Shown here one piece after another: positions 1 through 64,000 of a stretch of DNA of 64,000 nucleotides. Under the pieces are notes generated by a model. It was not told the origin of the DNA. It made no database searches and was given only the letters and a program-made list of their open reading frames with translations. The first letter of the stretch is position 1; each line of letters begins with the position of its first letter. The stretch is from positions 13,876-77,875 of the forward strand of contig CAKPMN010000002.1 of assembly GCA_934168005.1 (NCBI GenBank). The letters are read 5' to 3'. This DNA is from an uncultured Bacilli bacterium. GTDB taxonomy: Bacteria; Bacillota_I; Bacilli_A; RF39; UBA660. Made by a program: the position numbers and the translations under genes.

Positions 1-144
1 ATGTTCTACAGGATTGTATTGATGAGTAAATTCAAACTCTTTTATTAATACATCTAGTTGAGTCTCTAATGTTTTAAGAGCAAATTCATATTTCAACATC
101 AATTCTTGAATTTGACTTTTATTATCAATATCGCTAAAACTCAT
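1..144 (-). CDS. Partial CDS (N-terminus only, runs off window): small alarmone synthetase (RelQ/YjbM-like GTP pyrophosphokinase), tentative
   Basis: Minus-strand ATG at 144 with AGGAG RBS upstream. Translation MSFSDIDNKSQIQELMLKYEFALKTLETQLDVLIKEFEFTHQYNPVEH resembles RelQ N-terminal helix and the H-x-P-I/V-E motif. Confidence 0.4.
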   Translation of the reverse strand, partial: MSFSDIDNKSQIQELMLKYEFALKTLETQLDVLIKEFEFTHQYNPVEH

Positions 145-231
145 AAATCTCCTTTCTAGAAAATAAAGAAATCCTTAAAAAAGGATTTTAATACAACATA
201 ATACTGGATAAACATTATAACACGAAAAAAT

Positions 232-1158
232 TTAAATATCAAGTTGTTCATATTTTACTAAAACTTTATTTCTGCCAGACTCTTTAGCAATATATAATTG
301 CTCATCTGCTAATTGAATTGTTTTGTCAACCACATTGTCAATACCATTCTCTTTTACCAATTGTTGCAAGCAAGCATTGTTTACATGAACAACGCCGAAG
401 CTACAAGATAAGTCAATGAATTTATCCTTATATCTAAAGGGAATAACAGCAAGTCTTTTTCTTAAATTTTCAACTCTGTTAAATACACATTTTTGCTTCA
501 TATTTTTTAATATAAATAAGAATTCTTCTCCACCAAAACGTCCTATAATATCATTTTCTCTACCAAACCCATGACGAGAATTTCTTAGAAATAATTGCGC
601 TATATAATAAAGAGCAGCATCACCTGCTTGATGTCCATAAGAGTCATTAACTTTTTTAAAATGATCAATATCACTCATTACAACAGCGAAATCTTCCTCA
701 GTATCAATAGCACTAGCTAAATATATTTTATAATCTTCTAAAAGCTTACGTTTTAAAAATACACCTGTTGTCTCGTCTATTTGATATGCTAATTCTTTCT
801 TTTTATACTCAGTAATATCTGTAAATCTTAATATTGTATAAGTATGCTCATTTTCTGAATGTCTTATTTGACTAATTTTATAGTATCTTTTTGTTTGTGG
901 GTGATAATATTCATCATTAGTAACTGTAAGACAATTTCTCATATAACTAATAATGCCATTATCTTCTGGAAATATAATGTTTCCACTTTCGTCATAAACT
1001 ATGACTAATGTATCAGGAAAACATTCCAAAAAAGTCCTTAATTCCATATAATCCCCCTCTTTTTCAGCTAAATTTGTATTAATGTACAACGTTTTAAAAA
1101 TTTTGTCAACTTTACTAATCAAATATAACAAAAATGCATACATAGATATTATATTCAA
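232..1158 (-). CDS. GGDEF-domain diguanylate cyclase with N-terminal sensor-like region
   Basis: RFGGEEF active-site motif and surrounding GGDEF-domain context (HQAGDAAL, DIIGRFGGEEFLFIL). Confidence 0.8.
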   Translation of the reverse strand: MNIISMYAFLLYLISKVDKIFKTLYINTNLAEKEGDYMELRTFLECFPDTLVIVYDESGNIIFPEDNGIISYMRNCLTVTNDEYYHPQTKRYYKISQIRHSENEHTYTILRFTDITEYKKKELAYQIDETTGVFLKRKLLEDYKIYLASAIDTEEDFAVVMSDIDHFKKVNDSYGHQAGDAALYYIAQLFLRNSRHGFGRENDIIGRFGGEEFLFILKNMKQKCVFNRVENLRKRLAVIPFRYKDKFIDLSCSFGVVHVNNACLQQLVKENGIDNVVDKTIQLADEQLYIAKESGRNKVLVKYEQLDI

Positions 1159-1162
1159 AAAA

Positions 1163-1196
1163 AACTAATCTATTACAAGATTAGTTAATATATCAT
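1163..1196 (-). terminator. Rho-independent terminator hairpin (9-bp stem AACTAATCT/AGATTAGTT, T-run on minus strand); copy A of a duplicated 34-bp element
   Basis: Inverted repeat plus poly-A on plus strand (poly-T on minus). Near-identical copy at 3588-3621. Confidence 0.55.
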
Positions 1197-1214
1197 GAAA
1201 AAGCTCTAAATAAT

Positions 1215-3524
1215 TCAACTAAATATATCATCTATTTTATCCCACTCACTATTGCTTATTTCAAAAAAATATTCTTTCCCATAAGTATTAGCTTGCCAAT
1301 CATAGTATTCATTATCAATATAAGATTTAATAGAATCTTCAATATTAACGTTGCTTAGAATGTAATCTTCATCTATTTGTTTATTATTTAAATTAAATGG
1401 TAAAGCATCAGTAATGCGCTTAATTCTAACTCTGATTTTCTGTCTGATATCATCTCTTATATCATTGTAATATTTATTTATATATAATCTTTCTAAATCT
1501 TCTAGTTTTCCACTTGCAGGCATTCTTATGTCATAATTTATAGCAGATATTTCTGAAGTTACAAATTCCTGAATGTCATCATTAATGTTATCTAAAACAA
1601 AATTTTGTATAGCGTCTATAAATTGTTCATTAATAATATTATTTTCAGTATTAGTTAATTTTTGCGACTTTACCCATTTAGAGAATATTAATATATTGTC
1701 GTAAGAAAAATTATATAATGTATGTCTTAAATCTTTAAAGATTATCTCATTCAGTTCATAAAAATCGACATATCCTTTTTCTATTAATTCTATAAATAAA
1801 TCATCTTTTCCATAGTGATAATCACAACATAATTGTTCAAATGCTTTTTGAACAAATGATTTGATTTTTAAATCTTTAATTTGATATTCCAATATTATTT
1901 CAAAATAACGACATGAAGTAGACTTATCTACAGACTCTAAATTATTAATATGATTGTTATAAATTAATTCACAAATTATATCCTTATTTTGTTTAAATTT
2001 AATCAGTTGTTCAATATATTTAGCATTATTAATAATTACAAATTGTTCATTTAAATTAGCTGATATTTTTTTCTTCAAAAAATCATTAACAGATGGATTT
2101 ATAACAGAAACATATCTTTTTCGTCTATCAATTATTATCTTTATTAAAGAGTTATTTAATCTATTAATTACTTCATTGAAAATATTTAAAGTTGTATCCT
2201 TTGTATTAGATAGTATTCTTTTATTAAAAGCCTTTTCTAAAATTTCTATTTTGATTTTATCATTTGTGAGTGAATAAAGTGTATTCATTAAGATTCTATC
2301 ATCTTCACTAAGTCTATTTCTAAACTCGTCTTCCCATACACTATCAGGATTATCTAGTTTTGAAATAATATATTCTACATATTCATTTTTTAAAACTTTA
2401 CTATAGTTTTTTTCTTTAGTAACAAATTCTATAATTCTGGGATTATAGTTTTTATGTTTGACTATTGAAAGATAGTTTTTATTTTTTTTAACATCTAATA
2501 AATATTCTATAGGTATTTCATTAAAATAAAGATGATTATATAGTATCTGTGCTTTTTCTAAAAAAGACATTTTATCTAAGTCTATAAGATAATTATCTTT
2601 TTCATACTTATCAAATAAGTTTGCAAAATCTAGTGAAGAAGAATAAGCTTCATTAATTATAGTAATTCTACTATTCATAATTATCTTTTTATTGGGATTT
2701 TTTTCAATGAATGAAATTAAGGCTTTTAACTCATTAGGCTGTTTTTCACTTAATTTTAAATAATGCTGTCCTAAAAAATCATCCAGTAAAACTATCTCTT
2801 TTTTAGCAGGATCACGACTCAATATATTTTTAATATCTTTTATATTATTATCAGTAACATATCTAACAGTATAATTATTACTAGCAAAAAATAACAGTAA
2901 CATTTTAGAAATAGTACTTTTACCAACACCAGGTGCTCCTATAATAATTATAATGTTTTTATCTATTAACTTTTTTCTACATTCAAAATACGAATTTGTG
3001 GTAACAAATAACTTTGTATACTTTTCTATTTCACCTAATATTTCATTGCAATCAACAAAAATACTTTGATTTTGAATCATAGATAAAACATTAGTAGAAC
3101 ATAACCACAATTTATAGTTTTTTTCCAATATATCCTTATTGTTAGTATTAGATAAAAAATCATCAATATCAGTTTTATCAATTATGTAAGACATATCTTT
3201 CATATAGTTTGAAAATAATGAAAAAATCTCTTTTTTTTGCTTAGGAGTTAATTCTATACTACAACAAATATAATAGTTTTCTGGATTTATTTTTTCAATT
3301 TTTACTAGCTCAGATTTTAATGATGATTTTAAATTAGTGAAGTTGCTTTTAACATAATGCTTAACCTGTATAATATGATGAGGCGGAACTTTACTATCAC
3401 ATAAGTCTATTCCACCATCACGTCCCTTTGTAAAACGATGCAATTTCAAAGACAATTTAGCTTCCATTATATCTTTGCATAGAATTTCAAATTCATAATC
3501 ATTCAAATTTGCTAGGCTATACAT
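1215..3524 (-). CDS. Mrr-like restriction-endonuclease-fold domain fused to P-loop NTPase (STAND/AAA-like) with alpha-helical C-terminal region; candidate single-protein defence factor
   Basis: N-terminal FEILCKDIMEAKL...GRDGGIDL...IIQVKHY matches the Mrr_cat D-(E/Q)xK pattern. Walker A GAPGVGKST and Walker B IVLLDDFLG. Long K/N/E-rich helical tail. Confidence 0.6.
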   Translation of the reverse strand: MYSLANLNDYEFEILCKDIMEAKLSLKLHRFTKGRDGGIDLCDSKVPPHHIIQVKHYVKSNFTNLKSSLKSELVKIEKINPENYYICCSIELTPKQKKEIFSLFSNYMKDMSYIIDKTDIDDFLSNTNNKDILEKNYKLWLCSTNVLSMIQNQSIFVDCNEILGEIEKYTKLFVTTNSYFECRKKLIDKNIIIIIGAPGVGKSTISKMLLLFFASNNYTVRYVTDNNIKDIKNILSRDPAKKEIVLLDDFLGQHYLKLSEKQPNELKALISFIEKNPNKKIIMNSRITIINEAYSSSLDFANLFDKYEKDNYLIDLDKMSFLEKAQILYNHLYFNEIPIEYLLDVKKNKNYLSIVKHKNYNPRIIEFVTKEKNYSKVLKNEYVEYIISKLDNPDSVWEDEFRNRLSEDDRILMNTLYSLTNDKIKIEILEKAFNKRILSNTKDTTLNIFNEVINRLNNSLIKIIIDRRKRYVSVINPSVNDFLKKKISANLNEQFVIINNAKYIEQLIKFKQNKDIICELIYNNHINNLESVDKSTSCRYFEIILEYQIKDLKIKSFVQKAFEQLCCDYHYGKDDLFIELIEKGYVDFYELNEIIFKDLRHTLYNFSYDNILIFSKWVKSQKLTNTENNIINEQFIDAIQNFVLDNINDDIQEFVTSEISAINYDIRMPASGKLEDLERLYINKYYNDIRDDIRQKIRVRIKRITDALPFNLNNKQIDEDYILSNVNIEDSIKSYIDNEYYDWQANTYGKEYFFEISNSEWDKIDDIFS

Positions 3525-3587
3525 ATATGCCTCCTATATTCATACTAATATTTGTTTGTCTAATACAATTATAAATCTTTTTTTACA

Positions 3588-3621
3588 AAAAAACTAATCT
3601 ATTATAAGATTAGTTAATACT
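3588..3621 (-). terminator. Rho-independent terminator hairpin downstream of tRNA-His (minus strand); copy B of the duplicated 34-bp element
   Basis: Same stem AACTAATCT-loop-AGATTAGTT with a single loop substitution (c/t). Followed by T-run on minus strand. Confidence 0.6.
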
Positions 3622-3626
3622 CAATA

Positions 3627-3703
3627 TGGGGCGCTCTGTGGGGATCGAACCCACGCATGCCTGAGTCACAGTCAGGTGTGTTAACCGCTTCACCAAGAAC
3701 GCC
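3627..3703 (-). tRNA. tRNA-His (anticodon GTG)
   Basis: Reverse complement gives a cloverleaf: acceptor GGCGTTC.../...GCGCC-CCA, anticodon loop CTGTGAC, T-loop GGTTCGATCC. Confidence 0.8.
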
Positions 3704-3787
3704 ATTTCAAATACATACATATTTTAACAAGATATTTAAGATTTTGCAACCTTTTTTTTAAATATATATAAATTAAGTAAATTGCCT

Positions 3788-3817
3788 ATACGCAAATTTA
3801 CTATAAACCATATGATA
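3788..3817 (+). promoter_or_regulatory. Possible sigma-K-type sporulation promoter upstream of cotJB (AC ... CATATGATA)
   Basis: CATA-N3-TA -10-like element at 3809-3817 with AC about 17 bp upstream, ahead of the cotJB RBS GAGGAGG. Confidence 0.25.
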
Positions 3818-3836
3818 ATCTGAGGAGGAAAAAAGT

Positions 3837-4280
3837 ATGTATCAATACCCAAATGCAAATATAATAGATTATTATAATTATACAAACAATAATTATAATA
3901 AACCAAATTATTCAGAAGATGCAAATGCATCAAAATTATATGATCCATATCAAGGATTTATACGAGGAAATATGTTTCCAAATTTATATAATGGATATAA
4001 AATAAGTAATCCAATAAATATAGAACCAAAATCAGAAAAAGAGGAAATGTTAATATATTTAGACTATTTAGCTTTTGCTGCTCATGATATTAATCTATAT
4101 CTAGATTTATATCCAAAAGATAAAGATATGTTAGAAGCTTTCTCTATGTATAGAATAGAAGCAGATAAGGTAAGAAAACAATATGAAAAAAAATATGGTC
4201 CATTAGAGGTAAATAGTGAAGCAAATACTGTTTATCCTTGGGCATGGGATAATAAACCATGGCCTTGGGAAAAGATATAG
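3837..4280 (+). CDS. cotJB: Spore coat protein CotJB
   Basis: CotJB-like core (LAFAAHDINLYLDLYP, YPWAWD). Overlaps and precedes the cotJC-like gene. N/Y-rich N-terminal extension. Confidence 0.75.
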   Translation: MYQYPNANIIDYYNYTNNNYNKPNYSEDANASKLYDPYQGFIRGNMFPNLYNGYKISNPINIEPKSEKEEMLIYLDYLAFAAHDINLYLDLYPKDKDMLEAFSMYRIEADKVRKQYEKKYGPLEVNSEANTVYPWAWDNKPWPWEKI

Positions 4281-4861
4281 GAGGTTATAATATGTGGAGT
4301 TATCAAAAAAGATTACAATACCCTGTAAATGTAAAGAATAAAGATTTAACTATGGCAAATGCTTTACTTGCTCAATATGGAGGACCTGATAGTGAACTTG
4401 GAGCATGTCTTAGGTACTTAAATCAGAGATATACAATGCCGGATGATAAAGGTAAAAGTTTATTAACAGATATAGCAACAGAAGAAATTGCTCATTTAGA
4501 AATGATTGGAAGTTTAATATACCAACTAATGCAAGGAGCAACTATAGAAGAATTAAAAAGCTTAAATATGAGTGGAACATTTGCAATGCACGATGGAGCA
4601 CTATTTTTAAGTGATCCTAATGGAGTTCCATTTACCACATCTTATATAGAAGCAACAGGAGATTTTATTGCTGATATAGAAAGTGATATGGCTGCAGAGC
4701 AAAGAGCTAGAGCAACTTATGAACACCTAATGGATATGACAAATGATGAAACAGTATTAGGGCCACTATCATTTTTAAGACAAAGAGAAATAGTGCATTA
4801 TCAAAGATTTAAAGAATTAAGAGATTATTATTTAGAAAGTAAGATCCAAAATACTAATTAA
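4259..4861 (+). CDS. cotJC: Spore coat protein CotJC (manganese catalase family)
   Basis: MWSYQKRLQYPVNVKNKD..AQYGGPDSELGACLRYLNQRYTMP..EIAHLEMIG, typical CotJC/Mn-catalase fold motifs. Confidence 0.85.
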   Translation: MALGKDIGGYNMWSYQKRLQYPVNVKNKDLTMANALLAQYGGPDSELGACLRYLNQRYTMPDDKGKSLLTDIATEEIAHLEMIGSLIYQLMQGATIEELKSLNMSGTFAMHDGALFLSDPNGVPFTTSYIEATGDFIADIESDMAAEQRARATYEHLMDMTNDETVLGPLSFLRQREIVHYQRFKELRDYYLESKIQNTN

Positions 4862-4928
4862 AATAATTCACGCAAGGTATTTGTGTAATTAAAAAAAAAT
4901 GATATAATGAACATGTAGGAGGATTTAT

Positions 4929-5468
4929 ATGGAATTAAAAGGTAGTAAAACAGAAAAAAACTTAATAACAGCATTTGCTGGAGAATCTCAAGCAAGAAAC
5001 AAATATACATATTATGCTAGTAAAGCAAAAAAAGAAGGTTTTGAACAAATAGCTGCAATATTTGAAGAAACAGCAGGAAACGAAAAAGAACATGCAAAAA
5101 TATGGTTTAAATTATTACATGAAGGTACAATTCCTTCAACAGAAGAAAACCTTCTAGATGCTGCAAACGGTGAAAACTATGAATGGACTGATATGTATGC
5201 AGCTTTTGCAGAAGAAGCAAAAGAAGAAGGTTTCGATGAAATAGCAAGACTATTTGAAGGTGTTGGAAAGATAGAAAAAGCTCACGAAGAGCGTTATAGA
5301 AAGTTATTAGAAAATTTAAAAGCAAAAACAGTCTTTAAAACAGAAGAAGAAACAGTATGGATTTGTAGAAATTGCGGACACATTCACTATGGTACAGAAG
5401 CACCAGAAGTATGTCCAATTTGTGCACACCCACAAAGTTATTTTGAAAGAAAAAGTACAAATTATTAA
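4929..5468 (+). CDS. rbr: Rubrerythrin (ferritin-like diiron domain plus C-terminal rubredoxin CxxC...CxxC)
   Basis: [18 protein letters not shown], and C-terminal CRNCGH...CPICAH. Confidence 0.9.
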
Positions 5469-5518
5469 GAAAGATAAAATCTTTCTTTTTTTTATAGTAT
5501 AATGAACTTGGTGATAAT

Positions 5519-6106
5519 ATGAAACCATATATGTATGCTTTAAAAAATGCATTGCTATTGGTCCCAATAGTTTCATTAATATTTTTAATAATATACATTA
5601 AACAAGATAAAACAAAGATAAATCATAAGAAAATGATAAGCTTGTATTTCTTTATATTATATATAATTGTTATGTATTTTTTAGTAATATTTCCCCTACC
5701 ACCAATTAGTGAAGTAAAAAATTATACATCAAATTATGTTCAACTAGAGCCACTTTATACAATAAGATATCTAAAAGAAAATATGAGTTTTAACGTTTTT
5801 AATATTGATTCATACATACGCCTCATTAAAAATGCCTATTTTTACCAATTTATATATAATATCTTAATAACAGTTCCATTTGGAATGTATTTAAAAAAAT
5901 ACTTTAGATTGAACCTATTTAAAACAATATTATCTACATTTATATTAAGTTTATTTTTTGAACTAACACAGTTATCTGGTTTATATGGGGTATATCTAAG
6001 ACCATATAGAATATTTGATGTAGATGACTTAATAACAAATACGCTTGGAGGAATAATAGGATATTTTATAAGTGATATAATAAATAAAACAAGAAAGAAG
6101 TTTTGA
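5519..6106 (+). CDS. VanZ-like family membrane protein
   Basis: Multi-TM protein with VanZ C-terminal motif FDVDDLITNTLGGIIGYF. Confidence 0.65.
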   Translation: MKPYMYALKNALLLVPIVSLIFLIIYIKQDKTKINHKKMISLYFFILYIIVMYFLVIFPLPPISEVKNYTSNYVQLEPLYTIRYLKENMSFNVFNIDSYIRLIKNAYFYQFIYNILITVPFGMYLKKYFRLNLFKTILSTFILSLFFELTQLSGLYGVYLRPYRIFDVDDLITNTLGGIIGYFISDIINKTRKKF

Positions 6107-6124
6107 ACATAATGTTCAAAACTT
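6099..6124. terminator. 26-bp perfect palindrome AAGTTTTGAACAT/AATGTTCAAAACTT overlapping the VanZ-like stop codon; terminator and/or operator
   Basis: Perfect inverted repeat followed by T-rich tract. TGTTCAAAA/TTTTGAACA motif recurs at about 6186, 6235 and 6168 in the same intergenic region. Confidence 0.4.
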
Positions 6125-6289
6125 TTATTAAATAGCTATAAAAAAGAACAAAAAAGTGTTATAAATAGTTCAAAAAATGTTTAAATGTTCAAAAATAATA
6201 GAAAATTAGTAAAAAATAATAGAATAAATTGTATTTTTGAACATTTGATATTCAAAAATAACCAGTGTAAAATCTAAATTGGTGAAGTT

Positions 6290-7945
6290 ATGAACAATAT
6301 TAGGTATATATCATTAAAAGAGTTAGATAATCAGATTAATAATTTAAAAATAGATAGTAAAAATCCGATAAGAATATTGATAAACAAATATAAAGTAGTA
6401 AAAAAACAAAGAGAAAGAATCTTAAATAATAAAAAATATATAGAACAAAAAGTAATGGAAAATAAAGCGTTATTAGAAAATATAAAAGGTTGTAGATTAG
6501 ATAAAGAACAAACAAAAGCAATAATAATAGAAGAAGATAGTTGTCTTATAATAGCTGGAGCAGGTTCTGGAAAAACTCTAACTATGCTTGGGAAAATAAA
6601 ATATTTAATAGAAGTAAAAAAAATAGATCCATCAAAAATATTATGTTTATCATTTACTAATGCTATAACTGAGGATTTAAAAGAAGCAATAAGAGAAGAA
6701 ATAAATGTAGAAATGAATGTGTTAACTTTTCATAAACTTGGTTTAAAAGTATTAAAAGAAAACAATGTGAATGTAAAAATAATAGAAGAAAAAGAACTAA
6801 TAAATATAACAGAAAACCATGTAAAAAAATTGAATAAAAATGAAGTATCAAAATATTTTAAAACAGAATTGGATCTAGAAAAACTTATATTAACTTTTAT
6901 AAATTTGTATAAATCTGGAGAATACAAAGACTTAAAAGAAATAAGCAACAAAATAGAAACTGAAAAAAATAGATTTATTAAAAAAAGAAATAAGTATGTA
7001 TTTAAAATAATAACAGATATATACAATATATATCAAAAAAAATTAGAAATGGAAGAAAAAATTGATTTTAATGACATGATAAATGAAGCATCATCACTAA
7101 TAGAAGAAGGATATAATTACCCTAAATATGATTACATAATAGTAGATGAATATCAAGATACATCATATATTAGATATAAGTTATTAAATTTAATAAAAGA
7201 AAAAAACAACTGCCCTATCTTGGCTGTTGGAGATGATTGGCAATCAATATATAGATTTACAGGATGTAATATAGAAATGTTTATAAATTTCAAGAAATAT
7301 TTTAAATATAGTTATATTACCAAAATCCAAACAACATATAGAAATCCCCAAGAATTAATAGATATAGCAGGACTTTTTGTTATGAAAAATCCAAATCAAT
7401 ATAAGAAAAATTTAAAATCAAATAAGAGTTATAATAAACCAATAAAAGTATTTCTCTATGAGTCAGAAGAAGAAATAGATTATATACTAAAAGAAATACC
7501 AAAAGATAGAAAAAGAATCCTTTTATTAGGGAGAAATAATAACGATTTTAAAGATATCAACATAAAAGATAATAGAGTAGAAAAAATGACAGTTCATAAG
7601 TCGAAAGGATTACAATGTGATACGGCAATAATAATAAATCTAAAAAACAGTATAAATGGGTTTCCAAATCAAATGGTAGATGACATTATATTTAAATACC
7701 TATTAAAACAAGATATATATCCATTCGAAGAAGAAAGAAGATTATTCTACGTAGCATTAACAAGAACTAAAAATGAAGTATATCTTTTTTCTCCAAAAAA
7801 TAATCAATCTATTTTTGTAAAAGAACTAATTACATCATTTGAAAATAAAATAGAAATATTATCAAAAAATAATTATTGTCCTCTATGCAAAAATAGATAT
7901 ATTAATAATAAGTGTCCCATTTGTAAAAAGAAAAATATGTTATAA
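6290..7945 (+). CDS. Compact UvrD/Rep/PcrA-family SF1 helicase with C-terminal CxxC-N7-CxxC zinc ribbon
   Basis: Motif I AGAGSGKT, motif II IIVDEYQD, motif III VGDDWQSIYRFTG, motif V TVHKSKGLQCD, motif VI YVALTRTK. Terminal CPLCKNRYINNKCPICKK. Confidence 0.7.
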   Translation: MNNIRYISLKELDNQINNLKIDSKNPIRILINKYKVVKKQRERILNNKKYIEQKVMENKALLENIKGCRLDKEQTKAIIIEEDSCLIIAGAGSGKTLTMLGKIKYLIEVKKIDPSKILCLSFTNAITEDLKEAIREEINVEMNVLTFHKLGLKVLKENNVNVKIIEEKELINITENHVKKLNKNEVSKYFKTELDLEKLILTFINLYKSGEYKDLKEISNKIETEKNRFIKKRNKYVFKIITDIYNIYQKKLEMEEKIDFNDMINEASSLIEEGYNYPKYDYIIVDEYQDTSYIRYKLLNLIKEKNNCPILAVGDDWQSIYRFTGCNIEMFINFKKYFKYSYITKIQTTYRNPQELIDIAGLFVMKNPNQYKKNLKSNKSYNKPIKVFLYESEEEIDYILKEIPKDRKRILLLGRNNNDFKDINIKDNRVEKMTVHKSKGLQCDTAIIINLKNSINGFPNQMVDDIIFKYLLKQDIYPFEEERRLFYVALTRTKNEVYLFSPKNNQSIFVKELITSFENKIEILSKNNYCPLCKNRYINNKCPICKKKNML

Positions 7946-7961
7946 TATCAAAGGTGGTATT

Positions 7962-8228
7962 ATGAATTTAACAGATGAACAAATAAAAAAAATAGTAAAA
8001 GAAGAATATAATCAAAAACAAATGCATAAAATAAGAGAGAACGGATTATTCCTTTCAGATAATGAAATAGATTTATTGAAAAGATATGGTATAGATTATA
8101 AGAACTATTCAAATATTATGCAACTAATATATAAGATAGATGAGATAAATGAAGATGACGATGAAGAGCTAGATTCACTAGCATCATACTTGTCAGAACA
8201 ATACTACTATAATAATGTCAATAAATAG
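7962..8228 (+). CDS. Hypothetical small acidic protein, likely co-transcribed with the helicase (17-bp gap)
   Basis: ORF with upstream GGTGGT RBS. Asp/Glu-rich C-terminus. No recognisable motif. Confidence 0.4.
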   Translation: MNLTDEQIKKIVKEEYNQKQMHKIRENGLFLSDNEIDLLKRYGIDYKNYSNIMQLIYKIDEINEDDDEELDSLASYLSEQYYYNNVNK

Positions 8229-8301
8229 CGAAATTTGACTTTCAAAAAAGTATTTGATATGATATTGCCTGTCTGCTGTAAAAGTTGACAAGAGGTGAAA
8301 A

Positions 8302-8979
8302 ATGAAAATTCAACAAAAGCTGTATCAAAGATTAACGACAGTAGTAGTCTTATCAACAGCTATATTATGTGCTGTATTTGCATCATCACATAAAGATTAT
8401 ACTTATTCAATGCAAGACCTAAAAGAAGCATCGACAACAGAACAAGAAGACTTGCCCTCGTCGATAGAAATAGAAAAACAAATAAGAAATAAGGTTGAAA
8501 CATTAATATCAGATAGAAAAGCTCAAGATGAAGCCGAATATCAAGAATACCTAGCAAGTTTGACTGTATATGATGGACTTACAATGGATGAATTAGCCGA
8601 AAAGTTAGAAAAAAATTTAAATTCAACTTTAGATGGAACAGGAAGAATATTTGCAGAGCGATCTATAGAACTTGGATTAGACCCATATTTAGCCGTTTCA
8701 ATAGTCTTATTAGAAACAGGATGTAATTGGGAATGCAGTCAATTAGTAAAACAATGTTATAACGTTGGAGGTATAAAAGGCTCACCAGGATGTTTTGGAG
8801 GTTCTTACAAGAAATTTTCTTCACTAGAAGAAGGAATAACAAGTTATTTAAACATATTGTATAAAAATTATTATTCAAAAGGACTTACAACGCCAGAGTT
8901 AATGAACCCTAAATATGCTGAAAGTAAAACATGGGCTCAAAAAGTTAATAAGTATATAGAAAAAATAAAAGCAAGCTAA
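8302..8979 (+). CDS. Secreted mannosyl-glycoprotein endo-beta-N-acetylglucosaminidase-domain protein (glucosaminidase family peptidoglycan hydrolase)
   Basis: N-terminal signal/TM. Glucosaminidase-like core LDPYLAVSIVLLETGCNWECSQLVKQCYNVGGIKG. Confidence 0.65.
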   Translation: MKIQQKLYQRLTTVVVLSTAILCAVFASSHKDYTYSMQDLKEASTTEQEDLPSSIEIEKQIRNKVETLISDRKAQDEAEYQEYLASLTVYDGLTMDELAEKLEKNLNSTLDGTGRIFAERSIELGLDPYLAVSIVLLETGCNWECSQLVKQCYNVGGIKGSPGCFGGSYKKFSSLEEGITSYLNILYKNYYSKGLTTPELMNPKYAESKTWAQKVNKYIEKIKAS

Positions 8980-9059
8980 TTGCTTTTTTTTGTGAAAAAA
9001 AATGAATTTTGTTGAAAAGAAATACTAAATTTGTTAGAATTATTTAAGGAGGAGTTAAT

Positions 9060-9653
9060 ATGGCAGAAAAAAAAGTAAAAACAACAAAATCAGTATCAAG
9101 TAATCAAAACGTTAATATAAGAGAAAATACAACAAATGAATTAAATACAGAAATATTAAATAAAATATTAATTTGTCTATATGCGCTAATAGTAATATTA
9201 GTAGTTAATACAGCAATAATATTACTAAAAAATAATACAGTAACAAAAGACTCAACAACAGAAGAACAAGAAACAACAGAGTATGATGTTAGTATGTTTA
9301 CAAAAGTTACTGCTGATAACTTAAAAGAGGCAATTTCAAAGGACGAAGCACAAATAGTATATGTAGGAAGATCAACTTGTGGATACTGTGTAAAATTCTT
9401 ACCTGTACTACAACAAGCACAAAAAGATTATAAATATACTACTTTATATCTAGATATAACAACAGTTACTACAACTGAACAACAAAATAAGATTTTGGAA
9501 CTTGATAATGAAGATAAATTTTTAAGTGAAAACTTTGGAGGAACTCCAATGGTTCTACTAGTAAAAGATGGAAAAATAGTAGATACATGGATGGGATATT
9601 CTGAATATTCAACATATGCTACATGGCTTGAAAAAAATGGATTTACTAAATAG
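9060..9653 (+). CDS. Membrane-anchored thioredoxin-fold protein with CxxC (CGYC) active site
   Basis: N-terminal TM helix. VYVGRSTCGYCVKFLP thioredoxin motif. Similar to bacteriocin-transport-accessory-type thioredoxins. Confidence 0.6.
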   Translation: MAEKKVKTTKSVSSNQNVNIRENTTNELNTEILNKILICLYALIVILVVNTAIILLKNNTVTKDSTTEEQETTEYDVSMFTKVTADNLKEAISKDEAQIVYVGRSTCGYCVKFLPVLQQAQKDYKYTTLYLDITTVTTTEQQNKILELDNEDKFLSENFGGTPMVLLVKDGKIVDTWMGYSEYSTYATWLEKNGFTK

Positions 9654-9667
9654 TAAATCTTTTTTTA

Positions 9668-10207
9668 TTGAAAAATAATAAGAAAATTGATATTATAAGC
9701 TTGGTGATAAACGTGAATGGTATAAAAAGAATAGAAAATTTAATATATATAGTTATCTTTCTGTTAATTATAAATATTTTCGCTACTATTATAAAAAACA
9801 ATAGCGTGCAAACATCTCAAGGAATAAATTTTGACACATCAATGTTTAAAACTATAAATCTAAAGGATTTAGAAAGTTATATAAATGAAGAAAATTATAA
9901 AGTATTGGTAATAGGAAAAAATAACTGTGAATATACAATAGAAATGCTGCCAATATTAAGACAGGCCCAAGCTAACTATAATTATGAAACCTTATATGTA
10001 GATCAAAATAGTATAACAGAAGATGACAAAAATGTACTACTTAGATATGATGATGAAACAAAATTCATAGAGGAATACATAAATACAACTCCCCTAATAA
10101 TAGTTTTTAAAGATAATAGAATGGTAGATACTTGGGTTGGTTACCAAGAATATTCAGTATTTGAAAAGTTTTTGACAGGATTAGGAATAGAAAAAAAAGA
10201 AAATTAA
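9668..10207 (+). CDS. Membrane-anchored thioredoxin-fold paralog with degenerate active site (CEYT instead of CxxC)
   Basis: Collinear similarity to the preceding ORF (VLVIGKNNCEYTIEMLPILRQAQ.., DTWVGYQEYS). Second Cys replaced by Thr. Confidence 0.55.
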   Translation: MKNNKKIDIISLVINVNGIKRIENLIYIVIFLLIINIFATIIKNNSVQTSQGINFDTSMFKTINLKDLESYINEENYKVLVIGKNNCEYTIEMLPILRQAQANYNYETLYVDQNSITEDDKNVLLRYDDETKFIEEYINTTPLIIVFKDNRMVDTWVGYQEYSVFEKFLTGLGIEKKEN

Positions 10208-10268
10208 AAAAAGGTATTGCATAATTTTAAAATTTAATATATAATTAAAAGCGTTCTAGGAAGAACGC

Positions 10269-10357
10269 GCCTGAGTGGCGAAATTGGTAGACGCACAGGA
10301 CTTAAAATCCTGCGGGAGTCAAATCCCGTGCCGGTTCAAGTCCGGCCTTAGGCACCA
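10269..10357 (+). tRNA. tRNA-Leu (anticodon TAA), long variable arm
   Basis: Acceptor GCCTGAG/CTTAGGC-A-CCA, anticodon loop CTTAAAA, T-loop GGTTCAAGTCC. Confidence 0.85.
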
Positions 10358-10366
10358 TAGAAAATT

Positions 10367-10390
10367 AACGGACTTTGTCCGTTTTTCTTT
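10367..10390 (+). terminator. Terminator hairpin AACGGAC-TTTG-TCCGTT plus T-tract after tRNA-Leu
   Basis: Stem-loop followed by TTTTTC. Confidence 0.5.
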
Positions 10391-10427
10391 TGCAAAAATA
10401 CTTTTAATAAAAAAAATAAAAAAACTC

Positions 10428-10456
10428 TTGCCAAACAAAACACAACATGTTATAAT
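10428..10456 (+). promoter_or_regulatory. Sigma-A promoter (TTGCCA-17-TATAAT) for the tRNA-Ser...Pro transcription unit
   Basis: Near-consensus -35/-10 with 17-bp spacer, about 30 nt upstream of tRNA-Ser. Confidence 0.55.
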
Positions 10457-10487
10457 TTGTTATGTAATTGCCACAACTGGTGATATT

Positions 10488-10578
10488 GGAGAAATACCCA
10501 AGTTCGGTTGAAGGGACCGGTCTTGAAAACCGGGAGGTCGGAAACGGCGCGGGGGTTCGAATCCCTCTTTCTCCGCCA
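10488..10578 (+). tRNA. tRNA-Ser (anticodon TGA), long variable arm
   Basis: GGAGAAATACCCAAG... anticodon loop CTTGAAA... T-loop GGTTCGAATCC ... CTCCGCCA. Confidence 0.85.
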
Positions 10579-10587
10579 TTTAAATAT

Positions 10588-10664
<77 letters not shown>

Positions 10665-10665
10665 T

Positions 10666-10742
10666 GGTTCGTTAGTCTAGAGGCCTATGACGTCTGCCTG
10701 TCACGCAGAAGACCACGGGTTCGAATCCCGTACGAACCGCCA
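10666..10742 (+). tRNA. tRNA-Asp (anticodon GTC)
   Basis: Acceptor GGTTCGT/ACGAACC-G-CCA, anticodon loop CTGTCAC, T-loop GGTTCGAATCC. Confidence 0.85.
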
Positions 10743-10750
10743 TTTATTTT

Positions 10751-10826
<76 letters not shown>

Positions 10827-10866
10827 TTTATTTTTGATTAATATTACAATAATTGGTTTGGCAATT

Positions 10867-10943
<77 letters not shown>

Positions 10944-10946
10944 TAT

Positions 10947-11023
10947 CGGGAAATGGCTCAACTTGGTAGAGCACTTGGTTTGGGACCAAGGGGTTGCAGG
11001 TTCAAATCCTGTTTTCCCGACCA
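10947..11023 (+). tRNA. tRNA-Pro (anticodon TGG)
   Basis: CGGGAAATGGCTCAACTTGGTAGAGC, anticodon loop TTTGGGA, ...TTTCCCGACCA. Confidence 0.85.
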
Positions 11024-11033
11024 TTTAGAATTT

Positions 11034-11057
11034 AACGGATATAATCCGTTTTTTTTA
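11034..11057 (+). terminator. Terminator hairpin AACGGAT-ATA-ATCCGTT plus T8 after tRNA-Pro
   Basis: Stem-loop plus TTTTTTTT. Stem sequence related to the hairpin after tRNA-Leu. Confidence 0.55.
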
Positions 11058-11099
11058 TTGCAAAATCAAGTATATTTGGGTAAAATAATAGTATATATT

Positions 11100-11175
11100 G
11101 TTTACATAGCTCAGTTGGAAGAGCATTTCCCTCCGAAGGAAAAGGTCATCAGTTCAAATCTGATTGTAAACACCA
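11100..11175 (+). tRNA. tRNA-Arg (anticodon CCG)
   Basis: GTTTACATAGCTCAGTTGGAAGAGC, anticodon loop CTCCGAA, acceptor TGTAAAC-A-CCA. Own TTGCAA/TAAAAT promoter upstream. Confidence 0.75.
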
Positions 11176-11218
11176 TTGAAAATTAATCATTGTTTGACAA
11201 TAAGATAGTGGTGATAGT

Positions 11219-12295
11219 ATGACACAAGAATTAATAGTAAGAATAATTGGTATGATATTAGTACCATTTACAGTAGTTGTATGCTTTATTCCGTTTGTAA
11301 AAAAGATAGCATTTCAGATTAATGCAGTAGATACACCAAGAGGTGGAAGGCATATTCATAAAAAGATAACTCCAAAACTAGGAGGATTGGCTATATTTAT
11401 AGGATTCCTACTAGGATACATGATATTTGGTACTCATAGTGTACTAATGAATGCGGTATTAATAGGAAGTTTCATAATAATATTAACGGGTGTAATCGAT
11501 GACATAACCGAATTAACAGCTTTGCAACAGTTTATAGGACAAGTAGCAGCAGCGGCGGTATTAGTTTTCTATGGTGGCCTATCCATAAATGAACTAACCG
11601 CATTTGGGTTTAGAATAGATTTTGGAATCATATCACCTTTTGTAACTATGTTTTTTATAGTGGGATGCATTAATTGTATTAATTTAATAGATGGGCTCGA
11701 TGGTTTATCTGGAGGTATTAGTTCTATATACTTTTTAACAACAGGAATAATAGCTGTTATTCAACAAAAATCAGGATTAGACTTCATAATATCATTTATA
11801 ATGCTCGGTTCAACTCTTGGATTTCTTATATATAACTTTAATCCTGCAAGTATTTTTGCTGGTGACTGTGGATCTAATTTTATGGGATTTATGATTTCTG
11901 TAATAGCATTACTTGGATTTAAAAATGTTACATTGACTTCTTTATTTATACCACTTTTAATTATTGCTATTCCAATATTAGATACATTATTCGCAATAAT
12001 AAGACGAGCTCTTAAACATCAACCATTATTTAAAGGAGATAAATTTCATATTCATCATCAACTACTAAATAGAAATTTATCAGTTAAGACAACAGTTATA
12101 ATTATATATATAATAGATTCATTGTTCGCATTAGCGTCAATAGTTTATGTATTAAACGATAAATACCTTGGTTATTTTCTATATGGACTATTGTTATTAA
12201 TAGTAATAACTTTTGTTGCAAAAACAAATGTTGTATTTGATAGTGAAGACATAAAGAAAAAGATAAAAGAAAAAATTAGTAAAAAATCTGAGTAA
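11219..12295 (+). CDS. Glycosyltransferase family 4 undecaprenyl-phosphate GlcNAc-1-phosphate transferase (WecA/TagO/MraY-like)
   Basis: Polytopic membrane protein with NCINLIDGLDGL and DTPRGGRHIHKKITPKLGG motifs of the MraY/WecA family. Confidence 0.8.
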   Translation: MTQELIVRIIGMILVPFTVVVCFIPFVKKIAFQINAVDTPRGGRHIHKKITPKLGGLAIFIGFLLGYMIFGTHSVLMNAVLIGSFIIILTGVIDDITELTALQQFIGQVAAAAVLVFYGGLSINELTAFGFRIDFGIISPFVTMFFIVGCINCINLIDGLDGLSGGISSIYFLTTGIIAVIQQKSGLDFIISFIMLGSTLGFLIYNFNPASIFAGDCGSNFMGFMISVIALLGFKNVTLTSLFIPLLIIAIPILDTLFAIIRRALKHQPLFKGDKFHIHHQLLNRNLSVKTTVIIIYIIDSLFALASIVYVLNDKYLGYFLYGLLLLIVITFVAKTNVVFDSEDIKKKIKEKISKKSE

Positions 12296-12351
12296 TTCAG
12301 ATTTTTTTGTATATAAAAAGATAACTATCTCATAATAAAATAGGTGATAAT

Positions 12352-13074
12352 ATGGACTTTAATTTAGCGACATTTATGCAAGTAATACCACGAGGCTTAA
12401 TTTCTTTAATAACATTATTTTTTATTACAAAATTATTAGGAAAAAGACAAGTTTCAGAATTAAGTTTGTTTGATTATGTTATAGGAATATCAATTGGAAA
12501 TTTTGCTGCAGAAATAACTATCAATACCGACGTTCACTTAGCTAATGGTGTCTTTGCAGTTATATTATTTGGATTAGTTGCTTATATTGTGTCAAAATTG
12601 ACATTAAAAAGCGTATGGATGCGGAGAATAGTAAATGGTGTACCATCAATTCTTTTTGACAATGGAATGTTTATAACTAAAAATATGAAAAAAAATCATT
12701 TTGATGTAAATGATTTATTAGAAGAAGCTAGATTAAATGGTTATTTCAACATAGATGAAATTGAATGTGCAATATTAGAAACGAATGGAAAGGTTAGCTT
12801 CCTGCCAAAATCTCAAAACAAGCCAGTAACACAAAAGGATATGAAAATAAAATCAACTAAGAGTTGCTTATATGCAAATGTAATAATAGATGGAAAATAT
12901 ATGATTGATAATTTAAAAGAAATAAAAAAAGATAAAGGTTGGCTCGAATCAAAATTAAAAGCCAAGGGGTATAAATCCATAAAAAATATAGTATTAGCTA
13001 CAGTAGATAACCAAGACAAGATAATAATTTATGAACAAAAAAACTGTTCAAAAGTGTCAAGTATATTAGAATAA
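12352..13074 (+). CDS. DUF421 (YetF/YdfS-like) membrane protein
   Basis: N-terminal MDFNLATFMQVIPRGLISLITLFFITKLLGKRQVSELSLFDYVIGISIGNFAA pattern, as in B. subtilis YetF-type proteins. Confidence 0.65.
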   Translation: MDFNLATFMQVIPRGLISLITLFFITKLLGKRQVSELSLFDYVIGISIGNFAAEITINTDVHLANGVFAVILFGLVAYIVSKLTLKSVWMRRIVNGVPSILFDNGMFITKNMKKNHFDVNDLLEEARLNGYFNIDEIECAILETNGKVSFLPKSQNKPVTQKDMKIKSTKSCLYANVIIDGKYMIDNLKEIKKDKGWLESKLKAKGYKSIKNIVLATVDNQDKIIIYEQKNCSKVSSILE

Positions 13075-13120
13075 TAAACAAACAATGTAAAAAACTGGTA
13101 TAATCAACATAGGTGATAAT

Positions 13121-13555
13121 ATGAAAAGAGAATTTTGCGCATCAGTATTTGTTATAAATCCAGAAAATAAAAAAATATTATTAGTAAAACATCGTCATTT
13201 TAATAAGTGGGTCCAACCAGGAGGACATATAGAACATAATGAGGTTCCAGAAGAAACAGCTACAAGAGAAGCATATGAAGAAACAGGTATAAAAGTAAAA
13301 TTGCTAGGAGAGAGATTTCCAAGAGAAAATGATTATATAAGACCACTTGGAATACAAAAAAACAGAGGCTCACAAGGAGATATACATGTAGATGTCATTT
13401 ATGCAGCAGTTCCAATTGGAAACATAGAGCCAAATTATGATGATGAAGAAACAGCCAATGTAAAATGGTTTACGAGAGAAGAATTGGAAACATTAAATAT
13501 GTTTGAAGATATTAAAATAACATATGATTATATAATAGAAAAATTTTTCAAATAA
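13121..13555 (+). CDS. NUDIX hydrolase
   Basis: Nudix box GGHIEHNEVPEETATREAYEETGI (Gx5Ex7REUxEExGU). Confidence 0.85.
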   Translation: MKREFCASVFVINPENKKILLVKHRHFNKWVQPGGHIEHNEVPEETATREAYEETGIKVKLLGERFPRENDYIRPLGIQKNRGSQGDIHVDVIYAAVPIGNIEPNYDDEETANVKWFTREELETLNMFEDIKITYDYIIEKFFK

Positions 13556-13563
13556 AAAAGCAA

Positions 13564-14211
13564 TCAATGCTTTTCTTTTTTTACAATATCAACAATATAA
13601 TCTATTAAAAATATCTTTTTCTTTTTAATACTAGAGACTTTAGCAAGTACTAAAGTTTTTTCTCTGTACTTTTTATTATACATTGAATTTTCTAGTAAAG
13701 AGCAAACAAATATCCCGTCATTAATAGAGCAATCCTCAATGCGTGCCCATAAAAGTTCACTCTTTTTACCGGTATTTAAAGTCAATTCAACATCGTCTAT
13801 ATAAGTTTCATGTCTAAATTCATCGATATAATCGACTTTTCTAGATTCATTTATTGCTTTCTTTTGATAATAAGAATCAAAATGTTTTTCTAATTGATCA
13901 GTATGTTCGATATTTCTAATTATTATCTCATCAACATTATTAACTTTGTATTTTAGTTTATTAGAAAAAACAATAGAACTCTTATTATAAATAATTTCAG
14001 GATCAAGAGAATATGATTCATTTTCCTTATTTATAAAACCAGCAATTTTAATTTTTAATCCCTCATTGTGATTTATATAACCATAACCAATTAAAATACC
14101 ATCTTCTATATTTATTTTAACTTTTTTACATATTTTTTTAATATCTTTTTTTTCTGTGAAAACAAGCCATTTTCTATCAAGATCTCTAAATTTCATCTTT
14201 CCTAAAACCAT
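13564..14211 (-). CDS. Hypothetical protein (215 aa), no recognised motif
   Basis: Intact ORF convergent with the NUDIX gene. Lys-rich. No identifiable domain by eye. Confidence 0.4.
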   Translation of the reverse strand: MVLGKMKFRDLDRKWLVFTEKKDIKKICKKVKINIEDGILIGYGYINHNEGLKIKIAGFINKENESYSLDPEIIYNKSSIVFSNKLKYKVNNVDEIIIRNIEHTDQLEKHFDSYYQKKAINESRKVDYIDEFRHETYIDDVELTLNTGKKSELLWARIEDCSINDGIFVCSLLENSMYNKKYREKTLVLAKVSSIKKKKIFLIDYIVDIVKKEKH

Positions 14212-14325
14212 ACATCACCATTTTCTAGTTATATACATATTTTCATAATAACATTGTATAACTTTTTTTCTTTACATGCAATAATAAACTATGTTATAAT
14301 ACCTTGAGTTGAAGGAAGTGTAGCT

Positions 14326-16137
14326 ATGAAAAATATAAGAAATATTGCTATTATCGCGCATGTTGACCACGGTAAAACAACAATAGTAGACCAATTGCTA
14401 AAACAATCAGGAACATTTAGAGAAAATGAAGAAACAGAAGTAAGAATGATGGATTCTAATGATATTGAAAGAGAAAGAGGAATAACAATTCTTGCTAAAA
14501 CAACAGCTATCAATTATAAAGACTACAGAATAAATATCCTAGATACACCAGGCCATGCTGATTTTGGTGGAGAAGTAGAACGTATAATGAACATGGTAGA
14601 TGGAGTTTTATTAGTCGTTGATGCTTATGAAGGCGCTATGCCACAAACAAGATTTGTACTTAAAAAAGCATTAGAAGCAGGAGTAACTCCAATATTAGTT
14701 GTAAATAAAATTGATAAAGATACAGCAAGACCAAAAGAAGTAGTAGACGAAGTAATAGATTTGTTTATAGAGTTAGGAGCTGACCTAGAACAATTAGATT
14801 TCCCAGTTATTTACATGTCAGCAATAAACGGAACATCTTCATTAGATCCAGATGTATCAACACAAAAAGAAACTATGGATCCAGTATTTGATATGATTAT
14901 CGATACTATACCAGCACCAAAAGTAGATATAGAAGGTTCATTACAATTTCAACCAGCACTACTAGATTATAATGACTTTGTTGGAAGAATAGGTATTGGT
15001 GTTGTTAAAAGAGGAAAAATGAAAGTTAATGAACTAGTTTCTTGTGTTAGAGTAGACGGTTCTATAAAACAATTTAGAATTCAAAAAATGTTTGGTTTCT
15101 TAGGATTAAAGAGAATAGAAATAAATGAAGCTGAAGCAGGAGATATAGTTGCAATAGCAGGTTTACCAGATATTTGTGTTGGAGAAACTGTATGCGAAGT
15201 TGGAAAAGAAGAGGCATTACCTTTACTACGTATAGATGAGCCAACATTACAAATGACATTTGGAGTAAATACTTCACCTTTTGTAGGAAAAGAAGGAAAA
15301 ATAATAACAGCTAGAAAAATTGAAGAAAGACTTCTAAAAGAAACAGAAAAAGACGTTTCTTTAAGAGTTGAACCAAATGATAATGAATCATTTATAGTAT
15401 CAGGTAGAGGAGAACTTCACTTATCAATATTAATTGAAAATATGAGAAGAGAAGGTTTTGAATTACAAGTATCAAAACCAGCAATAATCAAAAAAGAAAT
15501 AAATGGAGTTGTATGTGAACCATTTGAAGATGTTCAAATAGATGTTCCAGAAGAATATGTGGGATCTGTAATAGAGGCACTAGGTAACCGTGAAGGAACA
15601 ATGGAAAACATGACTAATCATGAAAATCAAGTTAGATTGATTTACACAATTCCATCAAGAGGATTAATTGGATTTACTACAGAATTTATGACTTTAACAA
15701 AAGGATACGGTATTTTAAACCATACATTTAAGGAATATAGAAAAATGGCTGGGGCAACAGTTGGAGAAAGAAAACTTGGAGTTTTAGTTTCAATGGAAAA
15801 CGGAAAAGCTACAGCTTATGCTTTAGGTCAATTAGAAGATCGTGGAATTATGTTTATAGAGCCAACAGCTGATGTTTATGAAGGAATGATAGTTGGTGAA
15901 CATTCACATGAAAATGATTTAGCTGTAAATGTTGTTAAAGGTAAAAATTTAACAAATACAAGAAGCTCAAGTAAAGATCATACAGTAGTTTTAAAAAGAC
16001 CAAGACAAATGAGCTTGGAATATTGCTTAGATTATATTAATAGTGATGAATTAGTAGAAGTTACACCATTAAGTTTCAGATTACGTAAAAGAATATTAAA
16101 TACACAAGAAAGAAAGAAATTTGATAGTAAAAAATAA
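14326..16137 (+). CDS. typA: Translational GTPase TypA/BipA
   Basis: AIIAHVDHGKTT, DTPGHADFGGEVER, NKIDK. EF-G-like domain order. About 600 aa. Confidence 0.9.
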   Translation: MKNIRNIAIIAHVDHGKTTIVDQLLKQSGTFRENEETEVRMMDSNDIERERGITILAKTTAINYKDYRINILDTPGHADFGGEVERIMNMVDGVLLVVDAYEGAMPQTRFVLKKALEAGVTPILVVNKIDKDTARPKEVVDEVIDLFIELGADLEQLDFPVIYMSAINGTSSLDPDVSTQKETMDPVFDMIIDTIPAPKVDIEGSLQFQPALLDYNDFVGRIGIGVVKRGKMKVNELVSCVRVDGSIKQFRIQKMFGFLGLKRIEINEAEAGDIVAIAGLPDICVGETVCEVGKEEALPLLRIDEPTLQMTFGVNTSPFVGKEGKIITARKIEERLLKETEKDVSLRVEPNDNESFIVSGRGELHLSILIENMRREGFELQVSKPAIIKKEINGVVCEPFEDVQIDVPEEYVGSVIEALGNREGTMENMTNHENQVRLIYTIPSRGLIGFTTEFMTLTKGYGILNHTFKEYRKMAGATVGERKLGVLVSMENGKATAYALGQLEDRGIMFIEPTADVYEGMIVGEHSHENDLAVNVVKGKNLTNTRSSSKDHTVVLKRPRQMSLEYCLDYINSDELVEVTPLSFRLRKRILNTQERKKFDSKK

Positions 16138-16157
16138 AATATCTCATATGAGATATT

Positions 16158-16379
16158 TTATTTTTCGAAGAATTTACTTATTTCAACATTTAAAGAATCG
16201 GCAATCTTCTCTAATGTGTCAATTGATATAGATTGATAAGTAGTAGACTCTAATTTTGCTATAAAACTATCACTTAAAAAGTTTATTTCAGCAAGTTCTC
16301 TTTGAGTAATTCCTTTTTGTTTTCGATATTTTTTAATATTTTGACCAATAATATTGTAAATATTAATTTTTTGTTCCAT
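16158..16379 (-). CDS. XRE-family helix-turn-helix transcriptional regulator
   Basis: HTH_3 pattern KYRKQKGITQRELAEINFLSDSFIAKLE. Confidence 0.75.
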   Translation of the reverse strand: MEQKINIYNIIGQNIKKYRKQKGITQRELAEINFLSDSFIAKLESTTYQSISIDTLEKIADSLNVEISKFFEK

Positions 16380-16421
16380 ACTACCACCAATTTAATTTTC
16401 TCATGTTCTCAAAAATATAAT

Positions 16422-16440
16422 TATAGACAATTAGTCTATA
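16422..16440. promoter_or_regulatory. 19-bp palindrome TATAGAC-AATTA-GTCTATA in the XRE / ABC-F divergent intergenic region; candidate operator
   Basis: Perfect 7-bp inverted repeat arms between divergently transcribed regulator and ABC-F genes. Confidence 0.35.
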
Positions 16441-16500
16441 TATAGTATGACAAAATAAATAAAATCAATACATTTATGATATAATAAAGAAGGTGTTTTT

Positions 16501-18102
16501 ATGAGAGCAGATAAGATAACATTTAGTTATGGAACAGAACAAATATATGATAATGCAGAATTTTACTTAAATGAAAAAGAGAAGACTGGAATAGTAGGAG
16601 TAAATGGAGCCGGGAAAACAACTTTATTTAATGTACTATTAAAAAACATTGAATTAGATAGTGGCAAGATAACATGGGATGATAAAAAGAAAATAGGTTA
16701 TTTACCACAAGAAGTCACATACGAACAAGAAGAAACTGTCTTTGAATATTTATTAGAAGCAAGACCAATAAAAAAGCTAGAACAAGATCAAGTAAGAATC
16801 TATGAGAAGATAGCGCAAGATCCAAATAACAAAAGAAATTATAAAGAATTGGAGAAAATTGAGAATCTACTAAATTATTATGAACAATACAAAGCAGAAA
16901 ATGTATTATTCGAAATGATTGAAAATATGAAAATCGATTCAAACATGCTAGATATGAAAATGAAAGATTTATCAGGTGGTCAAAAGTCAAAGATCGCATT
17001 TTTACATCTTTTATATTCAAAACCAGATACTCTATTATTAGATGAACCCACAAATCATCTAGATAAAGATACCAGAGAATACATTACAAAGTATTTAAAA
17101 ATGTATAAAGGAATGATTTTAGTAATATCACATGATATAAAATTTCTAAATAGTATTGTTGATAATATATTATTTTTAGATAAAACGACTCATAAGGCAA
17201 AAGTATATAAAGGAGACTATACTTCATTCTTAAAACAAAGAGAAGAAGAAAAAAAGCAAAAAGAAAGAGAGATAGAAAAACAAGAGCAAACAGAAGAAAA
17301 ATTAAGAGAATTGGTATTAAAATATTCAAATTCATCTGGAAAAAGAAAACGAATGGCAGAATCAAGAGAAAAAGCATTAAAAAAATTAGAAGCAAATAAG
17401 ATCGAAAGAGATATAACCTATAAGACAGTTAAATTAAACTTAAAGCCAGAAAGAGAAATATCAAAAATACCAGTTAAAGTTAATAATATAGATTTTTCAT
17501 ATGAACAAGATAAGAAAATAATAAATAACTTGTCATTTACAATAGGTAAAAATGAAAGATTTTTAATAGTTGGAGAAAATGGAGTTGGTAAATCAACACT
17601 ATTAAAGTTATTGGTAGGTAAATTAAAACCAAATAATGGAAATATATGGTATGGATCAAAAACGGATATAGCATATTACGCCCAAGAGCAAGAAAACCTA
17701 GAACCAGGTAAAACAATTTTAGAAAATATAGACACAAAAGGATATTCAGAAAAAGAATTAAGAACATTACTTGGAAACTTCCTATTCTTTAAAGACGAAG
17801 TATTTAAAAAAGTTGAAGTATTATCTCCAGGTGAGAAGGCTAGAGTCTCATTAGCAAAAGTTTTATTAAAAAAAGCTAATTTAATTTTACTAGATGAGCC
17901 AACAAATCACCTAGATCCAGAAACACAAAGAATAATAGGAGAGAACTTTAAAAACTATGAAGGAACAATAATAATGGTCAGTCATAATCCTGATTTTGTA
18001 GAAAGTATAGGAATAGACAGAATGCTTATATTACCAAAAGGAAAAATAACAAATTATACAAAAGAAAGATTACTAGAAAATAGCAGTAAAAAAGATTTGT
18101 AA
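16501..18102 (+). CDS. ABC-F family ATPase (two tandem ABC domains with about 80-aa charged interdomain linker), ARE-like
   Basis: Two Walker A (GVNGAGKTT; GENGVGKST), two signatures (LSGGQKSK; LSPGEKARV), two Walker B. Long K/E-rich linker between the domains. Confidence 0.85.
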   Translation: MRADKITFSYGTEQIYDNAEFYLNEKEKTGIVGVNGAGKTTLFNVLLKNIELDSGKITWDDKKKIGYLPQEVTYEQEETVFEYLLEARPIKKLEQDQVRIYEKIAQDPNNKRNYKELEKIENLLNYYEQYKAENVLFEMIENMKIDSNMLDMKMKDLSGGQKSKIAFLHLLYSKPDTLLLDEPTNHLDKDTREYITKYLKMYKGMILVISHDIKFLNSIVDNILFLDKTTHKAKVYKGDYTSFLKQREEEKKQKEREIEKQEQTEEKLRELVLKYSNSSGKRKRMAESREKALKKLEANKIERDITYKTVKLNLKPEREISKIPVKVNNIDFSYEQDKKIINNLSFTIGKNERFLIVGENGVGKSTLLKLLVGKLKPNNGNIWYGSKTDIAYYAQEQENLEPGKTILENIDTKGYSEKELRTLLGNFLFFKDEVFKKVEVLSPGEKARVSLAKVLLKKANLILLDEPTNHLDPETQRIIGENFKNYEGTIIMVSHNPDFVESIGIDRMLILPKGKITNYTKERLLENSSKKDL

Positions 18103-18108
18103 AACTAA

Positions 18109-18756
18109 GTGATTTATAATATAATAAAAAACATTGGTGATGTTATGGAAGCAAAAGAATTAACAGAAGAAATTAAAACTTTACAAAAAGGAGATATTCT
18201 ATTTGTAATAGGAGAAAACAGTATAGGAAAGACAACTTTATTTAGCAAAGTAGATAAAAACATTATTTGTAAAGAATTAAATAAAAATACTGCTGTAAAA
18301 AATCTTATAAAAAATGATGAAATAATCAAAGAATTTAATATAGAAGATTTACTGGAAAGAAAAATTAATACTCTATCAACAGGAGAAAAGACACTAATAA
18401 CAATATTATCAAATCTAGAAAATGAGATTTTAATAGTCGATGACATATTGAAAAACTTAGATAGTAAAACAAAAGAAAAACTACTAAAGAAAATAAAAAG
18501 GTTAAGAAAAGATAAAATAACTATTTTTTTAACAACAACATCAGATGACATACTTTTTGGAAATAAAACATTGATAATGTCAAAAGAAAAGTATTTACTA
18601 CTAGATACAAAGAAAATATTAGAAGAAAAGAATTTTAAAGAAGCAAATATCACATTACCATTTGTAATAGATTTATCAAAGAAACTGTCCTATTATGGAT
18701 TAGTAAATAAAAATTATTATGAAATAGATAAGTTGGTGAATGACTTATGGAAATAA
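18109..18756 (+). CDS. ABC-ATPase-like protein with degenerate signature/Walker B (LSTGEK; ILIVDD); true start possibly the internal Met at about 18145
   Basis: Walker A GENSIGKTT intact. Signature LSTGEK instead of LSGGQ. No H-loop His recognisable. Confidence 0.5.
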   Translation: MIYNIIKNIGDVMEAKELTEEIKTLQKGDILFVIGENSIGKTTLFSKVDKNIICKELNKNTAVKNLIKNDEIIKEFNIEDLLERKINTLSTGEKTLITILSNLENEILIVDDILKNLDSKTKEKLLKKIKRLRKDKITIFLTTTSDDILFGNKTLIMSKEKYLLLDTKKILEEKNFKEANITLPFVIDLSKKLSYYGLVNKNYYEIDKLVNDLWK

Positions 18757-19577
18757 ATAATTTAAGCTATACATATAAAAATACTGATAAAGAAGTATTA
18801 AAAGATATTACATGTAAAATAAAACAAGGAGAAATAACATGTATAATAGGTAAAAACGGTAGTGGAAAAACAACTTTTTTAGAACTGTTAGCAAATTTAA
18901 GAATACCAACCGAAGGAGAAATTAAGTATCAAAAATATAGTATAAATAAAGATAGTAGTTTATTAGGACATGATTTTTGGTTTGAAGTATCATACTGTTC
19001 TATCAGCAATGATAATCTATTAAATACATCCATAAGAGACAATTTTATGTTGAGACTAAAGCAATTTAATTATAATGCATCAAAGATAAAAGAAAGAGTA
19101 ATAAATTCATTAAAAATGTTAGAATTGGATGAATCATATTTAGAAAAGAATGTAAAAGACTTATCACATGGAGAAAAACTAAAAATTCAAATAGCATATT
19201 CGTTACTTCAAAATCCTAAAGTACTTTTAATTAACAATCCAACAGTATCACTAGATGAAAAAGGAACAAAAAATTTAATAAGAATTATTAAATTATTAAA
19301 AAGAAGATACAATAAAACAATTGTTATCGCAACAAATGATATGGAATTTGTAAATAAAATAGCAGACAGAGTAATTCTATTAGATAAAACAAAAATAGTA
19401 TTAGATGATGGTAAATACGAAGTATTTAAGCAAGAAGATAAAATAAAAAAATTAAACATTCTTCCTCCAAAAACAATTGCTTTTTCAAATAAAGTATTAA
19501 AAGAAAAGAACATAAAAATAGGATATAGAGATGAAATAAATGATTTAATAAAAGATATTTATAGATATGTTAAGTAG
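18747..19577 (+). CDS. ABC-ATPase-like protein with degenerate catalytic motifs (LSHGEK; Walker B LLINNPT; H-loop His to Asn)
   Basis: Walker A GKNGSGKTT intact. Walker B acidic pair replaced by NN. Overlaps the previous ORF by 10 nt. Confidence 0.55.
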   Translation: MEINNLSYTYKNTDKEVLKDITCKIKQGEITCIIGKNGSGKTTFLELLANLRIPTEGEIKYQKYSINKDSSLLGHDFWFEVSYCSISNDNLLNTSIRDNFMLRLKQFNYNASKIKERVINSLKMLELDESYLEKNVKDLSHGEKLKIQIAYSLLQNPKVLLINNPTVSLDEKGTKNLIRIIKLLKRRYNKTIVIATNDMEFVNKIADRVILLDKTKIVLDDGKYEVFKQEDKIKKLNILPPKTIAFSNKVLKEKNIKIGYRDEINDLIKDIYRYVK

Positions 19578-19584
19578 GTGAACT

Positions 19585-20316
19585 ATGAGATATTTAATGA
19601 CTTTTTCATATGATGGAACTAACTTTAGTGGATATCAAATTCAAAACAATAAAAGGACAATAGAAGAAGAAATAGAAAAACAACTAACAAAAATAAATCA
19701 TAATGAAAATATAAGAATTATCGCATCAGGAAGAACAGATGCACATGTACATGCGTTGAGTCAAAAGGCCCATTTTGATATGGATAATATATCAGAATAT
19801 GATCTGAAGTTAAAATTAAATAAAATGCTTCCTCAAGACATATACATAAAAAATATAGAAAAAGTAGATAAAAACTTTCATGCTAGATATAACTCTAAGG
19901 AGAAAGAATATATTTATAAAATCAATTTAGGTGAATATAATCCTTTAGAAGTTAATTATGTGTATCAATATAATAAAGATTTGAACATAAAAAATATGAT
20001 TGAAGTATCAGAAATATTGAAAGGCACACATGATTTTACTTCATTCACAGCTTCATCAGGAAAAAAGGAAAATATGGTAAGAACAATAACAAATATAACA
20101 TTTAATATGGAAAATAATGTATTAATAATATCATTTAAAGGTAATGGTTTTTTAAGATACCAAGTAAGAAATATGGTAAGTATATTAGTAGAAGCAGGAG
20201 AAAATAAAAAAACAAAAGAAGAAGTTAAAGAAATATTAGATTCAAAAGATAGAAAAAATGCTTCAAAAACATTTTCTCCAGTTGGTCTGTACCTAAAAGA
20301 AGTTAAATATTTGTAA
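19585..20316 (+). CDS. truA: tRNA pseudouridine(38-40) synthase TruA
   Basis: SGRTDAHVHAL catalytic motif. Conserved position upstream of rplM-rpsI. Confidence 0.9.
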   Translation: MRYLMTFSYDGTNFSGYQIQNNKRTIEEEIEKQLTKINHNENIRIIASGRTDAHVHALSQKAHFDMDNISEYDLKLKLNKMLPQDIYIKNIEKVDKNFHARYNSKEKEYIYKINLGEYNPLEVNYVYQYNKDLNIKNMIEVSEILKGTHDFTSFTASSGKKENMVRTITNITFNMENNVLIISFKGNGFLRYQVRNMVSILVEAGENKKTKEEVKEILDSKDRKNASKTFSPVGLYLKEVKYL

Positions 20317-20455
20317 ATAAATTCAAGAATAAGTTATTTTTCTTGACTTTTTGTATTCTTTTTAATATAATTTTAATTGGTACATTTTTAATTATCCCAT
20401 ATATAGTTATTGCTGGGAACAATAACTAGAATCTATTTTAGAAGGGAAATGAGTT

Positions 20456-20890
20456 ATGAAAGATACATATATGCCAACAAAAGCAACTATCGAACGTAAT
20501 TGGTATGTAATTGACGCTGAAGGTGAAAATCTTGGACGTTTAGCTGTTAAAGCAGCAAATATCTTGAGAGGAAAACATAAGCCAACTTATACACCAAATA
20601 TGGACTGTGGAGATTACGTTATAGTAATTAATGCATCAAAAATCAATTTAACTGGAAACAAATTAGAAGATAAAATCTATTATGATCACAGTGGATACAC
20701 TGGAGGATTAAGAGAAAGAACAGCTAAAGTTATGAAAGAATCATATCCAGAAGAAATGATCGAAAGAGCAGTTAAAGGTATGCTTCCAAAAGGAAGACTT
20801 GGACGTCAAATGTACAAAAAATTATTTGTTTATGCAGGTAGTGAACATCCACATCAAGCTCAACAACCTGTTGAGATGAAAGTTAAATAA
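20456..20890 (+). CDS. rplM: 50S ribosomal protein L13
   Basis: [18 protein letters not shown]...[13 protein letters not shown]. Confidence 0.95.
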
Positions 20891-20902
20891 GGAGGGTTTT
20901 AA

Positions 20903-21322
20903 ATGGCTAACAATAAAGTTTATACCGGAACAGGTAGAAGAAAATCATCTATCGCACAAGTAAAAATGGTTCCTGGAAAAGGAAAAATAACTGTAAATGG
21001 TAGAGATGTAAATGAATTCTTTCCATACGAAACAAACGTTATGGATTTAAAACAACCTTTAGTAGCTACAGATACTGTTGAAACATTTGATATTGACGTA
21101 AAAGTAAACGGTGGTGGGTTCACTGGTCAAACTGGTGCTATCCGTCTTGGAATAACAAGAGCTTTATTAGATTATGATAAAGATAATGATCCAACAAGCG
21201 AAACAAGCTTTAGAAAAATTCTAAAGAGAGCTGGATTTGTTACTAGAGATGCAAGAATTAAAGAACGTAAGAAACCAGGTTTAAAAGCTGCACGTCGTGC
21301 TCCACAATTTTCAAAAAGATAG
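20903..21322 (+). CDS. rpsI: 30S ribosomal protein S9
   Basis: [21 protein letters not shown]...[25 protein letters not shown]. Confidence 0.95.
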
Positions 21323-21415
21323 TATGTATCAAAAAGCCATTTATTTGGCTTTTTTTCATCTACAAGTAATTTAATAAAAATAATATGTTATAATAAAAAA
21401 GAAATTATATAAAGT

Positions 21416-22312
21416 TTGGAGAGAAATATGAAAATAAGTAACGAATGGAAAGATTATATTTGCCTAGATGCAGGTGATGGAGAAAAACTGGAGTCTTGGA
21501 ATGGAATAATTTTAAGAAGACCAGATCCACAAGCAATATGGAAAGTTGAAAAAAACAACATGTGGAAAAATGTAGACGGACATTATCATAGAAGTACTAC
21601 AGGTGGAGGTTCATGGGAATATAAGAAAAACATAAAAGAATCTTGGACAGTAAGCTATAAAGATCTAGTTTTTAAAATAGCCCCAACACCATTTAAACAT
21701 ACAGGATTATTTCCAGAACAAGCAATTAACTGGGATTATATGATAGATAAAATAAGAAAATCAAATGGAGATGTAAAAGTATTAAATCTTTTCGCCTATA
21801 CAGGAGGGGCAACAATGGCATGTTCATATGCTGGAGCAGAAGAAGTAGTTCATGTTGATTCCTCAAAAGGAATGATAGAATGGGCTAAAGAAAACATGAG
21901 ATTATCAAATTTAGAAAATAACCATATCAGATTTATTCAAGATGACTGTTTGAAATTTGTGGAAAGAGAAAAAAGAAGAGGAAGAAAATACGATTGTATA
22001 ATCATGGATCCACCATCATACGGGAGAGGGCCAAATGGAGAAGTATGGAAATTTGAAGATAGCGTATATAAACTTATAGATGCGTGTATGGATATATTAA
22101 GTGATGACCCACTATTTTTTACAGTAAATTCATATACAACAGGAATATCTCCAATAGTTCTAGACAATATCTTAACAACAACTATATTAAAGAAATACCC
22201 AAATGGAGTAGTAGAAGCAGGAGAAGTTGGACTTCCTATAAAAAGAGATAATTTAATACTACCATGTGGTATATATGGTAGATGGGAAAAAAATAACAAT
22301 ACCGACAATTAG
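21416..22312 (+). CDS. Class I SAM-dependent methyltransferase (YbaJ/RlmI-like)
   Basis: LNLFAYTGGATMA...VHVDSS...DCIIMDPPSYGRG. Same position as the B. subtilis ybaJ methyltransferase between rpsI and cwlD. Confidence 0.7.
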   Translation: MERNMKISNEWKDYICLDAGDGEKLESWNGIILRRPDPQAIWKVEKNNMWKNVDGHYHRSTTGGGSWEYKKNIKESWTVSYKDLVFKIAPTPFKHTGLFPEQAINWDYMIDKIRKSNGDVKVLNLFAYTGGATMACSYAGAEEVVHVDSSKGMIEWAKENMRLSNLENNHIRFIQDDCLKFVEREKRRGRKYDCIIMDPPSYGRGPNGEVWKFEDSVYKLIDACMDILSDDPLFFTVNSYTTGISPIVLDNILTTTILKKYPNGVVEAGEVGLPIKRDNLILPCGIYGRWEKNNNTDN

Positions 22313-22362
22313 TAATAAATAATAAAAATGAAAAAGAAACATATAGTTAAATAGGTGATAAT

Positions 22363-23025
22363 ATGTCAAAAAAACTATATATTTCTTTTTTTATTGTATT
22401 AATAATTTTTCAATTCATAGTAATAAAATCATTTAAAGCTTTAGAAAAAAATGATTTTCCACTATTAGGTATAACTATTTATTTAGATCCAGGTCATGGT
22501 GGAATTGATAGTGGTACAACATATAAAGATATATACGAAAAAGATATTAATTTATCAATATCAAAAAAAATAAGAACCTATTTAGAAAAGGAAGGCGCAA
22601 CAGTATATTTAACTCGAGATGGAGATTACGATATATCGGTACCAGGATCAACCAATAAAAAAAGAAGCGATCTAACAAAAAGAAGCGAATTAATAAATAG
22701 GTCAAAATGTAATTTATTTATATCAATTCACCAAAATTCAGATACATCATCAACATGGAGAGGGCCACAAGTATTTTATACACATGATTACAATAAAAAA
22801 ATAGCAGAATTATTTCAAGAAGAAATGAATAAGAAATTAAAAGGTGATAGAAAAGCTAAAGAAGTAAATTCGTTATTTTTACTTAATAAAATTAATGTTA
22901 AAGGAATACTCTTAGAAACAGGTTTCTTAAGTAATAGTCAGGATAGATATTTATTAAGACAAGAAGAATATCAAAATAAAATAGCATTTGTTGTAACTAA
23001 CACGGTAAAAAAGATATTTAATTAA
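22363..23025 (+). CDS. cwlD: Germination-specific N-acetylmuramoyl-L-alanine amidase CwlD
   Basis: N-terminal TM, IYLDPGHGGIDSG, FISIHQNS, LLETGFLSN (Amidase_3). Conserved synteny after rpsI. Confidence 0.8.
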   Translation: MSKKLYISFFIVLIIFQFIVIKSFKALEKNDFPLLGITIYLDPGHGGIDSGTTYKDIYEKDINLSISKKIRTYLEKEGATVYLTRDGDYDISVPGSTNKKRSDLTKRSELINRSKCNLFISIHQNSDTSSTWRGPQVFYTHDYNKKIAELFQEEMNKKLKGDRKAKEVNSLFLLNKINVKGILLETGFLSNSQDRYLLRQEEYQNKIAFVVTNTVKKIFN

Positions 23026-23107
23026 AATAAAAGTGAAGCTTATGTGAAATTTGATAAAATTTATATAAAGTGTGGTATAATTACTTTGATGATAAGGAGA
23101 GATCTCT

Positions 23108-24040
23108 ATGTCAAAGAAGGTATTTAGAAGTTTAGACGAGCAAATTGAAATTTTAAAGTCTAAAGGTTTAGTAATAGAAGATGAGCAATTAGCAAAAGAA
23201 ATATTATTTCGCGAAAATTACTTTTTTATAAGTGGATATCGCCACTTATTCATGCGTTCGTTTCATGATAGACAGTTTATAGAAGGAACAACATTTGATG
23301 AACTATATACAACATTTTTATTTGATAGAAAAATAAGAAATATAATGTTTCAGTATATATTAGTTGTTGAAAACAATGTTAAATCAATAGTTAGTTATCA
23401 ACTATCAAAAAAATATGGTATAAAAGAGAAAGACTATTTAAATCCAAAAAACTTTACTCAAGATAGATTAAAGCAAAGACAAGTTCACGATATAATAGAA
23501 AAAATGAAAAGACAAATCAGAGTTAATGGTAGACAACACACAGCAACAATGCACTACATAGATAATTATGGTTATATACCATTATGGATATTAGTTAAAG
23601 TCTTATCATTTGGAATATTATCAGAATTTTATAACATATTAAAAAGTGAAGATGCACTAGCTATAGCTGATATATACAACATAGAAATAGAAGAGATGAG
23701 TATATATTTATCAATACTTGCAAATTTTAGAAATTTATGTGCTCATGAAGACATTTTATATGATCATAGAACACAAAGAGAAATTCCAGATACAAAATAT
23801 CATCATTTTTTAAATATAGAAATGACAGATGATCATTATAATTATGGGAAAAATGATTTGTTTGCCGTTATCATTATAATGAAAAGAATGCTAACAAAAG
23901 ATGAATTTAATGACTTTTTATTCCAAATAGGATATGAAATAGATATTCTAGAAAGTTCTATAAAAAGTGTCCCAGCATCACTTATCTTAAACAAAATAGG
24001 ATTTCCTGATAACTGGAGACAAATAACAGAAATAGATTAG
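23108..24040 (+). CDS. Abi_2-family abortive-infection protein (AbiD/AbiF-like)
   Basis: N-terminus SLDEQIEILKSKGLVIEDEQLAKEILFRENYFFISGYRHLF matches the Abi_2 family signature. Confidence 0.75.
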   Translation: MSKKVFRSLDEQIEILKSKGLVIEDEQLAKEILFRENYFFISGYRHLFMRSFHDRQFIEGTTFDELYTTFLFDRKIRNIMFQYILVVENNVKSIVSYQLSKKYGIKEKDYLNPKNFTQDRLKQRQVHDIIEKMKRQIRVNGRQHTATMHYIDNYGYIPLWILVKVLSFGILSEFYNILKSEDALAIADIYNIEIEEMSIYLSILANFRNLCAHEDILYDHRTQREIPDTKYHHFLNIEMTDDHYNYGKNDLFAVIIIMKRMLTKDEFNDFLFQIGYEIDILESSIKSVPASLILNKIGFPDNWRQITEID

Positions 24041-24048
24041 GAGGAAAT

Positions 24049-25161
24049 ATGAAGGATAAGAAAAAAATAGTAATCATTATAATAATATTAATTCTAATAC
24101 TAACAGGATATTATGTTTACAAAAAAGACTTGTTAAGTAAACTCTTTAAAGAAAAAGTAACAACAGTAACAAATAAAGAAGTTACAGTAACAGATAAAGG
24201 AATAGCAGACGCAGTAGACAAGCTATATGATGCTACTGTAATAGTTGAAGTCGGAAACAATAGCGATCAAATATCAGGATGGGGAAGTGGTTTTGTATAT
24301 AAGACAGACTCAAAATACGGGTACATATTAACAAACCATCATGTCATTGAAGATGCGAGATATATAAAAGTAGTAAGTACAAATGAAAAAGAAGTAGAAG
24401 GAACACTTATAGGAAGCGATAAATATATGGATGTTGCAGTAGTAAGGGTTCCATTAGATAGTGTACAAAAGGTCGCATCAATTGGAAAAAGTGAGGATTT
24501 AAGACTTGGAGATACTGTATTTACAGTTGGAACACCAGTAAGTACAAACTATTCATTTACAGTAACAAGAGGAATATTAAGTGGTAAAAACAGATTATGT
24601 GAAATGTCATCTTCAAATAATCAGTTATATCAATATAGTCAAGAATCTTGGTATATAAATTTACTTCAAATAGATGCATCAATAAATGGAGGTAATTCAG
24701 GAGGCCCATTAGCTAACTCAAATGGAGAAGTAGTAGGTATTACAAATAGTAAATTAACAAGCTATTATTCTAGCTCTACAATTGAAAATATGGCTTTTGC
24801 AATTCCAATAGAAGATGCAATAAATGTAGCAGAACAATTATTGGAAGATGGAGAAGTAACAAGACCATTACTTGGCGTTTCAACAGCAGAAGTTGATGCT
24901 GCTGTATCTGCTGGATTAATATCAAATTCTAATTCTAAGGGAGCAGTAGTTGTAAAAGTAGCTGACGATTCAGTCGCAGATAAAGCTGGATTAGAAGAAG
25001 GGGATATTATCTTAAAATTAGGAGACTATGAAGTAACTAATACTAAGTATTTAAAATATTATTTATATCGTTATAATGTTGGTGAAACTGTTAAAATAAC
25101 ATACCAAAGAAATGGTAAATCAAAAACAGTAGACGTAAAATTAACAGATGAAGCAAAATAA
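24049..25161 (+). CDS. htrA: HtrA/DegP-family serine protease with C-terminal PDZ domain
   Basis: N-terminal TM. Catalytic H (TNHHVIE), D, S (GNSGGPL). PDZ-like GLEEGDIILKLGD. Confidence 0.85.
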   Translation: MKDKKKIVIIIIILILILTGYYVYKKDLLSKLFKEKVTTVTNKEVTVTDKGIADAVDKLYDATVIVEVGNNSDQISGWGSGFVYKTDSKYGYILTNHHVIEDARYIKVVSTNEKEVEGTLIGSDKYMDVAVVRVPLDSVQKVASIGKSEDLRLGDTVFTVGTPVSTNYSFTVTRGILSGKNRLCEMSSSNNQLYQYSQESWYINLLQIDASINGGNSGGPLANSNGEVVGITNSKLTSYYSSSTIENMAFAIPIEDAINVAEQLLEDGEVTRPLLGVSTAEVDAAVSAGLISNSNSKGAVVVKVADDSVADKAGLEEGDIILKLGDYEVTNTKYLKYYLYRYNVGETVKITYQRNGKSKTVDVKLTDEAK

Positions 25162-25223
25162 GATGGATAACATCTTATTTTTTGTTCCTAAATATAAAGA
25201 ATAATCATAAAATTTTATGAGGA

Positions 25224-26432
25224 GTGATAAAATTGACGAAAATTGTAATAGATCCAGGTCATGGTGGTAGTGACAACGGAGCAAGTGGTAATGGGATTAT
25301 TGAAAAAAATCTAACATTAGATATATCAAAATATATGTATGATCAGTTTGATAAGTTAGGTATTCCAGTAAGTATAACAAGGACAACAGATGAAACATTG
25401 ACCCCAACAGAAAGAGTAGAAAGAATACTAGCGCCATATGGAAATAGTTCCGATGTGATTATAATATCAAATCACATAAATGCCGGAGGTGGTGATGGTG
25501 CAGAAGTAATATATGCATTAAGAAATAATGGCACATTAGCTAATAAAGTTTTAGAAGAAATTCGTCTGGCAGGTCAAAATGTAAGAAAAGCATACCAAAG
25601 GAGATTACCAAGTGATACATCAAAAGACTATTATTTCATACACAGAAATACAGGAATTACAGAACCAATAATAGTAGAATATGGTTTTTTGGATAGTACA
25701 TCAGATGATGTCAGCCAATTAAAGAATAATTGGAGAGATTATGTAGATGCTGTTGTAAGAGGAGTTGCAGATTACACAGGGGTTGCCTATGATCAAGATG
25801 TAGAAGGAATATATGTAGTAAAAAGTGGAGATACGTTATACTCAATAGCTAGAAAATACAACACAACAGTAGATGAAATAAAAAGATTAAATGATTTGAC
25901 TTCAAACACATTAACAATAGGAACAAAGCTTATAGTTCCAACAGAAAAAGAAGATGAATCAAAAGGAACTTATGTGGTTAAAGCAGGAGATACATTATAT
26001 AAAATAGCAAATGCTAACAACGTAACAGTAGCGGACATAATAAATGCTAATAATTTAACAAGTAATGTACTAAGTATAGGTCAAAAACTAATAATTCCAT
26101 CAAAAAATCAAAATGTGCCAGATTCAAATTACATAAACCATACAGTAATAAAAGGAGATAATTTATATTCAATAGCTAGAAAGTATAACACAACAGTCCA
26201 AGAATTAATGAATATAAATAATCTAAAAAGCAATTTACTAAGTATAGGTCAAGTAATTAAAGTTCCAAAAACAACAAGCGATTCAAATACATCAAACAAT
26301 GTTTACACAGTAAAATCCGGGGATACACTTTACAGTATAGCCCGTAAATTTGGAAAAACAGTATCTGATATACAGAAAAATAATAATCTGTCTACAACAA
26401 CACTATCAATAGGTCAAGAATTAATAATATAA
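25224..26432 (+). CDS. N-acetylmuramoyl-L-alanine amidase (Amidase_3) with four C-terminal LysM repeats
   Basis: VIDPGHGGSDNG. Four repeats of YxVKxGDTLYSIARKYNTTVxEL..NNL...L.IGQ. Confidence 0.85.
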   Translation: MIKLTKIVIDPGHGGSDNGASGNGIIEKNLTLDISKYMYDQFDKLGIPVSITRTTDETLTPTERVERILAPYGNSSDVIIISNHINAGGGDGAEVIYALRNNGTLANKVLEEIRLAGQNVRKAYQRRLPSDTSKDYYFIHRNTGITEPIIVEYGFLDSTSDDVSQLKNNWRDYVDAVVRGVADYTGVAYDQDVEGIYVVKSGDTLYSIARKYNTTVDEIKRLNDLTSNTLTIGTKLIVPTEKEDESKGTYVVKAGDTLYKIANANNVTVADIINANNLTSNVLSIGQKLIIPSKNQNVPDSNYINHTVIKGDNLYSIARKYNTTVQELMNINNLKSNLLSIGQVIKVPKTTSDSNTSNNVYTVKSGDTLYSIARKFGKTVSDIQKNNNLSTTTLSIGQELII

Positions 26433-26480
26433 TTTAATAAAATATAAAAAGCCAAGAATAAGTTTCTTGACTTTTATTTT

Positions 26481-26909
26481 TTAATGTATTTCTGGACAGA
26501 CACCGACATCTGGTTCATAAAAACAATGATTTTTATACCTTCCTGTATTTCTCTGATTCCACCAAGTGCTTTTACATGCATCATTCCCACTAGGTGCATA
26601 AAACCACAAAGCATTTGTTGCAGGATAATAATATTCTCCATTTAAAATTCTGTCAGCTAATTCACGCTCTTTAGTTGTAGGGTTAGAAAAAAACAAAGAA
26701 CTATTAGTACCAGAGAATCCACCAGGATTTTGATAAACAACATCAGAAATAGTTCTGATATCTTTAAAAGTTAAACAAGATGCCAAAGCTCTATTTAGTA
26801 TTACATTGCCAACCATAAGCATCCCTAGATTTCCTTCCCCAAGAGCCTCAGCTCTCATAAGTCTGGCAAGCAAATCTTTTTCTTTTGAAGTGTACTTTAT
26901 TATACCCAT
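26481..26909 (-). CDS. Spore cortex-lytic enzyme CwlJ/SleB-family cell wall hydrolase (Hydrolase_2 domain)
   Basis: LARLMRAEALGEG...GMLMVGNVILNR...DVVYQNPGGFSG. 142 aa, like B. subtilis CwlJ. Confidence 0.8.
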   Translation of the reverse strand: MGIIKYTSKEKDLLARLMRAEALGEGNLGMLMVGNVILNRALASCLTFKDIRTISDVVYQNPGGFSGTNSSLFFSNPTTKERELADRILNGEYYYPATNALWFYAPSGNDACKSTWWNQRNTGRYKNHCFYEPDVGVCPEIH

Positions 26910-26948
26910 ATAATCACCTATTTAATTATATTCATTCAATATCCTTCG

Positions 26949-26977
26949 TTGACAGCTTTATTAGATTATAGTATAAT
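26949..26977 (+). promoter_or_regulatory. Consensus sigma-A promoter TTGACA-17-TATAAT upstream of the pilin-like gene
   Basis: Perfect hexamers with 17-bp spacer about 25 nt upstream of the AGGAGGG RBS. Confidence 0.55.
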
Positions 26978-26999
26978 TTGATTATAAAATAGGAGGGAT

Positions 27000-27377
27000 A
27001 TGATGAATAAAAAGGGTTATACTCTAATTGAATTGTTAGCAGTATTATCAGTAATGGCTATCATTCTTTTAATTGCTATTCCTTCTATAACTAAACAACT
27101 GTCAGATATAGAAGAAAATAAGTATACACAGTTTAAACAAAATGTTTATCTAGCTGCAGAATCATATATAAACGCATATCCAACAAATTATGAAGTGTTA
27201 AAAATGGATGGTGGTACAGCTTGTATAAATATAGCAAGTCTAATAGAAGATGGATGGATAAAAAGTTCATTTTCAAATCCAAAAACAAATAAAGCTATAT
27301 CTTTAAAAAGCTCAGTAAAGGTTACAAATAATTCCGGAGAATATATTTATAGATATTATCCAGATAAATTATGTTAA
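27000..27377 (+). CDS. Type IV pilin / pseudopilin-like protein (prepilin N-terminal methylation domain)
   Basis: MMNKKG|YTLIELLAVLSVMAIILLIAIP class-III signal with Gly at -1 and Glu at +5. Confidence 0.7.
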   Translation: MMNKKGYTLIELLAVLSVMAIILLIAIPSITKQLSDIEENKYTQFKQNVYLAAESYINAYPTNYEVLKMDGGTACINIASLIEDGWIKSSFSNPKTNKAISLKSSVKVTNNSGEYIYRYYPDKLC

Positions 27378-27434
27378 ATAAAAGGTTTTAAACCTTTTTT
27401 TCTTTTTTAATAGTATAATAAAGTAGGTGATTAA

Positions 27435-28373
27435 ATGAATAAGAAAGTTGTAGTACTAGGTGGTGGGACAGGAATGTCGACCCTACTTAGAGGTTTAAAG
27501 AAATTTCCAGTTGATATAACAGCTATAGTATCAGTATGTGATGATGGAAGTAGTACAGGATTACTTAGAGAAGAATTTAATATAATAGCTGTAGGAGATA
27601 TAAGAAAAGTTATAATTGCGCTTTCAGAAACAGAACCGCTTTTTGAAAGATTATTAAATTATAGATTTTCTAAAGAAAGCACATTGAATGGGCATCCTGT
27701 AGGAAATCTTCTTTTAACAGCCTTATCAGATATAAGTGGAAATATGTCAGAGGGAATTGAAACAATAGGAAAAGTATTAAAGCTTAAAGGAAAAGTTTTA
27801 CCATTAACTGATGATAGAGTTACACTTATGGCAAAGATGAAGGATGGAGAAATTGTTGAAGGAGAACACAATATAACTGATTGTGAAAAAGTAATAGAAA
27901 AAGTATTTTATAAAGAAAATCCCAAAATAAATGATAAAGCATTACAAGCAATAGAAGAAGCTGATTTGATAATACTAAGTATGGGTAGCTTGTATACAAG
28001 TGTTATACCGAATTTACTGTCAGAAGAAATATTGAATAAGCTAGATGAAAGTAAAGCTAAGATAATGTATGTATGCAATATGATGACACAACCTGGAGAA
28101 ACAGATCACTTTAAAGTAAGCGATCATATAAATGTATTAAATAAATATCTTGGAAAAAAGAAAATAAGTGTCGTTTTAACTAATAAAGGAAGAATAAAAG
28201 AAGATATCTTAAAAGAATATGAGATAAAGGAACAAAAAGATCAAGTAGAACTAGATAGAAAAAATATTAAAAATGTTAAGATAATTGCTTCAAATTATGT
28301 TACAATAGAAAACAATGTAATTAGACACGACGCCGACAAAGTTTCTCTAGACATATTTAGCTATTTACTATAA
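27435..28373 (+). CDS. yvcK: YvcK-family (UPF0052/CofD-like) gluconeogenesis factor
   Basis: VVVLGGGTGMSTLLRGLK..ITAIVSVCDDGSSTGLLR. Conserved position upstream of whiA. Confidence 0.85.
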   Translation: MNKKVVVLGGGTGMSTLLRGLKKFPVDITAIVSVCDDGSSTGLLREEFNIIAVGDIRKVIIALSETEPLFERLLNYRFSKESTLNGHPVGNLLLTALSDISGNMSEGIETIGKVLKLKGKVLPLTDDRVTLMAKMKDGEIVEGEHNITDCEKVIEKVFYKENPKINDKALQAIEEADLIILSMGSLYTSVIPNLLSEEILNKLDESKAKIMYVCNMMTQPGETDHFKVSDHINVLNKYLGKKKISVVLTNKGRIKEDILKEYEIKEQKDQVELDRKNIKNVKIIASNYVTIENNVIRHDADKVSLDIFSYLL

Positions 28374-28385
28374 GGAGGTAATAAA

Positions 28386-29318
28386 ATGTCATTTACAAGT
28401 GAAGTTAAAAATGAAGTAAGTAAATTAGATACAATGACATTAGAAAATGTTACCGAATTATCTGCAATATGTAGAAATATAGGAAATGTCACAAAGACTT
28501 CTTTAAAAATAACAACAGAAAATGCTGCAGTAGCAAGAAGAATATTCAACTTAATTAAAGAAACATATTTTGTTACTTGTAAGACAACAGTCAGAAGAGG
28601 ATATAATTTTACTAAAAACTATATTTATATATTGGAAATACACTCTAAACAAAAAGAAATAATAGAAGATCTAAACTTAAAAAATAACATTCCAGAAGAG
28701 TATATGTACGCAGATGAATCTCTTAAAAGAGCATACCTAAGAGGTGTATTCTTAAGTTGTGGAAGTATAAATGACCCTAAAAAATCAAGATATCATTTAG
28801 AATTTTTAGTAGACAACCTTGAATATGCAAATTTCGTATCAAATATGTTAAACGAATTTTATTTAAACAGTAAAGTAATACGCAGACAAAATAAATATAT
28901 GATATATATGAAAGAAGCAGAAAAAATAGGAGATTTTTTAAGAATACTAGAAACAAAAAACGCATTATTCTATTATGAAGATATGAGAATATATAGAGAT
29001 CATAAAAATATGACAAATAGATTAAATAATTGTGAACAAGCAAATGTAGATAAAATGATTTCAACAGCTTCATCACAAGTAAACGACATACTTTATCTAC
29101 AAAAAAGATGTGCATTTGAATTACTAGATGAAAAGGTAAGAGAAGTGGCTGAATATAGATTGAAATATAAAGAAGCCTCACTTTTAGAATTAAGTGAAAT
29201 AATAAGCCTAGAAACAGAACATAAAATTACAAAGTCAGGTGTATACCATAGAATGGAAAAAATAAAAGAATTAGCTTCTAAAATAAGAGAAAAAGAGGAC
29301 AACTTGAGGAAATTTTAG
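28386..29318 (+). CDS. whiA: DNA-binding protein WhiA
   Basis: LAGLIDNDP-like core (AYLRGVFLSCGSINDP) and C-terminal HTH. Follows yvcK. Confidence 0.85.
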   Translation: MSFTSEVKNEVSKLDTMTLENVTELSAICRNIGNVTKTSLKITTENAAVARRIFNLIKETYFVTCKTTVRRGYNFTKNYIYILEIHSKQKEIIEDLNLKNNIPEEYMYADESLKRAYLRGVFLSCGSINDPKKSRYHLEFLVDNLEYANFVSNMLNEFYLNSKVIRRQNKYMIYMKEAEKIGDFLRILETKNALFYYEDMRIYRDHKNMTNRLNNCEQANVDKMISTASSQVNDILYLQKRCAFELLDEKVREVAEYRLKYKEASLLELSEIISLETEHKITKSGVYHRMEKIKELASKIREKEDNLRKF

Positions 29319-29341
29319 TATAATAAAAAAGAGGTGGACTT

Positions 29342-29785
29342 ATGAGAGTAATATTTTTAAAAGACGTAAAAGGTCAAGGTAAAAAAGATGAAATAAAAGA
29401 AGTAAAAGATGGTTATGCAATGAACTTTTTGATAAAAAAAGGATATGCAACCAAAGCAGATGAAACAGGATTAAAAAACTTATCAAGAGAACAAGAAACA
29501 AGAAAACTAGAAGAATCTCTACTAGTTAAAGATATGGAATCATTAAAGGGTAAGATTGAAAAAGTAACATTAACATTCAAAGTAAAAACAGGAAAAGAAG
29601 AAAGAATGTTTGGACAAATATCAGTAAAACAAATCAAAGAAGAATTACAAAAAAAAGGCTTTAATATAGATAAGACAAAGATAAAGCTAGATCATCCTAT
29701 AATGAGTTTAGGATGCCATGAAATAGATATAAATTTACATAAAGAGGTAGTTGCAAAACTAAAAATACAAGTAAAAGGTGCGTGA
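29342..29785 (+). CDS. rplI: 50S ribosomal protein L9
   Basis: [30 protein letters not shown]. Confidence 0.9.
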
Positions 29786-31127
29786 TAATATGAATAAAGA
29801 AATGCCAAATGACATAGCAGCAGAACAAGCAGTATTAGGTTCAATGTTTATGTCAAAAAAAGCATGCGAAAAGGTAATAGAAAGACTAAATCCGGATGCT
29901 TTCTATCTAGATAAACATGCTAAAATATTTAAGGCAATCGCATCTTTAAAAGAAGCAGGAAGTCCAATCGACATAACAATAGTAACTAATGAACTAGAAA
30001 AAAGAAAAGAATTATCAAGTGTAGGTGGAGTAGAATATTTAAGTGACATAGTAATGATCGTTCCATCAGCAGCAAATGTAGAAGAATATATAAAAATAGT
30101 AGAAGAAAAATCAATTAGAAGAAGACTTATAGAAGCAGCTTTATCAATAGAAACAGATAGTTATAACTGGAATGACACATTAGATGAACTATTAGATAGA
30201 TCTGAAAAAAATTTAATGAATATTTCAAAAGCTAGAAGTGGTTCAGAATTTCAAGCAATATCAGATGTATTATATAGAGCCCAACTAAATCTAGAGAAAC
30301 TATCACAAGTAAAAGGAGAAATAACAGGATTACCAACAGGTTTTTATGACATAGATAAGATAACATCAGGTTTACATGAAAATGAATTGATCATTATAGC
30401 TGCTCGTCCAGCCATGGGAAAAACAGCATTTGCTTTAAACATTGCAACAAACATAGCAATGAATACAAAAAAAACAGTTGCATTATTTAACCTTGAAATG
30501 GGTGCAGAACAATTAGCAACTCGTATGTTAGCATCAGTTGGACAAATTGAAGGTATGAGATTATCTTCTGGTAAACTAGAACATAATGACTGGAAGAGAG
30601 TAAATGAAGCTATATCTAGATTGGCAGATACAAGTATTTTTATTGATGATACTCCAGGTATTTCTATAGGTGAAATAAGAGCAAAATGTAGAAGATTAGC
30701 AAGTGAAGAAGATTTGGGAATAATAATAATTGACTACTTACAATTGATTAGTGGTTCTGAAAAAACACAAAATAATAGACAATTAGAAATATCAGAGATA
30801 TCAAGATCACTTAAAACTCTAGCAATGGAACTTAGAATTCCTATCATTGCCTTAGCGCAATTATCTCGTAGTGTTGAATCAAGAGATGACAAAAGACCTA
30901 TTCTAAGTGACTTAAGAGAGTCAGGATCAATCGAACAAGATGCCGATATAGTTGCATTCTTATATCGTGATGATTATTATAACAAAGACACTGCAATAGA
31001 TGAATCAACAAGTAAAAGTGAATTTATTATAAGAAAACATCGTAGTGGTCCAACAGGAACAATAGATTTGATATTCAAAAGAAATACATCAACTTTTTTA
31101 AATTTCATAAATAAAGAAGAAGTGTAA
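29778..31127 (+). CDS. dnaB: Replicative DNA helicase DnaB
   Basis: [43 protein letters not shown]. Follows rplI as in Firmicutes. Confidence 0.95.
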
Positions 31128-31891
31128 TGAAAGTATCAGTTTTAGCGAGTGGTTCTAAAGGAAATTCAACTTATATTAGTACAAAAGATTTAGATTTGCT
31201 AATAGACCTTGGGCCAACATGTCTTTATATAGAAAATAAATTGAAAGAGTTAGATGTAGAACCAAAGAACATAAAAGCAGTTTTAATAACCCATACTCAT
31301 TCTGACCATACAAAAGGATTAAGAGTTTTCTATAAAAAATACAATCCAAAAATTTATTTAACTAAGAAGATGTATGATGATTTAAGTATGGAATTTGAAA
31401 TAACCAATTACTGTCTAATTGAAAAAGATTTTAATATAGAAAATACTCATATAAAAGTAGTTAAAACATCTCATGATGCAAGTGATTCAAATGCATACGT
31501 TGTAGAAGAAGATAATAAATCGGTAGTTTATATAACAGATACTGGGTTTATTAACCAGAAATTTTTTAATGTTTTAAAAAATAGAAATGTTTATATAATG
31601 GAAAGTAACCACGATATAGAGATGCTTTTAAATGGAAGATATCCTTATCATTTAAAACAAAGAGTTCTAAGTGATAGGGGCCATTTATCAAATATAGACT
31701 CAGCTCATTATTTAAAAGAATTTATAGGAAAAGATACAAAAAAAATCTTTTTAGCCCATTTAAGTGAAGAAAATAATACTTATGAAAAAGCTATTAATAC
31801 ATTAAAAGGAGTATTAGAAGAACATGATATAAAATTTGATGATATTGAAATAGCAAAACAAAATGAAAAGACGGAGTTAATTAACTTATGA
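31127..31891 (+). CDS. MBL-fold metallo-hydrolase (YycJ/WalJ-like)
   Basis: ITHTHSDHTKGL metallo-beta-lactamase motif. Confidence 0.8.
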   Translation: MKVSVLASGSKGNSTYISTKDLDLLIDLGPTCLYIENKLKELDVEPKNIKAVLITHTHSDHTKGLRVFYKKYNPKIYLTKKMYDDLSMEFEITNYCLIEKDFNIENTHIKVVKTSHDASDSNAYVVEEDNKSVVYITDTGFINQKFFNVLKNRNVYIMESNHDIEMLLNGRYPYHLKQRVLSDRGHLSNIDSAHYLKEFIGKDTKKIFLAHLSEENNTYEKAINTLKGVLEEHDIKFDDIEIAKQNEKTELINL

Positions 31892-32337
31892 AAATAATAT
31901 GTATTGGAAAAGTTAAAGAAGAATATTTTAAAAATGGAATAAAAGAATATCAAACAAGATTGTCAAAATATACAAAACTAGATATTATTGAACTAAATGA
32001 TTATGCCTTAACTCCTTCTTTAAATAAGCAAAAAGAAGGAGAAGAAATATTAAAAAATATAAAAGAAAAAGATTATGTAATAACCTTAGAAATAAATGGT
32101 AAAAAATATAATTCAAAAGATCTATCAGATAGAATAAATAAAATTCAAATTATAAATAGTAATATAGTATTTGTAATAGGTGGATCAGACGGACTATCTG
32201 ATGAGGTTAAGAAAAGAAGTAATGAAGCTATATCTTTTTCAGATTTAACATTTCCTCATCAATTATTCAGAGTAATGCTATTAGAACAAATATACAGGTC
32301 ATATAAAATTTTAAATAATGAATCATATCATAAATAG
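31888..32337 (+). CDS. rlmH: 23S rRNA (pseudouridine1915-N3)-methyltransferase RlmH
   Basis: SPOUT-type pattern KIICIGKVKEEYFKNGIKEY..VFVIGGSDGLSDEV. About 150 aa. Confidence 0.85.
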   Translation: MKIICIGKVKEEYFKNGIKEYQTRLSKYTKLDIIELNDYALTPSLNKQKEGEEILKNIKEKDYVITLEINGKKYNSKDLSDRINKIQIINSNIVFVIGGSDGLSDEVKKRSNEAISFSDLTFPHQLFRVMLLEQIYRSYKILNNESYHK

Positions 32338-32396
32338 TTATGAACATAAACAGTGTAAAAAACTGTTTTTTTTAATAAAAAGATGTAGAAAAATAT

Positions 32397-33305
32397 CTAC
32401 ATCTTAATAGAGTTAATAGCTTCTTTAATTAAATCAATAGAATTTTGTAATCTTCTTTCTTCATCTTTATTTAAATTGACATAAATTTTATGAGATACAC
32501 CATTTTTATTTATAACAGAAGGAAGACTAACATAGACATCATTATCTTTATCATAAGTAGAAACAGTTAAAATAGTATTTTCGTCATTTAAAATAGCGTT
32601 AGTAATTCTAACTAGACACATACCAATACCATAATAAGTTGCGCCTTTTTTATTTATTATTTCATAAGCAGCGTTTCTAACATCATTTTCTAAAGAATTA
32701 AGTTCATCATCATTTAGAAACATACTTATATTTTGAAGTCCTATATTAGCATTACTCCAAGGAATAAATTCAGAGTCTCCGTGTTCTCCCATAACATATG
32801 CATGAACATTTTTAGGGTTGATTTTTAATTTATCACCAATCATAAAGCGTAATCTAGCAGTATCTAGACTAGTACCACTACCAATAACTCTACTAGAATC
32901 AATATTAGCATATTTCCATGTAATGTAAGTCATAACATCAAGAGGGTTGGTGGCAATTAAAAATACACCTTTAAATCCATTAGCCATAACATTATCAATA
33001 ATACCTTTGAAAATAGCACTATTTTTATTAATTAAATCCATTCTAGTTTCACCAGGTTTTTGATTAGCACCTGCTGCAATACAAACCAAAGATGCGTCTT
33101 TACAATCTTCATAAGTTCCACTTTTAATTTTCATTTTATTAGGACCGACAGCTAAGCAATGATTTAAATCCATTACTTCACCTTCAACTCTATCCATATT
33201 TAGATCAATAAGTGCAAGTTCATTTACACTATTTTTTTGGTTAAGCAAAGCATAAGCATAACTCATACCAACATTACCGCAACCGATAATAACTACTTTA
33301 TTCAT
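32397..33305 (-). CDS. ldh: L-lactate dehydrogenase
   Basis: KVVIIGCGNVGMSYAYAL, catalytic H in VMGEHGDSE, IAAGANQKPGETR. Confidence 0.9.
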   Translation of the reverse strand: MNKVVIIGCGNVGMSYAYALLNQKNSVNELALIDLNMDRVEGEVMDLNHCLAVGPNKMKIKSGTYEDCKDASLVCIAAGANQKPGETRMDLINKNSAIFKGIIDNVMANGFKGVFLIATNPLDVMTYITWKYANIDSSRVIGSGTSLDTARLRFMIGDKLKINPKNVHAYVMGEHGDSEFIPWSNANIGLQNISMFLNDDELNSLENDVRNAAYEIINKKGATYYGIGMCLVRITNAILNDENTILTVSTYDKDNDVYVSLPSVINKNGVSHKIYVNLNKDEERRLQNSIDLIKEAINSIKM

Positions 33306-33366
33306 ATAATCACCTAATAATATTATAACTATTTTTTATTTCTTTTTTTACAAAATATACAAAACT

Positions 33367-33609
33367 TTACATTTTTTCTTTTTTACAAGCTGCATATGGT
33401 TTCTTTTCGTCGGTACGACATATCAAATAATCAACAGATGTGTGATAATAGTCAGCAAGCTTACATAAAATTTCAATAGGAATACCTCGTTTTCCAATTT
33501 CATAATATGAGTAAGTAACTTGTGAAATATATAAAATTTCACTTATTTTTTTTTGACTTAAATCATTATCTTCCCTTAAATCTTTCAATCTTAATCTCAT
33601 AAAAATCAC
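33367..33609 (-). CDS. Small XRE-family HTH transcriptional regulator with Cys-containing C-terminal tail
   Basis: LRLKDLREDNDLSQKKISEILYISQVTYSYYEIGKRGIPIE HTH_3 pattern. Divergent from the Gly-rich gene. Confidence 0.7.
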   Translation of the reverse strand: MIFMRLRLKDLREDNDLSQKKISEILYISQVTYSYYEIGKRGIPIEILCKLADYYHTSVDYLICRTDEKKPYAACKKEKM

Positions 33610-33627
33610 CTGTTATTAATTTTAATT

Positions 33628-33698
33628 AAAACAATATGTTTTATTGACTTTTAAAACAGAGTGTTTTATAATTGAATTAAATTAAAACAATACGTTTT
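33628..33698. promoter_or_regulatory. Array of three 15-bp palindromes AAAACA-N3-TGTTTT (33628-33642, 33653-33667, 33684-33698); candidate operator sites
   Basis: Perfect 6-bp inverted arms three times within 71 bp between the divergent XRE regulator and the Gly-rich gene. Sites 1 and 3 share extended flanks AATTAAAACAATAYGTTTTA. Confidence 0.5.
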
Positions 33699-33856
33699 AA
33701 TAATAGGGACAATTAATACATTATTATGAGAGAAGGATATGATATGAAAAATGTTAGCAATAACGTTGTTTTTCGTTAAGCCAACAGTGCAATATCTAAT
33801 TGCACTGTTTTTGTCATATTCTCACTTAACTAATAATTAGCTGAGGGAGGAATTAT

Positions 33857-36800
33857 ATGAAAAAGGGTAAAAAAGGATTTGTAGTAAGTGCGGTATTGTA
33901 CCCATTACTAGTATTGTTTCTAGCGATAATCATGGGATTACTTTCCATGACAGATACAAGAAAAAGAATATTAGATAAAATGAAGTTAGAAATAACAGAT
34001 AATATATTTGATGATGCAGCATGCTCATGCGATACAATACTAGCAAAATTAAACTATATTATCGCAAATGGAACTGGAGGATCTGGTGGAGACACAGGAT
34101 CATATGCATATAACAAATTAACACTAAATGTAAAAACATATGAAGCATATAGTGACTTTCCGGTAGTAGGAAACATAATAGGAGATATCGCAGTATTGTC
34201 AACAACCCCAATAAAAAACTATTATGTATCAACAAGTGTACCAAAAAGTCCACAAGAAGGAACAGTATGGATAGTACAAGATAATACAAGTAATTATTAT
34301 GTAACATCAGATTGGAATAGGATTGGTATAAGTTATGTAATGCAGTATGAGAATAGTAAATGGGTATTAAAAAAATCATATGTTTATAACGGTGAATCAT
34401 GGACAATGTTATACTATGTTAATTTAAAGAATGGATATGTAGATTTAACAAAATCAGATATAAATGCTGAGATAACAAAAACATATGACTATACAGGAGA
34501 ATACCAAACATTTAAAGCAGTATTTTCAGGATACTACAAGATAGAGTTATGGGGAGCTCAAGGTGGAAGCTATTCATCTAGTGTAGTTGGTGGATTAGGA
34601 TCATATACGTCTGGAGAAATATACTTAGATGCTGGTGAAATTTTATATGTATATATAGGTGGACAAGGAAAAAATCCATCAGGACTAGGTCCTGATTATA
34701 CAGGAGGAACCGGTGGCTGGAATGGTGGCGGTGACGGAATAAGAAATGCTGGTAACAATGCAAACAAAGCAGCAGAAGGTGGCGGTGGAGCAACAGATAT
34801 AAGACTTATTGGAACATCAGATAAGAAAAATTGGGATGAGTTTGATTCGTTAAAAACTAGAATTATGGTTGCGGCAGGAGGCTCAGGATCAGCATATTAT
34901 GTAGATGCAGCAACAAATGGAACAGCCGGAGGCGGATTAAATGGATACGAAGGAATGTGTGATGGAGGTGCATGTTCAACAACACTTGAATCAAAATATG
35001 GTGGAATAGGTGCAACACAAACATTAGCTGGGTATAGTCCATATTCAAAGATATCAACAATGGGTGGCTTTGGATATGCTGGTAGTGGTGCAAAATCAAA
35101 TTATGATGCTACTGGTGGAGGCGGTGGTTACTACGGAGGCGGAGGAGCTTTTGCCGGTGGTAATGGTAGAACAATCGGAGGATCAGGCTCAAGTTATATT
35201 TCAGGATTTAATGGTTGTAATTCTATAAAAGAAGAAAGCAGTGCAGATAATATAATACATACAGGAAGTGCATATCACTATAGTGGCAAATATTTTTTAA
35301 ATTCTATAATGGTTGACGGAAAAGGAAGTTCATGGGGAGAAGCATATGCAACAGCAACCAAAAATCAACCAACTTATGATGGTAAGTCAACTCAAATAGG
35401 AAATAGTGGAAATGGCTATGCAAAAATTACACTAGAGACAGTTGAGGTAATATCTAAATCTGATATCGAGAAAAAACAGACAGAAGTAGAAAATAAATGG
35501 ATATACAATTATTCAGGAACTTATCAAATATTTACAGCTCCAACAAGTGGATACTATAAAGCTGAATTGTGGGGAGCCCAAGGAGGAAGCTATTCTTCTA
35601 GTGTGATAGGAGGATATGGTTCATATACAACAGGTGATATATATCTAAATAAAAACGAAAAATTGTATATATATGTAGGCGGACAAGGAACAAATCCGCT
35701 AGGTCTAGGTACTGACTATTCCGGAGGAACCGGAGGTTGGAATGGTGGTGGAGATGGACTTAGAAATTCAGGCAACACTGCAAACAAAGCAGCAGAAGGT
35801 GGCGGTGGAGCAACAGATATAAGACTTGTATCTACATCAAGTCTAGGTAATTGGCTTGATTTTGAAAGTTTGAAATCACGAATCATGGTTGCAGCTGGAG
35901 GCTCTGGTTCAGCATATTATGCAGATGCAGCAACAAATGGATCTGCCGGAGGTGGAATAAATGGATATGATGGAATGTGTGATGGTGGAGCTTGTTCGGC
36001 ATCATCCGAATTAAATTACGGTGGAATAGGTGCTACACAAGCCCTAGCAGGATATAGTCCAGTGTCAAAAACTAGTACAATAGGAGGATTTGGATACGCC
36101 GGAAGTGGAACTCCATCAAATTATGACGCTACTGGCGGAGGCGGTGGTTACTATGGAGGTGGCGGAGCATTTGCTGGAGGAAATGGTAGAACTGTTGGTA
36201 GTACAGGTTCAAGTTATATATCAGGATTTAATGGCTGCAATTCAATAGCAGAAGAGAGTACATCTACAAATATTTTACACACAGGGAGTGCATATCACTA
36301 TAATGGATACTATTTTAAATCTGGCGTTATGATAGATGGAAAAGGTCAATCTTGGAACGAGGCTTATGCAAAAACATCACCATTACAACCAAATTATGAC
36401 AATTCTGGTTCTATGACAGGAAATAGTGGACATGGATATGCTAAAATAACTAAAATTTCGACAGAAGAAAAATCTTCAGATGAAATTAGTGGCTATGAAG
36501 AAAAAAATAATAGTATATATGTATATAACTATTCAAGTACATATCAGACTTTCATAGCCAGTAAATCAGGATATTATAAGATAGAACTATGGGGAGCTCA
36601 AGGTGGAAATTATAATACGAATGTAATTGGTGGAAAAGGTGCATATACATATGGAAAAATTTACTTGGCAAAAGGTCAAAAACTATACGTATATGTAGGA
36701 GGTCAAGGAGAAAATCCAAGAGGTTTAGGAACAAATTATTCCGGAGGAAGCGGTGGCTGGAATGGCGGTGGAGATGGTATGAGAAATTCAGGAAACTCAA

Positions 36801-38506
36801 ACAATAAATTTGCCGGAGGCGGAGGTGGCGCTACGGATATACGTTTGGAAGTAACGCCAAGTTTAAGCAGTTGGTCAGATTTTAATAGTATAAAATCAAG
36901 AATTATGACTGCATCAGGTGGATCCGGAGCGGCTTATTATGCAGAAGCAGCAACAAATGGAACAGCCGGTGGCGGATTAACTGGGTATGAAGGAATGTGT
37001 GACGGTGGATCATGTACATATTCAAGCGATCTTAGATATAGTGGTCTTGGCGCAACACAAACATTAGCTGGTTATAGTCAAGTTTCACAAACCGCGACAA
37101 ATGGCGGCTTTGGTTATGGGGGAAGTGGTTCCCAATCAAACTACGATGCTACCGGAGGTGGTAGTGGTTACTATGGAGGCGGAGGAGCATTTTCTGGTAG
37201 TAATGGTAGAACAACCGGAGGATCTGGTTCAAGTTATATTTCAGGATTTACAGGATGTAATTCTATAGCAGGCGAATCAACTGCATCAAACCTTTTACAT
37301 ACAGGAAGTGCATATCACTATAGTGGATATTATTTTACTGATGCTATTATGATAGACGGAAAAGGTTATAAGTGGCAATCAGGAAAAGCATTATCTGCTA
37401 TTAACCAGCCAACATACGATGGAACTAGTACAATGGTTGGAAATAGTGGAAATGGATATGCTAGAATAGAATTTATCGAGGCTGCTAATGTTTCAGAAGA
37501 AACATTAAATAATGATAAATTGAATGCAGAAAAAAATTGGAATTTTACTTATTCAAAAAGTTACCAAGAATTTACAGTTCCAAAAACAGGAACATATAAA
37601 ATAGAACTATGGGGAGCCCAAGGAGGAAGTTATACAACATCAGTTATAGGTGGATTAGGATCATACACATCAGGTCAAATTTCTCTTACTAAGGGAACAA
37701 AATTATATGTATATGTTGGAAGTCAAGGAACAAATCCATTAGGTTTAGGTGATACTTATTCTGGAGGAACCGGTGGCTGGAATGGCGGAGGCGATGGTCT
37801 AAGAAATACAAATACAAGCAATGACAAAGCAGCAAATGGCGGAGGTGGTGCAACTGATGTTAGAACGATAAAGACATCATCCCTTTCAACATGGAATACA
37901 AGAAATTCTATAATTTCGAGAATTATGGTCGCAGCCGGAGGATCTGGCTCTGCATATTATGCAGATGCAGCAACAAATGGCTCTGCCGGAGGTGGATTAA
38001 AAGGGTACAATGGATATTGTGATGCAACAGAATGTACTACATCTGGTGGAAGTGGAGGAACACAAATTGCTGCAGGTTCAGCATCTTACAATGCAACAGC
38101 TACATCATTAACAAAAGGAGATTTTGGCTATGGAGGAAATGGTGCAAAATCTAATTACAATGCAACCGGAGGCGGAAGTGGTTGGTATGGTGGAGGTGGA
38201 GCATACTCAACTGGAAATGGTAGAACAACTGGAGGATCTGGATCAAGTTATATTTCAGGATTTGCAGGATGTATAGGTGTAAATTCATCAGGTAATCCAC
38301 TCGTAACAAAGTATTCAAAATTAGAAGATTCAATTTCAAATACAGGATATAAGTTTACAAATTCCATAATGATAGATGGAAAAGGATATTCATGGAATCA
38401 GACATCTGCAGTATCTGTCGTTAAACAACCAACTCCGGATGGTACATCAACTCAAACAGGTCAAAGTGGAAACGGTTATGCCAAGATAACATACCTAGGA
38501 GCATAA
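33857..38506 (+). CDS. Membrane-anchored giant glycine-rich repeat protein (1549 aa): N-terminal TM/signal anchor, about 200-aa unique region, then four 340-aa Gly-rich repeats
   Basis: Single uninterrupted ORF with AGGGAGG RBS. Each repeat carries YYKIELWGAQGG, GGTGGWNGGGDG, AAEGGGGATDIRL, RIMVAAGGSGSAYY, CDGGACS, ATGGGGGYYGGGGAF, GNSGNGYAKIT. Confidence 0.7.
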   Translation: MKKGKKGFVVSAVLYPLLVLFLAIIMGLLSMTDTRKRILDKMKLEITDNIFDDAACSCDTILAKLNYIIANGTGGSGGDTGSYAYNKLTLNVKTYEAYSDFPVVGNIIGDIAVLSTTPIKNYYVSTSVPKSPQEGTVWIVQDNTSNYYVTSDWNRIGISYVMQYENSKWVLKKSYVYNGESWTMLYYVNLKNGYVDLTKSDINAEITKTYDYTGEYQTFKAVFSGYYKIELWGAQGGSYSSSVVGGLGSYTSGEIYLDAGEILYVYIGGQGKNPSGLGPDYTGGTGGWNGGGDGIRNAGNNANKAAEGGGGATDIRLIGTSDKKNWDEFDSLKTRIMVAAGGSGSAYYVDAATNGTAGGGLNGYEGMCDGGACSTTLESKYGGIGATQTLAGYSPYSKISTMGGFGYAGSGAKSNYDATGGGGGYYGGGGAFAGGNGRTIGGSGSSYISGFNGCNSIKEESSADNIIHTGSAYHYSGKYFLNSIMVDGKGSSWGEAYATATKNQPTYDGKSTQIGNSGNGYAKITLETVEVISKSDIEKKQTEVENKWIYNYSGTYQIFTAPTSGYYKAELWGAQGGSYSSSVIGGYGSYTTGDIYLNKNEKLYIYVGGQGTNPLGLGTDYSGGTGGWNGGGDGLRNSGNTANKAAEGGGGATDIRLVSTSSLGNWLDFESLKSRIMVAAGGSGSAYYADAATNGSAGGGINGYDGMCDGGACSASSELNYGGIGATQALAGYSPVSKTSTIGGFGYAGSGTPSNYDATGGGGGYYGGGGAFAGGNGRTVGSTGSSYISGFNGCNSIAEESTSTNILHTGSAYHYNGYYFKSGVMIDGKGQSWNEAYAKTSPLQPNYDNSGSMTGNSGHGYAKITKISTEEKSSDEISGYEEKNNSIYVYNYSSTYQTFIASKSGYYKIELWGAQGGNYNTNVIGGKGAYTYGKIYLAKGQKLYVYVGGQGENPRGLGTNYSGGSGGWNGGGDGMRNSGNSNNKFAGGGGGATDIRLEVTPSLSSWSDFNSIKSRIMTASGGSGAAYYAEAATNGTAGGGLTGYEGMCDGGSCTYSSDLRYSGLGATQTLAGYSQVSQTATNGGFGYGGSGSQSNYDATGGGSGYYGGGGAFSGSNGRTTGGSGSSYISGFTGCNSIAGESTASNLLHTGSAYHYSGYYFTDAIMIDGKGYKWQSGKALSAINQPTYDGTSTMVGNSGNGYARIEFIEAANVSEETLNNDKLNAEKNWNFTYSKSYQEFTVPKTGTYKIELWGAQGGSYTTSVIGGLGSYTSGQISLTKGTKLYVYVGSQGTNPLGLGDTYSGGTGGWNGGGDGLRNTNTSNDKAANGGGGATDVRTIKTSSLSTWNTRNSIISRIMVAAGGSGSAYYADAATNGSAGGGLKGYNGYCDATECTTSGGSGGTQIAAGSASYNATATSLTKGDFGYGGNGAKSNYNATGGGSGWYGGGGAYSTGNGRTTGGSGSSYISGFAGCIGVNSSGNPLVTKYSKLEDSISNTGYKFTNSIMIDGKGYSWNQTSAVSVVKQPTPDGTSTQTGQSGNGYAKITYLGA
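34450..38506 (+). repeat. Four in-frame tandem repeats with exact 1020-bp period inside the Gly-rich gene
   Basis: Identical 47-mer caaacaaagcagcagaaggtggcggtggagcaacagatataagactt at 34761 and 35781. Homologous blocks at 36801 and 37821. tggggagc(t/c)caagg at 34550, 35570, 36590 and 37610. Confidence 0.85.
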
Positions 38507-38510
38507 CAAT

Positions 38511-39107
38511 ATGAAGAATATAAAGAATAAAAAGATAATAAAAACATTACTAGTACTTTTAATAGTATTAGTAATGTTAATACTTATCATAAATATAATA
38601 AGAAAAGAAAATAATAAAAAAATAGAGCTAGGAAGTTCTATATATGAAGAAATACACAATTTATACTTGTATGGAAAAGGTATTGAATATGTATATGATG
38701 AAGCAAATAATAGAAAGTATATAGAAGAAGATACAAAATATTATGAAGTAAAAGAAAAAAGTGTATTTGAAGATATAATAGCGGAAGAATCACGAGAAAA
38801 ATTACTAAAAATATTTAATATAAAAGAAAAGAATAATAAATATTATATAAGTGATTTTGGAAGAGGAATGACAAATACCTATTATGGAACTATATTAAAA
38901 ATAAAAAATAGAAGAAAAAATAAAATAGAATATACTGCAGTCTCTACTCTATGCAGGATAGATAAAATAGTAACATATGGAGAAGGATGTACAAGAGATG
39001 GCTATTATGAAATAGAAAAACCATTTACTATAGTAAAAGAGGATAATAAATGGAAAGTATTAGAATATACATCTGTATTCCAATTTAGTGATCGAGAAAT
39101 AAAATAA
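38511..39107 (+). CDS. Hypothetical membrane-anchored protein, 4 bp downstream of the Gly-rich gene
   Basis: N-terminal TM helix, K/E/Y-rich soluble part, no known motif. Tight linkage suggests co-transcription. Confidence 0.45.
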   Translation: MKNIKNKKIIKTLLVLLIVLVMLILIINIIRKENNKKIELGSSIYEEIHNLYLYGKGIEYVYDEANNRKYIEEDTKYYEVKEKSVFEDIIAEESREKLLKIFNIKEKNNKYYISDFGRGMTNTYYGTILKIKNRRKNKIEYTAVSTLCRIDKIVTYGEGCTRDGYYEIEKPFTIVKEDNKWKVLEYTSVFQFSDREIK

Positions 39108-39157
39108 ATGAATAAAATAAGAAAATCATCTCAATATTAAATAGGAGATGATTTTTT

Positions 39158-39688
39158 ATGAAGAAATTAATGATAATAGCAGTCATACTTTTAATATTTT
39201 ATTTAAGCATGAATAGAGTAAATTCAAAAGAATATAAAATTCCAGATGAAGCAATAAGACTTAGAGTAATTGCATCTTCTAATTCAAATATAGATCAAAA
39301 AGTAAAATTCAAAGTAACAGATACAATGGAAAATGTAATATATGAACTTCTAAAGAACGCTAAAGGAGTAGAAGAGGCAAGAAAAATAATTAACGACAAT
39401 ATGCAATACATTGATGGAAAAGTTTTAAAAACACTACAAGATGAAAAATACCCACTATCTTATGAAATAAAATATGGATTAAATTTTTTTCCGGAAAAAA
39501 AGTATAATGGAGTAACATATGATGAAGGATACTATGAATCACTCGTTGTAACATTAGGAGAAGGAGAAGGCAACAATTGGTGGTGTGTTTTATTTCCTCC
39601 CCTTTGCATGATGGAAGCAGAAGAAACAGAAAAAGATGATGTAGAATATAAATTTCTCATAAAAGAAGTCATTGATAAATATTTGTAA
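39158..39688 (+). CDS. spoIIR: Stage II sporulation protein R (SpoIIR)
   Basis: Signal peptide, IRLRVIASSNSNIDQKVKFKVTD, and C-terminal GEGEGNNWWCVLFPPLC characteristic of SpoIIR. Confidence 0.8.
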   Translation: MKKLMIIAVILLIFYLSMNRVNSKEYKIPDEAIRLRVIASSNSNIDQKVKFKVTDTMENVIYELLKNAKGVEEARKIINDNMQYIDGKVLKTLQDEKYPLSYEIKYGLNFFPEKKYNGVTYDEGYYESLVVTLGEGEGNNWWCVLFPPLCMMEAEETEKDDVEYKFLIKEVIDKYL

Positions 39689-39716
39689 AATAGTATAATA
39701 TCAGAAAGGTGATATT

Positions 39717-40454
39717 ATGCAGAAAGAAAACTTACACATTCATAGTGAATATTCTTGGGATTCTAATCTAAAAATAGAAGATATAGTAAAAAAGGCAAGA
39801 GAATCCTCATTTGGTACAATTGCCATTACAGATCATGTTGAGATGTATGAGAATGTAATAGGATTAATAAATAAGTATTCAATAGAATCTGAGAGATATA
39901 AAAAAATAGAAAGTTTAAAAAAAGATATCGAAATATTACATGGAATAGAACTATCAGAACCTCATTTAAGAACAAGCGATATAAAATTAATAGATGAGCT
40001 TCCATTAGATATAGTTTTAGGTAGTATCCACGATATAGATAAAACTCAAACAGAAGAAGAAAAAATAATAGAAGCTTATAAGAAATATTATTTAAAGGTT
40101 AAAAACTCAGTTTTAGCAGGTAACTTTGATGTTTTAGCTCATCTTGGATATATAGATAGATACTATAACTATCCATATAAAAATCAAGAACTACTAGATG
40201 AAATATTAAATGAAATAATAAGAAAACAAATTGCTCTTGAAATAAATACATCAGGACTTAGAAGAAAAACAACTCCAACAATTCCTAAGATAGATATAAT
40301 AGAAAGATATAAAAAATTAGGTGGAGAAATAGTAACAATAGGATCAGATGCACATAGAGAAGAAGAAATAAACGATAATATAGAAGCTTCCTATGATATA
40401 GCAAAAACTTTAAAATTAAGACCTGTAACATATAAAAATAGAAGAATTAGATAA
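39717..40454 (+). CDS. PHP-family metal-dependent phosphoesterase (histidinol-phosphatase-like)
   Basis: LHIHSEYSWDS N-terminal PHP motif, ITDHVEM, GSIHD, GSDAHRE. Confidence 0.7.
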   Translation: MQKENLHIHSEYSWDSNLKIEDIVKKARESSFGTIAITDHVEMYENVIGLINKYSIESERYKKIESLKKDIEILHGIELSEPHLRTSDIKLIDELPLDIVLGSIHDIDKTQTEEEKIIEAYKKYYLKVKNSVLAGNFDVLAHLGYIDRYYNYPYKNQELLDEILNEIIRKQIALEINTSGLRRKTTPTIPKIDIIERYKKLGGEIVTIGSDAHREEEINDNIEASYDIAKTLKLRPVTYKNRRIR

Positions 40455-40497
40455 TATATCTTGTCCTCCTAACATATAATTAATAGGAGGTTTTTTT

Positions 40498-41028
40498 ATG
40501 TCCTTAATTATTGTAATATTAATAGCATTAAGTTTAAGTATGGATGCATTTTCGTTGTCGTTAGCTTATGGTACTTTAAATATTAAAGAGAAAGATATGA
40601 GAATTTTAGCGGTAATAGTAGGAATATTTCACTTTTTTATGCCACTTTTAGGATTAAGTATAGGAGAAATAATCTTAAATATACTACCAATAAAAGCAGA
40701 ACTAGTTGTAACTATAGTTTTACTAATAATAGGCCTACAAATGATTTTCTCAAATGAAAAAGAAGAATTACTAGAATTAATGAATTTAATGTCAATGATT
40801 ATGTTTGCCTTCGCAGTTAGTATAGATAGCTTTTCAGTAGGAATAACATTAAGAACAATATACACTCATCCAATAGTAAGTGTAACAGTATTTATGATAA
40901 TCAGTTCAATATGTACATATATAGGATTAAAACTAGGCAAAAAAGTAAATCAGTTAATAGGAACAAGAGCAACTAAACTAGGTGGAATTATGCTTATCAT
41001 ATTGGCAATATTTTTTTATCTAAAATAA
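40498..41028 (+). CDS. MntP/YtaF-family (DUF204) membrane protein
   Basis: Duplicated LSMDAFSLSLAYG / AVSIDSFSVGITL motifs in a 6-TM protein. Confidence 0.6.
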   Translation: MSLIIVILIALSLSMDAFSLSLAYGTLNIKEKDMRILAVIVGIFHFFMPLLGLSIGEIILNILPIKAELVVTIVLLIIGLQMIFSNEKEELLELMNLMSMIMFAFAVSIDSFSVGITLRTIYTHPIVSVTVFMIISSICTYIGLKLGKKVNQLIGTRATKLGGIMLIILAIFFYLK

Positions 41029-41069
41029 TCATAAAAATATGATATAATTATTTTAGGCTAGGTGATAAA

Positions 41070-41918
41070 ATGATAGTAAATAGTAAAGAAATACTTATAA
41101 AAGCAAAAAATAGTGGTTATGCAGTTCCACATTTTAATATAAATAATCTAGAATGGACACGTTTCATACTAGAAGAATGTAACGAAAATAATAGCCCTGT
41201 AATACTAGGAGTATCAGAAGGAGCAGCTAAATATATGGGCGGCTTTAATGTAGTTAGTAGCATGGTAAGAAATTTAGTAAAATCACTTGATATAAATGTT
41301 CCTGTAGTTATTCATTTAGATCATGGGAGTAGTGTTGAATCATGTATTAATGCAATAGATAATGGTTTTACATCAGTAATGATAGATGCCTCTAAATATT
41401 CATTAGAAGAAAATATTAAGATGACAAAAGAAGTTGTGGATTACGCTCATCAAAGAAATGTAACAGTAGAAGCAGAAATAGGCCATGTTGGTGGAGAAGA
41501 AGATGGAATTTTAGATGAACTTGCATATGCTAAAGTAGAAGATGCAGTAAAACTTGCAAAAACAGGTATAGATACAATTGCCCCAGCACTTGGTAGTGTC
41601 CACGGAATATATAAAGGTGAACCAAAATTAGATTTTGGTAGAATGAGAGAAATCAAAGATTTAACTGATATGCCATTAGTTCTACACGGAGGTTCTGGAA
41701 TAGATGATGATAAGATAAAAAAAGCAATTGAATCTGGAATATCAAAAGTAAATATTAATACAGAATTACAACAAGCATGGTCATCAGGTGTTAGAAAATA
41801 CTTAGAAGAAGACAAAAAAGTATACGATCCAAGAAAAATAATAAAATCTGGTGAAATAGAAATGAAAAAAACAATTAAAGAAAAAATTATATTATTAAAC
41901 AGTCAAAATAAAATTTAA
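41070..41918 (+). CDS. fba: Class II fructose-bisphosphate aldolase
   Basis: VIHLDHGSS, HVGGEEDG, LVLHGGSG motifs. Confidence 0.9.
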   Translation: MIVNSKEILIKAKNSGYAVPHFNINNLEWTRFILEECNENNSPVILGVSEGAAKYMGGFNVVSSMVRNLVKSLDINVPVVIHLDHGSSVESCINAIDNGFTSVMIDASKYSLEENIKMTKEVVDYAHQRNVTVEAEIGHVGGEEDGILDELAYAKVEDAVKLAKTGIDTIAPALGSVHGIYKGEPKLDFGRMREIKDLTDMPLVLHGGSGIDDDKIKKAIESGISKVNINTELQQAWSSGVRKYLEEDKKVYDPRKIIKSGEIEMKKTIKEKIILLNSQNKI

Positions 41919-41928
41919 GGGGGACAAC

Positions 41929-43182
41929 ATGAAGAAAATGATAATAGAAGGCGGAAAAAAATTATCTGGAACAATTGAAATAAGTGGGTCAAAGAATAGT
42001 GCGGTTGCATTAGTTCCAGCTTCACTTTTAAGTAATGGAATTGTAAAAATAGACAATATTCCAAATATTTCAGATATAGATGCCCTAATAGAAATATTAA
42101 AGTATCTAGGAGCAAAAGTAACAAGAGAAGGTAAATTAATGACGATTGATTCTAGGTACATAGAAAATAAGGAAATACCAGAAGAGATATCTAAAAAGCT
42201 AAGAGCATCATATTATTTTATGGGTGCACTTTTGGGAAAATATAAAAAAGTAGAAATGTATTTTCCAGGAGGTTGCTCAATTGGAGAAAGACCTATTAAT
42301 CTACATCTAAAAGGATTTGAAGAATTAGGAGCAAAAGTAACTAATGTTGGTAATAAATATAAAGTAGAAGCAGAAAAACTAGTAGGAAATAAGATATATT
42401 TAGATATTGCCTCAGTTGGAGCTACTATAAATATTATGCTAGCTGCAACATATGCAGAAGGAATAACAACAATAGAAAATGCAGCAAGGGAACCCCATAT
42501 CGTTAACGTAGCAACATTCCTAAATCAAATGGGAGCATCAATTAGAGGAGCAGGAACAAGTACAATTACAATAAAAGGTGTAGATTCACTAAATGGAGCA
42601 TTTACAGAAGTAGTACCAGACTACATAGAAGCAGGTACATATGTATTAGCAGGAGCATTAATAGGTGATAATCTAACTATAGAAAATCTAATTCCATCAC
42701 ATATAGAGTCATTAACATCAAAATTAAAAGACATGGGTGTAGAATTAGAAATAAAAAATAATAGTATAAAAGTAAGTTCAAAAAAAACTTATAAACCAGT
42801 TAATATAAGAACAGCTGTATACCCAGGATTTCCAACAGATCTTCAACAACCATTTAGTGTTTTATTAACTAGATGTGACGGAACTTCAAAAATAAAAGAA
42901 ACAATCTGGGAAAATAGATTTATGCACATACCATATTTAGAAAAAATGGGAGCAAATGCAGAGATAAATGGTAATGAAGTGAAAATAACAGGAATTACAG
43001 ATTTAAAAGGAACAGAAGTAGTAGCTACTGATTTAAGAGCAGGTGCTGCCATGATTTTAGCAGGGTTGGTAGCAGAAGGTAAAACTGAAGTAACTTCAAT
43101 AGAACATGTTCTTAGAGGATATGAAAATATTGTAGAAAAATTAGTTAATGTAGGTGCTAAAGTAAAAATAGAAGAAATATAA
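41929..43182 (+). CDS. murA: UDP-N-acetylglucosamine 1-carboxyvinyltransferase MurA
   Basis: KLSGTIEISGSKNSAVALV. Catalytic Cys in GGCSIGERPIN. Full-length 417 aa. Confidence 0.95.
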   Translation: MKKMIIEGGKKLSGTIEISGSKNSAVALVPASLLSNGIVKIDNIPNISDIDALIEILKYLGAKVTREGKLMTIDSRYIENKEIPEEISKKLRASYYFMGALLGKYKKVEMYFPGGCSIGERPINLHLKGFEELGAKVTNVGNKYKVEAEKLVGNKIYLDIASVGATINIMLAATYAEGITTIENAAREPHIVNVATFLNQMGASIRGAGTSTITIKGVDSLNGAFTEVVPDYIEAGTYVLAGALIGDNLTIENLIPSHIESLTSKLKDMGVELEIKNNSIKVSSKKTYKPVNIRTAVYPGFPTDLQQPFSVLLTRCDGTSKIKETIWENRFMHIPYLEKMGANAEINGNEVKITGITDLKGTEVVATDLRAGAAMILAGLVAEGKTEVTSIEHVLRGYENIVEKLVNVGAKVKIEEI

Positions 43183-43222
43183 TTAAAGTAGATTAGATAT
43201 CTACTTTTTTTATGGAGGAAAT

Positions 43223-43825
43223 ATGAAAAAGAAAAAAATTTTAATCATAATATTAATAACAATGATAGTATTTCTTATAAGTGATAAAATTAAAGATAAA
43301 GAGATATATTATGTTAATATTAATGAAAATTATTTAAAAGAAATAGGAAATAATTATCATAATGAACTTATAGATTATTATAAGAAGAATAAAATATTAG
43401 AAGAAGTAGTAGAGTTTGGTTATGAAAACTCAAGAATAGTAGAAATATTAAATGCTATAAATAACAACGATTATATATATATAAAAAATAAAAAACACAC
43501 AATTCAAAATGCTTTAATAAAAGCAGATTTATTAATACTAGAAATAGGCAAAAATGACTTAGATTACTCACTAGAAAAGAAGAATAAAGAAGATATATAT
43601 AATTATTTAGATACTCTATTACAAGATACAGAAACGCTTTTAAAAACAATAAGAAAGTATACAAAAGAAAAGATAATATTACTAGAATTTAAAAGTGAAA
43701 ACGAATATATCGACTATTTTTATAAAAAGTTAGAAAAAATCTGTACAAATAATAAAATAGATTATATAAATGCCGACAAAAACATAAAAGAGCAGGTTCT
43801 ATTAAAATTTGATTTTTTAAAATAG
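43223..43825 (+). CDS. Hypothetical membrane-anchored protein (possible degenerate SGNH-like: GKND block only)
   Basis: N-terminal TM. LLILEIGKNDL resembles SGNH block III, but no GDS(L) block is seen. Confidence 0.35.
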   Translation: MKKKKILIIILITMIVFLISDKIKDKEIYYVNINENYLKEIGNNYHNELIDYYKKNKILEEVVEFGYENSRIVEILNAINNNDYIYIKNKKHTIQNALIKADLLILEIGKNDLDYSLEKKNKEDIYNYLDTLLQDTETLLKTIRKYTKEKIILLEFKSENEYIDYFYKKLEKICTNNKIDYINADKNIKEQVLLKFDFLK

Positions 43826-43853
43826 TGTGATAAAATTATATTGAGGTGAAAAA

Positions 43854-44498
43854 ATGGTACAAAATTATTTATCAAAAGTATTTCTATGGATGTTCATAGG
43901 ATTATTAGTGACTTTCTCAACAGGAGTATTAGTTGCTGGAAATGCTAATGCACTAGAAACAATATTTTCATCAGGAATGTATTGGTTAATTATAGTTGCA
44001 GAGTTTATAACAGTAATAGTTTTATCAGCAAGAGTTAATAAAATGACTCCAACAGGAGCAAAGTTTGGTTTTGTTTTATATTCTTTCTTAACAGGTTTAA
44101 CATTCTCAGCAGTATTTGTTGTATACAATATAACATCAATTATATCAGTATTCTTAATTACTGCCGTATTAATGTTAATATTCTCTGTTATAGGAGCTAG
44201 AACAAATCTAGATTTATCTAAATTTGGAACATACTTATTGATGGCATTATTAGGAATAATAATAGCTTCAATAATAAATGTTTTTGTTGGAAGTGAAGCT
44301 TTTGACTTAGGATTAACAGTTTTAAGTATAATTATATTCCTTGGATACATCGCTTTTGATGTTCAAAAAATAAAAGAATTTGCTACAAATGATCCAGATA
44401 ATGAAAATTTAGCAATCTATGGGGCATTACAACTATACTTAGACTTTATTAACATTTTCTTAGACTTATTACGTCTAATAGGAAATAATAAAGATTAA
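43854..44498 (+). CDS. Bax-inhibitor-1/YccA (YetJ-like) family membrane protein
   Basis: Seven predicted TM segments and C-terminal LQLYLDFINIFLDLLRLIG motif typical of BI-1 family. Confidence 0.75.
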   Translation: MVQNYLSKVFLWMFIGLLVTFSTGVLVAGNANALETIFSSGMYWLIIVAEFITVIVLSARVNKMTPTGAKFGFVLYSFLTGLTFSAVFVVYNITSIISVFLITAVLMLIFSVIGARTNLDLSKFGTYLLMALLGIIIASIINVFVGSEAFDLGLTVLSIIIFLGYIAFDVQKIKEFATNDPDNENLAIYGALQLYLDFINIFLDLLRLIGNNKD

Positions 44499-44611
44499 AT
44501 GTAAGGATTTTCTTTTGAAAATCCTTGCTTTTTTTCAAAAAGATTGTTATACTATGAAAGTAATTAAATTTCTATGGCCGAATTAGGTCATGGCGGAAGG
44601 AGACTAAAAGT

Positions 44612-44827
44612 ATGAAAAAAGGAATTCATCCAGATTATAAAGACATGAAAGTAACATGTGCTTGTGGAAATACGTTCACAGTAAAATCTACAAATGAAGA
44701 ACTACACGTTGAAACTTGTAACAAATGTCATCCATTTTATACAGGAAACCAAACTTCAAATGTACAAAGAGGACGTATTGAAAAATTCAACCAAAAATAC
44801 GGATTTACACAAAAAGAAGGAAAATAA
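44612..44827 (+). CDS. rpmE: 50S ribosomal protein L31 (zinc-ribbon type)
   Basis: MKKGIHPDY...CACGNTF...[10 protein letters not shown]. Confidence 0.9.
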
Positions 44828-44884
44828 GGGATATCTCTTATTTTTTTTTACTATATATGCTAAAATTAAAAGGGAAGTGATAAA

Positions 44885-45325
44885 TTGAAAATAGCGTTAG
44901 GAAATGACCATAGAGGTTATATTTTAAAAAAACAATTATTATTATATTTAAATAATTTGGGATATGAAACTATAGATATGGGATGCGATAGTGAAGATTC
45001 AGTTGACTATCCAGTATATGCCAAAAAAGTATGTGAAAAAGTAAAAGAAGGATACGATTTTGGAATTTTAATATGTGGAACAGGTATAGGAATGTCAATT
45101 GCAGCCAATAAGATAAAAGGAATTAGATGTGCAAAAGTATCAACAGAAGAAGAAGCATCATTAACAAGAATAGATAATGACGCAAATGTAATCGCATTAT
45201 CTTATAAAACACAAAGAGATGATGCATTCAAAATAGTGAATACATTTATAACAACTTCTCCTTCAACAGAAGAAAGACATGTAAGAAGAAGAAAAATGTT
45301 AGAGGATTTAGAAAATGAATCTTAA
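44885..45325 (+). CDS. rpiB: Ribose-5-phosphate isomerase B (RpiB/LacAB family), TTG start
   Basis: KIALGNDHRGY...ILICGTGIGMSIAANK. Confidence 0.85.
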   Translation: MKIALGNDHRGYILKKQLLLYLNNLGYETIDMGCDSEDSVDYPVYAKKVCEKVKEGYDFGILICGTGIGMSIAANKIKGIRCAKVSTEEEASLTRIDNDANVIALSYKTQRDDAFKIVNTFITTSPSTEERHVRRRKMLEDLENES

Positions 45326-45520
45326 AACAATTTTGTATTTTTTAATAATACCAATATCAATTTGGGCAATAGATAGTATAAATTTTGAAGGAAAATTTAA
45401 AAAGAATAGATTTTTACAAGCAAGAGTTTTATACATTTTAGTTGCGTTAGCTTTATCTTATTTAGTTGTTAATTTTTTCTTTGATTTTTATACATATTCA
45501 AACTTTTTATAGGAGGAAAT

Positions 45521-45910
45521 ATGTTAAAAGAATTCAAACAATTTATATCAAGAGGAAATGTCTTAGATATGGCAGTTGGTGTTATAATTGGTTCAGCATT
45601 TGGAAAAATAGTAACATCACTAGTAGATAATATTTTAATGCCTTTAATAGGAATAATAATTGGAGGAATAGATTTTACTTCATTATCTATAAAAATTAAT
45701 GAGGCAACAATTAATTATGGAATATTTATTCAATCAGTCATAGACTTTCTAATAATAGCTGCATGCATTTTCTTTATAACAAAGGTAATAAATAAACTAG
45801 AAAATATCAAACAAAAAGAAGAAAAAAAAGAAACGAAAAAGAAAGAAGAAATTCTTCTTTTAGAAGAAATAAGAGATTTATTAAAAGAAAAGACAAAAAA
45901 AGACAAGTAA
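45521..45910 (+). CDS. mscL: Large-conductance mechanosensitive channel MscL
   Basis: MLKEFKQFISRGNVLDMAVGVIIGSAFGKIVTSLVDNILMP. Confidence 0.9.
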   Translation: MLKEFKQFISRGNVLDMAVGVIIGSAFGKIVTSLVDNILMPLIGIIIGGIDFTSLSIKINEATINYGIFIQSVIDFLIIAACIFFITKVINKLENIKQKEEKKETKKKEEILLLEEIRDLLKEKTKKDK

Positions 45911-45947
45911 TTTGTCTTTTTTATTTTACCATTAAAATGGTGATAAC

Positions 45948-46865
45948 ATGAAACAAATAATTATCTACTTTTTGCTCATAATATTAATACCATCAATTAT
46001 GATTTTGTCTTTTAAAAAGGAAATAGAAAAAAACACTTTAACTAAAATAACTAATGATAAAGTAAGAGTAAATAGGACAAAGTTAAATAAAATAGAAGAA
46101 GTAGAATTAGAAGAATATGTAAAAGGAGTAGTAGCATCAGAAATGCCTATAACATTTGATATAGAAGCCTTAAAAGCCCAAGCGGTATGTGCTAGAAGTT
46201 ATGTGTTAAGAAAAAAAGAACAAAATAAAGATAAAGAATATGATGTAGTAGATACAATTCAAAATCAAGTTTATCAAGATATGGATGAGTTAAAAAATAG
46301 ATGGAAAGATAAATATGATGAATATATAGAAAAGCTAAATAAAGTAGTAGAAGAAACAAAAGGAGAGTTCATAACATATAATAATGAAATAATAGAAACT
46401 TTCTTCTTTTCAACAAGTAATGGGCATACAGAAAATAGTGAAGAAGTATTTCAAAAAAAATTGCCTTATCTAAGAAGTGTCGATTCATCATGGGATGAAG
46501 AAACTTCACCAGTATTTCATGCAACCAAAGAAATGAGTTTAAGTGATTTATATACGAAACTTAGTTTGCCATACAATAAAAATCTGACATATAAAATATT
46601 AGAAAAAACAGAATCTGGGAGCATAAAAAAAATAAGTATAAATGGTAAAGAATTTAAAGGAACAGTAGTAAGACAAAAGTTAGGATTAAGATCAACTTAT
46701 TTTGAAATTGAACAGAATGGAAGTAATATAACATTCAAAACAACAGGAAATGGACATGGTGTAGGAATGAGTCAATATGGAGCACTATCAATGGCAAAAA
46801 AAGGGTATAAATATGATGAAATAATAAAATATTACTTTAAAGATACTGAAATTTCAAAAAGATAG
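45948..46865 (+). CDS. spoIID: Stage II sporulation protein D (SpoIID) lytic transglycosylase
   Basis: LEEYVKGVVASEMPITFDIEALKAQAVCARSY, GHGVGMSQYGA. Confidence 0.85.
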   Translation: MKQIIIYFLLIILIPSIMILSFKKEIEKNTLTKITNDKVRVNRTKLNKIEEVELEEYVKGVVASEMPITFDIEALKAQAVCARSYVLRKKEQNKDKEYDVVDTIQNQVYQDMDELKNRWKDKYDEYIEKLNKVVEETKGEFITYNNEIIETFFFSTSNGHTENSEEVFQKKLPYLRSVDSSWDEETSPVFHATKEMSLSDLYTKLSLPYNKNLTYKILEKTESGSIKKISINGKEFKGTVVRQKLGLRSTYFEIEQNGSNITFKTTGNGHGVGMSQYGALSMAKKGYKYDEIIKYYFKDTEISKR

Positions 46866-46909
46866 TATAAAAACCTTCAAACTGCTCACACTTAAAATGA
46901 GGTGAGAAA

Positions 46910-47554
46910 ATGGAAGGAAGAAAAATAAAAGATTCAGTTATTTATGGAATATATATAGTTTCATTTATATTAATACTAGCGTCAATATACTTGATGGGTT
47001 TAAGCTCAAATAGTAAGATGAAAAGCGAAGATACACCAAATAAATATGTATCAAAGTCAATATTTGATAATACAGTAAGTGTTGTATCACAAACAAAAAA
47101 CTTCAAGTTTATAAAGCCCGTTACAAGAGAAGATATAACAATAAAAAAGACATACTATGATAAAGATAGCGATGAAAAAGAACAAGAAAACGCAATAATT
47201 TATTATGAAAATACATATATGCAAAGTACAGGAATATTATATACATCAAATACAAGCTTTGATGTATCAGCAGTATATGATGGTACAGTAACAGAGATAA
47301 AAGAAGATGACCTTCTTGGAAAAACAATTGTAATAACACATGAAAATGGAATGAGCAGTATATATCAATCATTATCTGAAGTAAAAGTAAATCAAAATGA
47401 TCAAGTAAAACAAGGAGATATAATTGCGTCAAGTGGTGTTTCAAATTTATTTAAAGATGATGAAAATTCTTTATACTTTGAAATGGTAAATGATGGAAAA
47501 AATATCAACCCACTTCTTTGCTATGATAAAACAATTAGTGAAATAAAGGGGTAA
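46910..47554 (+). CDS. LytM/M23-peptidase-domain protein, SpoIIQ-like by position
   Basis: N-terminal TM. M23-like GKTIVITHENGMSSIYQSL...GDIIASSG. spoIID-M23-spoIIID-mbl order as in Clostridioides (CD0124-0127). Confidence 0.6.
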   Translation: MEGRKIKDSVIYGIYIVSFILILASIYLMGLSSNSKMKSEDTPNKYVSKSIFDNTVSVVSQTKNFKFIKPVTREDITIKKTYYDKDSDEKEQENAIIYYENTYMQSTGILYTSNTSFDVSAVYDGTVTEIKEDDLLGKTIVITHENGMSSIYQSLSEVKVNQNDQVKQGDIIASSGVSNLFKDDENSLYFEMVNDGKNINPLLCYDKTISEIKG

Positions 47555-47611
47555 CCCTTTTTTTTAGGAATAAAAAATTACTCTATTTATATAATGAATT
47601 AAGGGGGATAT

Positions 47612-47857
47612 ATGAATTATATAAATAAAAGAGTCATTGATGAGGCATCAAGAATGATAGAAACAGAAAAGACAATAAGAGAAATAGCCAAAGAATTTCA
47701 TGTTTCTAAAAGTACAGTACATAAAGATCTACAAGAAAGACTTAAAAAGTTAGATAAGATTAAATATGAAGAGATAGAAAAAATATTAAAATTTCATACC
47801 GATATAAGACATATTAGAGGAGGAAATTCAACAAAAATAAAATATATGAAGAACTAA
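47612..47857 (+). CDS. spoIIID: Stage III sporulation protein D (SpoIIID) transcriptional regulator
   Basis: RVIDEASRMIETEKTIREIAKEFHVSKSTVHKDL HTH. Confidence 0.85.
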   Translation: MNYINKRVIDEASRMIETEKTIREIAKEFHVSKSTVHKDLQERLKKLDKIKYEEIEKILKFHTDIRHIRGGNSTKIKYMKN

Positions 47858-47867
47858 TGGAGGAAAT

Positions 47868-48857
47868 ATGTTTGCAAAAGATATAGGAATAGATTTAGGA
47901 ACAGCCAATGTACTAATCTATATAAAAGGAGAAGGAATTGTATTAAATGAACCAAGCGTAGTAGCAGTGGATTCGGTTACAAAAAAGCCACTAGCAGTAG
48001 GCACAGCGGCACATGAAATGTTGGGAAGAACACCAGGAAAAGTAGAAGTAATAAAGCCTATGAAAGATGGTGTTATAGCCGATTTTGATGTTACGGAAAT
48101 AATGTTAAATTATTTTATAAACAAAGTGAATGGAAAAGGAATACTATCAAAACCAAGAATTTTAATATGTTGTCCTTCAAATATAACACAAGTTGAAAAA
48201 AATGCCATAAAAGAAGCTGCAGAAAGGACAGGGGCTAGAAGAGTATTTTTGGAAGAGGAACCTAAAGTAGCTGCAGTAGGTGCCGGACTAGATATATCAA
48301 GACCAAGTGGCAATATGGTCATAGACATTGGAGGAGGAACAACAGATATAGCTGTGTTATCACTTGGAGACATAGTAACAAGTTCATCAATTAAAGTTGC
48401 CGGTAATTTATTTGATGAAGATATAGCAAAATACATAAAGAAAAAGTACAAGCTTTTAATAGGAGAAAAGACAGCAGAAGAAATTAAACTAAAAATAGGT
48501 ACAGTACTTCCGGATAAAAAGGAACAAAAATTAGTAGTAAGAGGAAGAGATCTAGTAACAGGACTTCCCAATAAAATAACAATTAGTAAAGAAGAAGTTG
48601 AAGAAGCATTAAGAGAAAGTGTTTATATAATTGTACATACTGCAAAAACAGTATTAGAAAATACTCCTCCAGAACTTGCAACAGATATAATTGATAAAGG
48701 AATAATATTAACAGGAGGAGGAGCTTTAATAGATGGAATAGATAGACTTTTATCAAGAGAGTTAAAAGTAAAAGTAGAAGTTGCGACTTCCCCATTAACT
48801 TGTGTAGCAGAAGGAACAGGAATAATGTTAAATAATTTAAATTTGATAGATAAATAA
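47868..48857 (+). CDS. mbl: Rod-shape-determining actin homologue MreB/Mbl
   Basis: IGIDLGTANVLIY, VIDIGGGTTDIAV, LTGGGALI. Confidence 0.9.
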   Translation: MFAKDIGIDLGTANVLIYIKGEGIVLNEPSVVAVDSVTKKPLAVGTAAHEMLGRTPGKVEVIKPMKDGVIADFDVTEIMLNYFINKVNGKGILSKPRILICCPSNITQVEKNAIKEAAERTGARRVFLEEEPKVAAVGAGLDISRPSGNMVIDIGGGTTDIAVLSLGDIVTSSSIKVAGNLFDEDIAKYIKKKYKLLIGEKTAEEIKLKIGTVLPDKKEQKLVVRGRDLVTGLPNKITISKEEVEEALRESVYIIVHTAKTVLENTPPELATDIIDKGIILTGGGALIDGIDRLLSRELKVKVEVATSPLTCVAEGTGIMLNNLNLIDK

Positions 48858-48903
48858 TTGTATTTTATATGAAAAACGATATAATGTAATTAGGAGGTAT
48901 TTT

Positions 48904-49644
48904 ATGTATTTAATAGTTATAATTATTATCGTTTTATTATGTTCAATAAGACAAATAAATGAATATGAAAGAGGTATCAAATTTACTTGTGGTAAATTTA
49001 CAGGAATAGTAAATCCAGGATGGAAATTAGTATTTCCAATATTTCAGAGTTTAAGAAAAGTAGATGTTAGAACAAAAGCAGTAGATGTTCCAGAACAAGA
49101 AGCAATAACAAAAGACAACGTATCAATAAAAATAAATGCAGTAATCTATTACAAAGTATTTGATGCATCAAAAGCAGTATTAGCTGTAGAAAACTTCTAT
49201 TATGCAGTTAGTCAATTGGCACAAACAACAATGCGTAATGCAGTAGGATCTGTTTCATTAGATGAACTATTAGGAGAAAGAGAAAAGATCTCAACAGAAA
49301 TTTGTAAAATAATAGATGCAGCTACAGATGCATGGGGAATAAAAGTTGAAAATGTCGAATTAAAAGATATCGCACTACCAGAAGAAATGAAAAGAGTTAT
49401 AGCAAAAGTAGCAGAAGCCGAAAGAGAAAAAGAAGCAGTTATAACAAAAGCAAGAGGAGAAGTAGAAGCATCAGAGAATTTAGCTAAAGCAGCCGAAACA
49501 ATGAGCAATTCTCCAGGAGCATTACATTTAAGAACATTATCAACAATAAACGATATATCATCAGATCAGTCAAATACAATAGTTTTTGCTATTCCACTTG
49601 AAGTATTACGCGCTATGGAAAGCATGAGCTCAAAAGAAAAGTAG
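48904..49644 (+). CDS. SPFH/band-7 (stomatin/prohibitin-like) membrane protein
   Basis: N-terminal TM, EYERGIKFTCGKF, and Ala/Glu-rich coiled-coil tail typical of slipins. Confidence 0.8.
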   Translation: MYLIVIIIIVLLCSIRQINEYERGIKFTCGKFTGIVNPGWKLVFPIFQSLRKVDVRTKAVDVPEQEAITKDNVSIKINAVIYYKVFDASKAVLAVENFYYAVSQLAQTTMRNAVGSVSLDELLGEREKISTEICKIIDAATDAWGIKVENVELKDIALPEEMKRVIAKVAEAEREKEAVITKARGEVEASENLAKAAETMSNSPGALHLRTLSTINDISSDQSNTIVFAIPLEVLRAMESMSSKEK

Positions 49645-49699
49645 TAATACTTTTTTTTTATTGTTCTTTTTGATATAATATTTTAAAGTAGGTGGTCAG

Positions 49700-50413
49700 A
49701 TGTTTAAAGTAGCAATTTTTTCAGATATTCATGGAAACCAAGAAGCTTTAGAATCAATTCTATCTAGTATTGAAAAAGAAGAATATGATGAAATAATATG
49801 TTTAGGAGATGTAATAGGACTTGGCCCATCACCAAGAGAATGCTTAGACATTATAAGAAATAATAATATAAAAATGGTTTTAGGAAATCATGAACGTTAT
49901 TACTTAAATGGTGTACACAATGAACAAAAGATGAGTGAAGAAGAAAAAGAATACCATCGATGGGTAAGAGACTTTTTAGGTAATGATTTTGAAGATTTCT
50001 TATCAAAAAAAGATATAGATATAACAATAACTGTAGATGATAAAAAAATAGGATTTATGCATTATCCATTTGATAGAGTAACTGAAAATTTTTATTCTCC
50101 AAGAGTATTAACAGAAGATAATGTTAAGCTATTATTTAGAAATTATACAAATCAATTTAATTTTTTTGGCCATTCTCACTCAGAACAGTTCTTTAAAGAT
50201 AGTAATGACTTTGTATATGTAAATGTTGGAAGCTCTGGTTGTACAAATAATGATATAACAAGTTATACAGTATTAGAATATGATGGAAAAGATTATAAAG
50301 TTTATAAGAAAAAATGTATATATGATAGAGATAAATTTCTAGAAAAATTAAAACAAATAAATTTTCCAGAAAAAAAGAATATCGTCAAAGTATTCTTTGG
50401 AGTAGATATATGA
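49700..50413 (+). CDS. Calcineurin-like metallophosphoesterase (YfcE/MJ0936-like)
   Basis: VAIFSDIHGN, CLGDVIGLGP, GNHE. Confidence 0.75.
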   Translation: MFKVAIFSDIHGNQEALESILSSIEKEEYDEIICLGDVIGLGPSPRECLDIIRNNNIKMVLGNHERYYLNGVHNEQKMSEEEKEYHRWVRDFLGNDFEDFLSKKDIDITITVDDKKIGFMHYPFDRVTENFYSPRVLTEDNVKLLFRNYTNQFNFFGHSHSEQFFKDSNDFVYVNVGSSGCTNNDITSYTVLEYDGKDYKVYKKKCIYDRDKFLEKLKQINFPEKKNIVKVFFGVDI

Positions 50414-51540
50414 TAACATTTGATTTCGAGACATATATGAAAAAGCCAACAAAAGAAGTAGATGTACAAAATCTAATAGAGAAGTTAAAACAAGATGAAT
50501 TAAATGCTTGGTATGAATCTTTAGAAGAAACATATAGTATAAAAAATCTAGCAAATAATATAAGAGACAACTTTGATGTATTTTTAGTAATCGGAATAGG
50601 TGGTTCAATATTAGGATCAAAAGGAATAATAGAAGCGCTAACACCATATATAAATTCCAAAAAAATAATATATGTAGGAAATAATTTATCAAGTGAATAT
50701 ATAAATGAAGTCATTGAATATATAAAAGATAAAAAAGTTTTTGCAAATGTTATATCAAAATCAGGCGATACAATAGAGGTCAATATTGCATTTGAATTAC
50801 TTTACCCATATTTAGAAAAAGAAAATATTTTAATAACTACATCAGGTGGAAAACTTTATGAGGCATCTTTAAAAGAAGGAATAAAAGTGCTTCCTTTTCC
50901 TAAAAATGTTGGAGGAAGATATTCTGTATTTAAAATATCAAGCTTACTACCAATATCGGTTGCAAAAATAGATATAATAGAGCTTTTAAAAGGAGCAGAA
51001 AAAGCAAAGACAGATATTAAAAATATCAAAAAATATTTGGAAATAAGGCAGTCTTTTTATGATGAAGGGTATAGTGTTGAATTTATAAACGTATATGAAC
51101 CAAAATTAGCCAGTCTAATTGAGTGTATAGAACAAATACTAGCAGAAACACAAGGAAAAGAAAATAAAGGATTATTACCAGTCTCAGTAGTAAATACGGG
51201 AAAACTACATTCTTTAGGGCAATATATAGAAGAGGGAAAAAATATAGGATTTGAAACAACTATACTAGTAGAAAACACCAATGATATCTTTGTTAAAAGT
51301 TATAATAAAAATCTAAATCAAATTAATACACTAGCAGCAACAAGTGTAGCTAAATCACATTTTATAAAGAATAGATACACATCACTTATAAAATTAGATA
51401 AATTAAATGAATATAATATAGGATATCTAATAATGTTTTATATGATGATATCTTCACTTGGAAGCTACCTTTTAGATGTAAATTATTATGATCAACCAGG
51501 TGTTAGTAAATATAAAGAAATATTATCTCAAAATTTATAA
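50410..51540 (+). CDS. Short-form glucose-6-phosphate isomerase family protein (SIS domains)
   Basis: IGIGGSILGSK and PGI signature-like KNVGGRYSVF. Start ATG overlaps upstream stop (ATGA). Confidence 0.55.
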   Translation: MITFDFETYMKKPTKEVDVQNLIEKLKQDELNAWYESLEETYSIKNLANNIRDNFDVFLVIGIGGSILGSKGIIEALTPYINSKKIIYVGNNLSSEYINEVIEYIKDKKVFANVISKSGDTIEVNIAFELLYPYLEKENILITTSGGKLYEASLKEGIKVLPFPKNVGGRYSVFKISSLLPISVAKIDIIELLKGAEKAKTDIKNIKKYLEIRQSFYDEGYSVEFINVYEPKLASLIECIEQILAETQGKENKGLLPVSVVNTGKLHSLGQYIEEGKNIGFETTILVENTNDIFVKSYNKNLNQINTLAATSVAKSHFIKNRYTSLIKLDKLNEYNIGYLIMFYMMISSLGSYLLDVNYYDQPGVSKYKEILSQNL

Positions 51541-51615
51541 TTTTGAGATTTTTTAATGATAAAAAATATTGAAAGAAAAACATAAATTTGATAAACTTTT
51601 ATAAAGTAGTAGGAT

Positions 51616-52131
51616 GTGAAAAAATTGAAGAAAGTAGTAATATCAGTAATAGTAGTAACAATAGTATTTATATCATTATTTATATGTGCATTCAAAGCAT
51701 TAAAAAAAGATAAAAAGAATTCAGAATTAAAAGAAATAGAAGTAAATGAGTACTATAAATCATTTAATGAAACAGCCAGTAATTTCAATAATCAAGAAGA
51801 AAAATATAAAGAAATAATAGAAAATATTTACTATTCAACAGTAAAAGATGAAAAAGAAAAACTATTAAAAACAATAAAAGAATATGATGAAACATTAACA
51901 AAACTAACACAAGAAAAAGAAGAATTAGAAAAAAGATGTAATATATATTATGAAAATATTGAAACAAGAAAAAAATGTGATTCATATAAGATTAGCTATG
52001 AACAAGCAAAACAAGTATTTAAAAATGACATAAAATTATACAACAAACTTGTAGAAGAATACAATGCTTGGACGAAAACTAAGAATATAAACGATTCATT
52101 AGAAAAATATAAAACTAAAAATATAGAATAG
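51616..52131 (+). CDS. Hypothetical membrane-anchored coiled-coil protein
   Basis: N-terminal TM then K/E-rich heptad-like sequence. No known motif. Confidence 0.4.
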   Translation: MKKLKKVVISVIVVTIVFISLFICAFKALKKDKKNSELKEIEVNEYYKSFNETASNFNNQEEKYKEIIENIYYSTVKDEKEKLLKTIKEYDETLTKLTQEKEELEKRCNIYYENIETRKKCDSYKISYEQAKQVFKNDIKLYNKLVEEYNAWTKTKNINDSLEKYKTKNIE

Positions 52132-52139
52132 AGGTATAT

Positions 52140-53567
52140 ATGAAACCTTATATAACAGAAAAAGAAGAAGAAAAGATAGAATACACAAATAGTATTCTAA
52201 TACCAGAAGAAATGTTAGTAGATAATAGTAAGCCGGAAAAAAAAGAACAGCCGAAAGAAGAAATAAAAGAAATAGAGTTTGTAGATATAGAAGAACCAAT
52301 TTTAGAAGAAGAATCGCCAAAAAAATCATATAAAAGAGTAATTATGTCAATGATAATCCCACTACTATTAGCTATAATAATAGTGGGAATAAATAGTGAT
52401 AATTTAATAAAATTACCAATTCTTATACTAACAGTAGCGCTATTAATAATACTATTGATATTAACAGTAAAATCAAAAAAATCAGAATTAAACAAAGTTT
52501 CTAAAATATTATATAGACTATTTATGGCAATATATATATCATCTGAGTTAGCTGTGTTATTTTTACTTTATGGGCCATATACCAATTTCAAAAATTGGCT
52601 TATAACAACAGCTATGACAACAATGAATCATCAATACTTAGCCACTTGGTTTTATAATAATGAAGAAATAGAAAAAGTATTATCAAAAAATACAATTATA
52701 GAATCAAAAGAAGATAGTAATTTAAATCTAATAACAGTAGGTAAAGCAGATTTTACAACTACGTTTTATGAAAATAAATATGAAAAAGAAATATTGCAAA
52801 AAGATGAAGGTAATGATCTATACAAAATAATCAAGATTACTGGAAAAGGATATAATGGATATTTAGTTGCAATATATGATCCTTCAAGAATAAAAGTAGC
52901 GACAACACAATACTTAAATATAAGAGGAGAATATGTCACTGACATGGCCAAAAAAAGCGATGCCATATTAGCTATAAATGGAGGAGGATTTGTAGATCCA
53001 AATTATAGTAGTAATGGTGGAACACCACAAGGAGTAGTTATAAAAGATTCAAAAATAGTATCAGATAGACCATATACAAAAGCTGGTGGAATAATAGGTA
53101 TCACCAAAGATAATAAATTGATACTAGGACACATGTCATCAAGTGAAGCATTAAAAAAGAATGTAAGAGATGCCGTTAGTTTTGGACCATTTTTAATCGT
53201 AAATGGAGTTAAATCATTTGTGTCAGGAAATGGCGGATGGGGAACTGCTCCAAGAACTGCAATAGGACAAAGAAAAGACGGAATAATGCTATTCTTAGTA
53301 CTCAATGGAAGAACACTAAAAACACCAGGTGCAGATATGAATGACCTAACAGAAATAATGAGCAATTACGGCGCTTATAATGCTTCTAATTTAGATGGAG
53401 GAACATCAAGTGTATTAGTATTTAAAGAAGAAATAGCTAAAAAATATCTAACAGATTCAGAGTTAAAAACACACTGTAACAATTCATATTGCTATATAAA
53501 TGATCCAATAGATGGTGGGGGAAACCACGAAACAAGATGGATTTCAACATCAATAATAGTAAAGTAG
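52140..53567 (+). CDS. Phosphodiester glycosidase (NAGPA-domain) family protein with N-terminal multi-TM region
   Basis: C-terminal domain with YNASNLDGGTSSVL and ILAINGGGF motifs. Confidence 0.65.
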   Translation: MKPYITEKEEEKIEYTNSILIPEEMLVDNSKPEKKEQPKEEIKEIEFVDIEEPILEEESPKKSYKRVIMSMIIPLLLAIIIVGINSDNLIKLPILILTVALLIILLILTVKSKKSELNKVSKILYRLFMAIYISSELAVLFLLYGPYTNFKNWLITTAMTTMNHQYLATWFYNNEEIEKVLSKNTIIESKEDSNLNLITVGKADFTTTFYENKYEKEILQKDEGNDLYKIIKITGKGYNGYLVAIYDPSRIKVATTQYLNIRGEYVTDMAKKSDAILAINGGGFVDPNYSSNGGTPQGVVIKDSKIVSDRPYTKAGGIIGITKDNKLILGHMSSSEALKKNVRDAVSFGPFLIVNGVKSFVSGNGGWGTAPRTAIGQRKDGIMLFLVLNGRTLKTPGADMNDLTEIMSNYGAYNASNLDGGTSSVLVFKEEIAKKYLTDSELKTHCNNSYCYINDPIDGGGNHETRWISTSIIVK

Positions 53568-53656
53568 GTATTCCTACTTTTTTTGTCGATAAAATTAAAT
53601 CAAAAAAAATTCTAATCAAAAAAATACCTAATATAGTTTTACTATAGGAGGTATAT

Positions 53657-56263
53657 ATGGAAATATTAAATGGATTAACAGAAGAAGAAGTGCAAGAATC
53701 TATAAAAAAGCATGGAATAAACAAAATAGATTCTAGAGAAGAAACTACATTTTTTAAGAAGTTTATAGAATCTTTAGGAGACCCAATAATTAGAATACTT
53801 TTAATAGCTTTAGGAATAAAATTATTATTTTTGATAAAAGATTTTGATTGGTATGAAACTATTGGAATAGTAATAGCTATATTTGTTGCATCATTTATAT
53901 CAACTATATCAGAGTATGGAAGCGAAAAAGCCTTTATTAAATTGCAAGATGAAGCTTCAAAAATTAAATGTAAAGTTAAAAGAAATAATAAGCCAGAAGA
54001 AATAACTATAGAAGAAGTAGTTGTTGGAGATATTATAAAATTATCAGCAGGAGATAAAATACCTGCGGATGGGATACTAGTAAAAGGTAATATAAGTGTA
54101 GATGAATCATCATTAAATGGAGAAGCTAGAGAAATATATAAAGAACCTGTAAAAAACTATGTAACAGATAAAAATAAGTTATATAGAGGAACAGTAGTAT
54201 ATTCAAAAGAAGGATATATGAAAGTAACAAAAGTTGGAAATGATACAATGTATGGAAAACTCGCAAAAGAATTACAAGAAAAAACAGGAGATAGCCCATT
54301 AAAGATAAAATTAACACATTTAGCTAAATTAATAAGTAAGATAGGATATATAGGAGCCTTCTTAGTAACTGTATCATATCTATTTTCTGTTATCGTAATT
54401 CAAAATAACTTTGAATTAGATAAAATTGTTAGTACATTAACCAATTTTCCTTATATTCTAGGACAAGTTTTATATGCATTAACACTTTGTGTTACTGTAA
54501 TAGTAGTAGCGGTTCCAGAAGGATTACCAATGATGATAACATTAGTATTATCATCAAATATGAAAAGAATGTTAAAAAATAATGTATTAGTACGAAAATT
54601 AGTGGGAATAGAGACTGCAGGTAGTTTAAACATACTATTTACAGATAAAACAGGAACATTAACAAAAGGTAAATTAGAAGTTGTATCATATATCTCACCA
54701 AATTTAAAAGAGTTTTTAAATGAAGCAGAATTATCAAAATATAAAAAATTATACGAATATGTAAAAAATAATATTATTTATAATAATGAATGTGAATATA
54801 GTGAAAATAAATATATAGGTGGAAACATAACAGACAAAGCTTTATTAAAGTTTATAAAGACAGATAAAGAAAAAAAACATAAGATATTAAAAGAAATGCC
54901 TTTTGATAGTAAGAATAAATATTCTTATGTACAAGTGGATATAGAAGGTAAAAAGAAATTTATCAAAGGAGCCCCAGAAAAAATAATAGAATCATCAACT
55001 GAGTACTTAGATGAATTTGGAATAAAAAGAAGATTTATTAATAAAGAAAAAATAAAAGATGAGATAAAGAAATATACCAAAAATGGAATAAGAGTTTTAG
55101 CGTTATCAGTAGATGAACACTATGAACAAAAAGACGGAATAGATAATTCATGTTTTATAGGATTTGCTCTAATAAAAGATGAAATAAAAGAAGAAGCAGT
55201 AGAGGGAGTAAAACTAGTTAATAATGCTGGAATACAAGTAGTAATGATAACAGGAGATAATAAAGATACAGCAATGGAAATAGCTAGAGAAACAAATATA
55301 TTAAAAGAAGATGGGCTAGTATTAACCAGTGATGAATTCAATAAGTTAACAGATGATGAAGTTAAAAAAATATTGCCAAGACTTAATGTATTAGCTAGAG
55401 CATTACCCCTAGATAAAAGTAGATTAGTTAAGCTAAGTAAAGAATTAGATCTTGTGGTTGGAATGACAGGAGATGGGGTAAATGATGCTCCTGCACTAAA
55501 ACAAGCAGACGTTGGTTTTGCAATGGGAAGTGGAACAGAAGTATCAAAAGAAGCAAGTGATATAGTAATACTAGATGACAATCTATTATCAATAGCTAAG
55601 GCTGTATTATTTGGAAGAACAATTTTTAAAAGTATAAGAAAATTTATAATAGTTCAATTGAGCATAAACTTCTGCGCATTAAGTCTATCAATATTAGGAC
55701 CATTTGTAGGAATAAAAACACCAGTAACAGTAGTACAAATGTTATGGATAAATATGGTTATGGATACATTAGCAGGCCTAGCATTCGCATTTGAACCTCC
55801 GCTTTTAGAATATATGAAAGAAAAGCCAAAATCAAAATGTGAATCAATTATTAATAGATACATGGCTTCATCAATTATATCGACAAGCGTATATGCTTCA
55901 ATATTATGTTTTATATTTTTAAAGCTACCATATCTAAGAACTATTTATCAAAGTAATGAAAGACTCATGACAGCATTTTTTGGATTATTTATATTTATTG
56001 ATATATTTAATAGTTTTAATGCCAGAACTAGCAGAATAAATATTTTTGCCAATATATTGAAAAATAAAATATTTTTAGGAATTATTATTTTTATAGCGGT
56101 AGTTCAAATATGTATGATATATTTTGGAGGAGAAGTATTTAGAACAACAGGATTAACTTTCTATGAGTTACAGATAATGATTTTGATTGCCGCAACAGTA
56201 ATACCTATAGACTGGATTCGTAAATATATTTACAAAAAAGTTTACAAGACAATAGGTGTATAA
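53657..56263 (+). CDS. Calcium-translocating P-type ATPase (PMCA/SERCA-like)
   Basis: DKTGTLT phosphorylation motif, TGDN, GDGVNDAPALK, 10 TM. Confidence 0.9.
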   Translation: MEILNGLTEEEVQESIKKHGINKIDSREETTFFKKFIESLGDPIIRILLIALGIKLLFLIKDFDWYETIGIVIAIFVASFISTISEYGSEKAFIKLQDEASKIKCKVKRNNKPEEITIEEVVVGDIIKLSAGDKIPADGILVKGNISVDESSLNGEAREIYKEPVKNYVTDKNKLYRGTVVYSKEGYMKVTKVGNDTMYGKLAKELQEKTGDSPLKIKLTHLAKLISKIGYIGAFLVTVSYLFSVIVIQNNFELDKIVSTLTNFPYILGQVLYALTLCVTVIVVAVPEGLPMMITLVLSSNMKRMLKNNVLVRKLVGIETAGSLNILFTDKTGTLTKGKLEVVSYISPNLKEFLNEAELSKYKKLYEYVKNNIIYNNECEYSENKYIGGNITDKALLKFIKTDKEKKHKILKEMPFDSKNKYSYVQVDIEGKKKFIKGAPEKIIESSTEYLDEFGIKRRFINKEKIKDEIKKYTKNGIRVLALSVDEHYEQKDGIDNSCFIGFALIKDEIKEEAVEGVKLVNNAGIQVVMITGDNKDTAMEIARETNILKEDGLVLTSDEFNKLTDDEVKKILPRLNVLARALPLDKSRLVKLSKELDLVVGMTGDGVNDAPALKQADVGFAMGSGTEVSKEASDIVILDDNLLSIAKAVLFGRTIFKSIRKFIIVQLSINFCALSLSILGPFVGIKTPVTVVQMLWINMVMDTLAGLAFAFEPPLLEYMKEKPKSKCESIINRYMASSIISTSVYASILCFIFLKLPYLRTIYQSNERLMTAFFGLFIFIDIFNSFNARTSRINIFANILKNKIFLGIIIFIAVVQICMIYFGGEVFRTTGLTFYELQIMILIAATVIPIDWIRKYIYKKVYKTIGV

Positions 56264-56329
56264 TGACTAAATGTCGGTAAAAATTTGAAAAAATCTTAAA
56301 ATAGTGTATAATCAATATGAGGTGGTAAT

Positions 56330-56887
56330 ATGATTTACCTACATAATGACTTTACAAAAAGAGGATATAAAGATTATCATGTAAAAAGATTAGTAAAAGA
56401 AGGTAAACTTTATTTCATAAAAAAAGGAGTTTATTCAACAACAAAAGAGATAAACTATCTTGAATATATTACAAAAAAACATCCAAATGGAGTATTAGAT
56501 TTATGGACAGCTGCATACTGTTATGGATTTATAAAAGAAAATAAAGAACCTTATGTAATAGCTACTAAACAAAAAGATAGAAAAATTAAAGATGAAAAAA
56601 TAAAACAAATATTTATGACAGATGAACTCCATTCATTGGGATTAAATATTTTAAAGCATGATAAACTTATGCTTCAAACTTTTGATATTGAAAGATTACT
56701 TATAGAAGTAGTAAGAAATAAAACAAATATAGAATACGATACTTATAAAGAAATTATAGAAAGCTATAAAAAGATAGCTAGAGTTCTAAATAAAAGAAAA
56801 CTTCAAACATATCTTCCATATTTTAAAGATAAAAGAATACAGGAAAGAATCGAAAAAGAAGTATTTTTAAATAATATAGACAAATAG
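56330..56887 (+). CDS. Hypothetical protein, possibly AbiEi-antitoxin-like N-terminal domain
   Basis: VKRLVKEGKLYFIKKGVYS resembles the AbiEi N-terminal motif (L-x-K/R-x-G-x-L-x-R-I-x-R-G-V-Y). No adjacent AbiEii-like gene. Confidence 0.35.
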   Translation: MIYLHNDFTKRGYKDYHVKRLVKEGKLYFIKKGVYSTTKEINYLEYITKKHPNGVLDLWTAAYCYGFIKENKEPYVIATKQKDRKIKDEKIKQIFMTDELHSLGLNILKHDKLMLQTFDIERLLIEVVRNKTNIEYDTYKEIIESYKKIARVLNKRKLQTYLPYFKDKRIQERIEKEVFLNNIDK

Positions 56888-56995
56888 TGAAAAGTCACTA
56901 TTTGTAATAGCAAAAATAATATACAAGCTTTGCAAAACAAAGCTTTTTTATTGAAAATAAATGCTAAAAATGTTAATATTAATTAAGGTGAGTTT

Positions 56996-57706
56996 ATGAA
57001 GTTTGTAGTGTATGATGACCATAAGGAATTTAGAGATACAATAGAAAGTATCATTAAAAGTTTAAACTATGAAGATTCAATAATAAAACTATATAGTAAA
57101 TACGATGAAAAACTAAAAGAAGAAATAAAAAATGATCAAAAGAAAATTTATATTCTAGATATAGAAGTGCCAAATAGTATATCAGGTTTAGAGTTAGCTA
57201 GAAAAATAAGAATGACAGACTGGAAAAGTGTTATCATAATGGTAACATCACATAATGAATTAGGTTATGAAGCATTAAAATCACAAATAATGTTATTAGA
57301 TTTTATATCAAAATTTAGTCCGACATGGAAGACAAATTTAAAAAACACAATAAAGAAAGCTATGAATAAAACTAAAGAGATACCAGTCTTAATTTTAGAA
57401 ACACCAAACATGATATATAGAATTTATACAGATGATATTTTATATATCTTAAGAGATCAAGTAGAAAGAAAATGTAAAATTAAAACAATAAATGATGAAA
57501 TATATTTTCCAAAGAGTATTAAAGAGTTTAGTACTTTATTAGATGATAGATTTTTCTTAAGTCATAGAAGCTGTTATATAAATTTAAAACAAGTTAAGAA
57601 AGTAGATTTTAAAAAATTGAGAATATATTTTAATAATGGTGAATTTATAGATTACTTATCAAGAGATAAAAAGAAGGAATTGAAAGAGTATGTTAGAAAT
57701 AATTAG
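56996..57706 (+). CDS. agrA: LytTR-family response regulator (AgrA-like)
   Basis: N-terminal receiver (ILDIEVP) and C-terminal LytTR DNA-binding domain (LSHRSCYINLKQV). Confidence 0.8.
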   Translation: MKFVVYDDHKEFRDTIESIIKSLNYEDSIIKLYSKYDEKLKEEIKNDQKKIYILDIEVPNSISGLELARKIRMTDWKSVIIMVTSHNELGYEALKSQIMLLDFISKFSPTWKTNLKNTIKKAMNKTKEIPVLILETPNMIYRIYTDDILYILRDQVERKCKIKTINDEIYFPKSIKEFSTLLDDRFFLSHRSCYINLKQVKKVDFKKLRIYFNNGEFIDYLSRDKKKELKEYVRNN

Positions 57707-58976
57707 TCATTTTTTATTAGCGATAGTAACTTATTTTATGAATTGCTATATGTATTGCAAGATAAATAAAAAGAAATTTCAAATAACACCAAAATTAATA
57801 ATATTTGTAGTATTTGTCGCTATGATAAATACTTATAGTCGCCAACACTATAATTCTACAATAGACCTAGTTATTAGTAATTTAGAATTAGTTTTTTTAC
57901 TAAAATATATTTATAATGAGTCAATAATAAAAGTAATAGTTTCAGTTTTGATTATTTTAATTTTATACACATTAGGTGAATTAGTATATGCTCTAATAAC
58001 AATATATATTTTACAAATAGAAAAATTAGCTTTAACAGAAACAATATCAGGACATTGTATAACTAACCTGTCTATTTTAGCTATAGTATTGTTACTTTCT
58101 AAAAACAAAAAGATAATGGCAATATCCAATAAGATTATCAATTGGCAAAAGGATAATAAATATATAAATACTACATTATTAGTTGTTTTAGCTTTTATTA
58201 CTTTAGCGGCTTTATTATATCCAATATCTACAAATTCAAATTCTCCAAGTAGTACATTTTTATTTGTATTATTCATATTATGTACAATAATATTTGTAAC
58301 TGGATTCTTTAATGAAAAGTCAGAAAATAATAAACTTAATGAAAATTATGATACATTAATAGATTATTTAAAAGTATATGAAAAAGAAATAAATGAGAAG
58401 TCAAAATTACAACATGAGTTCAAAAATCAATTGATATTAATAAAAGAGATGGATACATCTAAAAAGGTAAAAAACTATATATCTAATTTACTTGGAGAAG
58501 ATGAAGAAACTCAAAACAAGTTATTATTATCTTCATTAAAAGATGTTCCAAATGGTGGGCTAAAGGGTCTTATATATTATAAGTTAAATCATTTATCAGA
58601 AGATGTTGAATTACATATTCATGTTGGAAGTGATATTGATCAGAAAGTTTGGGATAAGATAAATTTGAATGACGCAAGTAAGATAGTTGGTATATTACTA
58701 GATAATGCGATTGATGCGATAAATAAAGAAGATAAAAAATATTTAGTTTTAGATTTAGACGAGTGTGATGATAATCTTATATTTACTGTATCAAATTCGT
58801 GCACTAAAAAAATAGATTTTGATAATTTAGATAAAGAAGGCTATTCAACCAAAGGTAAGAATCATGGATATGGATTACCTCTTTTGAACGATATAATAAG
58901 AAAAAATAAGAATGTAAAAATTAAAAGAGAATTAAATGGAATAATGTTTTCTACAAAAATATATATGAAGATATAA
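57690..58976 (+). CDS. agrC: AgrC-like membrane sensor histidine kinase (HPK10 subfamily)
   Basis: Six or seven N-terminal TM helices. H-box HEFKNQL. GHKL ATPase motifs NAIDA, GYGLPL. Confidence 0.8.
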   Translation: MLEIISHFLLAIVTYFMNCYMYCKINKKKFQITPKLIIFVVFVAMINTYSRQHYNSTIDLVISNLELVFLLKYIYNESIIKVIVSVLIILILYTLGELVYALITIYILQIEKLALTETISGHCITNLSILAIVLLLSKNKKIMAISNKIINWQKDNKYINTTLLVVLAFITLAALLYPISTNSNSPSSTFLFVLFILCTIIFVTGFFNEKSENNKLNENYDTLIDYLKVYEKEINEKSKLQHEFKNQLILIKEMDTSKKVKNYISNLLGEDEETQNKLLLSSLKDVPNGGLKGLIYYKLNHLSEDVELHIHVGSDIDQKVWDKINLNDASKIVGILLDNAIDAINKEDKKYLVLDLDECDDNLIFTVSNSCTKKIDFDNLDKEGYSTKGKNHGYGLPLLNDIIRKNKNVKIKRELNGIMFSTKIYMKI

Positions 58977-59068
58977 AAAGAAGCCGTAATTGGCTTCTTT
59001 AACTTTTAAAGTAAAATAGTTGGAATTTACTTTATTTAGTTTGTTATGGATTATTTAAGATTTTAGGA

Positions 59069-59188
59069 CTATTTTTCAATTATGCTTCTAGGCATTTCTG
59101 GTTCATCTAGCCATAGCATTATACAACCTACATTTCCACCAATACCTAACCCAGCAATACTTTTTAGCACTCTAGCTAAGAAAGACAT
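59069..59188 (-). CDS. agrD: AgrD autoinducing-peptide precursor (39 aa), not in supplied ORF track
   Basis: Minus-strand ATG at 59188 with AAGGAG RBS. MSFLARVLKSIAGLGIGGNVGCIMLWLDEPEMPRSIIEK has amphipathic leader, single Cys, and acidic tail with Pro. Lies 16 nt downstream of agrB. Confidence 0.7.
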   Translation of the reverse strand: MSFLARVLKSIAGLGIGGNVGCIMLWLDEPEMPRSIIEK

Positions 59189-59204
59189 AGCACCACTCCT
59201 TCCA

Positions 59205-59810
59205 TTAAAAGTTTAAACCATATGTCTTATAGTTATTGTAACTATGATTAAACATATGATAAGTAATAGGAAGTATTAAAATAACTTCAATAATCATTCC
59301 AAACAAAATCAAATTAGATAAGACATAATCTTTCATGAAAAGTATTATTAGCGATAGCAGTAGAGCACTAATAAAAGCTTTTCTTTTTTTTAGTAAACGT
59401 TTTTCCAATCTAATTATAGGAGCCTTTTTTGTATCTGCGGGTGCATATATGAATATACATATTAGACAGATACAAATAAGAAGAAATTTTAAAATTATTG
59501 ATATTTTGATGATTTTCCCAATATAAGAAGAAAAAAGAAACAAAGCAGAAGAAGCAATCAAACAACTAAAGCTATTAGAAGCATGCATTCCACATGCATA
59601 TTTTCTTATGAGGTTAAATGCTATTAAAACAATTATGAGCTCTTTAAATATTCCAAGCAATAATGCTATTGGAAATATAACAATAGTTTTTTGTATTGTT
59701 AAGTAAACTCCTTCCAATCCGTATCGATATTCATCAAGTTCAACATCAGTAATATTTGGATTATCATTTTTAATGACCCCAAGAGCCATTGATAAAAATT
59801 TCAACTTCAT
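59205..59810 (-). CDS. agrB: AgrB accessory gene regulator protein B (AIP-processing membrane peptidase); probable start at internal Met MKLKFLSM
   Basis: Polytopic membrane protein with AgrB-family conserved region (KYACGMHASNSFSCLIAS). Confidence 0.75.
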   Translation of the reverse strand: MKLKFLSMALGVIKNDNPNITDVELDEYRYGLEGVYLTIQKTIVIFPIALLLGIFKELIIVLIAFNLIRKYACGMHASNSFSCLIASSALFLFSSYIGKIIKISIILKFLLICICLICIFIYAPADTKKAPIIRLEKRLLKKRKAFISALLLSLIILFMKDYVLSNLILFGMIIEVILILPITYHMFNHSYNNYKTYGLNF

Positions 59811-60014
59811 CCTATCACCAAAAACATAGTAACACAAAAAATTTTTATAATTACGATATCGGTCTCTAATGTAAAAAAGCAAGTTTCAATTGAAAAAACA
59901 AATAAATAAAATTAAAAAAATATACATTTAAGACATAAATATTAACGTTTCGAACAAATCCTATTGTTAACTCAAAATAAAATTGGTATATTTATTAAAT
60001 CAAGGAGGTACACC

Positions 60015-60263
60015 GTGGTAGGGAAAGTAAAATGGTTTAATGATAGAAAAGGATATGGATTTCTAACAAACGAAAAAAACGAAGACATATTTGTTCATTT
60101 TACCACAATAAAATCAGAAGGTCATAGAACACTTATTCAAGGCGAGAAAGTTGAATTTACTTTAGTTGAAACAGAAAGAGGACTACAAGCAAAAAACGTT
60201 GTTGAAAAATCTGTTATTAGAGACTTAGATGAAGAATCCTGTGAATTAAGCAAGGAGCTATAA
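60015..60263 (+). CDS. csp: Cold-shock protein (CspA family) with short C-terminal extension, GTG start
   Basis: GKVKWFNDRKGYGFL (RNP1) and VHFT (RNP2-like). GGAGGT RBS 5 nt upstream of GTG. Confidence 0.85.
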   Translation: MVGKVKWFNDRKGYGFLTNEKNEDIFVHFTTIKSEGHRTLIQGEKVEFTLVETERGLQAKNVVEKSVIRDLDEESCELSKEL

Positions 60264-60331
60264 ATTCATAAGGATTTTTTTATTGAAAAAAATAAAAAAT
60301 ATGATATACTTAAAGTAGAAAGGATGATCTT

Positions 60332-60859
60332 ATGAAAATGAATATTCGTGGCAGTAAATTAGATGTAACATCTGCCATCCAAACATATGCTGAAAAGAAA
60401 ATAAGTAAACTAGACAAATACTTTTCTAATTCAGAAGAATTAACAGCAAATGTTTTAATTAAAACACATGGAGAAAGGCAAATTGTAGAAGTTACAATAC
60501 CAGCTAACAGAATGATTTTAAGGGCAGAAGAGTCAAGCGATGACTTATATAAGTCAATAGATTTAGTCTCAGAAAAACTTGAAAGACAAATCAGAAAAAA
60601 TAAAACAAGAATGAAACAAAAACGAAATATTCCAAATGTAACTATGTTTGTAGACTTTGATACAGAAGAAGAACAATCAGAAGAAATGGTTACAAAAAGA
60701 AAAGTTGTTGATTCAAAACCAATGAGCGAAGAAGAAGCTATTCTTCAAATGAATTTAATAGGACACGATTTCTTCATTTTTAGAAATGTTGATACAACAA
60801 CAGACTGTGTTATCTATAGAAGAAAAGCAGGAGATTATGGATTAATAGAAATAAAGTGA
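60332..60859 (+). CDS. hpf: Ribosome hibernation promoting factor (long HPF)
   Basis: MNIRGSKLDVTSAIQTYAEKKISKLDKYF and C-terminal dimerisation domain. Upstream of secA as usual in Firmicutes. Confidence 0.9.
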   Translation: MKMNIRGSKLDVTSAIQTYAEKKISKLDKYFSNSEELTANVLIKTHGERQIVEVTIPANRMILRAEESSDDLYKSIDLVSEKLERQIRKNKTRMKQKRNIPNVTMFVDFDTEEEQSEEMVTKRKVVDSKPMSEEEAILQMNLIGHDFFIFRNVDTTTDCVIYRRKAGDYGLIEIK

Positions 60860-60905
60860 TATAATCACTTTTTTTCTTTATAATGCTATTATTTTTCATA
60901 TATTT

Positions 60906-63428
60906 TTGATAAAATATAACTTGTGGAAGGTGATAAAATTGAAATTTTTAAAAAAGATTTTTAATACAGAATACAAAGAATTAGAAAAATTTAAGAAACT
61001 TGCAAATGAAGTTATAAGTATAGATGATGAATATAGTAAATTAACAGATGAAGAATTAAAACATAAAACTATAGAATTTAAAGAAAGATTAAATAATGGA
61101 GAAACATTAGATGATATAAAAGTAGAAGCTTTTGCAACAGTAAGAGAAGCTGCCTATAGAGTTATAAAAGAGAAACCTTTCTTTGTTCAAATAGTAGGTG
61201 GTTTTGCAATTCATGAAGGTAATATAGCAGAAATGCGTACTGGTGAAGGTAAGACCTTAACATCAACAATGCCAGCATATTTAAATGCATTAACAGGTGA
61301 AGGGGTACATATAATCACTGTAAATGAATATCTAGCTGGTCGTGATGCAGCTTGGATGGGAGAAATATATCGTTTCTTAGGATTAACCGTTGGAGTAAAC
61401 TATAGAGAATTATCTCCAAAAGAAAAACAAGAAGTTTATAATGCAGATATAACATACACAACAAATAATGAAGTTGGTTTTGACTACCTAAGAGATAATA
61501 TGGTTGTAAAAGCATCAGATCGTGTTCAACGACCACTTAATTATGCAATAATTGATGAAGTTGACTCAATTTTAATTGATGAAGCAAGAACACCACTTAT
61601 TATTTCAGGTGGAAGAGTTGATTCAGCAAACCTATATATTGATACTGATAAATTTGTAAAAACATTAAAAGAAAATAATGGTTATATTTATGATGAAAAA
61701 ACAAAAACAGTAACATTAGATGATGACGGAATGAAAAAAGGTGAAAGTTATTTCAAGGTAGATAATTTATATGATATAAATAATACAAACTTAGTTCATT
61801 TTATAAATCAAGCATTAAAAGCAAATTATGCCATGAAGCGTGATGTAGACTATGTTGTAAAAGATGGAAGAGTAGTTATTGTAGACCAATTTACAGGAAG
61901 ATTAATGGAAGGAAGAAGTTTTTCTGATGGATTACATCAAGCAATAGAAGCAAAAGAAGGCGTAGAAATTCAAAGTGAAATGAGAACACTTGCCACTATA
62001 ACATTCCAAAACTTATTTAGAATGTATAAAAAGTTAGCTGGTATGACAGGTACTGCAAAAACAGAAGAAGAAGAGTTTAGAGATATATACAACATGTATG
62101 TTATACAAATTCCAACAAATAAACCAGTTGCAAGAATTGACTATGGAGATTTAATATTTACAACTCAAAAAGGTAAATATAAAGCTATAATAAATGAAAT
62201 TAAAGAACGTCATAAAACTGGTCAACCAGTACTAGTTGGAACAATTGCTGTAGAAACAAGTGAACTTCTAAGCTCAATGCTAAAAAAAGAAGGAATTAAG
62301 CATGAAGTATTAAATGCTAAAAATCATGCAAGAGAAGCAGAAATAATAGCTCAAGCTGGTAAAAAAGGTGCAGTAACAATTGCAACAAATATGGCTGGTC
62401 GTGGTACAGATATAAAAATAGATGATGAAGTTAGAGCTTTAGGCGGACTATTTGTTATTGGTACTGAAAGACATGAATCAAGACGTATAGATAACCAATT
62501 AAGAGGTCGTTCAGGTCGTCAAGGAGATCCTGGTGAATCACAATTCTGTGTATCATTTGAAGATGAATTAATGGTAAGATTTGGGGGAGACAGAGCAAAA
62601 GCTGCTTTAGCACGTGTAGGAGCAGACGAAGATATGTCATTAAGACTAGGCTTTGTTTCTAAATCAGTGGAATCAGCTCAAAAAAGAATTGAAGGTAATA
62701 ACTTTGATGCTAGAAAGAATTTGCTTCAATATGATGATGTAGTAAATCAACAAAGAGAATACATATATGAAAGAAGAAATGAAATACTAGATTCAGAATC
62801 AATTCATGATATTGTTATAGATACAATTAAGAACTTTATATGTAGTTTTGTAGAAAACCATATAGCTCCAGAAAATACATTAACAGAAGACGATCTAAAT
62901 GAAATATTAGAATACACAAATGAACATTTATTAAAAAACAAATTATCTATTAGTGATTTAGAATCAAAGGGAATAGAAGAAGTAGAAGTTACAATAATAG
63001 ATAGAGTTTTAAAAGAATATGAAGATAAATTAAGCAAGATACCCACAGATGTAGCAAATGAATTTGAAAAAGCTATAATGTTAAGAGTAATAGATACTAG
63101 ATGGACAAATCATATAAGTACAATGTCTAATTTAAGAGAAGGTATAGGATTACGTGGTTATAGCGAAAACCCACTACGAGCATACACAGTTGAAGGATAT
63201 GAATTATATGAAAATCTACTTGATTCAATAGATCAAGAAGTTACATTATTTTTACTTAATGCAGAAATAAGACAAAATATAGAAAGAAAACAAGTTATTA
63301 AAGGAGAAGCTGTAAACGATTCAACAAAGTTAAAAAAAGCCGCACCAAAAAGAACTAATAAAATAGGTAGAAATGACCCATGTCCTTGTGGCTCAGGAAA
63401 AAAATATAAGCAATGTTGTGGCAAGTAG
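60906..63428 (+). CDS. secA: Preprotein translocase ATPase SecA (true start possibly TTG at about 60939)
   Basis: DEAD-like motifs and C-terminal zinc finger CPCGSGKKYKQCCG. Confidence 0.95.
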   Translation: MIKYNLWKVIKLKFLKKIFNTEYKELEKFKKLANEVISIDDEYSKLTDEELKHKTIEFKERLNNGETLDDIKVEAFATVREAAYRVIKEKPFFVQIVGGFAIHEGNIAEMRTGEGKTLTSTMPAYLNALTGEGVHIITVNEYLAGRDAAWMGEIYRFLGLTVGVNYRELSPKEKQEVYNADITYTTNNEVGFDYLRDNMVVKASDRVQRPLNYAIIDEVDSILIDEARTPLIISGGRVDSANLYIDTDKFVKTLKENNGYIYDEKTKTVTLDDDGMKKGESYFKVDNLYDINNTNLVHFINQALKANYAMKRDVDYVVKDGRVVIVDQFTGRLMEGRSFSDGLHQAIEAKEGVEIQSEMRTLATITFQNLFRMYKKLAGMTGTAKTEEEEFRDIYNMYVIQIPTNKPVARIDYGDLIFTTQKGKYKAIINEIKERHKTGQPVLVGTIAVETSELLSSMLKKEGIKHEVLNAKNHAREAEIIAQAGKKGAVTIATNMAGRGTDIKIDDEVRALGGLFVIGTERHESRRIDNQLRGRSGRQGDPGESQFCVSFEDELMVRFGGDRAKAALARVGADEDMSLRLGFVSKSVESAQKRIEGNNFDARKNLLQYDDVVNQQREYIYERRNEILDSESIHDIVIDTIKNFICSFVENHIAPENTLTEDDLNEILEYTNEHLLKNKLSISDLESKGIEEVEVTIIDRVLKEYEDKLSKIPTDVANEFEKAIMLRVIDTRWTNHISTMSNLREGIGLRGYSENPLRAYTVEGYELYENLLDSIDQEVTLFLLNAEIRQNIERKQVIKGEAVNDSTKLKKAAPKRTNKIGRNDPCPCGSGKKYKQCCGK

Positions 63429-63516
63429 TAGGAAATATAAGGGCTTGTGAGATTTATAAAAATTAAAAAATTGATAAAAATGGCCAATTATTGTCCAAAA
63501 AAGCAATTTTGTGTGC

Positions 63517-63555
63517 AAAATGTGTGCATAAATAAAAAAACTATGCACACATTTT
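63517..63555. terminator. 14-bp-stem hairpin AAAATGTGTGCATA-loop-TATGCACACATTTT downstream of secA
   Basis: Perfect inverted repeat with 11-nt loop. No clear T-tract, so may also serve as a protein-binding site. Confidence 0.35.
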
Positions 63556-64000
63556 ATAAAAACCTTTATTTATAATGATTTAAGCTATGTAAAAAAATAA
63601 ATTTATAATAAAATTTTATGTGATGAAGTAGTATTATGTCACTTTAGAGGGATAATACTGTTTTTTAGTAGTAAGGAGTGAAAAAAATGTTTAATTCAAA
63701 GAAAATATGGATAAAAAGATTAGACAAAGTAATGTTATGAAAAATCCAATTACACTTATCATAGAAGATAATGAAAGAGATAATAATTTAATTAGTTATC
63801 GTAAATATGGAAGTGAAGAAACTTACTCAATGTCTATTGATGAATTTATAGAATTTATGAAACAAGAAATAAAAAAAGATAAGAGGTGTGATAATGGAAT
63901 ATATTATTAGAAAAAAAGAGTTAAAAGATTGTGAAGATTGGATTAATGTAAATATTTCTAGTTGGAATGATAACTTGAAAGGGATAGTATCTGATAAATT

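Follow-up and report, generated by a model that had tools for sequence, protein, structure and literature searches.

A single gene for a 769-aa protein, located immediately 3' of tRNA-His and bracketed by two near-identical hairpins, is probably a decayed, recombinase-less islet, made up of cargo from serine-recombinase islands of a tRNA-His-targeting family and located at an integration hotspot that is still active. We place the probability of this reading at roughly 60%. The gene lies in a 64-kb stretch of DNA, referred to here as the window, from an uncultured low-G+C gut Bacilli lineage (Table 1). The evidence comes from the sequence of the locus, from the corresponding loci of related species and conspecific strains, and from the surroundings of homologous genes.

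Table 1. Features of the tRNA-His locus, in window coordinates
Feature	Position	Strand	Description or basis
GGDEF diguanylate cyclase gene, 271 aa	232-1047	minus	Pfam GGDEF (E=6.9e-28); TIGR00254 (E=6.8e-34)
Promoter-like site of GGDEF gene	1081-1109	minus	TTGACA, 17 nt, TACATT; consensus scan
Hairpin copy A	1157-1190	minus	Stem 1163-1171/1178-1186, loop 1172-1177, minus-strand T-run of 8
Inserted gene, 769 aa	1215-3524	minus	Mrr-type PD-QxK nuclease, nSTAND3 P-loop NTPase, helical C-terminal region
Leader, 62 nt, hairpin B to start codon of 769-aa gene	3525-3586	minus	Sequence reading
Hairpin copy B	3587-3619	minus	Terminator-like stem-loop of tRNA-His, minus-strand T-run of 7
Island attachment-site core GCCCCATATTGA	3621-3632	minus	0 mismatches over 12 nt in window
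tRNA-His (GTG)	3627-3702	minus	ARAGORN; Rfam tRNA, 60.7 bits; sequence itself
Promoter-like site of tRNA-His	3721-3749	minus	TTGCAA, 17 nt, TAAAAT, upstream TG; consensus scan only
cotJB (147 aa) and cotJC (Mn-catalase-like, 189 aa)	3837-4861	plus	Pfam CotJB, Mn_catalase

A preliminary description of the window had proposed a tRNA-adjacent insertion of a single gene, carrying no integrase, into an otherwise core context. We compared the locus with that of a sister species, L096, whose GGDEF protein is 67% identical. In L096, the cotJB upstream region is followed by tRNA-His, a terminator, a gene for a DUF5661 protein (85 aa), the GGDEF gene, and RelA_SpoT, and the locus contains no counterpart of the 769-aa gene. 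BLASTN alignment of the window to L096 revealed homology at positions 3831-3623 (90%) that breaks at 3622/3623 and resumes at 1112, from where it runs to position 1 (77%); the DNA between is unrelated. We also examined 66 related-species loci fetched via CotJB, 37 of which have tRNA-His upstream of cotJB. None of the 66 contained a homolog of the 769-aa gene within 10 kb by tblastn. The proposed insertion is thus supported both by the empty-type site in L096 and by the absence of the gene from all of these loci. The core context was also recognizable on both sides: the GGDEF gene, on the distal side of the insert, is a native neighbor that is syntenic with RelA_SpoT in L096, where an equivalent of its promoter-like site is present (TTGACA...TACAAT), and cotJB and cotJC are conserved neighbors on the tRNA side. 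Neither the ORFs nor profile searches revealed a recombinase between the repeats, so that the insert lacks the recombinase of its own that an island would carry, and it has the tRNA 3' adjacency and the absence from related genomes that are expected of one.

The empty site that had been anticipated, with GGDEF and tRNA-His separated by a single hairpin, was found in part. The order tRNA-His, terminator, GGDEF is present in L096, but the DUF5661 gene also lies between them, making this an imperfect empty site. We considered whether DUF5661 might be the first gene of the islands described below and rejected this possibility, as it is not homologous to their 96- or 91-aa genes. Because it recurs beyond islands in another locus, L100, DUF5661 is probably native.

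Direct reading of the sequence confirmed that two near-identical hairpins bracket exactly this one gene. On the plus strand, copy A reads c AAAAAAAA CTAATCT ATTACA AGATTAG TTAATA t and copy B reads c AAAAAAA CTAATCT ATTATA AGATTAG TTAATA c. One loop base (C/T) and one additional A are the sole differences within a repeat unit of 33-34 nt. Read on the minus strand, both copies are perfect 9-6-9 palindromes, and each forms a stem of 9 bp and a loop of 6 nt (centroid, -8.5 kcal/mol) followed by a T-run, bearing out the earlier account of 9-bp stems followed by 7-8 T. The coordinates given there for copy B (3588-3621) were correct to within 1-2 nt, and those for copy A (1163-1196) lay about 6 nt too far to the right. 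With up to 3 mismatches allowed, the 26-nt hairpin core has exactly two matches in the window and none in dinucleotide-preserving shuffles (n=100), and a repeat search of the window recovered the same pair independently (family D2). The hairpin had no match in the IMG/VR collection and none in JGI metagenome contigs, a set from which the species is seemingly absent. These counts settle the earlier question of whether the element is dispersed, and we rejected a REP- or MITE-like repeat on the same grounds. Beyond the repeat unit, the flanks of copies A and B are no more alike than shuffled sequences. Since this lack of residual similarity accompanies loops that are identical at 5 of 6 positions, the duplication was short from the outset; a long duplication that later decayed is disfavored for the window.

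Both hairpins have the stem-loop and U-tract of intrinsic terminators, and their positions are appropriate, with copy B starting 8 nt after the CCA of tRNA-His and copy A about 25-28 nt past the stop codon of the 769-aa gene. The stems are not G+C rich, each containing two G-C pairs, and a consensus terminator scan called neither hairpin because it demands at least three. Weak terminator stems are common where genome G+C is about 28%, and at 28% G+C it is plausible that both hairpins function as terminators. In other species of the clade, tRNA-His is followed by related hairpins, of the type (A)ACTA...TAGTTTTTTTG. Copy B probably ends the tRNA-His transcripts and keeps read-through into the defense gene low, and copy A probably ends the transcripts of the defense gene and insulates the GGDEF promoter. 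The promoter-like site of tRNA-His could also drive read-through into the inserted gene. The 62-nt leader contains TATAAT with no good -35 element, and the consensus scan called no promoter on its minus strand.

The surroundings of homologous genes link the insert to a family of mobile islands, which we defined from loci L019, L090, and L025. The left end of these islands consists of the core, hairpins, a 96-aa gene, and the recombinase, and the right end is GGGTGCAAAACTCGTTTGTTTATT beside the core. Complete related islands carry a large serine recombinase. All five of the closest nonidentical homologs with surroundings that we read are island associated, as end cargo of this family. At three of the five loci, an intact tRNA-His lies 5' of the homolog; at the other two, there is no intact tRNA gene. 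In L090, where the homolog is 78% identical, the order is tRNA-His, the 96-aa gene, the recombinase, further genes, YunG, nSTAND3, and the island end, which reads ...GGGTGCAAAACTCGTTTGTTTATT up to the junction, followed by GCCCCATAT and the host hairpin. The end motif, core, and host hairpin are arranged in the same way in L098 (73% identical). L100 (65%) contains decayed islands in tandem, with the gene followed by the core and hairpins of the next island. The window thus shares cargo with the family: its gene is 78% identical to the L090 end cargo and is located at the attachment site that the family uses. This identification of the gene as cargo of tRNA-His-targeting serine-recombinase islands goes beyond the preliminary description, as does the observation that such an island still uses the same site in some strains.

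The latter observation comes from conspecific strains L010 and L019, in which an 8.7-kb island of the family sits exactly between tRNA-His and hairpin B. Its recombinase is 95-96% identical to the 578-aa recombinase of L090, and its cargo comprises a PifA-like KAP NTPase, two metallo-beta-lactamase-fold proteins, and YunG-UDG. In L019, the island is bordered by the 14-nt direct repeat GCCCCATATTGAAA. Hairpin B serves in these strains as the flank, on the B' side, of the attachment site that the serine recombinase uses. The attachment site beside the tRNA is still competent, as it is occupied by this island. The site is used more widely as well: of the 37 related species with tRNA-His at this locus, at least 11 have island left-end sequence 3' of that gene. 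The attachment core GCCCCATATTGA comprises the final 6 nt of tRNA-His, including the encoded CCA, and 6 nt downstream; G-1 of the tRNA is also encoded, at position 3703.

At two of the five loci, L091 and L093, the homologs are in recombinase-less remnants bracketed by a duplicated flank of their own host's tRNA-His, so that host-flank duplication recurs in two other species. L091 (73% identical) carries YunG-UDG and nSTAND3 without a recombinase, between direct repeats of 397 nt that are 95.5% identical and begin within the tRNA-His 3' end, at -5. L093 (74%) has the order cotJC, cotJB, tRNA-His, decayed YunG-UDG, and nSTAND3, with a flanking repeat of 65 nt (89%) that is the terminator of its own host's tRNA-His and starts 7 nt after the tRNA. 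The architecture of L093 is that of the window. The 62-nt leader in the window has no recognizable homology to the 3' end of the YunG-UDG gene that precedes the gene in these relatives.

Counted from the tRNA end, the window repeat occupies positions +8 to +40, and +8 is also where the 14-nt island core (-5 to +8) ends. The duplicated hairpin therefore begins where the identity of the recombinase core ends, 8 nt past the tRNA, and, unlike a classical att repeat, excludes the tRNA 3' end. Thus the window repeat lacks GCCCCATATTGA, the att core with a tRNA 3' segment that is found in both the L019 island and L091. Positions 1-12000 of the window contain neither the left- nor the right-end motif of the islands. 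The right-end motif also had no match at up to 5 mismatches in the 66 related loci. In the window, the 28 nt that separate copy A from the stop codon contain no trace of this motif or of a GCCCCA core, the motif search there performing no better than in shuffled sequence, so that a further deletion or a different right junction must be assumed.

We reasoned that the gene would have arrived as end cargo of an island that integrated into the tRNA-His 3' end via its large serine recombinase, and that the present genome would retain a 2.4-kb remnant from which the recombinase has been lost. Both hairpins would be copies of the host's own tRNA-His terminator. The distal copy A would be the terminator that the integrating island pushed away from the tRNA, and the proximal copy B would have returned when an intact attachment site was regenerated beside the tRNA. 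One route to this end product would be Campbell-type recombination of an aberrantly excised right-end fragment carrying some host flank. Alternatively, a tandem duplication over the island right end and its flank might have been followed by excision of the complete copy. We infer this order of events and the recombination route. Several observations weigh against this account, among them the missing right-end motif, the lack of similarity beyond the repeat unit, and the imperfect empty site in L096. A homology of 34 nt is a poor substrate for RecA-type recombination, which counts against the Campbell route. In addition, exact-protein look-ups of GGDEF, CotJB, and the 769-aa gene found no conspecific empty site, and no complete nSTAND3-carrying island was present among the conspecific contigs that we read.

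The same end product is found in three species (the window, L093, and L091); the repeats measure 34, 65, and 397 nt, respectively, and each begins at the recombinase core or right next to it. This recurrence raises the possibility that tRNA-His serine-recombinase islands systematically "deposit" their end-proximal defense cargo. Either aberrant excision or a duplication with subsequent excision would strand the last cargo gene at the locus, restore an intact attachment site, and produce a second copy of the host tRNA terminator. The host would then keep a terminator-insulated defense gene, and the hotspot would be open for the next island. We regard a recurrent process of this kind as unlikely.

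The insert might instead be a minimal cis-mobilizable cassette, consisting of hairpin, leader, and gene and lacking an integrase, which was inserted by a site-specific recombinase supplied in trans. In that case, the 34-nt hairpin, which the cassette would have in common with the chromosomal tRNA-His terminator, would be the true attachment core, and integration would follow the Campbell model over a 34-bp core, as for CIME elements. In a variant of this explanation, both hairpins would be island-borne left-end (P') terminators of two tandem integrations. The repeat is indeed sharply bounded and nearly perfect, like att cores, and its palindromic stem could plausibly be the binding site of a recombinase dimer. 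In addition, islands of the family carry hairpin terminators of their own right after the core, and tandem islands are known in L100. However, copy A lacks the GCCCCATATTGA core used by the only recombinase known at the site, and the equivalent repeats in L091 and L093 exceed, in both length and variability, what a site-specific core would allow. The position of hairpin B as host flank of the L019 island requires an intact attB rather than an attL, and the known left-end hairpins of the islands differ in sequence. We saw no circular form or second location, and the metagenome and virus collections searched above yielded no match to the hairpin. We therefore consider a cassette, in either form, improbable.

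The gene is present in all of the conspecific contigs that we read, and those covering both of its ends have both hairpins; a lineage with a GGDEF protein of only 94% identity is among them. Copy A is identical across these conspecific loci apart from a single variant, in L097. Independent assemblies of at least 8 samples show the same arrangement, which is therefore not an assembly artifact. According to the preliminary description, universal presence of the gene and both hairpins in related genomes would make the duplication uninformative about insertion; such presence holds within the species and fails at the next taxonomic level. The insertion is thus old and fixed across the population sampled, yet an insertion all the same. 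If the gene were instead ancestral at the locus and lost in relatives, the second hairpin would have arisen by local duplication or by terminator gene conversion. The presence of the gene in every conspecific contig read fits this explanation, as does its G+C content, which is unremarkable, at 22.6% compared to 27.7% for the window and 21-32% for neighboring core genes; because it falls within the range of its neighbors, composition gives no support for horizontal transfer. Against ancestry, the gene is absent here from L096 and from all 66 related species, and its closest homologs elsewhere are mobile-island cargo or island remnants. Other homologs are found on a temperate Clostridium phage and on plasmids, and one strain carries the gene as a pseudogene, which is typical of accessory defense genes. 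We give the ancestral explanation very little credence.

A transposable unit with hairpin ends, whether of the IS200/IS605, PATE, or REP type or an integron cassette bearing an attC-like hairpin, in which a single-strand transposase or integron integrase would recognize the hairpins as ends, is scarcely credible: the hairpin-containing direct repeats at both cargo ends superficially resemble IS200/IS605 LE/RE or attC, but no TnpA, TnpB, RAYT, or IntI gene is present nearby or in any conspecific locus, the hairpin has two copies in the 64-kb window and none in the two public collections, the hairpin type is the clade's conserved tRNA-His terminator, and the repeats of L091 and L093 extend well past the hairpin, so that both the IS200/IS605 and the integron-cassette readings were rejected.

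The protein encoded by the insert is predicted to be an Avs-like STAND NTPase with an anti-phage function, on the basis of its sequence and a structural model. It matches Pfam nSTAND3 (E=1.4e-39) and Mrr_cat (E=9.3e-5), the latter with a score of 23 bits against a cutoff of 21, which identifies an effector domain. The PADLOC candidate model PDC-S73, of which the searched literature contains no mention, covers the protein nearly end to end (E=7.9e-138, residues 2-769 against profile positions 4-750 of 752). Residues D36, D40, Q53, K55, G196-K202, and D248-D249 are invariant in 34 homologs, and the Walker motifs are intact and invariant (GAPGVGKS, 195-202, and DD, 248-249). The AF2 model (pLDDT 82.6) has as its top fold matches in the PDB Avs4 (8dgf), SAMD9, the AVAST5 filament (9nc9), and Apaf-1. 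The Mrr-type nuclease is likely the effector of the protein, with the nSTAND3 ATPase presumably acting as the switch and the helical C terminus as the sensor.

The insert is most probably a recombinase-less leftover of a tRNA-His-targeting mobile island family, an ordinary kind of genome variation. It documents a tRNA-His integration hotspot of serine-recombinase islands in this uncultured lineage, with islands whose end slot carries alternative defense NTPases, either nSTAND3/PDC-S73 or a PifA-like KAP NTPase. It also shows how one defense gene can become fixed at a site without a recombinase of its own and leave that site open to further use. An explicit attachment core and the end motifs of the islands are now available as search patterns for annotation. 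That the host terminator beyond the core is duplicated repeatedly poses a minor mechanistic puzzle and is no sign of a new kind of element.

Several known systems resemble the gene or its locus. Like Avs/AVAST proteins, the 769-aa protein has a tripartite layout, with an N-terminal effector, a STAND P-loop NTPase, and a helical C-terminal region. The nSTAND3 domain is common to this protein and Avs5 (bioRxiv 10.1101/2025.07.08.663546). Unlike Avs5, which combines SIR2 with nSTAND3, its effector is an Mrr-type nuclease. Avs4 has an Mrr-like nuclease, and the 769-aa protein is much shorter than Avs4. It further differs from Avs proteins in that no PADLOC Avs model matched it and a sequence search of the PDB returned no relative.

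At the level of the locus, cis-mobilizable elements (CIMEs) and their accretion with ICEs have reportedly been described for ICESt1/CIME of Streptococcus thermophilus. Like a CIME, the window holds an integrase-less module with direct repeats beside a site that takes a complete element of the family, forming a composite array in L019. CIMEs keep functional att sites on both sides, whereas the distal repeat in the window lacks the recombinase core, and mobilization in trans is therefore not expected. Campbell insertion-duplication, as in lambda dgal-like transducing derivatives or suicide plasmids, likewise duplicates host flank around foreign DNA, with one repeat boundary fixed at the att crossover and the other varying, here between 34, 65, and 397 nt. 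In contrast to those cases, no phage or vector is visible, the 34-nt homology is very short, and the likeness concerns a route deduced solely from end products.

Genomic islands at tRNA genes, together with the islets to which they decay, provide a further comparison. Their usual enzyme is a tyrosine integrase rather than the large serine recombinase of the present family. In addition, the repeat in the window consists only of the host terminator after the core, without the tRNA 3' end and the core itself, and the remnant lacks a recombinase. As in tRNA-gene islands and decayed islets, the insert lies immediately 3' of a tRNA gene and is absent from relatives, accessory defense cargo is bracketed by direct repeats, and the site is reused by a related island in other strains, in an instance of tandem accretion.

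The 769-amino-acid (aa) open reading frame (ORF) beside tRNA-His, hereafter the nSTAND3 gene, is bracketed by two hairpins with T runs, copies A and B, distinguished by a single base in the loop and an additional A. A 26-nt pattern for the hairpin core gave exactly two matches in the 64-kb window, even with up to three mismatches tolerated, and none in 100 dinucleotide-preserving shuffles, and a separate repeat search of the window recovered the same pair. The bracketing elements of the preliminary description are thus real, although its position for copy A (1163-1196) was about 6 nt off. On the minus strand, each hairpin has a 9-bp stem, a 6-nt loop, and a centroid energy of -8.5 kcal/mol. 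Neither was called by a generic terminator scan, because each stem contains only two G-C pairs. Similarity between the copies stops sharply at the edges of the 33- to 34-nt unit: when the 62 nt following copy B were compared with the 109 nt following copy A, they resembled each other no more closely than shuffled sequences do, and the same is true of the stretches that precede the two copies. The tRNA-His gene encodes its own G-1 residue (3703) and CCA end (window 3627-3703). Following the GGDEF gene is a small alarmone synthetase of the RelA_SpoT type (window 1-147), which lacks its N-terminus because the window starts within it; this second-messenger gene pair is also kept in the sister-species contig L096.

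Features of the tRNA-His locus (window coordinates) and genes of the 8.7-kb island found there in two conspecific contigs
Feature	Position	Strand	Remark
GGDEF diguanylate cyclase gene	232-1047	minus	
Hairpin copy A	1157-1190	minus	stem-loop, then 8 T
769-aa ORF (nSTAND3 gene)	1215-3524	minus	
Hairpin copy B	3587-3619	minus	stem-loop, then 7 T
tRNA-His(GTG)	3627-3702	minus	
cotJB and cotJC	from 3837	plus	
Island: 96-aa gene			
Island: serine recombinase			451 aa
Island: two metallo-beta-lactamase-fold proteins			Pfam Anti-Pycsar_Apyc1 matches
Island: DUF218			
Island: 187-aa gene			
Island: YunG-UDG	L019:3759-4664		
Island: KAP NTPase			858 aa; PifA match in PADLOC

A CotJB scan using one genome per species yielded 66 related species (titled uncultured Bacilli, "Tenericutes," CAG:822, or Ca. 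Coprosoma), 37 of which have tRNA-His upstream of cotJB within the locus. No homolog of the nSTAND3 gene was found within 10 kb of the locus in any of the 66. The closest GGDEF homolog outside the species (67% identical) is in L096, where the order is cotJB upstream region, tRNA-His, two hairpins, DUF5661 (85 aa), GGDEF, and RelA_SpoT. In BLASTN, L096 1-208 aligned with window 3831-3623 (90%) and L096 600-1714 with window 1112-1 (77%), leaving an unaligned middle of 2,510 nt in the window versus 391 nt in L096; on the tRNA side, homology breaks at the end of the sequence GCCCCATATT. The proposed single-gene insertion is therefore borne out by its absence from all 66 loci and by the break in homology across the gene. 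The predicted empty site was found in part: L096 lacks the gene, but two hairpins and DUF5661 separate its tRNA-His from GGDEF.

Within the population sampled for this species, the gene is a fixture. Conspecific contigs, identified by exact protein matches, represent an uncultured human gut lineage from Hadza and other metagenomes, including the metagenome-assembled genome GCA_902462405.1. The nSTAND3 gene is present in every such contig that covers the interval, and both hairpins are present wherever both ends are covered; this pattern extends to a lineage whose GGDEF protein is just 94% identical. Hence, the possibility raised beforehand that relatives always carry the gene and both hairpins is true of the conspecific contigs read and false of the 66 related species and L096. 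In strain ERZ27287257, the gene is a pseudogene, split into ORFs of 429 and 287 aa (L002:3524-5833; the same contig is L011 and L022). The private differences of copies A and B are retained across all strains, and the copies are therefore not being homogenized. Elsewhere, one conspecific strain carries a tyrosine integrase element (361-aa Phage_integrase plus small ORFs; L021:15113-17343) at a site corresponding to window ~11050 onward, at the end of an eight-tRNA cluster (10269-11175) and before a glycosyltransferase gene; the site appears to be another hotspot linked to tRNA genes.

Two conspecific contigs, L010 and L019, contain 8.7 kb of additional DNA separating tRNA-His from hairpin B (L019:1084-9784; L010:1-5790; insertion at window 3621-3632). 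This island is flanked by a 14-nt direct repeat, GCCCCATATTGAAA, that takes in the last 6 nt of the tRNA. Hairpin B sits just beyond the far repeat and is therefore host flank for this island. The attachment core overlaps the CCA encoded by the tRNA gene. The 451-aa recombinase seems internally deleted compared with a 578-aa version in L090, a locus in another genome. Of the 37 related species with tRNA-His upstream of cotJB, at least 11 have the island left end after this tRNA gene, in the order core, TTTACGCACACCTTTGTGTG..., second hairpin, 96-aa gene. The 96-aa gene, recombinase, or YunG-UDG is detectable in at least 10 of the related-species loci. Other sister loci have, in the same place, an insertion sequence, a PDC-S02 nuclease, resolvase fragments, or a recombinase fused to an MkoC-like helicase. 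Given these left ends and varied insertions, the tRNA-His 3' flank is a busy integration hotspot in this clade. In sister-species locus L025 (1204-4734), the serine recombinase and an SF1 helicase part form a single 1176-aa ORF with an MkoC/MkoA match in PADLOC; L026 has a DDE transposase inserted in the island left end, beside a PDC-S02 (YhcG-type) nuclease.

The 769-aa protein has 877 homologs at E ≤ 1e-10, and we read the surroundings of the five closest nonidentical ones. L090 (78% identical) is a complete island with nSTAND3 as its last gene, in the slot occupied by the KAP NTPase in L019; identity with the L019 counterparts is 91 to 96% for the recombinase and the 96-aa, 187-aa, and YunG proteins. 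After nSTAND3 come ...GGGTGCAAAACTCGTTTGTTTATT (right end), GCCCCATAT (core), and the host hairpin, an arrangement also present in L098 (73%). Two decayed islands lie in tandem in L100 (65%), both opening with the core, a pair of hairpins, and a 91-aa gene; the first of them has nSTAND3 as its final gene. In L091 (73%), YunG-UDG and nSTAND3 alone stand beside tRNA-His, between the copies of a 397-nt direct repeat (95.5% identical) whose start is at GCCCCA in the tRNA; the island right-end motif precedes the distal copy. L093 (74%) has the order cotJC, cotJB, tRNA-His, decayed YunG-UDG, nSTAND3, Fic, and methyltransferase; a 65-nt repeat (89%) of the host tRNA-His terminator, from 7 nt past the tRNA, stands on both sides of its gene, and a degenerate right-end motif precedes the distal copy. 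In each case, the bracketing repeat is the host's own flank rather than sequence traveling with the gene. The L091 repeats (6565-6960 and 10398-10793) also hold a strong ribosome-binding site and an ORF of 27 codons that encodes the hydrophobic peptide MGKKDFLILSLIIIIILLIALLFITLK; this ORF is duplicated together with the tRNA-His terminator and could be a type I toxin-like gene. The YunG-UDG fusion gene (~300 aa) lies 13 to 17 nt upstream of nSTAND3 in L091, L092, L100, and L101. In L098, whose contig begins here, this position is taken by a 48-aa fragment, L090 has a shortened YunG (117 aa), YunG-UDG precedes the KAP NTPase in L019, and the window's nSTAND3 gene has no YunG-UDG upstream. YunG-UDG may belong to the conserved gene set of the islands or may work together with the end-slot NTPase.

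The window is the most reduced form of the architecture common to L093 and L091: an intact attachment site (tRNA 3' end, core, and terminator), island-derived cargo without a recombinase, and a second host terminator. The tRNA-adjacent insertion lacking an integrase that was originally proposed holds. Counted from the tRNA end, the first positions of the repeats are -5 (L091), +7 (L093), and +8 (window), at or just after the L019 recombinase core (-5 to +8), and the repeats are 397, 65, and 33 nt long, respectively. With one edge anchored at the att crossover and the other edge varying, they fit an insertion-duplication signature. From these end products, we infer two possible recombination routes. 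A right-end fragment could have been aberrantly excised with some host flank and then recombined into an empty site; alternatively, tandem duplication of the right end plus flank could have been followed by normal excision of a complete island. Either route would regenerate attB, remove the recombinase, and keep the end-proximal cargo alone. In the window, the right-end motif and core are absent before copy A. Because no likeness extends beyond the 33- to 34-nt unit, the duplication seems to have been ~34 nt from the outset, which is short for homologous recombination.

We consider it unlikely that the unit is a cis-mobilizable cassette whose att core measures 34 bp, or that the hairpins are the left ends of two tandem islands: copy A lacks the known core, the equivalent repeats found in relatives are long and differ in length, and hairpin B belongs to the host side of the L019 island. 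Vertical inheritance at the locus with loss elsewhere is very improbable, as both the gene's distribution and the island context of its homologs argue against it. A hairpin-ended transposon or integron cassette is scarcely credible, with no matching enzyme nearby or in the conspecific loci and no further hairpin copies in the window or in the JGI metagenome and IMG/VR collections.

The protein contains an nSTAND3 domain (residues 173-334, E = 1.4e-39) and an Mrr_cat match barely over the cutoff (residues 5-59) in Pfam, and it matches the single-gene candidate PDC-S73 over its full length in PADLOC (E = 7.9e-138). It matched no Avs model in PADLOC and nothing in NCBIfam, a PDB sequence search found no relative, and PDC-S73 was not mentioned in the literature searched. 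Across 34 homologs (41 to 78% identical), the Mrr-type D...D...QxK residues (D36, D40, Q53, and K55), the Walker A motif (G196-K202), and the Walker B pair (D248-D249) are invariant. The best PDB fold matches of an AlphaFold2 model (pLDDT 82.6, pTM 0.70) are Avs4 bound to phage portal (8dgf), SAMD9, an AVAST5 filament (9nc9), and Apaf-1, with low global TM-scores, as expected of a flexible multidomain protein. Clostridium phage HM T encodes a homolog (43% over 78% of the length), and 47 plasmids carry others; the usual annotation is "restriction endonuclease." Together, these domain matches, invariant residues, fold matches, and homologs lead us to read the protein as a putative Avs-like STAND NTPase with a nuclease effector and a predicted defense role. 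Copy B would terminate tRNA-His and throttle read-through into the potentially toxic nSTAND3 gene, for which a consensus scan found no convincing promoter of its own; copy A would terminate the gene ahead of the conserved GGDEF promoter.

The feature is most likely a fixed, decayed, single-gene islet with a predicted defense function at the tRNA-His hotspot of a serine recombinase island family, and the preliminary description was essentially right in observation and interpretation. It is a known kind of element in a poorly studied lineage, its sole unusual aspect being that the host terminator has repeatedly been duplicated just beyond the att core. In Avs5, the nSTAND3 domain is paired with SIR2 (bioRxiv 10.1101/2025.07.08.663546), whereas in the 769-aa protein it is paired with an Mrr-type nuclease domain.

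Follow-up and report, generated by a model that had tools for sequence, protein, structure and literature searches.

A Mrr-nSTAND3 protein beside a tRNA-His integration site in an uncultured Bacilli bacterium as a candidate Avs-type defence gene

The gene and its locus

The DNA analysed here, hereafter called the window, is a stretch of 64,000 nt, and all coordinates refer to it. A sequence-only reading had placed a gene for a candidate single-protein antiphage system at 1215-3524, and a complete open reading frame of 769 amino acids was confirmed at this position on the minus strand (Table 1). An AGGAGG ribosome-binding site was found at 3530-3535, five bases from the ATG, and a scan for consensus promoters and terminators yielded no convincing promoter for the gene. 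The neighbours of the gene in the window are GGDEF, tRNA-His and CotJB. The gene also lies beside uvrB and a UvrD-like helicase, near the replication origin, with gidA, gidB and parB within 10 kb.

Table 1. Coordinates of the gene, its domains and motifs, and the flanking features in the window.
Feature	Position	Strand	Remarks
Complete ORF, 769 aa	1215..3524	-	ATG start; Mrr nuclease, nSTAND3 NTPase and variable helical tail; PADLOC PDC-S73 family
Mrr-type PD-(D/E)xK nuclease domain, residues 1-112	3189..3524	-	Core alpha-beta-beta-beta-alpha-beta
Catalytic motif codons	3360..3419	-	D36 and D40 at 3405-3419; Q53-V-K55 at 3360-3368
E13 codon, upstream of the other catalytic codons	3486-3488	-	At least 90% conserved in 62 homologues
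Conserved helical linker, nuclease to NTPase, residues 113-190	2955..3188	-	K138-L139-W140 and D158 invariant
Nucleotide-binding domain (NBD), residues 191-335	2520..2954	-	Pfam nSTAND3; most conserved region
Walker A, GAPGVGKST	2913-2939	-	G196-K202 conserved
Walker B, IVLLDD	2778-2795	-	D248 and D249 invariant
Helical domain and winged-helix domain of the STAND module, residues 336-476	2097..2519	-	Conserved H357-x-N-x-N-P-R363 and W397-x-D-E400
All-helical variable region, presumed sensor, residues 477-769	1218..2096	-	Two long helices at 625-662 and 674-707
Flanking direct repeat, downstream copy	1133..1190	-	Hairpin and U8; 25 nt after the stop codon
Flanking direct repeat, upstream copy	3562..3619	-	9-bp hairpin and U7, terminator-like, just after tRNA-His
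Integration-site core (CAATATGGGGC)	3621..3632	.	Present twice in strain L104, once on each side of an 8.7-kb serine-recombinase element
tRNA-His (GTG)	3627..3702	-	ARAGORN; 102 nt upstream of the start codon

The gene is bracketed by a direct repeat of 58 nt, the copies of which are 81% identical and lie 2429 bp apart from start to start. The 30-nt core of the repeat occurs exactly twice in the window, with 0 occurrences expected by chance. As the terminator scan missed stems with fewer than 3 G-C pairs, which was the case for both AT-rich hairpins, the hairpins were folded directly, and the upstream copy gave a fold of -8.5 kcal/mol (z -2.3). The insertion signature and tRNA adjacency described in the sequence-only reading held in part. 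The repeat, the tRNA-His and the GC dip (0.20-0.23) are real, but the dip was rejected as an insertion signal because it is non-specific, the region 5500-8000 being equally low, and tRNA adjacency is not a trait of the family, any tRNA being found within 10 kb in only 8 of 60 loci.

Comparison of the window with the strains L002 and L104 showed that homology breaks at 3620/3621. Positions 1-1083 of L104 align to 2550-3632 of the window, and L104 from 9785 onward aligns to the window from 3621 onward. An integrative element that is present in other strains uses the 3' end of the tRNA-His as its attachment site, and the tRNA adjacency is a feature of the tRNA-His integration hotspot of this lineage. 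In a sister species (L022) the gene itself is the terminal cargo of a tRNA-His element, in the slot that is occupied by a PifA-like KAP NTPase in L104.

When the locus was looked up in the same species via CotJB and GGDEF, the gene was present every time. The allele of the window is 99% conserved across approximately 10 metagenomic strains with few amino-acid changes, and one strain carries a nonsense allele (E430*). Such alleles are commonly seen in defence genes that are costly. Metagenome contigs were scanned for an empty site with an exact pattern and no repeat-collapsed junction was found, which is a weak negative since any mismatch would have hidden one. Within the species, the gene is close to fixation at a single chromosomal site; this near-fixation and the lack of an empty site among the scanned contigs were counted against the explanation that is favoured below.

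Domain architecture of the protein

Profile and fold searches confirmed that the protein consists, in this order, of a Mrr-type PD-(D/E)xK nuclease, a STAND NTPase (nSTAND3) and a helical C-terminal region. The AF2 model of the 769-aa protein had a pLDDT of 84.3 and a pTM of 0.69. All motifs quoted from the translation earlier were present, namely FEILCKDIMEAKL (residues 12-24), GRDGGIDL (33-41), IIQVKHY (51-57), GAPGVGKST (196-204) and IVLLDD (244-249). Conservation was examined in an alignment of 62 homologues with 41-78% identity, in which G34, D36, G38, D40, Q53, K55, G196, P198-K202, D248 and D249 were invariant. This invariance, together with the Pfam matches to nSTAND3 and Mrr_cat, indicates that the quoted motifs are not chance resemblances.

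The Mrr catalytic core that had been proposed for the N-terminus was supported by the Mrr_cat profile and by conservation of E13, D36, D40 and Q53-x-K55. The profile matched the protein at 23 bits against a cut-off of 21 bits, and it matched 56 of the 62 family members with a best E value of 4e-8. D...QxK is the form that PD-(D/E)xK takes in Mrr nucleases, and the Pfam and fold searches that checked for a PD-(D/E)xK fold agreed on a Mrr-type nuclease. With its intact predicted active site, the N-terminal domain corresponds to the cell-killing effector of Avs proteins in the broad sense.

The P-loop NTPase with Walker A and Walker B motifs was likewise confirmed and found to be of the nSTAND3 type (Pfam E value 1.4e-39, residues 173-334), both motifs being invariant. 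A sensor-like motif, N284-S285-R286, follows Walker B, and R286 is intact across the 62 homologues. The AF2 model showed an NBD-HD-WHD arrangement, which is the central STAND module of Avs proteins in the broad sense. Foldseek matches of this model were Avs4, Avs5, NRC3/4, Apaf-1 and SAMD9. The main text of the paper that introduced the nSTAND names (eLife 2021) holds no discussion of nSTAND3.

The sequence-only reading had described a helical tail of roughly 450 residues. The tail is indeed predicted to be mostly helical, but its variable part spans only residues ~477-769, and residues 336-476 are conserved domains of the NTPase module. Mean pairwise identity was highest in the NBD (65%), compared to 32% for residues 477-620 and 23% for residues 621-769, and many relatives could be aligned over residues 1-~510 only. 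The presumed sensor is thus diversifying faster than the rest of the protein, as in Avs proteins in the broad sense. No Pfam repeats were detected in the C-terminal region, including TPR, and no known sensor fold was recognisable in it.

Family membership and genomic contexts

Over its full length (residues 2-769 against positions 4-750 of 752 in the profile) the protein matched the PADLOC family PDC-S73 (HMM PDLC05079; E value 7.9e-138, 459 bits). It is a full-length PDC-S73 member with the same length and architecture and nothing structurally different. The gene had been called possibly undescribed, which does not hold in view of this match to a published candidate family. PDC-S73 is a single-gene system and one of 145 computational "phage defence candidates", which Payne et al. 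(bioRxiv 10.1101/2024.01.29.577857) obtained from BREX, DISARM and Type I RM loci by "guilt by embedding". As these systems are computational candidates, membership gives a label and not a function. In the searchable literature we found no paper that refers to PDC-S73 by name, and the name is absent from the supplement text of the source preprint. A STAND survey (Nature 2026) presents 589 clades and Avs7-24.

Relatives of the protein form 3451 clusters at 50% identity, and relatives are called "restriction endonuclease" in databases. Their hosts are mainly Bacillota, and a pattern scan found them sporadically, in 235 of 185,579 species representatives. Relatives were also present on 47 plasmids, 25 of them conjugative, and in the temperate Clostridium phage HM T, where the gene lies moron-like between replication and late genes. 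To call the gene a defence candidate is sound, but it belongs to a widespread family and does not represent a novel type of system.

The contexts of the relatives differ, with OLD/Gabija/PARIS-type ATPases, recombinases and integrases frequently alongside. Among 142 ORFs at most two genes away in 38 loci, 10 AriA/GajA/Old-type ATPases were found (raw counts); further neighbours at the same loci were 5 OLD-TOPRIM, 4 tyrosine integrases, 4 resolvases, 2 SIR2 and 2 RloB (also raw counts). The relative in Mycoplasma sp. CAG:776 adjoins an integrase, and in the five closest relatives a gene for a YunG-type uracil-DNA glycosylase (UDG) lies immediately upstream. Individual loci of relatives are defence or mobile-element islands, an association that is characteristic of Avs in the broad sense.

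Comparison with known defence systems

The protein had been considered far smaller than described Avs proteins, which is not the case for Avs5. With 769 residues it falls in the same size class (764-849 aa; chains of the AVAST5 filament, PDB 9NC9, have 764-769 aa and EfAvs5, PDB 9JAP, has ~849 aa). Avs5 was also the second-best Foldseek match, with an E value of 3e-6 over ~740 aligned columns. PaAvs5 and the 769-aa protein have nSTAND3 in common, and the overall fold and the tripartite layout of effector, NBD-HD-WHD and helical sensor are those of Avs5. The Walker A Lys, the Walker B Asp and the S/T-R sensor motif correspond as well (NSR286 here and TTR453 in EfAvs5). However, the effector of Avs5 is a SIR2 NADase of ~300 aa, whereas here it is a Mrr nuclease of ~110 aa with no SIR2 match, and the predicted output is DNA cleavage instead of NAD+ depletion. 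Avs5 occurs mainly in Gram-negative bacteria, in contrast to the mainly Bacillota hosts of the present family, and, unlike in Avs5, neither TPR nor Sel1 repeats were detectable in the sensor. Full membership in Avs5 was rejected, as both the SIR2 effector and a sequence-level match are lacking.

The best Foldseek match to the whole model was Avs4 (EcAvs4, PDB 8DGF; E value 1.9e-7). EcAvs4 combines a Mrr-like nuclease and a STAND module with a TPR sensor of the phage portal. The logic may be alike, with a nuclease effector that, by analogy, would be activated by sensor-driven oligomerisation. However, Avs4 (~1540 aa) is twice the size of the 769-aa protein and has a large TPR sensor, whereas no TPR was found here. 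The NTPase of Avs4 is from a different STAND clade, and neither a sequence-level match nor a PADLOC match to Avs4 was obtained. The nuclease and NBD folds are all that the two have in common, and nothing in the present protein indicates portal sensing.

No Avs or AVAST model was among the PADLOC matches at E<=1, and no Avs5 chain was among the PDB sequence or profile matches at E<=10. In the PDB, neither sequence nor profile searches gave anything beyond the P-loop, whether the query was the whole protein, the family profile or an N-terminal profile. The absence of a PADLOC Avs/AVAST match at this threshold and of a PDB sequence match beyond the P-loop was also counted against the favoured explanation.

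The first ~197 residues, comprising the Mrr domain and the helical linker, are homologous to Mrr-containing effectors of short-pAgo systems. Residues 2-197 matched the PADLOC model Aga_TIR-PNTD1-PNTD2 (E value 6.5e-27), and Aga_REase-TIR-PNTD1-PNTD2 matched the first ~197 residues (E value 4.7e-20). It follows that the same effector cassette is reused in another class of defence system. In contrast to the short-pAgo effectors, the protein lacks TIR, APAZ and PNTD domains and has the cassette coupled to a STAND switch. Membership in the short-pAgo effectors was rejected, since only residues 2-197 match and the neighbours are other genes, with no Argonaute gene near the 1215-3524 gene.

Discussion

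Both the domain reading (Mrr-type nuclease, P-loop STAND NTPase and helical sensor-like tail) and the proposal of an Avs-like defence candidate made of one gene stood up to all computational tests that were applied. We consider it probable that the gene encodes a single-polypeptide NLR-like Avs-type STAND protein, most likely acting by abortive infection. The patchy occurrence of the relatives on mobile elements, the N-terminal module in common with Argonaute-associated effectors, the slot in L022 that holds a PifA-like KAP NTPase in L104 and the nonsense allele of one strain also speak for this explanation. The domain identities, the conserved residues, the conservation gradient, PDC-S73 membership and the association with defence and mobile elements are directly supported, and the trigger, the oligomeric state, the substrate and the protective phenotype are inferred by analogy with Avs4 and Avs5.

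In an uninfected cell the protein would be an autoinhibited monomer. Its NTPase module of NBD, helical domain and winged helix would be closed, and the N-terminal Mrr nuclease, being monomeric, would have no activity. The fast-diverging C-terminal region (residues ~477-769) may bind a phage-encoded molecule, most likely a protein, although a protein ligand is an assumption given that the tail has no known repeat or sensor fold. Binding would open the module and lead to self-association in the NTP-bound state via the NBD and the WHD, and the assembly would be either a tetramer like that of Avs3/4 or a filament like that of Avs5. Self-association would in turn unite the Mrr domains as active dimers, and these would cut double-stranded DNA without sequence specificity, so that the infected cell is killed or arrested before phage release.

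An alternative, which we regard as unlikely, is that the protein is an NTP-dependent and modification-dependent (Type IV-like) restriction enzyme that scans incoming DNA for bases that are modified or unusual and cleaves such DNA through its Mrr domain, with the NTPase as a clamp or switch and not as an oligomerisation switch of the NLR type; no phage protein would be sensed and the cell would survive. The database name of the relatives agrees with this, and the closest folds of the nuclease domain include AspBHI and MspJI, which are modification-dependent, and LlaBIII, an ATP-dependent Type ISP enzyme. The Mrr/MspJI/AspBHI enzymes have the same catalytic fold and D...QxK motif as the protein, and a winged-helix domain is present in it. 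However, those enzymes join a nuclease to a modified-DNA reader and have no STAND NTPase, whereas the reverse was found here: Pfam detected no Mrr_N, SRA, YTH or other modified-base reader in the 769-aa protein, and its NTPase is a STAND module (nSTAND3) and not a McrB-type GTPase, SF2 translocase or GHKL module. Membership in the Type IV restriction endonucleases (Mrr family) was rejected on these grounds. The hypervariable C-terminus also follows the pattern of protein-sensing NLR-like receptors and not that of base readers. The upstream UDG of the five closest relatives hints at DNA base chemistry, but the link is confined to one small clade and is part of the carrier element; the UDG of L104 adjoins a KAP NTPase instead.

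Even less probable is that the gene is a weapon or stabiliser of mobile elements and not part of host immunity, excluding rival elements or punishing loss of the carrier, with the window copy a stranded relic of little present function. The gene is cargo of the tRNA-His element in L022 and adjoins an integrase in Mycoplasma sp. CAG:776, and the family is found on phage HM T and on plasmids. Furthermore, no recombinase accompanies the window copy, which has just a duplicated terminator at its flanks, and one strain has the premature stop. This explanation differs from an Avs-type defence in the beneficiary and not in the mechanism, and prophage- and island-borne Avs genes do protect their hosts. 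There is no antitoxin-like partner gene, and the allele of the window is undamaged and keeps every catalytic residue, which together with its conservation across the metagenomic strains argues for maintained function. Very improbable, and already largely refuted by the context data, is that the protein is a STAND ATPase with a housekeeping or regulatory role, such as in DNA repair or transcription, and that its nuclease-like domain is catalytically dead or only binds DNA. The chromosomal position near the origin beside uvrB and the UvrD-like helicase and the near-fixation in the species would agree with such a role. Against it, the catalytic residues are invariant across the family, the contexts of the relatives are completely different, the NCBIfam search gave only sub-threshold P-loop matches and no housekeeping family, the distribution is sporadic and includes plasmids and phages, and there is no HTH output domain.

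Within the Avs-type explanation, it is a tentative and rather doubtful idea that the Mrr-nSTAND3 proteins are a compact Avs family in their own right, belonging to Gram-positive bacteria and the mobile elements of these, with a short non-repeat helical sensor for a trigger class new to Avs and an Avs5-like filament that activates a nuclease, a pairing that is not yet described. In a more speculative variant for the gene's own clade, the upstream YunG-type UDG might cooperate in sensing uracil-containing phage DNA.

The architecture and logic of the protein are as in known Avs proteins and leave current concepts unchanged. To our knowledge, uncultured low-GC gut Bacillota have almost no STAND immune receptors with known triggers, and the protein, if active, would be a validated Avs-type sensor from this group. 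Activity would also make a characterised system of a widespread PADLOC candidate that has thousands of clusters and is found on plasmids and in a temperate phage. The locus is a clean natural example of the swapping of defence cargo, with the Mrr-nSTAND3 gene and the PifA-like KAP NTPase occupying the same slot in one family of tRNA-His elements.

Domain architecture of the Mrr-nSTAND3 protein

The Mrr-nSTAND3 gene starts with an ATG, 5 bases after an AGGAGG ribosome-binding site, and all motifs quoted in the sequence-only reading were found where that reading placed them. The PADLOC model PDC-S73 (PDLC05079) matches the protein end to end (E 7.9e-138). The PDC set comprises 145 phage defence candidates, stated to be untested by their authors, which were picked out because members are embedded within loci for BREX, DISARM or Type I RM systems (Payne et al., bioRxiv 10.1101/2024.01.29.577857). 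No mention of PDC-S73 was found in the literature searched or in the searchable supplements of that paper. An NCBIfam search gave no family for the protein, and PDB sequence searches gave nothing past the P-loop.

Conservation was determined from an alignment of 62 full-length homologues (41-78% identity). Both active sites are intact: the nuclease residues G34, D36, G38, D40, Q53 and K55, Walker A (G196, P198, G199, V200, G201, K202) and Walker B (D248, D249) are invariant, and E13 is conserved in at least 90%. Pfam nSTAND3 (PF20720) matches residues 173-334 (E 1.4e-39) and is found in all 62 homologues. The Mrr_cat match (residues 5-59) is barely over the gathering score (23 vs 21 bits). Since 56 of the 62 homologues match this domain (best E 4e-8), the weak match is a family property, and the N terminus proposed earlier as Mrr-type agrees with a PD-(D/E)xK fold. 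The first 197 residues were also matched by the PADLOC models Aga_TIR-PNTD1-PNTD2 (E 6.5e-27) and Aga_REase-TIR-PNTD1-PNTD2 (E 4.7e-20). We take both models to describe effectors that accompany Argonaute, in which case the Mrr-plus-linker cassette serves again in a second class of defence system.

The full-length predicted model was confident (mean pLDDT 84.3, pTM 0.69) and showed five parts. What had been described as a helical tail of roughly 450 aa is not one unit: ~140 aa of it are part of the STAND module and conserved, and the other ~290 aa form a variable tail. In many remoter relatives the alignment was limited to residues 1 to ~510. The decrease in identity towards the C terminus is the gradient that would be expected of an NLR-like receptor with a sensor under diversifying pressure.

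Features of the locus (window positions) and of the predicted protein model (residues), with mean pairwise identity among the 62 homologues
Feature	Position	Strand	Identity	Description
GGDEF diguanylate cyclase	232-1158	-		downstream of cassette
Direct repeat	1133-1190 and 3562-3619			58 nt, 81% identity; brackets gene
Mrr-nSTAND3 ORF	1215-3524	-		769 aa
tRNA-His (GTG)	3627-3702	-		102 nt upstream of start codon
UvrD-like helicase	6290-7945	+		551 aa
tRNA cluster	10269-11175	+		Leu, Ser, Met, Asp, Phe, Arg, Pro, Arg
Nuclease	res 1-112		54%	alpha/beta domain
Linker	res 113-190		55%	conserved, helical
Nucleotide-binding domain	res 191-335		65%	P-loop
Helical domain and winged helix	res 336-476		59% (helical domain), 42% (winged helix)	winged helix with beta-hairpin
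C-terminal region	res 477-769		32% (477-620), 23% (621-769)	all-helical; two very long helices (625-662, 674-707)

Comparison with Avs proteins

A Foldseek search of the whole predicted model against the PDB gave Avs4 bound to phage portal as the top match (8dgf, E 1.9e-7), then AVAST5 filament chains of 764-769 aa (9nc9, E 3e-6, ~740 aligned columns), and next the plant NLRs NRC3/NRC4, human SAMD9 and Apaf-1. EfAvs5 (~849 aa) is reported to be activated by filament formation and to depend on ATP bound via K379 (Walker A), D426 (Walker B) and a TTR453 motif, to which K202, D248 and N284-S285-R286 would correspond by position. Given these lengths of Avs5 proteins, the earlier statement that the protein falls far below known Avs proteins in size was incorrect. 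PaAvs5 is reported to have a Pfam nSTAND3 domain, which it shares with the Mrr-nSTAND3 protein. The protein is neither Avs5, since it lacks the SIR2 effector and any sequence-level match to Avs5, nor Avs4, from which it differs in size, sensor and NTPase clade. A 2026 survey sorts STAND proteins into 589 clades, of which 198 are associated with defence, and introduces the names Avs7-24.

Insertion at tRNA-His and exchange of cargo

The direct repeat has a 30-nt core that is present in exactly two copies in the window, where chance predicts none. Read on the coding strand, both repeat copies fold into a hairpin of 9 bp with a run of 7-8 U behind it (-8.5 kcal/mol, z about -2.3 to -2.6), so the gene has the tRNA-His terminator both ahead of it and behind it. 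This arrangement, a cassette of 2429 bp with the terminator in duplicate, is a genuine sign of insertion, as had been proposed. The adjacency to a tRNA also held in the window, but it is no family trait (8 of 60 loci) and reflects a tRNA-His hotspot of the window lineage. In about 20 same-species metagenomic contigs the gene was always present between GGDEF and tRNA-His/CotJB, with alleles ~99% identical. The allele of one metagenomic strain (L003:3379-5688, also recorded as L009) has a nonsense codon, E430*, splitting it into ORFs of 429 and 287 aa; it is either a pseudogene or an assembly error.

Beyond the GGDEF gene lie a small RelA/SpoT-domain protein (L001:13381-14001) and then lgt and uvrB. 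With gidA/gidB/parB within ~10 kb, the locus is near the chromosomal origin. The UvrD-like helicase, whose position is kept in all strains, has a C-terminal CxxC...CxxC zinc-ribbon and matches the PADLOC RTasHel (E 2e-52) and GajB models, without a GajA-like partner. The cluster of eight tRNA genes is a local GC peak (0.47-0.51; rest of the window 20-33%).

Some same-species strains (L002, L104) carry an 8.7-kb integrative element exactly at window 3620/3621 (L104:1084-9784), bracketed by a 14-bp duplication (TTTCAATATGGGGC) that takes in the tRNA-His 3' end. It encodes a 451-aa large serine recombinase, DUF218, a YunG-type uracil-DNA glycosylase (UDG), two metallo-beta-lactamase-fold proteins with Pfam Anti-Pycsar_Apyc1 matches and an 858-aa KAP NTPase, matching PADLOC PifA (E 1.2e-34) and also QatA. 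In a sister species (L022, protein 78% identical) the same element family is found at tRNA-His (L022:3511-12410, 92-94% nucleotide identity), with Mrr-nSTAND3 inside as the last gene, at the place held by the KAP NTPase in L104 and L002. The gene is directly preceded by a truncated UDG, and the terminal 58 nt of the element and the att core come after it. One element has thus exchanged its defence cargo in nature. A complete YunG-type UDG gene directly precedes Mrr-nSTAND3 in the four others of the closest relatives, which have 65-78% protein identity (L017:7088-10316, gap ~14 nt; L018; L023:201-3435; L024:9085-12319), and the pair may form an operon. In the window the gene has no UDG pairing.

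Distribution and distant contexts

Family members are numerous and of much the same length (~770 aa), with 3451 clusters at 50% identity (E<=1e-3), 1942 of them at E<=1e-30. A pattern-limited scan of 185,579 species, one genome each, gave 235 relatives, mostly in Clostridia and Bacilli, with some in Fusobacteria and Bacteroidota and one in a spirochaete. Homologues were also present on 47 plasmids (25 conjugative), whose hosts range over rhizobia, Streptomyces and Leptospira, among others. The 142 ORFs that lie no more than two genes from a homologue at 38 loci include 10 AriA/GajA/Old-type ABC ATPases, 5 OLD-TOPRIM domains, 4 tyrosine integrases, 4 resolvases, 3 Fic, 2 RloB, 2 SIR2 and 2 C5 methylases. 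The Mycoplasma sp. CAG:776 homologue shares an integrase/resolvase island with ABC-3C components and a Schlafen-like helicase and, as in the window lineage, has tRNA-His upstream; in Enterococcus faecalis the neighbours of the homologue are DUF2130 and an OLD-TOPRIM ATPase. The temperate Clostridium phage HM T encodes a 787-aa homologue (HMT_19, L105:6001-8364, 43% identity over residues 1-597), annotated 'restriction endonuclease' and located between replication and late genes, which is likely a prophage-borne exclusion or defence gene. The contexts of distant relatives are mutually unrelated, so the protein does not belong to a housekeeping ATPase family with a conserved context.

Proposed mode of action

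The data show the set of domains, their intact active sites, the gradient of conservation and the association with defence genes and mobile elements. By analogy with Avs4 and Avs5, from which trigger, assembly state, substrate and phenotype would all be carried over, a molecule made by the phage would be bound by the variable C-terminal region. Binding would open the module of nucleotide-binding, helical and winged-helix domains and permit NTP-bound self-association, which would pair the Mrr domains into catalytically competent dimers; the DNA would then be degraded by these dimers and the infection aborted. As the main rival, the protein would be a Type IV-like enzyme with DNA itself as the thing sensed. 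The fold neighbours of the nuclease and the UDG neighbour, confined to one clade, are the only points that favour such an enzyme. Against it stand the STAND switch, the hypervariable tail and the fact that there is no reader domain. The earlier proposal of a compact, possibly undescribed candidate defence module was sound but went too far on compactness and novelty, as PDC-S73 is catalogued and Avs5 is of the same size. The Mrr-nSTAND3 protein is a member of a catalogued candidate family on the known Avs plan of effector, STAND and sensor.

Follow-up and report, generated by a model that had tools for sequence, protein, structure and literature searches.

Firmicutes take up vitamins chiefly through ECF transporters, which are also drug targets, and the ATPases of these transporters are generally regarded as serving solely to drive EcfT and the S-components. 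Why, then, would a genome keep two ECF ATPase-like genes directly in front of truA where no ecfT follows them? The locus raising this question belongs to an uncultured low-GC gut bacterium, and we analyzed it within the whole 64 kb stretch of DNA that contains it, referred to as the window herein. An earlier note made from the sequence had described two overlapping ATPase-like ORFs with altered motifs, and we found both ORFs and all of the quoted motifs in place. All features given below lie on the forward strand.

ORF1 (18109..18756) is a truncated and degenerate ecfA1 orthologue of 215 aa when read from GTG 18109, the likelier start being ATG 18145 (203 aa, with GGTGA just 5′ of it). ORF2 (18747..19577; 276 aa) is a full-length but catalytically degenerate ecfA2 orthologue. 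The stop of ORF1 and the start of ORF2 overlap by 10 nt (18747..18756, TTATGGAAATAA), which read L-W-K-stop in one frame and M-E-I in the other; the invariance of LWK and MEI is partly due to this dual coding. The same 10-nt overlap is found in canonical loci, for instance between the ecfA1 and ecfA2 genes of L009 (1382-1391), a syntenic locus with a canonical pair. Downstream, a 7-nt spacer (19578..19584) takes the place of the relatives' ecfT of about 750 nt and is followed by a tightly coupled truA (19585..20316; TIGR00071, 202.6 bits), with rplM and rpsI also in the neighborhood. ORF1 sits in the ecfA1 slot of L009, and ORF1-ORF2-truA is syntenic with L009, L010, and 66 other loci, the order being ecfA1-ecfA2-ecfT-truA in related genomes and ORF1-ORF2-truA, without ecfT, in the window. 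The ecf-truA-rplM-rpsI arrangement is a conserved ancestral operon of Bacilli (PMC8046335). Whether ecfT is present or missing, truA is the sole constant genomic neighbor of the pair and always lies a few nt from the preceding ORF or overlaps it. Upstream, separated from ORF1 by 6 nt, is an ABC-F gene (16501..18102; NF000355, 431 bits against a cut-off of 380) with two tandem cassettes and the PF12848 linker. The earlier note had correctly named this gene as an ABC-F in the place of rplQ. It is not part of the anomaly: an ABC-F gene likewise stands ahead of ecfA1 in L012, L016, and L045, which have a normal ecfT (it is absent from L008), and is lineage-typical context outside the ECF relic. 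Rfam found no RNA element in the operon, and a promoter/terminator scan gave no information, the AT-rich sequence yielding 36 sites where 36.7 were expected.

The best NCBIfam match of ORF1 was ECF_ATPase_1 (TIGR04520), at 63.1 bits against a cut-off of 315 and over model positions 118-269 only. Against PF00005 the whole protein scored 28.7 bits (gathering threshold 25), with no single stretch passing. Its AF2 model (pLDDT 85) gave ECF/CbiO ATPases as the best Foldseek matches (TMq 0.69-0.71). Walker A, GENSIGKTT (18211..18237), is an intact GxxxxGK[ST], and its Lys is nearly invariant among EcfA1 relatives. The signature reads LSTGEK (18373..18390) where ecfT-containing relatives have LSGGEK or LSGGQK, Walker B reads ILIVDD (18427..18444) with Asp for the catalytic Glu, and the H-loop region FLTTTSDD (18526..18549) aligns without a His. 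Compared with L009, ORF1 lacks about 55 aa after Walker A and before the signature, a stretch that takes in the Q-loop and Q-helix, and this same EcfA1 region has been hit by independent deletions of different sizes in separate ecfT-less lineages. Within ORF1, conservation is highest in the C-terminal helices (LPFVIDLSKKLSYYGLV...LVNDLWK, 18655..18753; AF2 helices 185-195 and 206-214), with the pattern LPF...LS.KL.YY...LWK, in which P184, F185, L189, L193, Y196, V210, W214, and K215 do not vary among 17 EcfA1 relatives. The ecfT-less loci that were retrieved through TruA have this motif as well. In ECF ATPases, the C-terminal helices build the A-A′ four-helix bundle (PMC4245157). Judged as an EcfA1, ORF1 has the operon position and the C-terminal helices, falls short of the HMM cut-off, and lacks the catalytic set apart from Walker A.

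ORF2 matched best to ECF_ATPase_2 (TIGR04521; 184.3 bits, cut-off 330) and scored 88 bits against PF00005 (gathering threshold 25). Its AF2 model (pLDDT 90.9) superposed over its full length (∼280 columns, Foldseek) on 4mki_B (TM 0.91), 8bms_B, and 4huq_A, with TM values of 0.87-0.91. Walker A, GKNGSGKTT (18849..18875), is intact here and in every member of the ecfT-less clade, and ORF2 retains the A-loop Tyr. Where relatives have FQFPEEQF, the former Q-loop and Q-helix read CSISNDNL (18996..19019): the Q-loop Gln is gone and the Q-helix slot holds ISNDNL in place of SPEEQF or FPEEQF. This helix, X-P-D/E-X-Q-φ, is the element that docks the EcfT coupling helix (PMC6828968). The signature is LSHGEK (19161..19178); LSxGE with a third residue that is never Gly is typical of EcfA2 across the wider clade, ecfT-containing loci included. 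Walker B, LLINNPT (19224..19244), has N-N for D-E, and the H-loop, IATNDM (19326..19343), has Asn for His. Among conspecific contigs, the Walker B alleles are N-N in the window, L094, and L095 and D-N in L001-L004, and this D/N polymorphism at the Walker B Asp within a species implies that even the Mg-ATP geometry is weakly constrained. Sequencing error as the source of N-N was ruled out, the same allele being present on at least six contigs from independent samples.

The most conserved segment of EcfA2 in the clade is the C-terminal tail (GYRDEINDLIKDIYRYVK, 19521..19574), which is identical in the window, L005, and L008 and differs by one residue in L011 and L009. Its codons vary synonymously, which argues that the constraint acts on the protein. 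NDLIKD[IV]Y was found in 109 of the 120 database homologues. The EcfA2 tail peptide was the bait used to collect L012-L091, which makes the conservation of the tail at those loci in part an effect of ascertainment; D.IKDIY is also kept in the ecfT-less loci fished independently by TruA, which are free of this bias. As an EcfA2, ORF2 has the full fold including the C-terminal helices, while scoring under the HMM cut-off and lacking the Q-helix, the Walker B D-E, and the H-loop His.

Upon alignment to the 120 homologues and to the L009 pair, we found the catalytic Glu and the H-loop His substituted in both proteins, so that the claim that neither ATPase is catalytically canonical holds; both composite ATP sites are without catalytic Glu or H-loop His. 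For instance, homologues have LDEPT, SHD, and FQFPEEQ where ORF2 has INNPT, TND, and CSISNDN. The possibility that the catalytic residues are merely offset was ruled out by the same alignments. As for the coupling region, the conservation of which the earlier note had proposed to check, the Q-helix for EcfT docking is lost in ORF2 and the region is deleted in ORF1. We compared motif retention with the presence of ecfT across 84 loci, 13 of them ecfT-less (A1 scored in 12) and 71 ecfT-containing. The catalytic Glu of A1 is kept at 0 of 12 ecfT-less versus 55 of 71 ecfT-containing loci, the first signature Gly at 1/12 versus 54/71, and the Q-helix Pro at 1/12 versus 55/71. For A2, the catalytic Glu is kept at 6/13 versus 69/71 loci and the H-loop His at 2/13 versus 55/71. 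The ecfT-containing relatives are already asymmetric, with LSxGE in EcfA2 and often D-D, or Asn for His, in EcfA1.

That no EcfT or S-component follows the pair was borne out by searches covering the 64 kb window and flanks of up to 10 kb around matched loci. An EcfT HMM built from the EcfT of 66 relatives gave no match below E=0.2 in the window, where just 7 nt lead from ORF2 to truA, and nothing in the flanks of any ecfT-less locus, ruling out an ecfT remnant or a nearby relocated ecfT within the window and these flanks. This HMM is sensitive enough to detect the divergent ecfT in L048 and L063. We found no S-component in the window, whose multi-pass membrane ORFs are MntP, Bax1-I, AgrB, VanZ, MscL, and a P-type ATPase, and none in the flanks of any ecfT-less locus. 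A T component (PF02361) encoded with the ATPases, as in an EcfAA′T module, is thus missing both at the locus and in the window. A metagenome scan with the EcfT alignment for solitary ecfT in relatives yielded no confirmed match. In a genome-collection scan with EcfA2 as query, the best match was 48% identical, and the window's species and its 52-68% relatives were not among the matches.

The ecfT-less ecfA1-ecfA2-truA layout occurs at about a dozen places on the TruA tree. A Fitch count gave 13 changes (bootstrap 12-17; shuffled states 29), a number of independent ecfT losses that rests on a one-gene NJ tree. Among loci fished by TruA alone, 18 of ∼67 informative ones are ecfT-less, and of these lineages a single one is also without A1 and A2. 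The proteins have shrunk in other lineages, A1 from 269 to 200 aa and A2 from 280 to about 205 aa, and some ecfT-less lineages have lost both P-loops and are still constrained (L092/L093). Since nucleotide binding is clearly dispensable in such lineages, ATP sensing cannot be the universal function of the pair. L052 and L042/L102 are ecfT-less yet have a near-canonical EcfA2 (D-E, Q-loop, and Q-helix), and in L113/L132 a shrunken T-like membrane ORF adjoins a P-loop-less A2.

Both frames are stop-free in six other conspecific contigs (L001-L004, L094, and L095) and intact in at least three other species, and no frameshifted orthologue, which would have indicated pseudogenization, was found among them. 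At this base composition stops are expected at 0.11 per codon, and the chance of a stop-free frame is 2e-11 for 215 codons and 2e-14 for 276 codons. The ORF2 proteins of the window and of L005 have the same length, 276 aa, and their alignment is free of gaps. Among three ecfT-less species, dN/dS (Nei-Gojobori, with dS near-saturated) was 0.24 for ORF1 and 0.30-0.33 for ORF2 (Fisher p<1e-9), with a regional value of 0.10 in the ORF1 C-terminal domain; it was 0.22-0.25 in L092/L093 although both proteins are without Walker A there. This supports the earlier argument that intact frames speak against simple decay. In ecfT-containing loci, dN/dS of A2 was ∼0.03-0.19 (about 0.08) in 15 of 16 pairs and 0.36 in L077/L080. 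Relative to TruA, A2 usually evolves slower in ecfT-containing pairs and faster in ecfT-less ones (dN/dS 0.27-0.54), and ORF1 and ORF2 are the fastest-evolving genes of their neighborhood. Both genes remain under purifying selection, about 3-5-fold more relaxed than in relatives with ecfT. Neither stops or frameshifts nor a dN/dS near 1, as in pseudogenes, was observed.

On balance, we think that ORF1 and ORF2 encode a non-hydrolyzing EcfA1/EcfA2 heterodimer that was left behind by a clean deletion of ecfT and has been kept for an EcfT-independent role. An ancestral ecfA1-ecfA2-ecfT-truA operon would have lost ecfT cleanly, leaving ORF1 and ORF2. Their products probably still heterodimerize by way of the C-terminal four-helix bundle, where both proteins are best conserved. 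In the window's lineage the heterodimer may bind nucleotide without hydrolysis, as suggested by the strictly kept Walker A in both proteins and the A-loop Tyr in ORF2, and by analogy the nucleotide-bound form would resemble an E-to-Q locked NBD dimer. It would act as a soluble dimer without EcfT, in a role that is probably ancestral and was once exercised alongside transport. More tentatively, we propose that such an EcfT-free second function, residing in the heterodimer and its highly conserved, lineage-specific C-terminal helices, is what alone kept the pair as a pseudo-ATPase through about a dozen independent ecfT losses and, in some lineages, past the loss of both P-loops; the case for this is nearly balanced. 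A speculative candidate, hinted at by the unfailing coupling of the pair to truA, is a link to TruA or tRNA modification. Relaxed selection and progressive shrinkage also fit slow reductive decay, which counts against a heterodimer kept for a role.

An alternative is that selection maintains only the reading frames. The pair would then be a slowly shrinking relic that has to be translated to bring ribosomes to the coupled truA, with selection just removing stops and keeping the products soluble and dimerized against aggregation. The operon is indeed tight (gaps of 6, −10, and 7 nt), with truA always near or overlapping the preceding ORF; selection is relaxed 3-5-fold, sizes shrink, each functional motif is lost in some lineage, and the species is polymorphic at the Walker B Asp. 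We nevertheless consider this unlikely, as precise deletion is evidently easy (ecfT was removed about a dozen times), yet A1 and A2 are kept in nearly all TruA-fished ecfT-less lineages. Furthermore, specific C-terminal motifs, beyond hydrophobicity, survive very deep divergence, the ORF1 C-terminal domain is under the strong constraint given above, and Walker A is strictly conserved in the window's clade.

Quite improbable is a persisting transporter, in which T and S-components are encoded elsewhere and ORF1 and ORF2 still work in an ECF module, perhaps with little or no ATP turnover. The ecfT-less loci with near-canonical EcfA2 (L052 and L042/L102) and the T-like membrane ORF of L113/L132 would suit it, and the search covered the window and flanks, so that genes elsewhere would be compatible with our results. 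However, ORF2 has lost the Q-helix and Q-loop by which EcfT is docked, a deletion has removed them from ORF1, catalytic Glu and H-loop His are missing at both ATP sites, no EcfT or S-component was found in the 64 kb window or the ecfT-less flanks, and motif loss correlates with the absence of ecfT.

A ribosome- or translation-associated ABC protein acting with the upstream ABC-F or with TruA, as the earlier note had suggested, is very doubtful. Adjacency to ABC-F, truA, rplM, and rpsI, with truA as sole constant neighbor, is what recommends it, but this position is that of the ancestral Bacilli ecf operon, and L008 is without the ABC-F gene, which relatives with ecfT do have. The suggestion found no direct support, each ORF having a single cassette, with neither a tandem cassette nor the PF12848 linker of ABC-F. 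Least credible of all are recent pseudogenes that have not yet acquired a stop, which would fit HMM scores far under the family cut-offs and the fastest evolution in the neighborhood but are contradicted by the stop-free frames and a dN/dS of 0.24-0.33, well under 1, by the recurrence of the state in many species, and by the divergence of the window, L005, and L011 (dS about 0.65-0.9), which postdates the degeneration and has brought no stop or frameshift at an expected 0.11 stops per codon. Taken together, the observation made in the earlier note is confirmed and its interpretation partly supported.

A retained, non-hydrolyzing heterodimer can be set beside several known systems. Canonical group II EcfA1/EcfA2 (4huq, 5d3m, 7nnt, and 4mki; TIGR04520/TIGR04521) resemble ORF1/ORF2 in synteny and best HMM match, in the fold of ORF2 (TM 0.91), and in the 10-nt overlap and C-terminal A-A′ bundle helices of the pair. 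Unlike them, ORF1/ORF2 lack an adjacent EcfT, the catalytic Glu, the H-loop His, the Q-loop, and the Q-helix, ORF1 is ∼55 aa shorter, and the HMM scores reach 20% (ORF1) and 56% (ORF2) of the cut-offs. The substitutions in ORF1/ORF2, with Asp or Asn for the Walker B Glu, a missing H-loop His, and a non-canonical signature, are of the type seen at the degenerate ATP site of heterodimeric ABC transporters such as TM287/288, BmrCD, TAP1/2, and CFTR (reviewed in PMC7756269). ORF1/ORF2 are unlike these transporters in having both sites degenerate and no transmembrane partner, so that a consensus site able to drive a cycle no longer exists. The plant ABCI11/NAP14 is an ECF-like ATPase without a full Q-helix, for which the authors argue that a T-docking groove is impossible (PMC6828968). 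Like ORF2, it is an ECF/CbiO-type NBD with an unconserved Q-helix motif; unlike the pair, this eukaryotic plastid protein retains the catalytic motifs and is not an ecf-operon relic. In an Alicyclobacillaceae species, ecfA1A2T was deleted as a whole module (PMC8046335). ECF function was likewise lost there from the ecf-truA-rplM-rpsI operon of Bacilli, but by joint deletion of three genes, whereas in loci of the window's kind ecfT alone was removed, repeatedly, and the ATPase pair retained. Our literature search found no report of ecfT-less or catalytically dead EcfA pairs.

In pseudoenzymes, such as pseudokinases and pseudo-ATPases, the fold and sometimes the nucleotide pocket are kept while catalysis is lost, and the proteins are selected for binding or scaffolding. 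ORF1 and ORF2 are alike in their kept fold and lost catalysis and, if our explanation is true, would represent an ABC-type pseudoenzyme from bacteria. A dead EcfA1/EcfA2 pair outliving repeated loss of EcfT would, if true, point to an unrecognized second role of the heterodimer. Such genes are annotated as "energy-coupling factor transporter ATP-binding protein" (P0015 at JGI, for example), and with this label metabolic reconstructions of uncultured gut bacteria may wrongly infer working ECF vitamin uptake. Lastly, the graded decay across lineages offers a natural experiment on which parts of an ABC ATPase serve transport alone.

The two ATPase-like genes ahead of truA lie on the forward strand at 18109-18756 (ORF1, 215 aa counted from a GTG) and 18747-19577 (ORF2, 276 aa). 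An ATG at 18145, with GGTGA ahead of it, is a likelier ORF1 start than the GTG at 18109. truA begins at 19585, 7 nt beyond the end of ORF2, with rplM and rpsI downstream. To assign the pair, we compared the locus with that of a relative (L009/L010), which is ordered HTH / ecfA1 (269 aa) / ecfA2 (280 aa) / CbiQ-EcfT (250 aa) / truA ... rplM / rpsI, with the same divergent HTH gene upstream and an EcfA2 that is 46% identical to ORF2. As in the window, its ecfA1 and ecfA2 overlap by 10 nt, the shared nucleotides here being 18747-18756 on the forward strand (TTATGGAAATAA). By this synteny, ORF1 and ORF2 are shown to be orthologues of ecfA1 and ecfA2, with ecfT cut out cleanly. The overlapping nucleotides encode both the invariant EcfA1 C-terminal L-W-K and the invariant EcfA2 start M-E-I, hence part of this invariance reflects dual-coding constraint. 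The top family matches were ECF_ATPase_1 for ORF1 (63 bits against a cut-off of 315, C-terminal half only) and ECF_ATPase_2 for ORF2 (184 bits against 330). AlphaFold2 gave confident models (pLDDT 85 and 90.9, respectively); that of ORF2 superposes over its full length on solved ECF/CbiO ATPases (TM 0.87-0.91), and that of ORF1 aligns with these structures too, in truncated form (TMq 0.69-0.71). The pair thus belongs with EcfA1/EcfA2 in orthology and fold and falls outside functional EcfA1/EcfA2 by its sub-threshold HMM scores, its catalytic residues, its Q-helix, and its lack of a T partner.

The upstream gene in the same apparent operon (16501-18102, 6 nt from ORF1) encodes an ABC-F that passes the NCBIfam 'ribosomal protection-like ABC-F' model (431 bits, cut-off 380). 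An ABC-F also precedes ecfA1 in the ecfT-containing relatives L012, L016, and L045, and not in L008 or L009. The 140-nt truA-rplM spacer holds a near-consensus promoter-like site (20343-20371, TTGACT-17-TATAAT, 11/12), which suggests that rplM-rpsI are transcribed apart from the ecfA-truA genes, the promoter scan overall having returned a chance number of sites. Elsewhere in the window, we observed a cluster of eight tRNA genes (10269-11175) and, on the minus strand between a NUDIX gene and bipA, a 215-aa ORF (13564-14211) that matches no Pfam family and is conserved at this position in L001-L008. A long ORF of 1549 aa (33857-38506), with a single TM segment at its N-terminus, sits in DNA of clearly higher G+C (0.37-0.39 versus ~0.26 elsewhere); it may encode a surface protein or have been acquired horizontally. 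An L31-Firmicutes ribosomal-protein leader match lies at 44572-44602 (36.1 bits, gathering score 33.3), and an agr-like pair at 57690-59882, where AgrB (59205-59882, minus strand) adjoins a GHKL histidine kinase with five TM segments (57690-58976).

A scan of species-representative genomes yielded 80 loci, every one of them in a MAG of an uncultured 'Bacilli/Mollicutes/Tenericutes' organism; since the best match was only 48% identical, the window's species lies outside that set. ecfT was present between ecfA2 and truA at 70 of these loci, including two divergent genes recognized by the EcfT HMM, absent at nine, and reduced to a fragment in L015. One MAG (JAEEJY01) carried two different complete ecfA1-ecfA2-ecfT-truA loci (L044 and L055), whether by true duplication or through mixed binning, which serves as a caution that a genome may hold another module elsewhere. 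These loci had been fished with an EcfA2 tail peptide, so the survey was redone on metagenome contigs using TruA as bait. Among ~67 informative loci, 47 had a multi-TM ORF separating ecfA2 from truA, whereas 18 were ecfT-less ecfA1-ecfA2-truA; the sole lineage without A1/A2 (L112/L114, 35% G+C) has truA in another context. Fitch parsimony on an NJ tree of TruA from 147 taxa (32 ecfT-less) required 13 state changes (bootstraps 12-17) versus 29 for shuffled states. This indicates that ecfT was lost repeatedly while the ATPase pair was retained, the exact count being soft on a single-gene tree. That ecfT was cleanly removed many times and A1/A2 never weakens the explanation that ORF1 and ORF2 are kept as frames for translational coupling to truA, together with selection against misfolding, which we consider unlikely.

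To assess the catalytic motifs, we aligned ORF2 to 120 database homologues and both ORFs to the syntenic canonical pair. ORF2 keeps the A-loop Tyr and a Walker A (GKNGSGKTT) of the same pattern as in relatives. It reads CSISNDNL at the Q-loop and Q-helix, LLINNPT at Walker B, and TND at the H-loop, whereas relatives read FQFPEEQF, LDEPT, and SHD. ORF1 also retains Walker A; however, ~55 residues are missing before its signature motif (the beta-subdomain, Q-loop, Q-helix, and part of the helical subdomain), LSTGEK replaces LSGGEK, D-D replaces D-E, and the H-loop His is absent. All motifs quoted in the earlier note were found where expected, and the catalytic residues proved truly substituted rather than offset. 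Each ATP site of an ABC dimer is built from Walker A, Walker B, and the H-loop of one subunit together with the signature of its partner; judged by these motifs, both composite ATP sites are non-catalytic. The first Asn of the ORF2 Walker B (19224-19244), at the Mg-coordinating Asp, is a within-species allele: D-N in the conspecific contigs L001-L004 and N-N in the window and the conspecific L094 and L095. Fourteen contigs carry the D-N allele (protein P0011), and 5-6 from independent samples carry the N-N allele (P0243). The Q-helix motif X-P-D/E-X-Q-phi is specific to ECF ATPases (PMC6828968), and it forms the groove in which the conserved Arg on the coupling helices of EcfT is bound (PMC6828968; PMC4245157). 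Both Q-helix loss and the dead ATP sites count against a transporter that still works with ecfT encoded elsewhere, which is quite improbable. A role linked to the ribosome, as the earlier note had raised, or to TruA is given still less weight and appears very improbable.

Adding the window, L005, L008, L009, and L011 to the 80-locus scan gave 13 ecfT-less and 71 ecfT-containing loci. Across these 84 loci, motif loss goes with ecfT absence, in counts that ignore phylogeny: the A1 catalytic Glu is kept in 0/12 ecfT-less versus 55/71 ecfT-containing loci, the A2 catalytic Glu in 6/13 versus 69/71, the A2 H-loop His in 2/13 versus 55/71, the A1 Q-helix Pro in 1/12 versus 55/71, and the A1 signature Gly in 1/12 versus 54/71. 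The same EcfA1 region is deleted, to different sizes, in separate ecfT-less lineages. dN/dS(A2) is ~0.03-0.19 in 15 of 16 ecfT-containing pairs (0.36 in L077/L080) and 0.27-0.54 in ecfT-less pairs. EcfA2 usually evolves slower than TruA in the former and faster in the latter; the ecfT-less L072/L082 share 83% identity in TruA, 59% in A2, and 46% in A1. Constraint on EcfA2 without ecfT is relaxed, not lost. Every ecfT-containing relative (L012-L091) has a non-Gly third residue in the EcfA2 signature (LSxGE), EcfA1 often has D-D or Asn for the H-loop His, and some EcfA2 have Gln, Arg, or Lys for theirs. These sequences suggest that, before ecfT loss, one ATP site of the module was already degenerate and the other still consensus.

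The source organism is human-gut metagenomic (e.g. Hadza samples). Both frames are intact in six other conspecific contigs (L001-L004, L094, and L095), with pN/pS of 0.1-0.37 across L001-L004 on few changes. A sister species (L005-L007, 68-69% aa identity) shares the order ABC-F / 213 aa / 276 aa / truA with the window, and two further lineages, L011 (62%) and L008 (52%), also lack ecfT. Since the degenerate state is common to all, their divergence entirely postdates degeneration. Nei-Gojobori dN/dS was 0.24 for ORF1 and 0.30-0.33 for ORF2 (dS ~0.65-0.9, near saturation; Fisher p<1e-9) versus 0.03-0.21 for neighboring genes. Within ORF1, the C-terminal domain was the most constrained part (0.10) and the N-terminus the least (0.65); ORF2 of the window and of L005, both 276 aa, align without gaps. 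At the regional G+C of 22%, stops are expected at a rate of 0.11 per random codon, and the chance of an open frame is 2e-11 over 215 codons (ORF1) and 2e-14 over 276 (ORF2). With frames open in conspecifics and other species at dN/dS 0.24-0.33, the earlier argument that intact frames speak against decay holds, and these data contradict young pseudogenes, the least probable explanation.

Decay is more extreme in other ecfT-less lineages, many of which have lost the EcfA2 P-loop (e.g. GKNYENLIN, GNHLEDFIE). For instance, L092 (89-1305) and L093 (753-1708) carry a relic pair ahead of truA, EcfA1-like (200 aa) and EcfA2-like (207 aa), with Walker A absent from both proteins and no Pfam match; despite this loss, dN/dS between them is 0.22-0.25 (56% identical). 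Retained in every form are the A1/A2 overlap, the tight truA junction, the RecA-core strands, and the C-terminal helices, which form the A-A' four-helix bundle in solved ECF modules (PMC4245157). The conserved C-terminal motifs, LPF..LS.KL..Y.L...LW[KN] in A1 and D.IKDIY in A2, vary synonymously, hence the constraint is at the protein level. In L113 (1911-3998) and L132 (1914-3998), a full-length D-D EcfA1 and a 227-aa P-loop-less EcfA2 precede truA, and a shrunken 5-TM ORF of ~198 aa that barely matches the EcfT HMM occupies the ecfT position. This variant, which seems to have kept an entire 'dead' module, recurs in L129, L130, L133, L144-146, L167, L168, and L173.

Our literature search found no account of dead EcfA pairs that lack ecfT; in Bacilli, the alternative already known is the joint deletion of ecfA1, ecfA2, and ecfT (PMC8046335). 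In its working, the pair is least similar to a transporter motor. Its closest likeness is to heterodimeric ABC exporters with a 'degenerate site', from which it differs in being doubly degenerate and in having no membrane partner. Our analysis establishes that the two genes are ecfA1/ecfA2 orthologues, that ecfT was excised cleanly, that motifs for catalysis and for EcfT docking have been lost, that purifying selection persists in relaxed form, and that this state recurs. Beyond this, we lean slightly toward an EcfT-independent role for EcfA1/EcfA2. The ORF1 and ORF2 products would still heterodimerize, and in the window's clade, where five lineages that differ by up to 48% share a Walker A that is identical or has at most a T-to-S change, the pair would probably still bind nucleotide without hydrolyzing it. 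Such a dimer may serve a role that has no need for EcfT.
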